From assembly GCA_963675915.1 (NCBI GenBank), contig OY780959.1, positions 1,950,001 to 1,982,000 of the forward strand: a DNA stretch of 32,000 nucleotides. Reading direction: 5' to 3'. The notes under the pieces were generated by a model. It saw only the letters and a list, made by a program, of their open reading frames with translations, did not search any database and had not been told where the DNA came from. The stretch is from Coprobacillaceae bacterium (GTDB taxonomy: Bacteria > Bacillota_I > Bacilli_A > Erysipelotrichales > Coprobacillaceae). The translations under genes and the position numbers were made by a program. Numbering within the stretch: the first letter of the stretch is position 1; every line of letters begins with the position of its first letter. Shown here in pieces: positions 1 through 32,000 of the stretch.

Positions 1-441
1 AACAATACCTGCAGCTTTGTATTGTTTCAAGACGAAATAGGTTTCAGTACCGGTAACTCCGTCCATCGGCGCTAACTTCGCATTGACGAAATTGGCAACC
101 TCCTGCATCGTTCTACCTTTGATGATGCACATGAACTCATAATTACCACTTAACAGATACAGAGAATCCACCTCTGCAAATTTTTCGATTTTTCGGGCGA
201 CTACATCATACCCATAATCGCGAATCGGATCCGCATTGACATGAATTAATGCAGTAACAGTATCGCTATTAGTTTTATCCCAGTTGATAACCGTATGATA
301 TCCGGCGATAACGTTATCATTTTCCAACTCTTTCATTGCGTCTTTGACATCTTGTTCAGTCTCATTCAAAGCCGCGGCCAGATCAGTTACCTCATACCGA
401 GCATTTTTTTCTAGTAAACCTAATAATAAGCGTTTTTCCAT
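1..441 (-). CDS. Lrp/AsnC family transcriptional regulator (C-terminal end runs off the window edge)
   Basis: Not in the ORF track because there is no stop in the window. Manual reverse-strand translation from ATG 441-439 stays open to base 1: MEKRLLLGLLEKNARYEVTDLAAALNETEQDVKDAMKELENDNVIAGYHTVINWDKTNSDTVTALIHVNADPIRDYGYDVVARKIEKFAEVDSLYLLSGNYEFMCIIKGRTMQEVANFVNAKLAPMDGVTGTETYFVLKQYKAAGIV. The layout (N-terminal wHTH plus AsnC-type ligand domain) and the size fit the family. RBS GGAGG (cctcc at 451-455 on the + strand). Confidence 0.8.
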   Translation of the reverse strand, partial: MEKRLLLGLLEKNARYEVTDLAAALNETEQDVKDAMKELENDNVIAGYHTVINWDKTNSDTVTALIHVNADPIRDYGYDVVARKIEKFAEVDSLYLLSGNYEFMCIIKGRTMQEVANFVNAKLAPMDGVTGTETYFVLKQYKAAGIV

Positions 442-673
442 TTTTTTCACCCTCCTATACCCGTTATTATAGCTCATAATTATTTCTTTGTATACAACTT
501 TTAAGGGCAAGCTGGAGTATGTTTGACTCCAAAATCATGATTCGAACCGGATATTGACGCTAACGGCAGTTTGGACAACCCGATTTTTTGCCTATTGGAG
601 CGTGATTTTTCATAAAAATGAAATGAATTGCTATCCAAGTGTGATATAATTTAGGCATCAAGGAGGATACCAT

Positions 674-1702
674 ATGAAAATTATTGCTAGTACTTACGAT
701 AAAAAAGAAAAAGGCATATATTTAATAGAATTCGATAAACGTAATTCCCGGTTCAAACTGGACAAATGGCTCATGACCAAGGACTATCCATCATACCTGT
801 ATAAAAAAGACAATTATCTTTTTGCTTCTTTGAAAAACAGTTCAACCAGTTCAAAGCAAGGTGGTTTGTCAAGTTACGAAATGACTGATAATAATATCAA
901 ACTGATTTCCCATATTTCATCATACGGAAGCAGCTATACCCATGTATTCGTCAACGATACCAATGAATTCGCATTGGGAGCCAACTATCACGGGGGAACC
1001 ACCGGTCTTTACCGCCTCAATTATCCTTTGATTGTGGATGAACTGGACATCGCGGTCCACACTGGTTTGGGACCAGACATCAAACTCCGTCAAACTTCGC
1101 CTCATCCTCATATGGTTGGGCAGACCCCTGACAATAAATATTACTACTCGGTCGATCTTGGAGCTGACAAAATAGTGGTATACCAAATCATCGACAACAA
1201 ACTTGTTCCGGATGAAGAGCGAACAGTTATGGTGAAACCCGGAAGCGGTCCAAGACATCTGGTCTTTGACAAAACCGGAAAATTTGCATATGTTGTTTGT
1301 GAAATCGCCAATAAAATCGACGCTTACAAGTATAATGACGGTAAGTTCGCATTCATCCAAAGAATCAAAGCAAAACCGGATCACTTCAAAAACGCCAACA
1401 GCGCCAGTGCCATTAAAATCACTGAGTCAAATGAACATTTGCTTGTTTCCAATCGCGGCCATAACTCCCTATCATTCTATCGAATCAACCAAGAAACCGG
1501 TCGTTTGACTTTGTTGTATATGGTTCACACCGGGGCAACCCCTAGAGATTTTTGTATCCTGGAAGACAAATATGTCTTTGTTGCCTGTCAGGATCAAAAT
1601 GAGATTGAATTGTTCTATCTGGACGAATTGGAAGAAACCCTGGTTAGATCGACAGCGGTATACAAAATCGACCAGCCAGTATGTGTAATCAAAGGAGAAT
1701 AG
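674..1702 (+). CDS. 7-bladed beta-propeller lactonase family protein (6-phosphogluconolactonase-like)
   Basis: ORF track, 342 aa. AGGAGG at 661-666, 7 nt before the ATG. Segments such as SPHPHMVGQTPD, GSGPRHLVFD and ATPRDF resemble the Pgl/YbhE-type lactonase family. Recognised from memory, not searched. Confidence 0.65.
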   Translation: MKIIASTYDKKEKGIYLIEFDKRNSRFKLDKWLMTKDYPSYLYKKDNYLFASLKNSSTSSKQGGLSSYEMTDNNIKLISHISSYGSSYTHVFVNDTNEFALGANYHGGTTGLYRLNYPLIVDELDIAVHTGLGPDIKLRQTSPHPHMVGQTPDNKYYYSVDLGADKIVVYQIIDNKLVPDEERTVMVKPGSGPRHLVFDKTGKFAYVVCEIANKIDAYKYNDGKFAFIQRIKAKPDHFKNANSASAIKITESNEHLLVSNRGHNSLSFYRINQETGRLTLLYMVHTGATPRDFCILEDKYVFVACQDQNEIELFYLDELEETLVRSTAVYKIDQPVCVIKGE

Positions 1703-1705
1703 TTG

Positions 1706-2386
1706 ATGGAATACGAAATTATCGGCGACACCTTACCGGTCGTCATTTGCACTTTAGCCAAGGGAGAAACCATGATCACTGAAAGTGGCGGAATGTCCTG
1801 GATGGATCCGGGGATTAAAATGCAAACATCTGGTGGCGGTTTTGGCAAGATGTTTGGCCGCATGCTCAGCGGTGAAACGTTATTCCTTAATCACTATGTC
1901 TGTGGATCCGACAAGGCAAAAATCGCTTTTGCATCCTCGTTTCCTGGCAATATAAAAGCAATTGAAATATCCCCCGGTAAAGAAATGATTGTCCAAAAAT
2001 CTTCGTTTTTAGCCTGTGAGTCCACAGTTGAATTGAATGTGAGTTTCCAAAAAAGTTTTGCTCAGGGCCTATTCAGCGGCGAAGGATTCATCTTGAACAA
2101 ACTTTCTAATCACGGCATCGCTTTTGTCGAGATAGACGGAACATGTGTCGAGTACGAACTGGCCCCCGGCCAACAAATCATCCTTGACAGCGGTCACTTG
2201 GCCATGATGGAAGCATCATGCACACTTGATATCAAGCAAATTCCGGGGATTAAAAACAAACTATTAGGAGGAGAAGGGTTATTCAATACTACTGTTACCG
2301 GACCGGGAAAAGTCTACATTCAGTCAATTCCTGCCAGCAAACTAGCCAGTTCGCTTATGAAGTATTTACCCTTAAACAATAAATAA
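1706..2386 (+). CDS. TIGR00266/AIM24 (DUF124) family protein
   Basis: The ORF track begins at TTG 1703. ATG 1706 (MEYEIIGDTLPVV...) lies 3 nt after the upstream stop and is the more likely start. The N-terminus and the size of about 226 aa are typical of this family. Function is unknown. Confidence 0.6.
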   Translation: MEYEIIGDTLPVVICTLAKGETMITESGGMSWMDPGIKMQTSGGGFGKMFGRMLSGETLFLNHYVCGSDKAKIAFASSFPGNIKAIEISPGKEMIVQKSSFLACESTVELNVSFQKSFAQGLFSGEGFILNKLSNHGIAFVEIDGTCVEYELAPGQQIILDSGHLAMMEASCTLDIKQIPGIKNKLLGGEGLFNTTVTGPGKVYIQSIPASKLASSLMKYLPLNNK

Positions 2387-3165
2387 TGATCAGCAGCAAA
2401 ATTTCTATGATTTTCTTCGACGTTGACGGCACTTTGATCAATTCGACCATTACATCATTGCCAGATTCGACTCTTGAAGCACTTAACCTTTTAAAACAAA
2501 AAGGATACAAAATAGGTATCGCCTCGGGCCGAGGTAAAGATTCCATGATTAAGACCAACATTTTAAGTCAATTCCAATTTGACGGTCTTGTCCTTAATAA
2601 TGGCCAAATGGTTTACGACCAGGATATGAATTTAATTTTCGAAGATTACATCCCTGATGCAACCGTTGAAAAATGCATCAGAATTGCCACCGAGCTTAAA
2701 ATCCCTTTAGTAGTCAAATCATCGCCCCGTTTCATTACTATGGAACCAAATGAAGATGTCTACCGCGCCCGCGAGTATCTGAACAATTCAATTCCTGAAG
2801 TGGGAATTTTTGGTGGAAACAAAGTGGGTGCCATGGTTGCCTATGGACCGCTGAGCTATGATTATCAGGATTTTTGCAGCATTGCCGGACTAAAGGTTCT
2901 CCCGGGAATGTCATCATATTGCGACCTGACCATGGCAAATGTGTCCAAACAAACGGGTATCAGAATCTTGCTTGAATTGAACAGCCTGGAGAATTACATC
3001 GGATTTGGCGATTCGCTTAATGATATAGAAATGATGGCTGGGGCTAAAATTGCCGTTTGTATGGGCGAAGGCCATGAAAAGACCAAAGAGATTGCCGATC
3101 ATGTAACTTCAAATCTGGAGGATGACGGAATCTACAATGCCTGTAAATTCTTGAAGCTTTTCTAA
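2386..3165 (+). CDS. Cof-type HAD-IIB family hydrolase (sugar-phosphatase-like)
   Basis: ORF track, 259 aa. HAD motif I is FFDVDGTL and motif IV is GDSLNDIEM. The start overlaps the upstream stop by 1 nt (TAATG). Confidence 0.75.
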   Translation: MISSKISMIFFDVDGTLINSTITSLPDSTLEALNLLKQKGYKIGIASGRGKDSMIKTNILSQFQFDGLVLNNGQMVYDQDMNLIFEDYIPDATVEKCIRIATELKIPLVVKSSPRFITMEPNEDVYRAREYLNNSIPEVGIFGGNKVGAMVAYGPLSYDYQDFCSIAGLKVLPGMSSYCDLTMANVSKQTGIRILLELNSLENYIGFGDSLNDIEMMAGAKIAVCMGEGHEKTKEIADHVTSNLEDDGIYNACKFLKLF

Positions 3166-3172
3166 CGTTAAT

Positions 3173-3208
3173 AAAAAAAATAGGACAACCTTGCGGTTGT
3201 CCTATTTT
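3173..3208. terminator. Bidirectional rho-independent terminator between the HAD gene (+) and carB (-)
   Basis: A-run 3173-3180; stem taggacaacc (3181-3190) / ggttgtccta (3195-3204); loop ttgc; T-run 3205-3208. Confidence 0.8.
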
Positions 3209-3216
3209 AGATTCTA

Positions 3217-6200
3217 TTAGATTTTTGTGATATCAATCAATGATGATTCATATTTGTCTTTGTTTTGCAGACATGTAATCAATGCTTGAGCTGTATCTAG
3301 AGATGTGAAGATTGGAATACCTGCTTCAACCGCGAAACGTCTGATGATGAATCCATCTTTCAAGTTGTCGTTTCTAGTTGGAGTGTCAATGATCAAATCC
3401 ACTGTTTCAGTGTACATAAGATCAAGAACGGTATTTTCCTTGTCTCCGATTCTGTTGACCAGATTACATGGACAGTCATGATCTACCAAATATTGGTAAG
3501 TCCCGATTGTCGCATATAAATCATATCCGTATTGATAATATTGTTTTGCAATTGGCAAGAATTCTTCTTTATCACTGTCTTTGATTGTACAGATGATATT
3601 CTTTTTCTTAGGTAAGTCGAAACCGGCTCCCAAGAATGCTTTATAGATTGCTTCATCGTAGTTTTTAGAAACACCTAATACTTCTCCAGTCGATTTCATT
3701 TCAGGCCCTAAAGAGATTTCAGCACCTTTGATTTTTTCGAATGAGAATACCGGCATTTTAACTGCGATAGTTTCTTTTTCTTCAGCCAATCCATATTCAT
3801 ATCCCAACTCTGGCAAAGTTTCACCCATGATTGCTTTAGTTGCAAGTTCAACTACTGGGATGTCAGTTACTTTTGAGATATAAGGAATTGTTCTTGATGA
3901 ACGTGGGTTTACTTCAATTACATATACCTGATCATCGTAAAGGATGAACTGGATGTTGATTAAACCAACTACGTTCAGAGCTTTTGCCAAGCGACGAGTG
4001 TACTCAACGATTGTTGTTTTCAATTCTTCTTTTACTTTTTGAGTTGGATAAACCGAGATACTGTCTCCCGAGTGAACCCCAGCTCTTTCCACGTGTTCCA
4101 TGATACCTGGAATCAGGATATCAGTACCATCACAGATTGCATCTACTTCGACTTCTTTACCCATCAGGTATTTATCAATCAAGATTGGATGCTCTTGATA
4201 AGTACGGTTTACGATTCTGATGAATTTTCTTACATCAGCATCATTAAGAGCGATTTCCATCCCTGCTCCACCTAATACATATGATGGACGTACCAAGACT
4301 GGGTATCCCAATCGGTTGGCAACTTCAATTGCTTCATCTTCAGTGAAGACCGTATCACCTCTAGGACGATCGATTTCACATTTATCAAGGATTTGGTCGA
4401 AACGTTCACGGTCCTCTGCAGCATCAACGTCTTCTGCTGAAGTTCCTAAGATTTTAACTCCCATTTCCATCAGGTCTTTAGTAAGTTTAATCGCTGTTTG
4501 CCCACCGAACTGAACAATTGCTCCATCAGGTTTTTCAACTTTGACAATGTTTTCAACATCTTCAGGTGTCAGCGGTTCGAAATACAGACGGTCTGCGATA
4601 TCGAAGTCAGTTGAAACTGTTTCCGGGTTGTTATTGACAATGATTGTATCATATCCGGCATCTTTTAAAGCCCAAACTGAATGTACTGAACAGTAATCGA
4701 ACTCGATCCCTTGCCCGATTCTGATTGGACCTGAACCAAGTACCATTACTTTCTTACGGTTATGGTCAACTTCTGCTTCATTTACCTCACCTTGAATTGA
4801 GTAATAGTATGGAGTTGAAGCATCGAACTCAGCCGCACATGTATCTACCATTTTATAGATTGATCTGATTCCAAATGAATCAACCAAATCGCTGATTTCT
4901 TTTTTATCTTTTCCGGTGAATTCTGCAATCACTCGGTTAGGGAATTGGTGATGTTTTGCCAAAGTCAGCAATTCTTCAGTCAATTCATCTTTTCTAAGTT
5001 TTGCTTCGATTTCTACCAAGTGTTGGATTTTATCAATGAACCACAAGTCAATTTTTGTGATTTCATGGATTCTTTCAGGAGTAATTCCCAAACGGATGGC
5101 TTGAGCCACAGCGAACAATCTTTGGTCATCGACGTCTTGCAATTTAACTTCGATTTCAGCTACTGACATTTCGTCAAGTCCTTTTGATTCCAGATAGTAG
5201 AAGTTTTGTTCAAGTGAGCGTAAGGCTTTCATCAAAGCTCCTTCGAAGTTATCGCAGATTGCCATTACTTCTCCAGTAGCTTTCATTTGAGTTCCCAATT
5301 CTCTTGATGATCCTACGAATTTGTCAAATGGCCATTTTGGGATTTTACAAACAATGTAGTCAAGAGTCGGTTCATATGATGCATATGTCTTTTTAGTTAC
5401 CGCATTTTTGATTTCATCAAGTGAATATCCCAATGCGATTTTGGCTGCCAATTTGGCAATTGGATAACCTGTTGCTTTTGATGCTAATGCCGATGAACGA
5501 GAAACCCTTGGGTTAACCTCGATAACTGCATATTCAAAACTGTTAGGATTCAATGCGTACTGTACGTTACATCCACCTTCGATACCTAAAGTAGAGATGA
5601 TGTTGATTGCTGAAGTACGGAGCATTTGATATTCTTTATCAGATAATGTTTGAGAAGGAGCTACTACGATACTGTCTCCAGTATGAACCCCAACCGGATC
5701 CAGGTTTTCCATATTACATACAGTGATACAGTTACCTTTGCCATCACGCATTACTTCATATTCGATTTCTTTCCATCCGGCAATTGATTTTTCAATCAAA
5801 CATTGAGTTACCCGTGAAAGACGTAAACCATTTCCAGCGATTTCTCTTAATTCTTTGTCATTATGGGCAACCCCACCACCAGAACCACCTAATGTGTATG
5901 CTGGACGAACTACAACCGGGTACCCGATTTCATTAGCGAACTCAACAGCATCATCAACAATTGTGATAACTTTTGAAGCTGTACATGGTTCGTTGATGCT
6001 TTCCATTGTTTCTTTGAATTCCAAACGGTCTTCCGCTTTTTTGATAGTATCAGTTGAAGTTCCGATTGTACGAACATTATTTTCTTCAAGGAATCCTTCA
6101 TCCGCTAAAGCCATAGCGATATTCAATGCGTTTTGGCCCCCAAGGGTAGGCAGGATTGAATCAGGTTTTTCCTGAATGATAAGTTTTTTTACTACAGGTA

Positions 6201-6411
6201 CAGTCAAAGGTTCGATGAACACTTTATCAGCGATATCTTTGTCAGTCATGATTGTTGCCGGGTTTGAGTTGATCAATACAACTTCGCACCCTTCTTCTTT
6301 TAACGCACGGCAAGCTTGAGTTCCGGCATAATCGAATTCCGCAGCTTGACCGATAATGATTGGACCTGACCCAATTACTAAAACTTTCTTAATTGAATTA
6401 TCTCTAGGCAT
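3217..6411 (-). CDS. carB: Carbamoyl-phosphate synthase large subunit
   Basis: ORF track, 1066 aa, with duplicated ATP-grasp halves (VLVIGSGPIIIGQAAEFDYAG... and VMVLGSGPIRIGQGIEFDYC...) and an MGS-like C-terminus. I place the start at ATG 6411 (MPRDNSIKKVLVIGSG). GGAGG lies about 8 nt upstream of it, but only about 2 nt upstream of the track start at 6417. Confidence 0.95.
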   Translation of the reverse strand: MPRDNSIKKVLVIGSGPIIIGQAAEFDYAGTQACRALKEEGCEVVLINSNPATIMTDKDIADKVFIEPLTVPVVKKLIIQEKPDSILPTLGGQNALNIAMALADEGFLEENNVRTIGTSTDTIKKAEDRLEFKETMESINEPCTASKVITIVDDAVEFANEIGYPVVVRPAYTLGGSGGGVAHNDKELREIAGNGLRLSRVTQCLIEKSIAGWKEIEYEVMRDGKGNCITVCNMENLDPVGVHTGDSIVVAPSQTLSDKEYQMLRTSAINIISTLGIEGGCNVQYALNPNSFEYAVIEVNPRVSRSSALASKATGYPIAKLAAKIALGYSLDEIKNAVTKKTYASYEPTLDYIVCKIPKWPFDKFVGSSRELGTQMKATGEVMAICDNFEGALMKALRSLEQNFYYLESKGLDEMSVAEIEVKLQDVDDQRLFAVAQAIRLGITPERIHEITKIDLWFIDKIQHLVEIEAKLRKDELTEELLTLAKHHQFPNRVIAEFTGKDKKEISDLVDSFGIRSIYKMVDTCAAEFDASTPYYYSIQGEVNEAEVDHNRKKVMVLGSGPIRIGQGIEFDYCSVHSVWALKDAGYDTIIVNNNPETVSTDFDIADRLYFEPLTPEDVENIVKVEKPDGAIVQFGGQTAIKLTKDLMEMGVKILGTSAEDVDAAEDRERFDQILDKCEIDRPRGDTVFTEDEAIEVANRLGYPVLVRPSYVLGGAGMEIALNDADVRKFIRIVNRTYQEHPILIDKYLMGKEVEVDAICDGTDILIPGIMEHVERAGVHSGDSISVYPTQKVKEELKTTIVEYTRRLAKALNVVGLINIQFILYDDQVYVIEVNPRSSRTIPYISKVTDIPVVELATKAIMGETLPELGYEYGLAEEKETIAVKMPVFSFEKIKGAEISLGPEMKSTGEVLGVSKNYDEAIYKAFLGAGFDLPKKKNIICTIKDSDKEEFLPIAKQYYQYGYDLYATIGTYQYLVDHDCPCNLVNRIGDKENTVLDLMYTETVDLIIDTPTRNDNLKDGFIIRRFAVEAGIPIFTSLDTAQALITCLQNKDKYESSLIDITKI

Positions 6412-7483
6412 TAACATTTCCTCCCATCATTTCAGCGAATTCATCAAACAAAGCATCAGTATCCAAAGGACCTGCACATGCTTCCGGGTGGAATTGCACT
6501 GTCTTAATATTTTTATTTTTATAGATTAATCCTTCGATTGTACTGTCATTTACATTTACAAACCATGTATCTGCGATATTATTGTCAATACTTTCAGGAT
6601 CAATTACGTAGTTGTGATTTTGTGTTGAAATATAAACACGACCTGATACTAAGTCTTTAACCGGATGGTTGGCACCATGATGTCCATATTTCATTTTTTC
6701 AGTTTTTAAACCATGAGCCAAAGCCATCAATTGATGTCCTAAGCAGATCGCGAAAATCGGAGTTCCAGATTCGCTTAATTTTTTGATTTCTTCAATGATT
6801 TCCACATTTTCTTCAGGGTCTCCCGCCCCGTTTGAAAGCATAATACCATCGAAATTTTGAGCGAGGATTTCATCAGCTTTTGTGCTTGCAGGATATACTG
6901 TTACTTCATAGCCACGTTTTGCCAATGAACGGGCAATATTTCTTTTTGCTCCAAAGTCCATCAAAGCAACTCTCTTAGTTCCTTCACCAACAGTGTAAGC
7001 TTCTTTACAAGTGGTTTTTTCAACCACTCCAGTAACTCTGAAGGCTTTTATTTTTTCCAAAACTTCGTCCAAATTATCATATTTGGTAGTTGTAATCATC
7101 CCGTTCATACAACCTTTTTTACGGATAATTTTAGTTATTGCACGAGTGTCCACACCTTGAATTCCTGGAATATCCTGATCAATAAGGTATTGAGACAATT
7201 CAATGTTTTTTCTAAAATTGCTACCCAGTCTAGACAATTCTTTTACAACAAATCCTGAAACATGGGCTTTTGAAGATTCTTGGTCTTCCAGAGCGACTCC
7301 GTAGTTCCCAATTAACGGATAAGTCATTACTACTGATTGGCCACAATATGATGGATCAGTCAAAACTTCGAGATATCCTGTCATTGAAGTATTGAAAACG
7401 AATTCACTAATTATTTCTTTATTAGCTCCGAAACTTTCACCTTCAAACACATTTCCATCTTCTAAAATTAAATATGCTTTCAT
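6404..7483 (-). CDS. carA: Carbamoyl-phosphate synthase small (glutaminase) subunit
   Basis: ORF track, 359 aa. GATase triad context is FAICLGHQL plus the C-terminal HPE. RBS is AAGGAGG before ATG 7483. It overlaps the carB start. Confidence 0.95.
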   Translation of the reverse strand: MKAYLILEDGNVFEGESFGANKEIISEFVFNTSMTGYLEVLTDPSYCGQSVVMTYPLIGNYGVALEDQESSKAHVSGFVVKELSRLGSNFRKNIELSQYLIDQDIPGIQGVDTRAITKIIRKKGCMNGMITTTKYDNLDEVLEKIKAFRVTGVVEKTTCKEAYTVGEGTKRVALMDFGAKRNIARSLAKRGYEVTVYPASTKADEILAQNFDGIMLSNGAGDPEENVEIIEEIKKLSESGTPIFAICLGHQLMALAHGLKTEKMKYGHHGANHPVKDLVSGRVYISTQNHNYVIDPESIDNNIADTWFVNVNDSTIEGLIYKNKNIKTVQFHPEACAGPLDTDALFDEFAEMMGGNVNA

Positions 7484-7499
7484 AAAATCCTCCTTATTT

Positions 7500-7531
7500 T
7501 AAAAAAACACGTCACCTATATGGTAACGTGT
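7500..7531 (-). terminator. Rho-independent terminator/attenuator about 17 nt upstream of the carA start codon
   Basis: Minus-strand RNA is ACACGUUACC-AUAUA-GGUGACGUGU (10 bp with one G-U) followed by U7 (7506-7500). It lies inside the carA 5' leader, not after a gene. Confidence 0.7.
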
Positions 7532-7630
7532 AAACAACAAAAATCAACTATAAAAAAGTCGCATTGCGATACCGATTTATTCATTTCAACCGCTACTTTT
7601 TGCATCACAATCACTCCTTTTCCTTTGATG

Positions 7631-7659
7631 ATTATACACAATTTAAAAACAGAAATCAA
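7631..7659 (-). promoter_or_regulatory. Sigma-A-type promoter for the carAB leader
   Basis: Minus strand: TTGATT (7659-7654), 17-nt spacer, TATAAT (7636-7631). It predicts a leader of about 140 nt before carA. Confidence 0.55.
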
Positions 7660-7730
7660 GAACAAATTTGTTTTTTTGTCCCCATTTTCCGAAGGTTTTA
7701 CCGAAGTCATTTTTATCCGATACAATCGAC

Positions 7731-8282
7731 TTAAATTGAGTATATACGTGTGTCATTATTCAAGGGGAGATTTAATAACGAGGGATCCACATCCCAAGAG
7801 GCCCGGACTCCAACTTTATCAATCACTTCTTGATATGTGGCGCCTTTTTTTATTATAACTGCCTCTTTAAAAATTCCATCCACAACAAAATCAACCTGAA
7901 CAGTGCCTGGGTTGGCTGAAGTATTGAACACAATCGTTTTGCGAGTAGCGATGCTTTTTTCCTGATTGAAGAAATTAGTATAGGTTAGTACATTATTTAT
8001 GTCAATTATACCACTTTCTTTGTCGATGCTCAATATTTCCACCCGCAAATCGTCACTTCCATTTAAATTTGTTGCCATGCTTGTCAAATAGCTGTCAATC
8101 AGTTCCTGATAGCTCCAGTCCATTTCCTTGATTTTCATATCAATCATCAATTCATAAATACAGTCACTGCTCACACTCTCAAGCATTGACTTCTTAGTAG
8201 ATTCCAAACCGGTAACCATTATAATCAATGCCGCCATCACCGCCACCATAATTGCCCCAAAGACAACAACCGCCTGTTTCAT
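7731..8282 (-). CDS. Membrane-anchored hypothetical protein, last gene of the pilus-like operon
   Basis: The ORF track gives 7731..8303. ATG 8282 (MKQAVVVFGAIMVAVMAALIIMVTG...) forms an ATGA overlap with the upstream stop, so I prefer it. There is one N-terminal hydrophobic helix and then a soluble domain of about 150 aa. I recognise no family. Confidence 0.5.
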   Translation of the reverse strand: MKQAVVVFGAIMVAVMAALIIMVTGLESTKKSMLESVSSDCIYELMIDMKIKEMDWSYQELIDSYLTSMATNLNGSDDLRVEILSIDKESGIIDINNVLTYTNFFNQEKSIATRKTIVFNTSANPGTVQVDFVVDGIFKEAVIIKKGATYQEVIDKVGVRASWDVDPSLLNLPLNNDTRIYSI

Positions 8283-8599
8283 CGCGCTACCCCGCTGATA
8301 CAATAATGTTGGACAATATTCAGAACCGGAATTGAGTAGTCATATTCCAGCTGAATTTTCACCAATTCCTGATTCGCTCCGGTTATCACTTTTTCTACTG
8401 AAATATCGTAGGGAGAGTTACTGACAATACGATCAATAATATCCTGATTATGACCGCTCGATTCGATTTGCCTGATGCACTGAGTCTGATAGTCTCTTGC
8501 ATTATTGGCAAGAAGATTCATACCAATAAGATTTACTCCCAGAACACTCATAAAAACAATAAGCACTACAATCACATAAAACTCCACAGCTATTTTCAT
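8279..8599 (-). CDS. TadE-like / pseudopilin-like protein
   Basis: ORF track, 106 aa. The N-terminus MKIAVEFYVIVVLIVFMSVLG resembles the TadE-type A-x-x-E-F hydrophobic N-terminus but has no leader. AAGGAG RBS 7 nt upstream. Confidence 0.5.
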   Translation of the reverse strand: MKIAVEFYVIVVLIVFMSVLGVNLIGMNLLANNARDYQTQCIRQIESSGHNQDIIDRIVSNSPYDISVEKVITGANQELVKIQLEYDYSIPVLNIVQHYCISGVAR

Positions 8600-8602
8600 C
8601 GT

Positions 8603-9058
8603 TTACTCCTTTATAACCACTAGCGAATGCGTAATTTCGCTGGTTGAATTACGATTCAGGATAATCGTCACCTCATCAACAAAAGAACCAAAATCCCCGA
8701 GTACCACATCAATGTAGTTCAACATTCCTGAATCACTGTATTCGGAAACAAATATCAGATTATCCAAATTCTCATTCTGGTAATATATATGGTTTCCGGA
8801 AGTGGTTTGATATATCCAATCCTCAGGATTGAAATTTGATTCACCCAACAGTTCCACCGGACTGACAGTTCTGGCTGTCGTTTCAGCTGATCTTACCGAC
8901 AACTCCAAATTTTCCGGTTCATATCCAGCAACCTCAAAGTCACCTCTGCTTACCGAAATCCGGTAAAGCGGACGGACTGCCGTGATAATCATCAATAACA
9001 ACACCGCCATCAAAACAGTCAAAACTACGTTGCCGTATTCTTCAACAAGTTCTTTCAT
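8603..9058 (-). CDS. Pilin-like protein (151 aa) with an Flp-like EYG N-terminus
   Basis: ORF track. The N-terminus MKELVEEYGNVVLTVLMAVLLLMIITAV shares the motif of the three small peptides. GGGAG RBS. ATGA overlap with the upstream micro-ORF. Confidence 0.55.
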   Translation of the reverse strand: MKELVEEYGNVVLTVLMAVLLLMIITAVRPLYRISVSRGDFEVAGYEPENLELSVRSAETTARTVSPVELLGESNFNPEDWIYQTTSGNHIYYQNENLDNLIFVSEYSDSGMLNYIDVVLGDFGSFVDEVTIILNRNSTSEITHSLVVIKE

Positions 9059-9198
9059 GACAGGCTCCCATCACACATGACCTTGATCTGATCACAGATC
9101 AAATCAAACCACCTAGAATCGGTATTGGTTGTCAAAATCAGCGATCCGATAAGCACCAACACCAACACCATTCCATACTCTTCAATCAAATTTTTCAT
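9055..9198 (-). CDS. Flp-like pilin-type peptide (47 aa), not in the ORF track
   Basis: Manual translation gives MKNLIEEYGMVLVLVLIGSLILTTNTDSRWFDLICDQIKVMCDGSLS. Its ATG overlaps the upstream stop (ATGA) and its TGA overlaps the downstream ATG (ATGA). Confidence 0.5.
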   Translation of the reverse strand: MKNLIEEYGMVLVLVLIGSLILTTNTDSRWFDLICDQIKVMCDGSLS

Positions 9199-9296
9199 AA
9201 CAATCCAGACAAGATTCTTCCAAACAAACCAATTATCCCGAATAAGATACTGCCAAAAATAATGGTCTGACCATATTCTCCAATCAATTCTCTCAT
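9195..9296 (-). CDS. Flp-like pilin-type peptide (33 aa), not in the ORF track
   Basis: Manual translation gives MRELIGEYGQTIIFGSILFGIIGLFGRILSGLL. Its ATG shares 1 nt with the platform-gene stop (TGATG). A GGTGA-type SD lies about 5 nt upstream. Confidence 0.45.
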   Translation of the reverse strand: MRELIGEYGQTIIFGSILFGIIGLFGRILSGLL

Positions 9297-10768
9297 CAAA
9301 TCACCCGCATCTTTCCAATCAATAACAAAACAAATCCCGACATGTCCCCCATCATTTTGAATGTTGCCAGTAGCATCGGCAGATATTGCAACACCCCCAT
9401 GAAAGCAATCTTGTTTTCATGATATAGTCGCTCAGTTTTATCAACAAGTTTGTTATTTCTTGTCATCAATTCGTTTAAAAAACGGGAACTTTCACCATTG
9501 CCATTGATATCCAGAGCATATAAGGCCCGCATCAGAGATTTCACCTCTGACAAATTGTATTCACCTAAGAAATCATTGTATGGCAGCAATGAATTGGGAT
9601 TTTCTTGAAGTTCATTCAAGAATTTTGTGATTGCTCCCTTCATAATATGCGGTGCTTCAACAAGCGACTGTTCTATCGCCACGTGGACATTATTATTTTG
9701 AAGCAAAAGTGTAACTTGCAACAACCACTGCGGAAAAGCAAGTTCGATCTCCTTAATAATCTTTTGGCGCATCCTTTTTTTCCGGCTCCATATCTTACTC
9801 CCGACAATCAGTCCAATCATAATCAAGACCAGTGAAACAAGTAAGCGACCTGCGAGGTACGCCCCTACAGCCAGGCCAAGCGTGACCGCCAGTAAAATTA
9901 TTTCATTTTTGCCAAAAATGCTTTTGGTCCCGAAAAGTTCATAGGCCCGGTCAATTTCATTTTTTTTCATCAGTTGGATTCCATCAAAATATCTCCCGGT
10001 CAGCTTGCGCCTTACCACGACCACAAGCGCAATCAATCCCAACAAATAGGCCAAGGAAATGACTTTGACATACACCAAATCAAAAATGTTCAACTCACCT
10101 GGCAAAATGATGCCCATCACCGCAGCAATCAAAGAAGCCATCAATGCCGAAATATAGATATTCTTTTCGATTTGATGTTGTGATTTGGTTAAGAGATATA
10201 CTCTTTGGACCCACAACAGTCTTTCTTGGGCAAGTAGATCAAGTGTCTCCTGATAGGCGCCACCCCATTTTTCAATTTGGATTAAAAACCGATGAATTTT
10301 TTCAAGACGGTAACAATTGAATTCCTGTTCGATAATGGCAAATGATTTCTCATAGATATCCGGCTCTTCGTTAAATTCCAGATAGGAGATAACCTGCTCA
10401 AGGCGTTCGAGCAAGATTCCATCTTTGAAAATCTGACTGGTTTCCTGTAAGGATATCAGCAGATTGCCATGACGTTTGAAAGACATCATCAGCTGCTCTA
10501 GATAATTATTCAAGTCATCGAAGCGACGTTGTTGATAAAGATCCCGATATGTATCCCTAATCACCATCGGAACGGCAATCATCATTGCCAGCACAAGAAT
10601 GACCAAATAGATGGAGCGGAGTTGAAACAAGTAACCAATCACAAGGATTCCCACAGTCGATCCGGCCATTATCTTATAAAATCGGGAAGTTGAAAATTCA
10701 TAGCCGTATTCCGCTATTTCCCGATGCATATCTTTTAATCTCATTATCTTCATAATTATCAAGATCAA
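9296..10768 (-). CDS. Fused TadB/TadC-like (T2SS-F family) inner-membrane platform protein
   Basis: ORF track, 490 aa (TTG start; ATG alternatives at 10753 and 10744). It has an internally duplicated architecture, seen twice: 2 TM helices, a cytoplasmic helical domain of about 130 aa, then TM helix or helices. It sits directly downstream of the secretion ATPase. Confidence 0.65.
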   Translation of the reverse strand: MILIIMKIMRLKDMHREIAEYGYEFSTSRFYKIMAGSTVGILVIGYLFQLRSIYLVILVLAMMIAVPMVIRDTYRDLYQQRRFDDLNNYLEQLMMSFKRHGNLLISLQETSQIFKDGILLERLEQVISYLEFNEEPDIYEKSFAIIEQEFNCYRLEKIHRFLIQIEKWGGAYQETLDLLAQERLLWVQRVYLLTKSQHQIEKNIYISALMASLIAAVMGIILPGELNIFDLVYVKVISLAYLLGLIALVVVVRRKLTGRYFDGIQLMKKNEIDRAYELFGTKSIFGKNEIILLAVTLGLAVGAYLAGRLLVSLVLIMIGLIVGSKIWSRKKRMRQKIIKEIELAFPQWLLQVTLLLQNNNVHVAIEQSLVEAPHIMKGAITKFLNELQENPNSLLPYNDFLGEYNLSEVKSLMRALYALDINGNGESSRFLNELMTRNNKLVDKTERLYHENKIAFMGVLQYLPMLLATFKMMGDMSGFVLLLIGKMRVI

Positions 10769-11844
10769 TTACCTGAGCAATCGATTTCCTCCTTTCTGTT
10801 TCGCTTAATTTCTTCATATCTTTGATAGGGGAATTTTATTCCATTTCGCTGGAATTTTCGTTTAATTTTACATGGCAGCGGCTGTTGTTTCAGTTTCGCC
10901 TCATCCACCAGAACCACCATCTTGCACTCACCTTCCACGTAATCAAATATGCAAATTTGATCGATCCATCGTCGGATTTCATTATTGGCCAATTTGCGAT
11001 TCACAAGTATCCCGATATCAATGAAATTGAAGATGTCCTCATAAATGACATCGGCGCTGATTTCCAACTGCATCATATTCTTGATTCGCCGGGGAATTTT
11101 ATTGACATCATCGCAATGGATAGTTGTCAGGCCATTGTGACCGGTCGAGAACGCCTCCAAAAGGAATTTGACTTCCCGTGACCTGGCCTCGGAAAGAATA
11201 ATCCATTTGGGCATTTGTCTTAAGCAGGTTTTTATCGCTTTTGGATAATCGAATCTTTGATCATCGACTTTAAGCTCCACACAATCCTTCCCGGGGTTTA
11301 TTTTCGAATACCTTATTTCAAGATTATCTTCAATTGTAATAACTTTTTCGTTTCCTGGAATATATCCAGTCAACCATTTTAATAGTTCTGTTTTGCCCGA
11401 ACCGGTGATTCCGGCGACAATGACATTGCACGATGCTTTGATGCAATTCTCCAGGAAATTCAGAATCGGTGCAGTCGCATATTCGGTTTCCAGCATCATA
11501 TCCCGATCAAGCCGGGATATCGGCGGTGTTTTTCTAATCGATATCGCTACTCCCGATTTGGCTACCGAATCGTGAATTATTGAAATTCTCAAATCTGCAG
11601 TTTCAGCTTCCAGGACATTGTGTTCCTGATTGAAACTTTTCGACACACTGTTTTTTACCCTCATAATAAAAGTGTTGAGAAAGTCTTCACTCAATTCAAG
11701 ATTCACCTTATATCTTCCCCGATGAATGTGATCGACCCAGACATCCCGACCATTATAGTTAATATCGGTTATCGACTCATCCTCAATAAAAGGTAATAAT
11801 TCCCCAAAGCAATTTTGGGGAATTATCTCAAACATTGTTTCCAT
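10765..11844 (-). CDS. CpaF/TadA/VirB11-family secretion ATPase
   Basis: ORF track, 359 aa. Motifs: N-terminal ITDINYNGRDVWVD; Walker A VAGITGSGKTELL; Asp box ITIEDNLEI; Walker B-like RQMPKWIILSEARSRE; His box STGHNGLTTIH. Confidence 0.85.
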   Translation of the reverse strand: METMFEIIPQNCFGELLPFIEDESITDINYNGRDVWVDHIHRGRYKVNLELSEDFLNTFIMRVKNSVSKSFNQEHNVLEAETADLRISIIHDSVAKSGVAISIRKTPPISRLDRDMMLETEYATAPILNFLENCIKASCNVIVAGITGSGKTELLKWLTGYIPGNEKVITIEDNLEIRYSKINPGKDCVELKVDDQRFDYPKAIKTCLRQMPKWIILSEARSREVKFLLEAFSTGHNGLTTIHCDDVNKIPRRIKNMMQLEISADVIYEDIFNFIDIGILVNRKLANNEIRRWIDQICIFDYVEGECKMVVLVDEAKLKQQPLPCKIKRKFQRNGIKFPYQRYEEIKRNRKEEIDCSGN

Positions 11845-12005
11845 TATGATACCGGTTCAGCGGCAGCCTGTGTGGTCAACTCGGTAATCTGACCTTCTAT
11901 CGCATCCCCGATTTGGGTCCCAATCCCCGGCCCGATGCCCACAAATCCCAATATTACCAATGCAGTAACTACAATCAATCCATATTCTCCTAAAAAATCT
12001 TTCAT
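11844..12005 (-). CDS. Flp-family-like pilin (53 aa), candidate major subunit, not in the ORF track
   Basis: Manual translation gives MKDFLGEYGLIVVTALVILGFVGIGPGIGTQIGDAIEGQITELTTQAAAEPVS. AAGGAG RBS 6 nt upstream. The TAA stop shares 1 nt with the ATPase ATG. Confidence 0.6.
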   Translation of the reverse strand: MKDFLGEYGLIVVTALVILGFVGIGPGIGTQIGDAIEGQITELTTQAAAEPVS

Positions 12006-12017
12006 TATTTTCTCCTT

Positions 12018-14414
12018 TTATTCAATATTAAAATTCACCAGAGTCTGACCCTGGTACTTGTTTATTCCATTAATTATAATCGTTCCGATTCCCCGGCCCA
12101 CATTGTTGCGGTACGCTAAACGGTAGTCGGCATTTTCAATAAGTCGTCTTCCTTCAAAATAAATAAGCGGCTTCAAATCCAACGGCTTGCCAGTAAAATT
12201 CTGATCAGGAACCGCAGTCACTACCCCATTTTCAATGTTTCTTTTTACTATAGGTATTGTGATTATTTTGGTCCCGATAAATTCATCAGGAACTGCTACC
12301 TTAGCAATAATTTCATTATTCCAGGTGGTCGACCAAGAAATAAGCGCCCCTTTATCGAGATCGTTCCCCTGATTGTCGGTAATATCCAGCGATTGGAATA
12401 AGTCATTTTCATTGGTAATCCCGCCAAGCGAAACTCTAACATCTTCGACAGTACGAAGTTCCGGTTTTATCAGATCTTCATTAAGCCAATCAATCTCCGG
12501 ACTCATGCAATTCACCCTGAGGTAGTTTGCTTTGATTCTCTTTCTTTGATAATTGTCAATCTCATATGAAACCAACGGTTCGACTCTTTTCAGACTTCTA
12601 TCAAGAAGTGTTCTAAAGTAATAATCCTTCGAGTATCGGCCCCAGACGATGTTGCCATCGCTGTCCGATTTGAAATGGTCGCTGTCGATGAATCTTATCT
12701 GATATGTACTTTCATCTTTCAAATCGTCAATAACCCGAACGTTATAACTGGCAGTTATGTAATATTCGTGTTTAGACATATAACTAAATTCAATTGCGAC
12801 GATGCCGTCATGCTGAAAACTCCCAAAACTGTAAGAACCGGTTTTGATTTGTTCTCCAACTTCCTGACCTTCGTCGACTCCTCGTATTCCGGTACAGTCC
12901 CTGATCAAATAGTCGATATTTTCAGGGGTGATCTGGGATAATCGCAATGTACCATCATGACCGATGATTTCCGGTCGTAAAAATACCAACTGCTCCAAAT
13001 CATAAAGAATTTCAAGGTAATATCCCGAGCCGTCAAAATTGACATAATCGCCAAAATTGTCGGCAGCTATTTGCAAACCTTCTTTGAGTTCAATCTCATT
13101 TACAGTTTCAAACACGGTCCTGCCTTCTTGCTCAACCCACATTTTCAATGGTTTATAATCATTAAGGTTGAACTGGGAAAATTCGCTGGTATGGTAATCC
13201 TCCCCAACTGGAATCTGCTCTTCCTTCAAAATCAGATCCGGGATAGGAGCATAGTATATTACATCGATATTATCATATTCTAAATATTCGATAGTTACCG
13301 TATGCTCTTCACCTGGGATGACATTGGCATAATACGTCTTGGAAACAACACTATAGGGAAATGCGATTTCCCGGGGTGTGATCAAATAAGATCCAGGTGA
13401 CATATCTGGCAGGTTTACTTCTCCGCTTTCATCAGTTCTCAACATTATTGAATATCCATTTGCTCCTGAAACTGTCAGCGGGGCATTCGCTACTGGATTG
13501 TCCATATTTGAACGGGTTTTTATCCTGATTCCACCATTTTCTTGCAATTTCAGATGAATGTTGGTTTTAAGAGTTCGAGAGGTTCTAGTCAATGATCCTA
13601 TCGTCTGATAGCTGTCATTGTCAGGATTTTCAACATCCACCGTTCCTAATACTTTGGCAAGAGTAACAGTGTAATCATATAGATTCCCATTTAAGACAAA
13701 TTCCAAATCACATTCGCTGATTGCGATTCCCCGCTCAGCCTCGAAGTGGAAAAGATCACCACTCTCAAGATATGCAGTCGTTCCGGTCGTCCGGATATTT
13801 TCAGTCTCATTGACAAGAGTAATCCCATCTGGAAGATTGAAATACCCAAAGGTGTTTTCGTCGGCATGGAGTCCGACTGAATCACTGACCAGTCTAGTTT
13901 CCAGATCAAAAAAACCAATATCCGAACTTGTAAAATACAGTTCATGATAATTGGGATCCCTCAAGATGGGTAATTGATTAAAATAATCAATCAGATTGCA
14001 ATTCATGTAGCGATCCAGGGTATAGAAACTGAATCCTCTCATGTCATTAGCGTAAATATGACTTGCCATCAAATGAGTGTAGGTAATCTGGTTTTCAACC
14101 GAAAGATCGCTCATCAGATTGCCTTCGCCGCCATAACCGTAATAGAGGCACTTGATTAGATCGACATTGGCGCTTGTTGCTTGTGAGGTTACTATCCCGT
14201 CCGGTTGCCTAGTTCTCGATGCATTCAGACAAAATGCCATCTCTCCATCGATATTATAGCGTTGGGTTTGCATGCTTGTATAAAAAGGATAAGGAACCGT
14301 CCCATCTTCACCGAGCGTTGCTGCCTGGGCGAAGACTGTCGTCATTACCATGATAACAATCGGGATTATTCCGATTCCCAAACCACATGCCCATTTAAGA
14401 AATTTTGTTTGCAT
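12018..14414 (-). CDS. Large secreted adhesin-like protein (thioester-domain-like N-region, CnaB/SpaA-like fold, C-terminal Ig-like module)
   Basis: The ORF track gives 12018..14453 from TTG. ATG 14414 (MQTKFLKWACGLGIGIIPIVIMVMTTVFAQA) has a GGGGTG SD and yields a signal peptide. Internal landmarks: AFCLNASRTRQP; LYYGYGG; PLTVSGANGYSIMLRTDESGEVNLPDMSPGSYLITP; C-terminal FTGKPLDL...DYRLAYRNNVGRGIGTIIINGINKYQGQ. Confidence 0.6.
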   Translation of the reverse strand: MQTKFLKWACGLGIGIIPIVIMVMTTVFAQAATLGEDGTVPYPFYTSMQTQRYNIDGEMAFCLNASRTRQPDGIVTSQATSANVDLIKCLYYGYGGEGNLMSDLSVENQITYTHLMASHIYANDMRGFSFYTLDRYMNCNLIDYFNQLPILRDPNYHELYFTSSDIGFFDLETRLVSDSVGLHADENTFGYFNLPDGITLVNETENIRTTGTTAYLESGDLFHFEAERGIAISECDLEFVLNGNLYDYTVTLAKVLGTVDVENPDNDSYQTIGSLTRTSRTLKTNIHLKLQENGGIRIKTRSNMDNPVANAPLTVSGANGYSIMLRTDESGEVNLPDMSPGSYLITPREIAFPYSVVSKTYYANVIPGEEHTVTIEYLEYDNIDVIYYAPIPDLILKEEQIPVGEDYHTSEFSQFNLNDYKPLKMWVEQEGRTVFETVNEIELKEGLQIAADNFGDYVNFDGSGYYLEILYDLEQLVFLRPEIIGHDGTLRLSQITPENIDYLIRDCTGIRGVDEGQEVGEQIKTGSYSFGSFQHDGIVAIEFSYMSKHEYYITASYNVRVIDDLKDESTYQIRFIDSDHFKSDSDGNIVWGRYSKDYYFRTLLDRSLKRVEPLVSYEIDNYQRKRIKANYLRVNCMSPEIDWLNEDLIKPELRTVEDVRVSLGGITNENDLFQSLDITDNQGNDLDKGALISWSTTWNNEIIAKVAVPDEFIGTKIITIPIVKRNIENGVVTAVPDQNFTGKPLDLKPLIYFEGRRLIENADYRLAYRNNVGRGIGTIIINGINKYQGQTLVNFNIE

Positions 14415-15477
14415 TTTCACCCCTTCTTCTTGATTTTTTCCCAAGGCCGCCAATAGCTGTAATCATCGCTAGAAAACTTGCAATGGCAATCACCACTTTT
14501 CCAAAGTCATCTCCGGTCATAACAATCGGATTATCATCGGAATTGTTATGATCAGATGTGACAAGATCATCAACAATAACATTAGAGTCATCTCCTTTCC
14601 GGGCTTTAACACTCTTTGGCTGAGTAACTTGCTGCAAAGGGGGCTCACCGATTTTAGGTTTTGTGGCTGACAAACTAACTGAATCAAGAATAAAATCATA
14701 ATTACTGCGTCTGGCAATAAAATTCCCAATTCGATTGTTGAACTTTATTGTATAGGCAACCCCTTTTTTCAAATAAAAGGTATTGCCCGAAATAGAGCAT
14801 TTTTCCCGGGAGATCAAATCATCACCAAGAAACAGTTCAAAATCTGTTTCTTGGATCAGCTTTGGATCATCGATTTCCATCTTGAAATGGAACGTCACCG
14901 GGAGGTCATTATCGGCTTCTACAGAAAAATCAACTTTCTTATACCCATTGTCTTCCTTTTTGAGAGATGAATAAAATTCTTTAGCATAGTTACCATAAAC
15001 GAAAACAAAGCGATACTCTTTGTCGACTTCTCCTCCTTTGAAATAGTAATAACCATCACGGGTTTCAAGTCGGTCCACCAGACCTTCCTCATCATAAACA
15101 TCAATCCGACTGCCGGGATAATAATCGCAAACCAGCACAATTTCGTTGGCTTCGACAATTATCACCTTCGCGTCTGAGCTGAAATCTATTTCGATATTTT
15201 GCAACTGACGATAACCGGCGATCGTATTGATTTGATTCAATTCATAGATCCGTCTTTCGTCAATGGGAAAATCATAGTCTTGATTCTCACTTTTGAAAAT
15301 GACCGATTCCCCATCCGACGATGACAATTCCAAAATCAGTCCTTCCATCGATTGCTCCACTAACGGCTTCATGCTGTCGATAAATATTAATCGGGACCCT
15401 TCCTGAGCCTGTACCTGATTAGACATTCCAAGCCAAACAAAAAAAGATGCCAAAAGCATCTTAAGTATTTTTTTCAT
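14395..15477 (-). CDS. Secreted surface protein with a C-terminal TM anchor and basic tail
   Basis: ORF track, 360 aa. Signal peptide is MKKILKMLLASFFVWLGMSNQVQAQ. The C-terminus is ...NPIVMTGDDFGKVVIAIASFLAMITAIGGLGKKSRRRG. GGAGGT RBS. Confidence 0.6.
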   Translation of the reverse strand: MKKILKMLLASFFVWLGMSNQVQAQEGSRLIFIDSMKPLVEQSMEGLILELSSSDGESVIFKSENQDYDFPIDERRIYELNQINTIAGYRQLQNIEIDFSSDAKVIIVEANEIVLVCDYYPGSRIDVYDEEGLVDRLETRDGYYYFKGGEVDKEYRFVFVYGNYAKEFYSSLKKEDNGYKKVDFSVEADNDLPVTFHFKMEIDDPKLIQETDFELFLGDDLISREKCSISGNTFYLKKGVAYTIKFNNRIGNFIARRSNYDFILDSVSLSATKPKIGEPPLQQVTQPKSVKARKGDDSNVIVDDLVTSDHNNSDDNPIVMTGDDFGKVVIAIASFLAMITAIGGLGKKSRRRGENANKIS

Positions 15478-15488
15478 GATACCTCCAT

Positions 15489-15512
15489 AAAAAAAAGAGG
15501 CCCCTGACCTCT
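15489..15512 (-). terminator. Rho-independent terminator after ilvA
   Basis: Minus-strand RNA is AGAGG-UCAGGGG-CCUCU followed by U8 (A-run 15489-15495 on the + strand). The first arm touches the ilvA stop codon. The RBS of the next gene starts 2 nt after the U-run. Confidence 0.7.
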
Positions 15513-16714
15513 TAATTTACACGAACTATTTCATAACCCAATTCAGTGAATTTATCCATAATTGTTTTAATATGTTCTTCACCTGATGTTTCGCAAGTAA
15601 CTCGTAATTCAACTTCTGAGAAACGGGCGAAATTCTTAAACTGATTATGCTCAACTCCTATTACATTCGCATCCATTTCATTGAGAACTCTGGATACGAT
15701 TTCAAGTTGTCCGGGTTTGTCAGGTAGTTGAACCGAGAATGTGAAAATTCTTCCTCGGGAAATAAGCCCTTTATTGATCATTGATGAAATTGTCAAAACA
15801 TCAATATTCCCTCCCGAAATCAGTGATACGACTTTTTTGCCCTCGAGGTTAAGTTTCTTGGTTCCAGCCAAAGCCAGAATTCCAGAACCTTCAGCCACGA
15901 GCTTATGTCGTTCAACCAAAAGCAGGAAAGCTTCCATCAGTTCATAATCATCAACCAATACGATTTCGTCGACAAATTCCTTGATATATTCGAATGGTTT
16001 GATTCCTATTTGCTTTACAGCAGTTCCATCCGCAATGGTATTTACTTCTTGAAGCAGGCAAATTTTGTCTTCTTTGACCGCCGCTTCCGCGCTAGCAGCC
16101 CCCTCAGGTTCAACCCCGATAATTTTGATATTAGGATTTATAGCTTTGGCACAGGCAGCAATACCCGAAATCAGACCTCCCCCTCCAATCGGAACCAGAA
16201 TTGCATCCGCATCTGGAAGTTCTTCAAGAATTTCAAGAGCGATTGTCCCTTGCCCTTCGATAACATCCTCATCATCAAACGGATGAATGAATGTCAGATC
16301 ATTTTCTTCTTGCAATTCACAAGCTTTTTGGTATGCTTCATCATACACTTCCCCATAAAGCACCACGTTGGCACCAAGCGCTTTGGTCGCGTTAACTTTG
16401 ATCAAAGGCGTGTGCGCCGGCATTACAATCGTCGCTTCAACCCCTTGTTCTCTTGCAGCGAACGCCACTCCTTGAGCATGGTTTCCTGCTGAAGAAGCAA
16501 TCAAACCTTTACGTTTGGCCTCTTCAGAGAGTTTGCTTATTTTATTATAGGCACCTCTTAATTTGAATGCTCCGGTTTTTTGAAGATTCTCCGGTTTGAT
16601 ATATACTTCATTACCCGACTCCTCACTAAATGCTTCAGAGTAAATTAAAGGTGTTTGCAGTATTACTTTATCAACCCTTTTTTTTGCTTCTTGAAAGTCC
16701 TTTAATTCCAACAT
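15512..16714 (-). CDS. ilvA: Threonine ammonia-lyase (threonine dehydratase) with a C-terminal ACT-like domain
   Basis: ORF track, 400 aa. PLP-lysine context is QKTGAFKLRGA; glycine loop is IGGGGLISG; the regulatory C-domain is about 80 aa. AGGAGG RBS. Confidence 0.9.
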   Translation of the reverse strand: MLELKDFQEAKKRVDKVILQTPLIYSEAFSEESGNEVYIKPENLQKTGAFKLRGAYNKISKLSEEAKRKGLIASSAGNHAQGVAFAAREQGVEATIVMPAHTPLIKVNATKALGANVVLYGEVYDEAYQKACELQEENDLTFIHPFDDEDVIEGQGTIALEILEELPDADAILVPIGGGGLISGIAACAKAINPNIKIIGVEPEGAASAEAAVKEDKICLLQEVNTIADGTAVKQIGIKPFEYIKEFVDEIVLVDDYELMEAFLLLVERHKLVAEGSGILALAGTKKLNLEGKKVVSLISGGNIDVLTISSMINKGLISRGRIFTFSVQLPDKPGQLEIVSRVLNEMDANVIGVEHNQFKNFARFSEVELRVTCETSGEEHIKTIMDKFTELGYEIVRVN

Positions 16715-16758
16715 CTCGAAATCCTCCTAATAAGAGTAGTATATCACTAAAATTATAA

Positions 16759-16782
16759 TAAAAAAAGGGAAAGTTATTTCCC
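16759..16782 (-). terminator. Rho-independent terminator after the Cof-type HAD gene
   Basis: Minus-strand RNA is GGGAAA-UAAC-UUUCCC followed by U7 (hairpin 16767-16782; A-run at 16760-16766 on the + strand). Confidence 0.75.
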
Positions 16783-16790
16783 TGTATTTA

Positions 16791-17606
16791 TTAAAAAGCG
16801 TTGTTTAGTTCGAGATGTTCCAAGATATGGGCGATACCATCTTCATCATTGCTCAATGTTATTGTATTGGCTTTTTGCTTTACCTCATCACAGGCATTTT
16901 CCATCGCCACACCCAATCCGGCGAATTCAATCATCGACAAGTCGTTGTAACCATCACCAAATGCGATAACTTCTTCTTGCTTGATATTCAAATCTTCAAT
17001 AAGACTGTTCAGTGAGCGGGCTTTATCTATCCCTTGGGCCATAACTTCAATAAAGAACGGCGCCGAACGATAAATTGAAAGCTCGCCTTCAAACGGTTCC
17101 TTGAATTCTTCGACGATCGAAGCTAGATAATCTCCATCACCAGTCAAAAGTAATTTATCCACATTTTCTGAAAGGACATCTTTCAAGTTTGGAACTTTAA
17201 CCAGTTCCATGTTATTGATTCTTCCTTCTTCAACCGTATATTCATCTTTTGGTGTTTGGGTTAAAATAACCTCATCAGTATAACAGATAGAACATAAATC
17301 ATATTCCTTAGCCCGGTCCAAGATTTTATAACCTATATTCTTATCATATGTCTTTTGATAAACAATTTCTTTAGTATTCCAATTGATAATTTTCGCTCCA
17401 TTGAACGAAAGAACGTAACCGCCCTTTTCCAGTTCAAGAGTGTTAGCTACATATCGCATCCCCGGAGTTGGTCGACCGGATGCCAATGTAATAATCACCC
17501 CTTTTTGCGCCAACCTTTTCAGAATAGCTGCAGTTTTGGGCAAAACTAATTTATTAGAATCTGTAAGGGTACCATCTAAATCCAAAGCAATAAGTTTATA
17601 TTTCAT
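16791..17606 (-). CDS. Cof-type HAD-IIB family hydrolase
   Basis: ORF track, 271 aa. Motif I is IALDLDGTL and motif IV is GDGYNDLSM. It is a paralogue-type match to 2386..3165. Confidence 0.8.
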   Translation of the reverse strand: MKYKLIALDLDGTLTDSNKLVLPKTAAILKRLAQKGVIITLASGRPTPGMRYVANTLELEKGGYVLSFNGAKIINWNTKEIVYQKTYDKNIGYKILDRAKEYDLCSICYTDEVILTQTPKDEYTVEEGRINNMELVKVPNLKDVLSENVDKLLLTGDGDYLASIVEEFKEPFEGELSIYRSAPFFIEVMAQGIDKARSLNSLIEDLNIKQEEVIAFGDGYNDLSMIEFAGLGVAMENACDEVKQKANTITLSNDEDGIAHILEHLELNNAF

Positions 17607-17631
17607 TGAAATGCTCCTTTTCTTCTTCTAA

Positions 17632-17660
17632 ATAGTACCTAATGTTGCTTACCTTGTCAA
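17632..17660 (-). promoter_or_regulatory. Sigma-A-type promoter for the HAD gene
   Basis: Minus strand: TTGACA (17660-17655), 17-nt spacer, TACTAT (17637-17632). Confidence 0.55.
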
Positions 17661-17814
17661 TAAAAGACACTAATATATTATCATGTTTTTTGGCAATTTT
17701 GGTGCCAAATATGTACCTATTTTGTCTCAGACACCAAAAAAGTTTACTATTTCACACCCTCGTAACAATTTTTTATGATTAATATAAATTTTTTTCAATA
17801 TTCCATTAAAACAA

Positions 17815-17843
17815 TTGCATTTGTATTTTCAATTAGTTATACT
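17815..17843 (+). promoter_or_regulatory. Sigma-A-type promoter for asnB
   Basis: TTGCAT (17815-17820), 17-nt spacer, TATACT (17838-17843), about 30 nt before the start codon. Confidence 0.55.
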
Positions 17844-17874
17844 GTATACAATATAAATTGAAAGGGTGATAAAT

Positions 17875-19461
17875 ATGTGTGGGATTCTAGTTGTTCAAAC
17901 AAAAGACGTTGACAAACAAAGACTCCAAAAAGCCTTAGATGCTGCTAGCTATCGTGGGCCTGATGATCAAGAATTAGTTATTAAAGAAGGTATCGCCTAT
18001 GGTTTCAATCGTCTATCGATTATGGACTTGAGCGATCATGGGAATCAACCGTTCGAGTACAATAATTGTACCATGGTGTGTAATGGGGAAATTTATAATT
18101 ACCCTGCTTTAAAAAATAATCTTGAAAGTAGTTATCACTTTAATTCAGGAAGTGATTGTGAAGTCATTATTCCTGGTTATTTGAAGTATGGAATGGAAAT
18201 TCTAGTGAAATCTTTGGACGGGGAATTTGCCCTGGTCATCAAAGATGATAACAATAATAAACTGCTTGCAGCACGTGATCCAATGGGAATTCGTGCGATG
18301 TTTTATGGATACGAACGTGAAACCAAAGAAATTTGTTTCGCTTCCGAAGCCAAAGCCTTGATGGAATATTGTGATGATATCCAACCATTCCCTCCAGGTC
18401 ATTATTATGAAGATGGTGAATTTCATCTGTATCATGATTTGAGTACAGTCGATTGTTTCCATCAAGATGATTTGGAAACTATTGCTAAAAACCTGAGAGA
18501 AAAACTTGAAACTGGCGTTGAAAAACGGTTGCAGTCAGATGCACCAATCGGTTACTTGCTTTCTGGTGGGTTAGACTCATCACTTGTATGTGCAATCGGG
18601 CAAAAACTTGCCAAAAAACCAATCCGTACTTTTGCAATCGGAATGGAAACTGATCCAATCGATTTGAAATACGCAAAACAAGTTGCTGATTACCTGGGGA
18701 CCGACCATACTGAAGTCATCATGACTAAAGGTGATATTCTCGATAACCTTCGCGAAGTAATCAAAAACCTGGAAACATATGATATTACAACTATCCGTGC
18801 AAGTATGGCGATGTTCCTGCTGTGCCGTTATATCCGTCAAAACACTGATATCAAAGTTATCCTTACTGGAGAAGTCAGTGACGAAATCTTCGGATACAAA
18901 TATACTGACTACGCACCAAATCCAGCAGCTTTCCAACAAGAAGCTGCCAAGAGAATCAAAGAACTTTATATGTATGATGTCCTTAGAGCCGATAGATGTA
19001 TCTCATCAAACTCATTAGAAGGTCGCGTTCCTTTTGGTGACAAATTTTTCGTTGAATATGCAATGAGCATCGATCCAGCTAAAAAAATGAACATCTACAA
19101 CAAAGGTAAATATTTGCTTCGTCATGCTTTCGAAGATACTGATTATCTTCCAAACGAAATCTTATTTAGAGAAAAAGCAGCCTTCTCAGATGCAGTTGGT
19201 CACTCAATGGTTGACTACTTGAAAGAATACGCTGCTGGAATCTACAGTGATGAGGATGTGGCTAACGCTAAAGACAAATATCCTACTCACACTCCATTCA
19301 CTAAAGAATCACTTCTTTACCGTGATATCTTTGAATCTTTCTATCCTGGATATGATTCATGGGTTAAAGATTTCTGGATGCCAAACAAAGAATGGGAAAA
19401 CTGTGATGTTGATGATCCTAGCGCCCGCGTTCTTAAAAACTACGGAGCTTCAGGAGAATAA
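17875..19461 (+). CDS. asnB: Asparagine synthase (glutamine-hydrolysing)
   Basis: The ORF track starts at GTG 17866. The true start must be ATG 17875, so that the mature N-terminus is Cys (MCGILVV), as Ntn amidotransferases require. PP-loop is LSGGLDSS. 528 aa. Confidence 0.9.
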   Translation: MCGILVVQTKDVDKQRLQKALDAASYRGPDDQELVIKEGIAYGFNRLSIMDLSDHGNQPFEYNNCTMVCNGEIYNYPALKNNLESSYHFNSGSDCEVIIPGYLKYGMEILVKSLDGEFALVIKDDNNNKLLAARDPMGIRAMFYGYERETKEICFASEAKALMEYCDDIQPFPPGHYYEDGEFHLYHDLSTVDCFHQDDLETIAKNLREKLETGVEKRLQSDAPIGYLLSGGLDSSLVCAIGQKLAKKPIRTFAIGMETDPIDLKYAKQVADYLGTDHTEVIMTKGDILDNLREVIKNLETYDITTIRASMAMFLLCRYIRQNTDIKVILTGEVSDEIFGYKYTDYAPNPAAFQQEAAKRIKELYMYDVLRADRCISSNSLEGRVPFGDKFFVEYAMSIDPAKKMNIYNKGKYLLRHAFEDTDYLPNEILFREKAAFSDAVGHSMVDYLKEYAAGIYSDEDVANAKDKYPTHTPFTKESLLYRDIFESFYPGYDSWVKDFWMPNKEWENCDVDDPSARVLKNYGASGE

Positions 19462-19464
19462 ATT

Positions 19465-19491
19465 AAAAAAGACTGCTGTGCAGTCTTTTTT
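19465..19491 (+). terminator. Rho-independent terminator after asnB
   Basis: A6, then gactgc-tgt-gcagtc, then T6. It starts 4 nt after the stop codon. Confidence 0.8.
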
Positions 19492-19511
19492 GCTTTTTGT
19501 ATTATAATTCA

Positions 19512-19540
19512 AACCCCCGAAGATTTGTTCCTCGGGGGTT
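19512..19540 (-). terminator. Probable terminator after the 19565..20389 gene
   Basis: Minus-strand RNA is AACCCCCGA-(11-nt loop)-UCGGGGGUU followed by a weak U-tract (UUGAAUU). Confidence 0.45.
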
Positions 19541-19564
19541 GCTGCGATATTATTTAATCAAAAA

Positions 19565-20389
19565 TCATCCCTGATCCGGATCATCGTTATCCTGGTCGAG
19601 AATCCCGGGATTTTCAATTACAGTGATATCTCGATACTCCTGAATTGTATTTCCTTCATCATTGGTAACCTTGTAGATTACCGAATAAATTCCGATTTCT
19701 TCAATATTTACATCATTTTTCAAAATAATGATTTGATCAGTGATATCATTTCCCTTTCCATCGGTAGCGATAACACCATCCAGTGGATCAAAATCAGTAC
19801 CCAAATAGATTTCAATATCTTCGATACCGGTAAGGGTTGGGATATCATTGTTATAGCGGACAACTATCTTGATTCGTAACTTGGCTGATTCGTTTTGCGA
19901 ATCATCAATTACAATCAGACTTTCAATATATGAACCAATCTCCATGAATGTCTTGGTTTCACTGGTCGAACCGTCTTCAAGGACAAAATAAGCCTTGAAA
20001 TTGGAATTGTCAGTAACTTCTACTAGATCCGCAGCGACCAGAGTATCTCCCGGTTCGATGTTAACCTGGACTTGCTTCAAAGTGGCAACCGGATGGGTCG
20101 TATCGACAATCTTGATTGTGAATTCGTAGGTTCTCCCCAAATACGTCAATGATGCTGGATACGAGCCAATACTTGTTTTGACATTTGAAAAATCAAGTTC
20201 CGACATTTCCAATACTTCATTGGACCCGTTTGCATAAATCACGACATCAGTTGGAATTTCATCCCCATATTCAAAAACAAAAGTTTCCTTCCTAATTGTA
20301 ATTGGATCCACATTAACCGCCAAAGCAATTAGAAAAGATGAACTAATGACAAAAAACGCAAGCACTGATGCTATTATTTTATTCCGCAT
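19565..20389 (-). CDS. Secreted protein with a bacterial Ig-like (DUF5011-like) domain
   Basis: ORF track, 274 aa. Signal peptide is MRNKIIASVLAFFVISSSFLIALA. The C-terminal segment GTDFDPLDGVIATDGKGNDITDQIII...GIYSVIYKVTNDEGN is typical of DUF5011/Ig-like surface modules. GAGGAGG RBS. Confidence 0.5.
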   Translation of the reverse strand: MRNKIIASVLAFFVISSSFLIALAVNVDPITIRKETFVFEYGDEIPTDVVIYANGSNEVLEMSELDFSNVKTSIGSYPASLTYLGRTYEFTIKIVDTTHPVATLKQVQVNIEPGDTLVAADLVEVTDNSNFKAYFVLEDGSTSETKTFMEIGSYIESLIVIDDSQNESAKLRIKIVVRYNNDIPTLTGIEDIEIYLGTDFDPLDGVIATDGKGNDITDQIIILKNDVNIEEIGIYSVIYKVTNDEGNTIQEYRDITVIENPGILDQDNDDPDQG

Positions 20390-20424
20390 TATTCCACCTC
20401 CTCAGTCGCTTTATCATTTCTGGC

Positions 20425-20456
20425 AAAAAAGAAAAGTAATATTACTTTTCTTTTTT
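20425..20456. terminator. Symmetric rho-independent terminator after gltX
   Basis: A6, then the palindrome gaaaagtaatattacttttc, then T6. The gltX stop codon overlaps the T-run. Confidence 0.75.
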
Positions 20457-21888
20457 ATATCAAACGTTGTAAAACTTTATCTTTACCGATCAATACTATC
20501 GAACTAGCCAAATCCGGACCATGCATAAGTCCTGTAGTGGCAATTCTCAACGGCATATAAAGCATCTTACCTTTAACTTTTGCTGCTTTTTGCGTACCTT
20601 TGATAGCCGCTTGAACATTGTCACGGGTAAAATCTTCAATTGCTTCGAGTTGTTCTTTGAAGACCGCCAAAGTGTTAGGGATAGTTTCATCTTTCATAAA
20701 TTCTACGGCTTCTTCATCCAATTTCAATTCATCGTTAAAGAAAAGAGAAGTCAATTCTACAATTTCTTTTCCGTAAGAAAGTTGGTCATGATATACTCCG
20801 ACAAGCATATTGATCCAGTCTTCTGATTTTTCTGACAAGTCATAAGCTTCTTCCAGGAAAGGTCTGCATAAGGAAACTATATCTTCCAAAGATCTTTCCT
20901 TGATATAACGGTTATTGACCCAGATCAATTTTTCCTTATCAAACATAGATGGTGATTTTGATAAACGAGTTTCGTCAAATGCCGCAATTAATTCCTCTTT
21001 GGTGAATATTTCCTGTTCACCTTCAGGAGACCAACCTAACAATGCCATGAAATTGAACATTGCATCAGGCAGATAACCTTCCTCTTTGTACTGTGATACG
21101 AACTGCATGATTGTTTCATCACGTTTAGAAAGTTTCTTTCTGTTTTCGTTGACAATCAGGGTCATATGACCGTATCTTGGCGCTTCCCACCCCAACATTT
21201 CAAATATCATAGTTTGTTTTGGCGTGTTAGAAAGGTGTTCCTCACCTCTGAAGACGTGAGAAATTTCCATCGTATGATCATCAACTACCACCGCAAAATT
21301 ATAAGTCGGGATTCCATTGGCTTTTTGAATAACCCAATCTCCGATATCTTTTGATTCAAAAGATACCTCACCACGAATCATATCATTGAATGCATAAGTT
21401 TTCCCATCGGGAACTTTGACTCTGATAGTGTAAGGCAAACCTGCATCTTCTTTCGCCTTTACCTCTTCAGCAGTAAGGTTGCGGCATTTTCGATTGTACA
21501 TTGGTGCCACTCCGCTTGCCACTTGCTGTTCATGAACCTCATCAAGTTCTTCAGGCGTACAGAAACATTTATACGCATAACCCTTTTCCAATAGGAAATC
21601 GATATATTCCTTATATATATCCAATCTTTCCATCTGACGGTAAGGAGCATATTTTTCGACAGGTTTTAATGGAGACTCATCTGGTACAATTCCCAGCCAC
21701 TCAAGGTTCTTAAGTTGGCTCGCTTCTCCACCTTCAATATTTCTTGCAACATCGGTATCCTCAAGACGGAAAATGAAATCCCCATCATGATGTTTCGCAA
21801 ACAAATAATTAAATAACGCTGTTCTAGCTCCTCCAATATGTAAATGTCCGGTTGGACTTGGAGCATATCTGACTCTAACTCTATCCAT
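20455..21888 (-). CDS. gltX: Glutamate--tRNA ligase
   Basis: ORF track, 477 aa. HIGH motif is [11 protein letters not shown] and KMSKS motif is KLSKR. Confidence 0.95.
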
Positions 21889-21890
21889 TT

Positions 21891-22370
21891 TTAATCCTTT
21901 CTTTTTAAAAGCACAACAGCCTGAGCTGCCACCCCTTCTTCATTTCCGACAAACCCCATTTTTTCGCCGCGGGTTGCCTTGATATTTATCTTGTTGAGAT
22001 CACAATGCAGATGCGTTGCAACATTATGGCGCATCTGCTCGATATGCGGCGCCATTTTAGGTTTCTCAATCAGGACGATACTGTCCAGATTGCTGATCTC
22101 GTATCCTTTGCCATCCATCAATTGGTAACAGTGATCAAGAAGAATCAAGGATGATACTCCCTTGTACTTCAAATCGGTATCCGGAAAATGCTTCCCGATA
22201 TCACCAAGTGCCAATGCGCCGATAATACTTTCGATAATGGCGTGTAAAAGCACATCCGCATCACTATGGCCAAGTAGTCCGTATTCATGTTCAATTTTGA
22301 CTCCACCAATGATAAGATCACGCTCTTTGACAAGCTGGTGGATGTCGATTGATTGTCCGATTCGGTACAT
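21891..22370 (-). CDS. ispF: 2-C-methyl-D-erythritol 2,4-cyclodiphosphate synthase
   Basis: ORF track, 159 aa. It has the [12 protein letters not shown] motif. Its stop lies 2 nt before the gltX start. Confidence 0.95.
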
Positions 22371-22438
22371 TCTTCTTTCTCCTGTTTCTTATTCTACCAT
22401 AAATTATCAGTTTGATTCAAATAATCTGATAGTTCAAA

Positions 22439-24150
<1,712 letters not shown>

Positions 24151-24327
24151 GAAAATATTTATTTTTCGTGAAGATAAATTATCTTACCGCAAGAAACAGC
24201 CACAGGCATCTTAATTTCGAGATATCCGATGAACATCAAATATTCACTCGGTATCATTTCTAGGGCATTTCAGTTTATACTCACAAAAAACAAATATCAG
24301 ATAATATCGATCATATCCCTCGATCGG

Positions 24328-25107
24328 TTATAAAATTTCTTCATTGAATTCATAGAATCCGCCGATGATAATTCCTTTGGAATTCTTGTGATGGCCGATT
24401 TCATCGGTATTAGCCACCGGTTTATCAGTCATATTCAATATTGTCTCAATCAACCATTCACGATCGTGACTGCGGTCGAGTTCAGTGAACCTGCCGATAA
24501 CTATGCCATCAGCCAACTCAAATGCCCCCAACTGTTTCAGTTGATTAAGCATAGTACGGACCTTATACTTGTCGCCACTGTTGGCTTCCAAAACAAGGAG
24601 CTTTTTTTTCAAGTTCGGGAAATATTCGGTTCCCGCCAGTTTCAAGAAGCACCGGAGATTCCCTCCGACTACAACCCCACTCATCACAGAACCTCTGACA
24701 AACTTCACCATTAGTTTGCTGTTGCCGCTAAGAACATCCTGCAAAATTTCCGGATAGTCAGTGCAGTAGCGAATCTGATAGTACCACGACGATTTACCGG
24801 TCTTGGCATAAATTCCATTCAGGATAGTAGTAACATCGCTATATCCGCAAAAAACAGTGCTTGAAGATGAAATCAGATCATAATCCAAATATTCAAGGAC
24901 ACCATTAGCCAAATCACCACCGCTGATATCAAATATGTATTTCTTATTTGAAGCGAAAAGTCGGTTAATTTCTTCAGCCTTAGATTTTTCGTTTTCACTT
25001 TCAAGCAGTTCACTGACAATCAAATCCCCGTCAAGAAGCAATCTGATCCGTTCAATCAACTCTTTATCCGCTCTTAGCGGATTCGAAGTCCCCACTATCG
25101 CATACAT
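24328..25107 (-). CDS. S66-family LD-carboxypeptidase-like (LdcA/MccF-like) protein
   Basis: ORF track, 259 aa. Nucleophile motif is CGYSDVTTIL. Later, LVLEANSGD and IGHHKNS fit the Ser-Glu-His arrangement. It is shorter than typical members at the N-terminus. Confidence 0.65.
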   Translation of the reverse strand: MYAIVGTSNPLRADKELIERIRLLLDGDLIVSELLESENEKSKAEEINRLFASNKKYIFDISGGDLANGVLEYLDYDLISSSSTVFCGYSDVTTILNGIYAKTGKSSWYYQIRYCTDYPEILQDVLSGNSKLMVKFVRGSVMSGVVVGGNLRCFLKLAGTEYFPNLKKKLLVLEANSGDKYKVRTMLNQLKQLGAFELADGIVIGRFTELDRSHDREWLIETILNMTDKPVANTDEIGHHKNSKGIIIGGFYEFNEEIL

Positions 25108-25134
25108 CCAGAAATCACCTCAATTTTATACTCT

Positions 25135-25163
25135 ATTATAATTAAACCATATTATCATTTCAA
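25135..25163 (-). promoter_or_regulatory. Sigma-A-type promoter for the LD-carboxypeptidase-like gene
   Basis: Minus strand: TTGAAA (25163-25158), 17-nt spacer, TATAAT (25140-25135). Confidence 0.6.
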
Positions 25164-25269
25164 ATTGAAGAGAGGAATCCATTTTTAGTCGATAAATTCA
25201 TATTTTCCGCTCTTTATCGCATATTATACGCAAAACCCAGACCTGAGTCCGACTTATCGAAAGCCAGCT

Positions 25270-25295
25270 AAAAACGCCTGTTGGAGGACAGGCGC
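25270..25295 (-). terminator. Rho-independent terminator after the VTC/DUF4956 pair
   Basis: Minus-strand RNA is CGCCUG-UCCUCCAA-CAGGCG followed by U5. Confidence 0.7.
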
Positions 25296-25308
25296 TTTTG
25301 TATGATAT

Positions 25309-26004
25309 TTATAGCTCCGTTTGCGCCAATTTGGCGATTGAACTGGAGATTTCCAGATTACCATTACGGCACCTGATTTCATCTATAAATTCTTTTTCAT
25401 TAACTTCAGGCTTGATTTCAACTTGATATTTGAGTTTGAACATGCTGCCCATGTTAGTTGTCTTTACTTCCAATAATTTGTAATCATTGGAATATTTGAC
25501 AAAAAGATCATCGAAAATATTGGGATAGTCAAGATCCTCCGGAACCGTAATCCGTAACTCTTTGGTTGAATCCGGTCTTTTATATTCCCCAAACGGAATT
25601 GAAACCAGAAAGAAATTGAAGATTCCCATAATCAACGTGAATATCAAGGCGATGGTTATATATCCCATTCCGGTTGCCAACCCAGTTGCCATTGTAAAAA
25701 AGATGGCATTGATTTCCCGAGCCGTACCGGGCTGCGATCTGAAGCGGACCAGCGAAAACGCTCCGGCTACCGCCACTCCTGTTCCGATATTCCCATTGAC
25801 CATCATAATGACCAAGGCGACAATTGCCGGCAGCATTGCCAAGGTGATCACAAATCCCTTGTGATACGTATTTCGATATTGATAGATAAATGCAATCAAT
25901 ATCCCGATTAGAATTGATGCAATAATGCAGATGACAAACGATTCCAGGGTTATCTCGCTACTTCCTGAGTTGGTAGTTAGTTGTTCGATTATTGAATTAA
26001 GCAT
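25309..26004 (-). CDS. DUF4956-like polytopic membrane protein
   Basis: ORF track, 231 aa. It has about 4-5 TM helices and then a soluble C-terminal domain. An 8-nt overlap with the upstream VTC gene suggests coupling. The family call is from memory of the common VTC+DUF4956 pairing. Confidence 0.55.
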   Translation of the reverse strand: MLNSIIEQLTTNSGSSEITLESFVICIIASILIGILIAFIYQYRNTYHKGFVITLAMLPAIVALVIMMVNGNIGTGVAVAGAFSLVRFRSQPGTAREINAIFFTMATGLATGMGYITIALIFTLIMGIFNFFLVSIPFGEYKRPDSTKELRITVPEDLDYPNIFDDLFVKYSNDYKLLEVKTTNMGSMFKLKYQVEIKPEVNEKEFIDEIRCRNGNLEISSSIAKLAQTEL

Positions 26005-26752
26005 ATGATAATTCTCCTTCTTTTATTTTTTTCAAATCAAGTTTTAGATTCGGACGCTGCTCTTTGGCGATCTGCTTGTAGGCATTACCGTACTTCGAGA
26101 AACTGGCCTTATAGATTTTCAGTTGTGAAAGGGCCTCCGCCAGCCATAACGGCATAGCACCCATAATCTTGATTTCCATTAAAACCTCATTGTCATTCAA
26201 TAAATCAGTACCAATGTTGCCTTCGCTCAGGTTAAGGCTATCTAGGCGGTAGCGGATCTTCTGATCGAATGTGACCCGAAAATCGGCATCTTTTTTGTCG
26301 TAGTAGGCAAGTCGTTCATAGCCAATAAACATATTCGGTTTCAAGTCCTGGTAAAAATCGAGAAAATATCCAATTTCCCGGCCAATCTGGCTGGAATCGG
26401 TATTATCGGACTCCTTTAGATATTCCAAAGTTTCTCCATATTTTTTTTCAATCCTTCTTTTGTAAACAACTCCATCATATTTTTTCTTGAGTTCAATAAA
26501 CACCTTGTCATTATTCTCGACCCGACCATAAGAACGAACTCTCAATTTCTCCTTGTATACCGGCTTTTCAATCGAACTTCTAATAATCCGATAATCGTCG
26601 GTGTCATAGTATAAATTGAATATTTCGCTTAAACCATAACTGTCGGCCACAACCGTTTCTGGAAACAACTTCAATAGTTGCTCTTGCTGTTCTTTGGTTA
26701 TTTTGTATTTATATTCCAGTCTTTCAAATTTATTTCCTGCCATTTCTATCAC
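25997..26752 (-). CDS. VTC-domain (polyphosphate polymerase-like, triphosphate-tunnel fold) protein
   Basis: ORF track, 251 aa. The N-terminal FERLEYKYKI and the recurring basic beta-strand motifs (LRVRSY, IELKKK, VYKRRIEKK, RVTFD, LMEIK) are typical of CYTH/VTC tunnel proteins. Confidence 0.65.
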   Translation of the reverse strand: MIEMAGNKFERLEYKYKITKEQQEQLLKLFPETVVADSYGLSEIFNLYYDTDDYRIIRSSIEKPVYKEKLRVRSYGRVENNDKVFIELKKKYDGVVYKRRIEKKYGETLEYLKESDNTDSSQIGREIGYFLDFYQDLKPNMFIGYERLAYYDKKDADFRVTFDQKIRYRLDSLNLSEGNIGTDLLNDNEVLMEIKIMGAMPLWLAEALSQLKIYKASFSKYGNAYKQIAKEQRPNLKLDLKKIKEGELSYA

Positions 26753-26825
26753 TCCATTTCATAAATAGAATATCAGTCAAACTTAAAATGTACTTTAAAC
26801 GCTGTTCACATCTGGAAATTTTCCA

Positions 26826-26854
26826 AAATAAAAACGACGGAAGTTTTCCATCGT
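26826..26854 (-). terminator. Rho-independent terminator after the histidine kinase gene
   Basis: Minus-strand RNA is ACGAUGGAA-AAC-UUCCGUCGU (one G-U) followed by UUUUUAUUU. It begins 5 nt after the stop. Confidence 0.65.
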
Positions 26855-26859
26855 TGCTA

Positions 26860-28110
26860 TCATAATTCTATTTTCAGCACAAAACTGTGGCCATCGCGGC
26901 TATATGCTTTTATTTTTCCCCGATGCTTTGCAACTATTGATTTGGCAATCGCCAGTCCGATTCCATAGCCGCCAATTGCCGAGTTTCGTGATTTATCCAA
27001 ACGCGAAAAGCGATCGAAAAGTTCCGGATACTCGCCAATTTCAATCTGTCTGACTGAATTTTTGATGATAATTTGATTTTTGCGGGATTTTGACAAGCTT
27101 ACTTCAATCTCACCTTCATCTTCAGTATATTTAAAGGCATTGTCTAGACCGATGGTTAGCAGTTGCTTGATCAAGGCCCGGTCACCTTTATACTGTACTG
27201 GCGTATTCACGAATTTCAATGTCTTGTTTTGAACCAGTGCCAAGTCCTGATACTCGTCGATTACTTCATCTAGAAGTTGATCGAGTGAAAAATACTCCAT
27301 TTTGACATTCTCTATTTCTTCGTCAAGTCGTGATAGTTTGACCAGCGAATTGGTCAACTCGGTAAGTTTGGCAATTTGTTTGTTAATTGCTTTGGACCAA
27401 CTGTTTTCGCCATAATCCATTTCAATCATTTCATTGTTTGCTGAAATAACTGTCAGTGGCGTCTTGAGTTCATGCGATGCGTCGGTAATAAACTGTTTCT
27501 GTTTTAGAATCGACTGAGCAACCGGTTTGATTGCAATTTTCGAGAGCGACCATGATACGAACGTGAATAAAACCAGCCCAATCAATCCAAGCATAACACT
27601 ATTTGATACAAAATCACGGAACGTTTGCATCTCGAGATATATGTCGAGGAAGATTACAACTTTGGTGTCTCCATCTTCAAATACGATATAACGATAATTG
27701 TCATAACTTCCCGAATCCTCATTAACAACTTGCTGACCCAGGGTTGCGGCAATGCTTTCATCGATTGCAAAAATATGGTCGATATTCACACTATCGACTT
27801 CGCCGTCTTTAAGGACAACGATAAAGTAACGCGCTCCGGCAATACCTTCAGGACCCCGGCTCTCAAGGGGAGCGAGCTCTTCATCTATCTTCGGTTGATG
27901 AACAAAATCTCCCTCGGGAAAATCTCGGACCATCGATTCAAAACCAGTCTGTGAATAATATTCGTACAAGGATTCGATGGTGTTGTTCGATGTATTGACT
28001 ACATTGTAGTAATTGCTTCCCAATAAAATCCCAATAATCGCCACGAAGACAAAAGAGACCGAGAGAACCGCCAGGGTGATAAATCTTTTCTGTAGTTTTT
28101 TAACCATCAT
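26860..28110 (-). CDS. Sensor histidine kinase (two TM helices flanking an extracytoplasmic domain of about 130 aa)
   Basis: ORF track, 416 aa. H-box is DASHELKTPLT and G-box is GGYGIGLAIAKSIV. It overlaps the response-regulator gene by 11 nt. Confidence 0.85.
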   Translation of the reverse strand: MMVKKLQKRFITLAVLSVSFVFVAIIGILLGSNYYNVVNTSNNTIESLYEYYSQTGFESMVRDFPEGDFVHQPKIDEELAPLESRGPEGIAGARYFIVVLKDGEVDSVNIDHIFAIDESIAATLGQQVVNEDSGSYDNYRYIVFEDGDTKVVIFLDIYLEMQTFRDFVSNSVMLGLIGLVLFTFVSWSLSKIAIKPVAQSILKQKQFITDASHELKTPLTVISANNEMIEMDYGENSWSKAINKQIAKLTELTNSLVKLSRLDEEIENVKMEYFSLDQLLDEVIDEYQDLALVQNKTLKFVNTPVQYKGDRALIKQLLTIGLDNAFKYTEDEGEIEVSLSKSRKNQIIIKNSVRQIEIGEYPELFDRFSRLDKSRNSAIGGYGIGLAIAKSIVAKHRGKIKAYSRDGHSFVLKIEL

Positions 28111-28777
28111 TTTCCTCCAAATAATACCCCGCGCCTCTCGATGCCTTGAGAATCACATTGGCTCCGATCCCCTTCAATTTCTTTCGTATATAAGAAATAT
28201 AAGTCCAGACAACATTAATTTCACTTTCACTTTCATAGCCCCAAACCTTATCCATGAAAGTTTCAGTTGAAATAACGGCCCCTTTTTGATTCAACAGCAT
28301 CTCAAGAATCTGAAATTCTTTCGAAGCAAGTTTGTATTCGCCTTTTGGACCTTTGAGCAGGAAAGTCACTCGCGACAAAGTGATATTACCCAAGGAGAGA
28401 TCATTGGTAATAACATCCTGATTCCTTCGCGTCAGCATCCGGATTCTTGCCAACAATTCCTTGGATGCAAAAGGTTTGGTCAAATAATCATCAGCGCCGC
28501 TGTCAAGACCGTCGACCTTGTCATCGACTTCACTTTTGGCGGTAAGCAGCAGTACTGGCAAGCGATTGCCCTGCTCCCTTATCTTTTTTAGAGCAGTCAC
28601 CCCGTCCATCTCAGGCATCATAATGTCCAGGATACCTAAATCATAATTTCCCATCATGGCATAATCGACGAAATCGATTCCGTTAGCCACCCAATCAACT
28701 TCGTAATTGTTGCGCCGCATCAATACTTGCAATACCGATGCAATATCTTCTTCATCTTCGGCCAGTAAAATTCTCAT
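28100..28777 (-). CDS. OmpR/PhoB-family response regulator
   Basis: The ORF track starts at 28786 (MMIMRIL). ATG 28777 (MRILLAEDEEDI) sits 9 nt after GAGGTG and is preferred. Receiver motifs are DIMMPEMDG and LLLTAK. The C-terminus is a winged-helix domain (...VWTYISYIRKKL). Confidence 0.9.
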   Translation of the reverse strand: MRILLAEDEEDIASVLQVLMRRNNYEVDWVANGIDFVDYAMMGNYDLGILDIMMPEMDGVTALKKIREQGNRLPVLLLTAKSEVDDKVDGLDSGADDYLTKPFASKELLARIRMLTRRNQDVITNDLSLGNITLSRVTFLLKGPKGEYKLASKEFQILEMLLNQKGAVISTETFMDKVWGYESESEINVVWTYISYIRKKLKGIGANVILKASRGAGYYLEENDG

Positions 28778-28865
28778 AATCATCACCTCTACTACTAATT
28801 ACCATAATTACTTAAAACATACTTAAAATAATCACTTAACTAGATAAATTATAGCATTATTACGT

Positions 28866-28892
28866 AAAAAACAAAACTCACCTCACGGTGAG
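28866..28892 (-). terminator. Rho-independent terminator after the Cys-module membrane protein gene
   Basis: Minus-strand RNA is CUCACC-GUGA-GGUGAG followed by UUUUGUUUUUU. Confidence 0.75.
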
Positions 28893-28896
28893 CTGT

Positions 28897-29946
28897 CTAT
28901 ACTGCAGAATTATATAACTCGTTGTAATCCTCAGTTTTTTCGTCGGCCTGTCTTTCCCCACGACCACATTGGGGCGCCGCCAACGAACAATGACGTCCAC
29001 ATGCCGAACAGTTGAAGGTATTCAAATATTCCATCAAAGTCGGAATATTTGACGTATCGGTATCATCATCATCATCATCGCCAACACTTGTCGAAGAGCT
29101 CTGGTCAGTATCCGTCCCCGTATCTGAAGTTGTTGTATCTTCCTCGGTTGCCACAATCGGTTCGCTCTCGCCGTCACCATAAAGGTTATCATATTCAACG
29201 GTTGCGGCCTCGGCCTGATTAACACCAACTCCGCATTGAGGCGCTAACAGCGAACAATGACGATGGCAGCCGGTACAAGTCAACCCACCAAGATAATCAT
29301 CCAAGGTTATCACGGTTGTATCAGTCCCATCATCATCGAGATCATCATCTTCTTCTTCAGTACTGGTATTTGCTGCACCATTATTGTCACTGTCGTCAAT
29401 TTGGCTCGCAGCATTTTCAACCTGCAGGATATATGCAAATGAGCCGTAAACCATCCCTCCGATTAATAAAATCGCCCCAAATAGAGCGGAAAAGTTTACA
29501 GCTGGACGCTGCGATTGGCGTTTGATTGCCTTCATTATCCCTTTTAGATAAGGAACGTGAAGATAGAGATGGCCGATAATGATACCTAAAACCAGCCATG
29601 ATACGACATTGTGGAGTGATACCAAGGTTTCATTATATGCTGTTACAAACAGAACCCGGGAGATTATCAACCCTGAAATCACATCAACTGGCATCATGAT
29701 GATCAATAGCACATCCAAGATTGCATTGACCTTGCGGCTGCCTTTAAGTTTTCCAGTTAGCAGCGTTTTTAACTGGGCTTTGGTTTCTCGATAATTGAGG
29801 GCAATATGAGTCAGGAAAAATACTCCGATCATAATTCCCGCCACTTCATGAAATAGTGGCGTGGTTCCATATCCAAACATCAATGAAATCATCGTGAATG
29901 CCATCAAGGCATCAACCAATATTTTCACAATTACTTTTTTCTTCAT
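28897..29946 (-). CDS. Polytopic multi-His membrane protein (DUF4405-like) with an acidic tail carrying two CX2CX3CX6C modules
   Basis: ORF track, 349 aa. It has five predicted TM helices with embedded His residues (FHEVAG, LTHIAL, LHNVV, GHLYLHV). The tail holds two repeats of about 45 aa. Confidence 0.6.
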   Translation of the reverse strand: MKKKVIVKILVDALMAFTMISLMFGYGTTPLFHEVAGIMIGVFFLTHIALNYRETKAQLKTLLTGKLKGSRKVNAILDVLLIIMMPVDVISGLIISRVLFVTAYNETLVSLHNVVSWLVLGIIIGHLYLHVPYLKGIMKAIKRQSQRPAVNFSALFGAILLIGGMVYGSFAYILQVENAASQIDDSDNNGAANTSTEEEDDDLDDDGTDTTVITLDDYLGGLTCTGCHRHCSLLAPQCGVGVNQAEAATVEYDNLYGDGESEPIVATEEDTTTSDTGTDTDQSSSTSVGDDDDDDTDTSNIPTLMEYLNTFNCSACGRHCSLAAPQCGRGERQADEKTEDYNELYNSAV

Positions 29947-30001
29947 TCTAGTACCTCGTTTCCAACAGAACTTGTTACTGCTGTTTCTTCACTGATAGTC
30001 T

Positions 30002-30030
30002 ATCTTAATAATATGACAAAAATGTGACAA
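30002..30030 (-). promoter_or_regulatory. Candidate promoter for the Cys-module membrane protein gene, overlapped by a TTGTCA direct repeat
   Basis: Minus strand: TTGTCA (30030-30025), 17-nt spacer, TAAGAT (30007-30002). A second TTGTCA lies at 30019-30014. Confidence 0.4.
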
Positions 30031-30043
30031 TTGAAAAATAAAT

Positions 30044-30092
30044 AAAAAAACCTGTGAGAAAACCGCCCTAAGGACAGATTTTCTTCACAGGT
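30044..30092 (-). terminator. Rho-independent terminator after adhE
   Basis: Minus-strand RNA is CCUGUGAAGAAAA...UUUUCUCACAGG, a long imperfect stem (30092-30051) followed by U7 (30050-30044). Confidence 0.7.
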
Positions 30093-30108
30093 TAATAGTT
30101 AAGACAGA

Positions 30109-32000
30109 TTATTTAGCGAATTTGCTTTTGTAATCGTAGATTGTTCTCAACATTGCTTCCATATCATTGATAAGAGGCATTCTTGGGTTACATGGAGTAC
30201 ATTGATCTTCGTAAGCATTCATTGCCATACGGTGAATAGCTTCTTCCCATGTATCTTTAGCGATTCCTTGTGATTCGATATTTGCAGCAATACCGATTTT
30301 AGCACACAATTCTTCACAAGCATCAGCGAACATTGCGACACCTTCAGCTGGAGTTTTAGGATTTAATCCGATTAATTGAGCTAATTCCATGTATTTAACG
30401 TCAGCTTGATAGTTTTCAATTTTTGGCCAGATGTTTAATTTAGTTGGAACAGTACCATTGTAACGGATTACGTGTGGTAATAAGATACCATTTGTACGTC
30501 CATGAGGTACGTGGAATTCCCCACCGATTTTATGAGCTAATGAGTGGTTAACACCTAAGAATGCGTTAGCGAATGCCATACCAGCGATTGTAGCTGCATT
30601 ATGCATTTTTTCACGTGCAAGTGGTGAACCAGTGAATACTGAATCTTCTAAGTAATCGAATACTAATTTGATTGCTTGTTTAGCCCATCCGTCAGTGAAG
30701 TCAGATGCTAAGATTGAAACATAAGCTTCAACCGCATGAGTTAATACGTCGATACCTGTATCAGCAGCTACTGCTTTTGGTAATGTAGCAACGAACTCAG
30801 GGTCAACGATAGCTACAGTTGGAGTCAATGCGTAGTCAGCCAATGGATATTTTTTGTTTTCTTTTTTGTCAGAGATAACCGCGAAAGGTGTAACTTCAGA
30901 TCCAGTTCCTGATGTTGTTGGGATACAGATCATTTTAGCTTTACTTCCTAATTCAGGGAATTTGAATGCACGTTTACGGATATCCATGAATTTTTGTTTC
31001 AGATCATCGAATACTACTTCTGGGTTTTCGTATAATAACCACATGATTTTAGCAGCATCCATTGAAGACCCCCCACCTAATGCAACGATGCAGTCAGGTT
31101 GGAATGATTTCATTACTTCAACACCTTTGTATACTGTTTCCAAAGATGGATCTGGTTCTACTTCGAAGAATAATTCGATGTCTACTTTATTATTACGACG
31201 ACGGATTACATCTTCAATTTTATCAACGTAACCTAAGTTGTACATACCTTTGTCAGTTACGATCATACATTTTTCCATATCTTTCATATCTTTAAGATAT
31301 TGGATAGAATTTCTTTCGAAATAAATTTTTGGTGGAAGTTTAACCCATTGCATATTGTTGTTACGTCTCCCGATTCTTTTAATATTGATCAAGTTTAAAG
31401 CACTAACGTTGTTTGAAACTGAGTTATGTCCATATGATCCACAACCTAATGTTAATGAAGGGATGAATGCATTATAAACTGAACCGATTCCACCGAATGT
31501 TGATGGTGCATTTTCGATAATACGGATTGCTTTACATCTTCTACCGAATCTAACAGTGATGTCATGATCTTCAGTATGGATTGCAGCCGAGTGACCCAAA
31601 CCGTTGAATTCAACCATTTGTCCAGCTAATTCGATACCTTCTTCAGTACTGTTTGATTTCAAGATTGCTAATACTGGAGATAATTTTTCACGAGTTAATG
31701 GTTCATTTGGTCCAACTTCAGCACATTCAGCAGCAAGTACTTGAGTGTCAGCAGGAACAGTGAATCCAGCTTGTTCAGCGATCCAAGCAGCAGGTTTACC
31801 AACTACAGTCGCATTTAATTTACCAGCAGCAACGTTGTCAGATCCACTTTCAACACCGAACATGAATTTTTCTAACATTTTCTTTTCTTTAGCGTTTGTG
31901 AAATAAACTGGGTATTTTCCGATTTCAGCTTTGAATGCATCATAGATTTCTTTGTCAATGATTGCAGCTTGTTCAGAAGCACAGATCATCCCGTTATCGA
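30109..32000 (-). CDS. adhE: Bifunctional acetaldehyde-CoA/alcohol dehydrogenase (N-terminal part lies beyond the window)
   Basis: The reading frame is open to the window edge, so the Met at 31989 in the track is internal. ICASEQ is the catalytic-Cys context of the ALDH domain. Fe-ADH motifs are GGGSSMDAAK and HSLAHKIGGEFHVPHG. Confidence 0.9.
   Translation of the reverse strand, partial: DNGMICASEQAAIIDKEIYDAFKAEIGKYPVYFTNAKEKKMLEKFMFGVESGSDNVAAGKLNATVVGKPAAWIAEQAGFTVPADTQVLAAECAEVGPNEPLTREKLSPVLAILKSNSTEEGIELAGQMVEFNGLGHSAAIHTEDHDITVRFGRRCKAIRIIENAPSTFGGIGSVYNAFIPSLTLGCGSYGHNSVSNNVSALNLINIKRIGRRNNNMQWVKLPPKIYFERNSIQYLKDMKDMEKCMIVTDKGMYNLGYVDKIEDVIRRRNNKVDIELFFEVEPDPSLETVYKGVEVMKSFQPDCIVALGGGSSMDAAKIMWLLYENPEVVFDDLKQKFMDIRKRAFKFPELGSKAKMICIPTTSGTGSEVTPFAVISDKKENKKYPLADYALTPTVAIVDPEFVATLPKAVAADTGIDVLTHAVEAYVSILASDFTDGWAKQAIKLVFDYLEDSVFTGSPLAREKMHNAATIAGMAFANAFLGVNHSLAHKIGGEFHVPHGRTNGILLPHVIRYNGTVPTKLNIWPKIENYQADVKYMELAQLIGLNPKTPAEGVAMFADACEELCAKIGIAANIESQGIAKDTWEEAIHRMAMNAYEDQCTPCNPRMPLINDMEAMLRTIYDYKSKFAK

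Follow-up and report, generated by a model that had tools for sequence, protein, structure and literature searches.

A chromosomal gene cluster with the predicted parts of a Tad-like type IV filament and leaderless pilin candidates in a Coprobacillaceae bacterium

The question raised by this locus is what kind of machine is encoded by the ten ORFs which lie between ilvA and carA, and how it could work: every type IV filament system known to us depends on an A24 prepilin peptidase, and neither such a peptidase nor a TadZ/ParA-like protein or a secretin is encoded in the window (the whole stretch of 32 kb that was analysed, with a uniform GC content of ~0.40). In a preliminary description, the locus had been read as a Tad/archaeal-like filament module having one ATPase, one platform protein and an adhesin, here recognized as a TED protein, and lacking the three components just named; this core reading is supported by the present analysis. 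The ten ORFs proposed for positions 7731-15477 are all found on the minus strand, and identical gene calls have been made independently in the 99 %-identical genome L003. In the order of transcription, the features are the following.

15495..15513, minus strand: terminator-like hairpin, directly 3' of ilvA and 5' of the first ORF
14395..15477, minus strand: 360-aa surface protein with an N-terminal signal peptide, a C-terminal TM helix and a basic tail
12018..14414, minus strand: 798-aa TED/TIE-type adhesin with a Sec signal peptide, matching PF20610 (TED_2) at 1e-16
11844..12005, minus strand: 53-aa Flp-like major pilin candidate, starting with MKDFLGEYG, without a leader
10765..11844, minus strand: 359-aa secretion ATPase, matching PF00437 at 1e-24; short, without an N-terminal extension
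9296..10768, minus strand: 477-490-aa polytopic platform protein, fused and highly divergent, T2SS-F-like; start at TTG 10768 or ATG 10729
9195..9296, minus strand: 33-aa pilin-like protein, starting with MRELIGEYG; counterparts in loci L001 and L006
9055..9198, minus strand: 47-aa pilin-like protein, starting with MKNLIEEYG; counterparts in loci L001, L002, L006 and L007
8603..9058, minus strand: 151-aa minor-pilin candidate, starting with MKELVEEYG and having a C-terminal domain; homologues in loci L001 and L009
8279..8599, minus strand: 106-aa bitopic core protein with an N-terminal TM helix, the motif A..YH....E.E.S and a C-terminal GYAR
7731..8282, minus strand: 183-aa bitopic core protein, kept in 71 of 84 loci
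7507..7531, minus strand: strong terminator-like hairpin separating the end of the operon from carA

The ORFs are linked by overlaps or tiny gaps, and the junctions described previously are borne out by the sequence, with one qualification. The 360-aa and 798-aa ORFs overlap by 20 nt, given the ATG at 14414, and the 12-nt gap between the 798-aa and 53-aa ORFs contains AAGGAGA. The junctions of the 53-aa ORF with the ATPase ORF (TAATG) and of the platform ORF with the 33-aa ORF (TGATG) are 1-nt overlaps, the 33/47, 47/151 and 106/183 junctions are each formed by an ATGA overlap, and 3 nt separate the 151-aa and 106-aa ORFs. The qualification concerns the 4-nt overlap of the ATPase and platform ORFs, which holds only with the TTG start at 10768; the alternative, ATG 10729, is the start in the gene call of a relative. 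An Rfam search of the window at the gathering threshold found nothing, including at the hairpin 7507..7531.

The operon had been described as a unit of ten genes. The filament module itself is retained, but it consists of nine genes, encoding the TED adhesin, the 53-aa Flp-like pilin, the ATPase, the platform, three pilin-like proteins and two bitopic proteins. The 360-aa gene is present only in the window and in L003, and it is absent at the syntenic loci L009 and L010; its product has no match in Pfam or NCBIfam. It is therefore a lineage-specific accessory gene outside the conserved module and, because it is confined to this lineage and is also preceded by a hairpin resembling a terminator, the remaining nine genes are taken as the upper limit of the conserved unit.

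The four boxes that had been noted for the ATPase (Walker A, GxxGxGKTE; Asp box, TIEDNLE; Walker B, ILSEARS; His box, TTxH) are invariant in 20 family members. Among solved structures, its best match is 2oap, which is GspE2 of A. fulgidus, and the bit scores against PDB sequences are 94 for aGspE2, 75 for CpaF, 67 for FlaI and 63 for VirB11, so that by score both aGspE2 and CpaF rank above VirB11, as the preliminary reading requires. The ATPase scores under every NCBIfam equivalog cut-off (129 bits against a cut-off of 250 for the VirB11 equivalog TIGR02788, and 89 against 305 for TrbB), and an exact look-up of its sequence found nothing on record. As judged from these bit-score rankings, it is a member of the TadA/CpaF/archaeal-GspE branch, and its position under all the cut-offs places it in no named orthologue group of that branch.

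The platform protein is highly divergent, and the T2SS-F homology claimed for it is confirmed, albeit weakly, at the level of its family: the window protein itself has no Pfam match, while 30 of 93 family members match PF00482 (best 1.8e-7), and T2SSF is by far the commonest Pfam match in the family. The AF2 model has a pLDDT of 82. When this model is compared with the PDB using Foldseek, the top match is the PilC chain 3jc8_Ca, which comes from an architectural model rather than an experimental structure, and the individual domains match the cytoplasmic domains of EpsF and PilC with TM scores of 0.61-0.68. The internal duplication is weak. Searches of PDB sequences with the platform profiles gave no PilC, GspF or TadB/C match, and hhalign comparisons of the platform profile with one Rhizobium TadB (E 0.14) and TadC (E 0.027) were not significant. 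The two halves of the protein do match, in colinear order, the pLS20-type proteins p38 (E 2.3e-5) and p39 (E 3.4e-7) by hhalign, and tblastn of the platform against plasmids gave no match. This weak but consistent evidence suggests that the platform may be the fused equivalent of TadB plus TadC.

The EYG N-termini reported for the four small ORFs are confirmed, and these ORFs have counterparts in the homologous loci, as had been expected if they are real genes. In 78 of 81 loci, 214 pilin-like ORFs were found which start, at residue 1, with M-K-x-h-h-[E/G]-E-Y-G, followed by a hydrophobic helix. For 124 of these an upstream extension is impossible, and 184 have an SD-like motif at most 20 nt upstream. 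Starts of the form M-x5-EYG in related loci number 240 on the operon strand versus 7 on the opposite strand. Clearly, the recurrence of the gene order together with the EYG starts is far beyond chance. In the window none of the pilins can be extended upstream; for the 53-aa pilin, AAGGAGA lies 7 nt 5' of the start, and there is an in-frame TAA four codons upstream. The E-Y pair thus occupies residues 7-8 of the primary translation product, and the pilin start is two residues longer than the N-terminus of mature Flp. This is also the register in which the pilin family profile is aligned with its sole natural PDB matches, the Tad pilins 8u1k and 8u2b (weak, E 0.019 and 0.099), where E7-Y8 is set opposite E5-Y6 of mature Tad/Flp. 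Flp_Fap is the top Pfam family for these pilins, and the Flp matches are weak throughout (E 0.004-0.1); a comparison of the pilin profile with Rhizobium Flp by hhalign was not significant (E 0.078). The likeness to Flp that had been proposed is therefore retained, whereas the proteins are not ordinary prepilins, being essentially without a leader. Proteins of 150-374 aa with the EYG start, analogous to the 151-aa protein, occur in other loci, one of them fused to LRR repeats. A relationship to the archaellum or flagellins was considered and rejected, the Arch_flagellin matches being weak and obtained for just two of 24 pilins.

Each of the two bitopic proteins (106 and 183 aa) combines a long helix at the N-terminus with a small sheet. 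The 106-aa protein had been called TadE-like, and no HMM or profile test supports this; it has no Pfam match, and PF07811 (TadE/F) is matched neither by Pfam nor by phmmer searches in the window or in the related loci. In the AF2 model of the 183-aa protein, an N-terminal helix of 50 residues is accompanied by a second helix and a sheet of three strands, and the pLDDT is 70-91 across residues 1-120. The Foldseek matches of this model are NTF2/VirB8-like and insignificant, such that its pilin-like fold is a reading of the secondary structure rather than a structural match, and an exact look-up of the protein found nothing on record. Neither profile comparisons nor Foldseek revealed pilin or Tad homology for the two proteins, and it is possible that the 106-aa protein is a pseudopilin.

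The other Tad components are absent from the loci as well as from the window. The polytopic ORFs that lie up to 10 kb from 84 family loci include no A24 peptidase. In phmmer searches across the loci, CpaA, CpaE, CpaB, TadE, TadB and TadC give zero matches, and CpaF gives 90; the search with CpaE, which finds nothing in any locus, agrees with the lack of a ParA-like gene in the window.

The module is widespread. It is present in at least 223 species genomes, mostly of Lachnospiraceae, with some Erysipelotrichales, the carriers including gut Agathobacter, Roseburia, Blautia, Lachnobacterium and Faecalicatena; the platform family alone comprises ~1000 protein clusters. The gene order recurs in more than 80 other loci, and across 84 loci the ATPase is conserved in 81, the platform in 80, the 106-aa family in 72 and the 183-aa family in 71. 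In L003, L009 and L010, too, the cluster lies between ilvA and carA, indicating that it is fixed there in this lineage. The flanking genes of the syntenic relatives are 84-91 % identical to those of the window, and the window's copy of the cluster diverges far faster than these flanks. A decayed ICE remnant was rejected as an explanation, the ORFs being intact, translationally coupled and syntenic in relatives, with no transfer genes. The literature search found no paper describing the family, in agreement with the earlier statement that this combination had not been described.

The 798-aa protein is predicted to carry a TED domain with the Cys and Gln of a thioester. Its TED N-terminus aligns with the Tie proteins of plasmids (E 1e-5), and both Cys62 (in AFCLN) and the YQ motif are conserved at the corresponding positions of the pLS20-type Tie proteins. 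The SpaA/prealbumin matches in Pfam are weak, and a phmmer search of the PDB with the whole protein gave no match. The thioester Cys is substituted in the two closest syntenic relatives, and covalent adhesion is therefore not a family-wide trait. The C-terminus (GQTLVNFNIE) has no LPXTG sorting signal, TM helix or other anchor. Chromosomal TIE proteins are typically sortase (LPXTG)-anchored; the 798-aa adhesin is not, and in this respect it resembles Tie of pLS20, for which no anchor is known either and on which mating in liquid depends (PMC8092201). A sortase pilus was rejected, as neither a sortase nor an LPXTG motif is present.

Taken together, the gene content suggests that the locus probably encodes a type IV filament machine, located on the chromosome and belonging to a Tad-like family not described before, which is known so far from its genes. 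In such a machine, a hexameric TadA/CpaF-type ATPase would power the single fused TadB/TadC-like platform, which would pull small single-helix pilins from the membrane and polymerize them, with the 53-aa protein as the major subunit and the 33-aa, 47-aa and 151-aa proteins as minor or priming subunits. The pilins would be made essentially mature, with the M-K-x-h-h-[E/G]-E-Y-G start, and consequently processing by a prepilin peptidase would be unnecessary, and at the customary Gly(-1) position it could not take place. The 106-aa and 183-aa bitopic proteins would contribute additional envelope components. The thioester adhesin, which is co-transcribed and has no anchor, may be displayed by the filament or work with it, and it may make covalent contact with a host or mucus glycoprotein or with another bacterium. 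The gene content, the homologies, the conservation across the family, the lack of leaders and the lack of peptidase, TadZ and CpaB genes at the loci are direct observations; that a filament is made, that its pilins remain unprocessed, that the adhesin sits on it, what its target is and whether the function is adhesion or mating contact are all inferred from the genes.

Outside the family, the nearest relatives of the module are genes 34-41 of pLS20 and their counterparts on pHTβ and pXO1-like plasmids (Tie, "VirB11" and 38/39), a connection to conjugation operons that was absent from the preliminary description, as were the four loci beside a relaxase and/or T4CP gene. By sequence comparison, the module is a distant relative of this front part of the Gram-positive conjugation operons, and it could accordingly be read as a conjugation accessory, namely a domesticated or in-trans mating-pair-formation module serving ICEs elsewhere rather than host adhesion, in which the filament and the TED adhesin attach donor to recipient, as do the R64 thin pilus and the PAPI-1 pilus. 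The closest non-family ATPases are indeed those of Gram-positive conjugative plasmids (114-159 bits, versus 87-107 for CpaF and 71-84 for VirB11/TrbB), the gene order is shared by the pLS20-family plasmids and pHTβ, where these genes immediately precede VirD4, both halves of the platform match their plasmid counterparts (p38 and p39), and Tie is required for pLS20 conjugation in liquid. In L007, L016, L018 and L019 the cluster is preceded by DUF3801 and T4CP genes, with a relaxase gene in all but L016. A T4CP gene, however, adjoins only these four of 84 loci, 80 of the 84 being set among housekeeping genes, and no relaxase, T4CP/VirD4, VirB4 or integrase gene is found in the 32 kb of the window. 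The synteny with relatives whose flanks are just 84-91 % identical also speaks against this explanation, as does the low identity to the plasmid modules (31-33 % for the ATPase, E 1e-45 to 1e-48), and pLS20 genes 36-41 are themselves uncharacterized. A role as conjugation accessory thus appears unlikely.

An ordinary Tad pilus would require that TadV, and perhaps TadZ, are encoded elsewhere, and that MKxxxxEYG is a very short class III leader which is cut after Gly9. This glycine is invariant and is followed by the hydrophobic stretch, as at prepilin cleavage sites, and the peptidase search covered the loci +/-10 kb, such that a peptidase cutting after Gly9 might be encoded at some other place in the genome; there are organisms, Bifidobacterium breve among them, whose tadV gene is not part of the tad locus. 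The presumed leader would, however, be acidic or neutral (K2 versus E6 and E7) rather than basic, the cut would remove the E-Y pair that is aligned with E5-Y6 of mature Tad pilins, and the mature product would lack an acidic residue at +5 and vary at +1 (G, V, I, L, K or S). Not one of the 84 loci has a gene for the peptidase, TadZ or CpaB, whereas published Gram-positive tad loci mostly have tadV and tadZ (PMC3244431; PMC12786226). An ordinary Tad pilus is consequently considered quite improbable. Even less is to be expected of a T2SS-like pseudopilus device for export or wall crossing, which would push Sec-dependent TED, LRR and Flg_new proteins without building a long pilus. It would account for the large anchorless signal-peptide proteins (TED and LRR_5 proteins, and Flg_new proteins 1200-2380 aa long) in or beside the cluster in many loci, for the several minor pilin-like genes per locus and for the NlpC/P60 hydrolase gene downstream in seven loci. 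The 50-65-aa protein encoded 5' of the ATPase gene nevertheless resembles the Flp major pilin and is often duplicated in tandem, the identity of the cargo varies freely among loci, and no such T2SS-like export system of monoderms is known, making this device very improbable.

Beyond the reading as an undescribed Tad-like filament family, it is possible, and is put forward here tentatively, that the family is a distinct, unrecognized branch of type IV filaments with leaderless pilins, for which no prepilin peptidase is needed, and that it derives from a mating pilus. Its origin may then be in the mating pilus of Gram-positive conjugative elements, genes 36-41 of pLS20, pHTβ and pXO1-type plasmids encoding such a machine with the anchorless Tie at the filament tip, and repeated chromosomal domestication in gut Lachnospiraceae and Erysipelotrichales may have produced a fast-evolving adhesion organelle. 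If widespread, ready-to-assemble Flp-like pilins exist, they would break the rule of A24 dependence, and the minimal machine would be an ATPase, one platform, pilins and two small membrane proteins. Since the family is common in dominant Firmicutes of the human and animal gut, it would be a major surface organelle that has so far escaped annotation. The link to the plasmids would also provide testable answers to what "VirB11" and the neighbouring genes do in Gram-positive conjugation, which current reviews treat as having no type IV-pilus-like parts, and to how the anchorless Tie stays on the donor surface.

The comparison with known systems defines what is shared and what is not. In the front modules of the pLS20, pHTβ and pXO1-like plasmids, the order of an anchorless TED/SpaA adhesin, a small TM protein, the ATPase and the platform is the same, and next come a bitopic protein of ~120 aa and one-helix proteins of ~47 aa; the plasmid ATPase is likewise CpaF-like rather than VirB11-like. 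The plasmid platform, however, is split in two (p38 and p39 on pLS20), whereas it is a single fused protein in the window, and the plasmid modules adjoin VirD4, VirB4 and VirB6 genes, on pHTβ also a VirB2-like gene, whereas the window has no DNA-transfer genes. The small plasmid proteins start with MLDQNTDR and the family pilins with MKxFLEEYG. Profile comparisons of p36 with the 183-aa family (E 0.2) and of p40 with the 106-aa family (E 0.16, despite a suggestive local motif) were not significant.

Archaeal type IV pili of the Epd-like or adhesion type are similar in having one ATPase and one platform gene and no alignment complex. Their pilins have class III signal peptides which are cut by PibD/EppA, whereas neither a leader nor a peptidase gene is found at the locus in the window; the hosts of the family are Firmicutes, and no archaeal-type pilin domain is seen beyond the two Arch_flagellin matches. 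The Tad-like cluster of TANB77 (Clostridia) encodes a TadA of 640 aa and a platform of 693 aa besides CpaB and two TadZ/CpaE-like ATPases, and leaderless EYG pilins have not been reported for it; it shares with the family the gut habitat, the fused TadB/TadC and many small one-TM pilin-like genes (PMC11680825). In the Tad/Flp systems (Caulobacter Cpa, Aggregatibacter Tad and Bifidobacterium breve Tad), the leader ends in Gly and is cut to give G/XXXXEY, whereas the family has neither a leader nor a Gly(-1) site. TadV, TadZ, CpaB/RcpC and PF07811 TadE/F are missing from its 84 loci, its platform is a single fused protein which in most members lies beyond the Pfam model, its ATPase of ~350 aa is without the N-terminal domains of CpaF, and it has two bitopic proteins of its own. 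Common to both are the TadA/CpaF-branch ATPase, the T2SS-F-type platform, several minor pilin-like genes, the lack of a retraction ATPase, and tiny one-helix pilins whose E-Y-G-hydrophobic motif is profile-aligned to the mature Flp N-terminus.

Ten ORFs are located on the minus strand between ilvA and carA, exactly at the coordinates given in the preliminary description, and the same ten genes are present, by independent gene calls, in L003, a complete genome which is 99 % identical. The arrangement, as read from the sequence, is as follows.

Layout of the ten-ORF island, in order of transcription
15512-16714, ilvA, flank of the island
7731-15477, minus strand, ten ORFs encoding proteins of 360, 798, 53, 359, 490, 33, 47, 151, 106 and 183 aa
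junction of the 798-aa and 53-aa genes, 12-nt gap with AAGGAGA inside
junction of the 53-aa gene and the ATPase (359 aa), TAATG, 1-nt overlap
junction of the platform (490 aa) and 33-aa genes, TGATG, 1-nt overlap
junctions 33/47, 47/151 and 106/183, ATGA overlaps
junction 151/106, 3-nt gap
6404-7483, carA, flank of the island

The start codon of the platform gene is the sole soft point among these junctions: the overlap with the ATPase gene claimed previously is present (4 nt) if the platform starts at TTG 10768 and absent if it starts at ATG 10729. The other window ORFs of at least 100 aa encode metabolic, tRNA-synthetase, two-component, surface or uncharacterised membrane proteins. Among the window ORFs of this size there is no A24 peptidase, ParA/TadZ, secretin, integrase, relaxase, VirB4 or VirD4, which agrees with the claimed absence of peptidase, TadZ, secretin and integrase. 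The GC content is flat across the window (~0.40), and an Rfam search of the window gives no match at the gathering threshold. The carA leader has a promoter-like site (7631-7659, minus strand) followed by a strong terminator hairpin (7507-7531, minus strand), and this may be a pyrimidine attenuator.

The 359-aa protein matches the T2SSE domain (1e-24), and its Walker A, Asp box, Walker B and His box show no variation among 20 family ATPases; these are the motifs named in its earlier description as a CpaF/VirB11-type ATPase. Among solved structures, the highest bit score is that of A. fulgidus GspE2 (94), followed by CpaF (75), FlaI (67) and HP0525 VirB11 (63), and the protein is far under every NCBIfam equivalog cut-off (for example, 129 versus 250 for VirB11). 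The 490-aa platform protein alone has no match in Pfam, NCBIfam or PDB sequences. Its family comprises 1015 representative clusters at E <= 1e-3, and the T2SSF domain (PF00482) is matched by 30 of 93 diverse members (best 1.8e-7), the runner-up Pfam family being matched by 13. The AF2 model (pLDDT 82) is all-helical, and its top Foldseek match in the PDB is the PilC chain of 3jc8, an architectural, not experimental, model of the T4aP (prob 0.99, E 0.017); the domains match the cytoplasmic domains of EpsF and PilC with target-normalised TM scores of 0.61-0.68. The N and C halves align weakly to one another. The platform is accepted as a fused, very divergent TadB/TadC-type protein.

The 53-, 33-, 47- and 151-aa proteins start with MKDFLGEYG, MRELIGEYG, MKNLIEEYG and MKELVEEYG, respectively, each followed by a hydrophobic helix. 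A longer leader on the 53-aa protein is impossible, because an in-frame TAA is found four codons upstream and AAGGAGA is located 7 nt 5' of the ATG. M-x5-EYG starts are found in 81 related loci in 240 ORFs on the operon strand versus 7 on the opposite strand. When a hydrophobic segment is required, 214 such ORFs are found in 78 of the 81 loci, showing that these small ORFs are kept in homologous loci; for 124 of the 214, no start codon further 5' is possible, and an SD-like motif precedes 184 of them by no more than 20 nt. Usually, 1-2 copies of 50-65 aa are encoded 5' of the ATPase, and 1-3 small copies together with one of 150-374 aa are encoded 3' of it. In two loci (L007:12786-13910 and L014:12741-13862), a 374-aa protein has the leaderless EYG N-terminus and LRR_5 repeats, and looks like a modular minor pilin bearing an adhesin domain.

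When the PDB is searched with a profile of 24 major pilins, the only natural proteins matched are 8u1k (E 0.019), the Tad pilin of Caulobacter, and 8u2b (E 0.099), the Flp pilin. In both of these weak alignments E7-Y8 of the pilins is opposite E5-Y6 of the mature pilin. The leading Pfam family is Flp_Fap (9 of the 24 major pilins, best E 0.004). From these matches the proteins are considered to be Flp-like; unlike Flp, they have only Met-Lys before the position at which mature Flp starts, and no Gly(-1). The main technical rival to unprocessed pilins is that a peptidase encoded elsewhere in the genome cuts them after Gly9. Such cleavage would remove the E-Y pair that the weak profile alignments match to E5-Y6 of Flp, and the presumed leader would be acidic, which makes it less likely than the use of leaderless pilins.

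The 798-aa protein (12018-14414, minus strand) carries a signal peptide and matches the thioester domain TED_2 (1e-16) and, weakly, SpaA/prealbumin; its sequence has no anchor. Its Cys62 and YQ motif are aligned with the plasmid Tie adhesins. At the position of this thioester cysteine (AFCLN) there is an Asn in L001:7475-9844 and a Ser in L009:7475-9844, replacements by which these TED adhesins of the closest relatives are probably thioester-dead. The 360-aa protein, the product of the first gene, is an anchored surface protein as claimed: it combines a signal peptide with a TM anchor at the C-terminus, and has no family matches. Across the loci, the variable passengers are large surface proteins with signal peptides (TED, LRR_5, Flg_new; up to 2380 aa). 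Two unrelated giants, one with LRR_5 (L002:14352-17969) and the other with Flg_new (L006:13008-16610), have, by eye, similar C-terminal tails of ~40 aa (...K.HG[IV]GN..[QE]T[AD]DGL..F...F....), which might be a filament docking module.

The proposed synteny check shows that the cluster occupies the ilvA-carA site in L003 and in the relatives L009 and L010 (the contig of L010 is that of L001). The flanks gltX, asnB, ilvA, carA and carB have 84-91 % identity between the window and L009/L010; the identity of the island proteins is 62-64 % for the ATPase, 44-46 % for the platform and for the 106-aa protein, 33-38 % for the 183-aa protein, 33 % for the TED adhesin and 24-28 % for the minor pilin (151 aa). 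Judged from sequence comparison, the shared site and this identity gap mean that the island is old there, with very fast evolution or exchange as a cassette; the values for the island (7731-14414; 24-64 %) suggest that, at a fixed site, the genes are either under diversifying selection or replaced as a cassette. The 360-aa gene is absent in L009 and L010; in the window, ilvA is immediately followed by a terminator-like hairpin, and the 360-aa gene comes after it. In the Coprobacillaceae relative L001, the operon appears to be interrupted by inserted DNA: 1.25 kb without a called gene (11017-12272) lies between ATPase and platform, and in the region 14476-15970 an 84-aa resolvase fragment lies between the minor pilin and the 116-aa gene.

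When one genome per species is scanned, a relative is found in at least 223 genomes. The scan supplied 80 of the 84 loci of the comparison set, which has mostly Lachnospiraceae hosts (Agathobacter, Lachnobacterium, Roseburia, Blautia, Faecalicatena, Robinsoniella, Lactonifactor) and three Erysipelotrichaceae or Coprobacillaceae hosts; the flanks are for the most part housekeeping genes. The core, as defined by clustering all ORFs of these loci, consists of the ATPase (81/84 loci), the platform (80/84), the 106-aa family (72/84) and the 183-aa family (71/84); minor-pilin families are conserved as well. The AF2 model of the 183-aa protein (pLDDT 70-91 for residues 1-120) shows two helices, the N-terminal one 50 residues long, and a three-stranded sheet, and its only Foldseek matches, NTF2/VirB8-like, are insignificant. 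In 28 Lachnospiraceae loci of the Agathobacter/Lachnobacterium group, a 339-aa protein with an MCP signalling domain (PF00015) is encoded on the same strand, ~1.5 kb 5' of the ATPase (for example, L070:2053-3069, just upstream of the cluster). In L020 (14580-15728) and six further loci, an NlpC/P60 peptidoglycan hydrolase with a PcsB coiled coil is encoded downstream on the same strand, a possible wall-remodelling partner.

None of the polytopic membrane ORFs located up to 10 kb from the loci is an A24 peptidase, and phmmer searches of the loci with Rhizobium CpaA, CpaE, CpaB, TadE, TadB and TadC find nothing at E <= 0.01, CpaF giving 90 matches. Three tested Tad features, a processed Flp prepilin, TadV and TadZ, are not found in the locus, and it is therefore rated as belonging to the type IV filament superfamily, outside Tad sensu stricto. 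The filament interpretation of the preliminary description is supported, with corrections: the locus quite probably encodes a functional type IV filament machine, a new Tad-like variant. This machine would assemble the leaderless Flp-like pilins into a filament, with which the co-encoded thioester adhesin would work together; we infer filament formation, unprocessed pilins and tip display of the adhesin. In full-text literature searches, neither this family nor any Flp pilin without a leader turns up, in keeping with the family being undescribed. Gram-positive tad loci mostly have tadV, and an atypical group keeps tadV, tadZ and rcpC (Imam et al. 2011, PMC3244431); tadV is the first gene of the Bulleidia tad locus (PMC12786226), and CpaB and TadZ are present in the TANB77 cluster (PMC11680825).

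In Robinsoniella L007/L008 and in L016, L018 and L019, DUF3801 and a VirD4-type coupling protein precede the cluster; a relaxase is also found in all of these except L016, and ArdC in L007 and L018. Some genomes have two copies (L016/L026, L018/L023, L019/L066), one of each pair adjoining the coupling protein and the other not. The platform has no tblastn match in the plasmid collection. The best plasmid matches of the ATPase belong to the 'CpaF/VirB11 family' and are encoded on Gram-positive plasmids (Paraclostridium, pLS20 family, pXO1-like, Listeria, Enterococcus pHTβ; 114-159 bits), proteobacterial CpaF scoring 87-107 bits and VirB11/TrbB 71-84; the pLS20-type ATPase itself is nearest to CpaF (91 bits versus 65 for VirB11). 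These plasmids have a layout like that of the window just 5' of VirD4: an anchorless TED/SpaA adhesin, a small TM protein, the ATPase, two ~250-aa membrane proteins, a ~120-aa bitopic protein and one-helix proteins of ~47 aa starting with MLDQNTDR. In pLS20 the counterparts are tie (34), 36, 'virB11' (37) and the 'unknown' genes 38-41 (PMC8557374). The N half of the platform-family profile matches a p38-like protein (E 2.3e-5) and the C half a p39-like protein (E 3.4e-7), both colinearly. The one-helix proteins of 47-50 aa in Paraclostridium, Bacillus (pLS20 family) and Enterococcus (pHTβ) (L089 12274-12677, L090 14950-15262, L091 6008-6160), often tandem duplicates, have a common N-terminus, M/L-LDQNTDR, after which come W and a hydrophobic helix, and could be the plasmid counterparts of the leaderless pilins.

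A December 2025 review of T4SS mentions neither pLS20 nor Tad-like parts, and a preprint of the same month on Gram-positive conjugative pili concerns the VirB2-like PrgF, which is other than the pLS20-type module. Gram-positive conjugative elements are said to make no pili (PMC8557374). Tie is required for liquid mating, has no sorting signal and is not sortase-anchored (PMC8092201). The chromosomal, housekeeping-flanked and fast-evolving setting of the cluster favours adhesion to host or matrix, and the ancestry shared with these plasmid modules favours cell-cell mating contact for DNA transfer.

What the first reader, a model, noticed from the sequence alone, without database searches (positions are those of the whole stretch)
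8603..12005. Four paralogous pilin-like proteins share M-[KR]-x-[LF]-[ILV]-[GE]-E-Y-G at the very N-terminus, i.e. apparently leaderless Flp pilins
The four N-termini align residue for residue and each runs straight into a hydrophobic helix of about 20 aa:
- MKDFLGEYGLIVV (11844..12005)
- MRELIGEYGQTII (9195..9296)
- MKNLIEEYGMVLV (9055..9198)
- MKELVEEYGNVVL (8603..9058)

In canonical Flp prepilins the TadV peptidase cuts at G/XXXXEY, after a leader of about 10-30 residues. Aligning the invariant E-Y-G here places the would-be mature +1 residue at position 2-3 of the primary translation product. There is therefore essentially no leader to remove. That fits the absence of a prepilin peptidase gene in the locus.

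The inference is a pilin class that inserts and assembles without class III signal-peptide processing, or that needs only removal of one or two residues.
Basis: partly seen in the sequence, partly recalled or inferred. Interest (0 to 1): 0.75.

Follow-up and report, generated by a model that had tools for sequence, protein, structure and literature searches.

The report
Leaderless Flp-like pilins in Firmicutes
A chromosomal operon for a Tad-like surface filament in a gut Firmicute encodes its pilin subunits without the cleavable leader peptide that all described type IV pilins carry; the same is true in at least 68 related genomes, which suggests a filament machine that may need no prepilin peptidase.

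Summary
Four minus-strand genes (53, 33, 47 and 151 aa) start M-x5-E-Y-G and run into a roughly 20-residue hydrophobic helix. No in-frame upstream start could add a leader.

It is a family trait. In 81 loci built around the same ATPase, 206 of 207 E-[YF]-G-plus-helix motifs have a start codon exactly 6 codons before the Glu. Most have a Shine-Dalgarno site and many have a stop just upstream. Position 2 is Gly or Ala in only 2 of 195 sequences.

Three comparisons tie the major subunit to Flp/Tad pilins: a PDB profile search, sub-threshold Pfam hits and hhalign (83%). All put E7-Y8-G9 on mature Flp E5-Y6-G7, so the product starts two residues before the canonical cleavage point.

The machinery is a CpaF/FlaI/VirB11-type ATPase plus a divergent double GspF-like platform protein. 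No A24 peptidase lies in the window or within 10 kb in 80 loci. One relative has RcpC/CpaB and a split platform, which links the family to Tad.

Best reading (about 0.55): "born-mature" Flp-like pilins assembled without a prepilin peptidase. Main rival (about 0.2): a 9-residue leader cut after invariant Gly9 by an unlinked peptidase. I found no description in the searchable literature. It is a new variant of a known kind.

The parts
15495..15513 (-). Terminator-like hairpin ending the upstream PALP-enzyme gene; marks the upstream boundary of the operon
   Evidence: 8-bp stem followed by a T-run; the PALP gene at 15512-16714 was identified
14395..15477 (-). First gene of the unit: a 360-aa surface protein with an N-terminal signal peptide and a C-terminal hydrophobic segment plus a K/R-rich tail; no family match
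12018..14453 (-). 811-aa secreted thioester-domain adhesin (TED_2 plus a SpaA/prealbumin-like domain) with no recognisable C-terminal anchor
   Evidence: TED_2 E=1e-16; TED_2 and TEDa_beta on the 99%-identical homologue; 32-33% identical homologues at the same position in L001 and L002
11844..12005 (-). Major Flp-like subunit, 53 aa, MKDFLGEYG...; leaderless
   Evidence: SD AAGGAGA; a stop 4 codons before the ATG; the profile of 23 orthologues finds Tad pilins 8u1k and 8u2b as the top two PDB hits; hhalign against Flp prepilins gives 83%
11795..11827 (-). 14-bp RNA hairpin 17 nt into the ATPase ORF, just after the pilin stop; a possible attenuator or mRNA stabiliser that sets the pilin-to-machinery ratio
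   Evidence: -21.1 kcal/mol, z=-3.6; the same hairpin with compensatory changes is present in L001 and L002
10765..11844 (-). Secretion-type hexameric ATPase (359 aa) of the CpaF/TadA-FlaI-VirB11 group
   Evidence: T2SSE 87 bits, above the 24.9-bit cutoff; VirB11, TadA-family and FlaI models, all sub-threshold; afGspE 2oap 1e-25, CpaF 6e-20, FlaI 1e-17
9296..10768 (-). Polytopic membrane protein (477-490 aa depending on the start); a probable platform protein with two divergent GspF/T2SSF-like domains
   Evidence: co-occurs with the ATPase in 80 of 80 loci; T2SSF sub-threshold in 3 of 25 homologues; the low-confidence model's only compact matches are EpsF/OutF/PilC/SpoIIIAB domains; split into two genes in L078
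9195..9296 (-). Minor leaderless subunit, 33 aa, MRELIGEYG...; 1-nt overlap with the platform stop
   Evidence: a positional equivalent is present in most loci
9055..9198 (-). Minor leaderless subunit, 47 aa, MKNLIEEYG...; ATGA overlap
8603..9058 (-). Minor leaderless subunit with a C-terminal domain, 151 aa, MKELVEEYG...; ATGA overlap
   Evidence: the class is conserved at 130-170 aa in most loci and at about 374 aa with BspA-type LRR in Robinsoniella-type loci; single-sequence model: confident helix 2-27, then low-confidence beta strands
8279..8599 (-). 106-aa protein of a second leaderless class, M-K-x-x-[IV]-E6 plus a TM helix, with a conserved C-terminal ...G-Y-A-R; a possible pseudopilin
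   Evidence: (31 loci); no Pfam or PDB match
7731..8282 (-). 183-aa protein with an N-terminal TM helix (MKQAVVVFG...), the last gene of the unit; no family match
   Evidence: detectable homologues in 6 loci
7507..7531 (-). Intrinsic-terminator-like hairpin closing the operon, ahead of carA
   Evidence: 10-bp stem followed by a T-run

Best explanation
The region is a chromosomal operon of about 8 kb (15477 down to about 7507, minus strand). It encodes a minimal, monoderm, Tad-related type IV filament.

Its subunits are one 53-aa Flp-like major subunit, three minor subunits (33, 47 and 151 aa) and probably the 106-aa protein. They are translated directly in what corresponds to the mature form. 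The product begins M-[K/x]-x-Phi-Phi-x-E-Y-G, only two residues ahead of the point where TadV would cut a canonical Flp prepilin. There is no Gly or Ala at the would-be -1 position.

Proposed mechanism (inferred):
- The subunits insert into the membrane as N-in/C-out signal-anchor proteins.
- The short amphipathic N-terminal nonapeptide stays at the cytoplasmic face.
- The CpaF/FlaI-type ATPase, acting through the double GspF-like platform protein, extracts and polymerises the subunits into a thin Flp-like filament with no prepilin-peptidase step.
- Glu7 takes the charge-neutralising and docking role of Glu5.
- The larger minor subunits, and perhaps the adjacent secreted adhesins (thioester-domain protein, beta-helix proteins, LRR domains), supply adhesion.

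Shown: the gene structure, the conservation, the kinship with Flp, the machinery genes and the absence of a linked peptidase.
Inferred: expression, topology, lack of processing, filament formation and an adhesive function.
For: - The start codon lies exactly 6 codons before the Glu in 206 of 207 motifs across 68 of 81 loci. An SD site is present in 155 of 206. An in-frame stop lies within 10 codons upstream in 103. No other upstream start exists in 130.
- 109 of 120 public database members start M-x5-E-Y-G. The other 11 have an internal start at -6 and no conserved Gly.
- Position 2 is K/Q/R/T/D/S/E, with Gly or Ala in 2 of 195.
- A constant N-terminal length is unlike real leaders, which vary.
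- Register on Flp: the top two of 177,635 PDB sequences are the Caulobacter Tad PilA 8u1k and the Flp pilin 8u2b, with E7Y8G9 on E5Y6G7. The Pfam Flp_Fap model aligns residue 7 to model position 12. Flp_Fap matches 8 of 23 and Flp1_like 6 of 23 members, all sub-threshold. hhalign against six annotated Flp prepilins gives 83% probability and E=9e-6, with E7 on E19, which is +5 after G14.
- The ATPase is T2SSE type and closest to afGspE, CpaF and FlaI.
- The platform candidate is present in 80 of 80 loci.
- No Peptidase_A24 is in the window or among 71 polytopic ORFs of 80 loci.
- The 106-aa class has E6 and no usable Gly at all.
- L078 combines RcpC/CpaB above the Pfam threshold and a split platform with a leaderless pilin.
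- Known peptidases need a leader of at least 3-5 residues ending in Gly or Ala (PMC4307647, PMC10191384).
Against: - There is no expression, protein or filament evidence.
- Gly9 is invariant and directly precedes the hydrophobic stretch (hydropathy turns positive at residue 11). This formally fits a 9-residue class III leader.
- Glu7 lies in a polar N-terminal segment rather than inside the hydrophobic helix as Glu5 does.
- These genomes may encode PilD/ComC-type peptidases elsewhere. This could not be tested.
- All pilin-family matches are below curated thresholds, and hhalign gives only 83%.
- Platform identification is weak: T2SSF reaches E=6e-4 at best, the model has pLDDT 57, and the Foldseek E-values exceed 1.
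- The N-terminal segment usually has net charge -1 to -2, which does not obviously favour N-in topology.
Confidence: 0.55

Rival explanations
1. The nonapeptide M-K-E-F-I-E-E-Y-G is a short class III leader. An unlinked prepilin peptidase (PilD, ComC or TadV type) cuts after the invariant Gly9 and releases a mature pilin that starts at residue 10 and has no acidic +5 residue.
For: - Gly9 is invariant by construction in the strict set. In the looser set it is 88% Gly and 94% Gly/Ala/Ser.
- Residues 1-10 are polar and residues 11-29 are hydrophobic.
- This matches the textbook definition of a hydrophilic leader ending in Gly or Ala, followed by 20-25 hydrophobic residues (PMC10191384).
- MSH loci also lack their own peptidase and borrow one (PMC6668835).
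Against: - All three homology comparisons place E-Y-G on the mature Flp E5-Y6-G7, where the Gly is not a cleavage site.
- A leader would not be expected to have an invariant length of 9, nor a conserved E-Y at -3/-2.
- Residue 10, the would-be +1, is K, R or E in 79 of 195 sequences. Residue 14, the would-be +5, is never D or E.
- The leader would carry a net negative charge.
- The co-encoded 106-aa class has no equivalent Gly.
Confidence: 0.2
2. One or two N-terminal residues (Met, or Met-Lys) are removed by a non-A24 enzyme, such as an aminopeptidase or a membrane CPBP/Rce1-like protease. This would restore the canonical Glu5 register.
For: - Removing two residues gives exactly x4-E5-Y6-G7.
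- Removing Met alone from the 106-aa class gives x4-E5.
- Rce1-like intramembrane proteases occur in 9 of 80 loci, and in three of them directly upstream of the major pilin gene.
Against: - Residue 2 is mostly K, R, Q, D or E. By established methionine-aminopeptidase specificity these residues block Met removal.
- Residue 2 is too variable for a specific endopeptidase site.
- The CPBP gene is absent from 71 of 80 loci and from the window.
Confidence: 0.1
3. The small proteins are not subunits of an extended pilus. They would instead be a short pseudopilus or membrane components of a secretion device for the neighbouring large secreted adhesins, or unrelated small hydrophobic peptides such as leaderless bacteriocin-like or holin-like products.
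For: - Large secreted proteins without an anchor flank the machinery in most loci: the TED protein here, beta-helix proteins in about 12 loci and a 1226-aa protein in L003.
- The 33-aa and 47-aa proteins are little more than a single TM helix.
- Weak chance-level hits to holin and bacteriocin families occur.
Against: - The same N-terminal module is fused to C-terminal domains of 100-370 aa (LRR, Ig/PKD-like) in paralogues. This is the modular design of pilins.
- The best and recurrent similarity is to Flp/Tad pilins.
- The ATPase is of the T2SSE type, not an ABC exporter.
- A pseudopilus would still be a type IV filament with leaderless subunits.
Confidence: 0.1
4. Artefact: the true start codons lie further upstream, and a normal leader has been missed.
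For: 11 of 120 public gene calls are longer at the N-terminus.
Against: - All 11 contain an internal ATG, GTG or TTG at exactly -6 and no conserved Gly.
- In-frame stops lie within 10 codons upstream in 103 of 206 cases, and no alternative start exists in 130 of 206.
- SD sites sit before the -6 start.
Confidence: 0.02

Closest known systems
Tad / Flp (type IVc) pilus of Aggregatibacter, Caulobacter and Pseudomonas
   Same: - A small (about 50-60 aa) helix-only major subunit with the E-Y-G motif at the head of a roughly 20-residue hydrophobic helix.
- Several minor subunits that share the same N-terminal module.
- A CpaF/TadA-like ATPase encoded next to the pilin.
- A GspF-type platform.
- One family member (L078) has RcpC/CpaB and a split platform.
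   Different: - No leader peptide and no Gly at -1.
- No tadV in the locus.
- No TadZ, and no secretin (the host is a monoderm).
- The platform is one fused protein in 79 of 80 loci instead of separate TadB and TadC.
- The ATPase is short (about 350 aa).
- The pilins fall below the Flp_Fap threshold.
- The Glu sits at position 7 of the product, within a polar N-terminal segment.
Flp1_like pilins (Pfam PF16982) and canonical tad loci of Clostridia and Erysipelotrichales, for example the Bulleidia extructa tad operon (PMC12786226)
   Same: The host phylum is the same, the subunits are small helical proteins, and similarity to the hydrophobic core is sub-threshold (best 29 bits).
   Different: Those loci begin with tadV, and their pilins carry a leader ending in Gly (PMC12786226, PMC3244431). 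Here there is neither.
Gram-positive tad-like loci in which no protein has a prepilin signal-peptide motif (Imam et al. 2011, PMC3244431: C. kluyveri, C. cellulolyticum, C. bolteae, C. sp. L2-50, D. hafniense)
   Same: These are tad-like machinery in Clostridia for which motif-based tools (PilFind) find no pilin. This is the closest prior hint that such systems exist.
   Different: Those loci were reported to contain tadV, tadZ and rcpC, and their subunits were left unidentified. Leaderless E-Y-G subunits were not described. Whether the two sets overlap was not tested here.
Com pilus of monoderms, the minimal type IV filament
   Same: A compact operon in a monoderm with one major and several minor pilins, one ATPase and one platform (PMC10191384).
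   Different: Com pilins have a leader ending in Gly or Ala and need ComC. The ATPase and pilin families are different.
Archaeal type IV pilins and archaellins processed by PibD, FlaK or EppA
   Same: The ATPase is about as close to afGspE and FlaI as it is to CpaF. The platform is unsplit, and very short leaders are tolerated.
   Different: Even the most permissive enzyme, PibD, needs a leader of 3-4 residues ending in a small residue, and FlaK needs at least 5 (PMC4307647). Here at most two residues precede the register, and no small residue occupies -1.

Membership tests
Flp/Fap pilin (Pfam PF04964) | Score at or above the curated gathering threshold (32.2 bits) | tested here: not met
   The window's 53-aa protein scores 10.4 bits, E=0.59. 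8 of 23 orthologues match only below threshold, best E=0.019.
Flp/Fap pilin (Pfam PF04964) | Class III signal peptide: a hydrophilic leader ending in Gly, cut as G/XXXXEY | tested here: not met
   The product starts 6 residues before the Glu. Position 2, the would-be -1, is Gly or Ala in 2 of 195 sequences.
Flp/Fap pilin (Pfam PF04964) | E-Y(-G) Flp motif at the head of a roughly 20-residue hydrophobic helix, followed by a short amphipathic C-terminal helix; total mature size about 45-65 aa | tested here: met
   E7Y8G9 aligns to E5Y6G7 of 8u1k and 8u2b, and to E19Y20G21 of annotated prepilins, over 33-40 columns. Major subunits are 50-64 aa.
Flp1_like (Pfam PF16982) | Score at or above the gathering threshold (33.5 bits) | tested here: not met
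   The best member scores 29 bits. 6 of 23 match below threshold, and the window protein does not match.
Tad (type IVc) pilus system | TadA/CpaF-type ATPase encoded with the pilin | tested here: inconclusive
   T2SSE is above threshold. CpaF gives 6e-20 in the PDB, but afGspE gives 1e-25. All specific NCBIfam models (VirB11, TadA family, FlaI) are far below their cutoffs. No phylogeny could be built.
Tad (type IVc) pilus system | Two separate platform proteins, TadB and TadC, each with one T2SSF domain | tested here: not met
   The window and 79 of the 80 related loci have one protein of 430-540 aa. Only L078 has two genes, of 260 and 234 aa.
Tad (type IVc) pilus system | TadV (Peptidase_A24) prepilin peptidase | tested here: not met
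   None was found in any window ORF of at least 90 aa. None was found among 71 polytopic ORFs within 10 kb of the ATPase in 80 loci. Presence elsewhere in the genome is not testable with these tools.
Tad (type IVc) pilus system | Accessory genes RcpC/CpaB and TadZ | tested here: not met
   No RcpC, SAF or ParA/CbiA-type hit occurs in the operon proteins of the window. RcpC is present only in L078.
Tad (type IVc) pilus system | TadE/TadF pseudopilins | tested here: inconclusive
   The 106-aa family has a TadE-like M-K-x-x-V-E N-terminus plus a TM helix. It has no Pfam TadE hit and no PDB match.
Type IV filament superfamily (pilin + prepilin peptidase + ATPase + platform; PMC10191384) | Extension ATPase of the T2SSE family | tested here: met
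   PF00437 at 87 bits against a 24.9-bit cutoff.
Type IV filament superfamily (pilin + prepilin peptidase + ATPase + platform; PMC10191384) | Platform protein with a duplicated GspF/T2SSF domain | tested here: inconclusive
   T2SSF matches 3 of 25 homologues, best E=6.3e-4. hhalign of the N-terminal half against the C-terminal half gives E=0.043. The model has pLDDT 57. Its EpsF, OutF, PilC and SpoIIIAB domain matches have probability 0.4-0.8 but E>1.
Type IV filament superfamily (pilin + prepilin peptidase + ATPase + platform; PMC10191384) | Subunits made as prepilins and matured by a dedicated A24 peptidase | tested here: not met
   There is no leader in the canonical register and no linked peptidase. 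Actual processing is not testable here.

The most novel reading that the evidence does not exclude
A lineage of type IV (Tad-related) filaments, widespread in gut Lachnospiraceae and Erysipelotrichales, has dispensed with the prepilin peptidase altogether. Its pilins would be synthesised "born mature", keep Met1, and be assembled by only an ATPase and a platform protein. That would remove one of the four components regarded as universal to the superfamily. It would also define the smallest known filament machine, in which a fixed N-terminal nonapeptide replaces the processed N-terminus.
Probability: 0.5. Interest if true: 0.85.

Novelty: new variant of a known kind. Interest (0 to 1): 0.72.

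Why it matters
Reviews of the field describe every type IV filament as built from prepilins whose leader "invariably ends with Gly or Ala". They treat the prepilin peptidase as a core, conserved component (PMC10191384).

- **Blind spot in detection tools.** A natural, widespread family of Flp-like subunits without a leader would show that processing is not intrinsic to assembly. It would also explain why PilFind-type tools report no pilin in some Gram-positive tad-like loci (PMC3244431). These proteins are annotated only as "hypothetical" in the public databases.
- **Testable question.** Cultured carriers offer a direct way to ask what the leader and its removal are for.
- **Possible biological role.** The carriers are abundant gut commensals (Lachnospiraceae, Erysipelotrichaceae). 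The operons are paired with thioester, beta-helix and LRR adhesins. The system may therefore be a colonisation factor that has gone unnoticed.

Tried and rejected
- **Single-protein locus search.** Searching genome contigs with the ATPase alone found nothing. An alignment-based scan was needed.
- **Exhaustive phmmer with the 53-aa protein.** It gave only 7 hits against 1.84 billion representatives. Five were leaderless relatives and two were repetitive membrane proteins. It was too insensitive to reach canonical Flp.
- **Pfam and NCBIfam on the four pilins.** Nothing was found at or near the thresholds.
- **Platform protein.** Its profile had no PDB sequence match. The AlphaFold model, built from a 4-sequence alignment, was poor (pLDDT 57), so the Foldseek result is only suggestive.
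- **151-aa subunit.** The single-sequence model was poor (pLDDT 50), and I did not search with it.
- **tblastn with a mature PilA fragment.** It found nothing in plasmids.
- **106-aa family.** No TadE hit and no other match.
- **Motif screen for GxGD peptidases in the loci.** It found nothing convincing, and a Pfam scan confirmed this.
- **CPBP/Rce1-like protease as a replacement peptidase.** I considered it and rejected it as a core component, because it occurs in only 9 of 80 loci.
- **T4SS (VirB2/VirB11) reading.** I considered it because of the VirB11 model score and a weak TraM hit. I rejected it because TraM matches through its signal-peptide region, the locus has no other T4SS genes, and the partner membrane protein looks GspF-like.
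- **Literature.** I found no paper containing the motif strings or the phrase "leaderless pilin".

Full report
**1. Observation**

The four ORFs are on the minus strand at the stated coordinates and have the quoted N-termini.

- The 53-aa gene (11844-12005) follows AAGGAGA. It has an in-frame stop four codons before its ATG.
- The 151-aa gene also has a stop four codons upstream.
- The 33-aa gene has 40 open codons upstream of its start. They contain only a TTG directly adjacent to the ATG.
- The 47-aa gene has 34 open codons upstream with no start at all.
- The three downstream genes are joined by 1-nt or ATGA overlaps.
- Public gene calls on a 99%-identical 2.57-Mb contig give the same 53/33/47/151/106/183-aa series.

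**2. Anatomy**

Terminator-like hairpins at 15495-15513 and 7507-7531 bracket a single minus-strand unit. It lies between housekeeping genes: a PALP enzyme upstream and carAB downstream.

The gene order is:
- a 360-aa surface protein;
- an 811-aa thioester-domain adhesin with no anchor (TED_2, E=1e-16);
- the 53-aa subunit;
- a 359-aa T2SSE ATPase;
- a polytopic membrane protein of about 480 aa;
- the 33-, 47- and 151-aa subunits;
- a 106-aa and a 183-aa protein, each with an N-terminal TM helix.

None of the window's ORFs of at least 90 aa is a Peptidase_A24.

**3. Is it a family trait?**

The ATPase has more than 1000 relatives. A profile scan of one genome per species returned 80 loci. They come from Lachnospiraceae (Lactonifactor, Robinsoniella, Faecalicatena, Muricomes, Blautia, Roseburia, Agathobacter, Lachnobacterium and Eubacterium species) and from Erysipelotrichaceae and Coprobacillaceae. 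The membrane protein accompanies the ATPase in all 80.

I then scanned these loci for E-[YF]-G followed by a hydrophobic tail, with no condition on start codons.
- 207 motifs lie outside the ATPase and platform genes.
- 206 of them have ATG, GTG or TTG exactly six codons upstream. They are spread over 68 of 81 loci, usually three or four per locus.
- 155 have GGAG or GAGG at -18..-4, against 11% at random positions.
- 103 have an in-frame stop within 10 codons upstream.
- 130 have no other upstream start.

The consensus is M-K-E-F-[IL]-E-E-Y-G-x-[IV]-[IVL]. Position 2 is K (110), Q, R, T, D, S or E, and is Gly or Ala in only 2 of 195 sequences.

Each major-subunit gene sits 150-400 nt upstream of the ATPase and has a clear GGAGG. 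Of the 120 best public database members, 109 start M-x5-E-Y-G. The other 11 have an internal start at -6 and no conserved Gly. All are unnamed or "hypothetical".

**4. Relation to Flp pilins**

Three comparisons agree on the same register.
- A profile of 23 major subunits, searched against all PDB sequences, returns the Caulobacter Tad pilin PilA (8u1k, E=0.025) and an Flp pilin (8u2b, E=0.16) as the top two of 177,635. E7-Y8-G9 lies on the mature E5-Y6-G7.
- Pfam gives only sub-threshold matches: Flp_Fap in 8 of 23, Flp1_like in 6 of 23 (best 29 bits against a 33.5-bit cutoff) and DUF4244 in one.
- hhalign against six annotated proteobacterial Flp prepilins gives 83% probability and E=9e-6. 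E7 lies on E19, which is +5 after the G14 cleavage site.

So Met1 corresponds to position -2 of a canonical prepilin and residue 2 to the -1 Gly. The family is Flp-like by remote homology. It is not a member of PF04964 by that model's threshold.

**5. Machinery**

- *ATPase.* In the PDB it is closest to afGspE (1e-25), CpaF (6e-20), FlaI and VirB11. It is below the cutoff of every specific NCBIfam model.
- *Membrane protein.* It has no Pfam hit of its own. Three of 25 homologues touch T2SSF (best E=6e-4). Its two halves align weakly to each other. The low-confidence model's only compact structural matches are the GspF-fold domains of EpsF, OutF, PilC and SpoIIIAB. I read it as a divergent, unsplit platform protein and mark this as likely, not shown.
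- *Peptidase.* None of 71 polytopic ORFs within 10 kb of the ATPase in the 80 loci is a Peptidase_A24.
- *Link to Tad.* Locus L078 (ATPase 44% identical) has RcpC/CpaB above the Pfam threshold. Its platform is split into 260-aa and 234-aa genes. It still has a leaderless MKIFFEEYG subunit. That ties the family to the Tad lineage.

**6. A fifth leaderless protein**

The 106-aa gene belongs to a family found in 31 loci. It begins M-K-x-x-[IV]-E6 and then a TM helix, which resembles TadE. It has no Gly that could serve as a cleavage site and no database match.

**7. Best explanation and rivals**

The most economical reading is that the subunits are made already "mature". They would insert N-in/C-out and be polymerised by the ATPase and platform without a prepilin peptidase.

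In favour:
- the N-terminal length is invariant;
- there is no small residue in the -1 register;
- no peptidase is linked;
- the 106-aa class has no usable Gly;
- even the permissive archaeal PibD needs a leader of 3-4 residues, and FlaK needs at least 5 (PMC4307647).

- Residues 1-10 are polar.
- The hydrophobic stretch begins at residue 11.
- Gly9 is invariant.

The nonapeptide therefore formally fits the definition of a class III leader (PMC10191384), and an unlinked peptidase might cut it.

I rate this rival lower (about 0.2) for four reasons.
- It would discard the E-Y that aligns with the functional Flp motif.
- It would leave K, R or E at +1 in 79 of 195 sequences.
- It would never leave an acidic +5.
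- It does not explain the fixed length.

Trimming of one or two residues (about 0.1) and a non-pilus role (about 0.1) remain possible. Mis-called starts are excluded.

**8. Prior knowledge**

- Full-text searches for the motif strings and for "leaderless pilin" returned nothing.
- Imam et al. 2011 noted a few Clostridial tad-like loci with no recognisable prepilin. Those loci had tadV, tadZ and rcpC, and their subunits were left unidentified.
- Denise et al. 2019 noted that MSH loci lack a peptidase and borrow one.
- The canonical tad operon of the Erysipelotrichales member Bulleidia begins with tadV.

**9. Verdict**

This is a new variant of a known kind: a Tad-related type IV filament with leaderless subunits and no linked peptidase. 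Mass spectrometry of the N-terminus in any of several cultured carriers would settle it.

Noticed in passing
window 11795-11827 (-); L001 about 10018-10050; L002 about 10018-10050: A 14-bp RNA hairpin (-21 kcal/mol, z=-3.6) lies 17 nt into the ATPase ORF, just after the major-pilin stop. The same hairpin is present in the two closest loci with compensatory stem changes (CCCCAAA/UUUGGGG versus CCCCGA/UCGGGG). Robinsoniella (L007) has an intergenic hairpin at the equivalent place. It may set the pilin-to-machinery expression ratio.
   Followed up: partly
window 8279-8599 (-); 31 loci, e.g. L007:14052-14384: The 106-aa protein defines a second leaderless class: M-K-x-x-[IV]-E6 plus a TM helix, a conserved NA[RQ]NYHA...E[AN]S[DN]F core, and a C-terminal ...G-Y-A-R. 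It has no Pfam or PDB match.
   Followed up: partly
L078:8810-12990: In the Erysipelotrichaceae MAG SIG230, RcpC/CpaB lies directly upstream of the ATPase. The platform is split into two overlapping genes (260 and 234 aa). A leaderless 54-aa E-Y-G subunit and a 107-aa M-K-I-G-F-E protein follow. This looks like a bridge between this family and canonical Tad.
   Followed up: partly
L013:8312-9244, L025:8618-9487, L073:8198-9130 (also L015, L017, L059, about 7 kb upstream): Rce1-like (CPBP) intramembrane protease genes occur in 9 of 80 loci. In three of them the gene lies directly upstream of the major pilin gene on the same strand. The gene is not universal, so it is unlikely to be a core maturation enzyme.
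   Followed up: partly
window 12018-14453 (-) and 14395-15477 (-): The 811-aa thioester-domain adhesin has a Sec signal peptide but no LPXTG or membrane anchor, and it sits immediately upstream of the major pilin. The preceding 360-aa protein has a signal peptide and a C-terminal hydrophobic segment with a K/R tail, and matches no family. Both may be cargo or partners of the filament.
   Followed up: partly
L037, L038, L044, L047, L055, L061, L063, L067, L068, L070 (gene ending just before the ATPase): In this sub-clade the gene directly upstream of the ATPase is a 500-720-aa secreted beta-helix protein, not the major subunit. It has GGGAV-type repeats and a weak match to a pectate-lyase-like adhesive domain. 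Small E-Y-G genes are fewer or more divergent there, for example ...RQYSEW in L067 and L070.
   Followed up: partly
L023:9050-9860: A Blautia MAG carries three tandem, nearly identical major-subunit paralogues upstream of the ATPase.
   Followed up: no
L002:11000-12270 and 14680-15970: Decayed IS605/IS607-like ORFs are inserted between the ATPase and platform genes, and again before the 106-aa gene. They comprise TnpB zinc-ribbon fragments and the N-terminus of a serine recombinase. Both insertions create the same MTFYKFSVT read-through N-terminus.
   Followed up: no
window about 10700-10730 (-); alignment A3 columns 55-70: The cytoplasmic N-terminus of the platform protein carries an [ERK]-Y-G-[YF]-x-[FV]-S motif in about half of the family (AEYGYEFS in the window). 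It is reminiscent of the subunits' E-Y-G, and its significance is unknown.
   Followed up: no
L003:12682-13776; L007:12741-13862: In Lactonifactor- and Robinsoniella-type loci the large minor subunit is 364-374 aa. It carries a BspA-type leucine-rich-repeat region behind the leaderless N-terminal module, which is consistent with a tip adhesin.
   Followed up: partly
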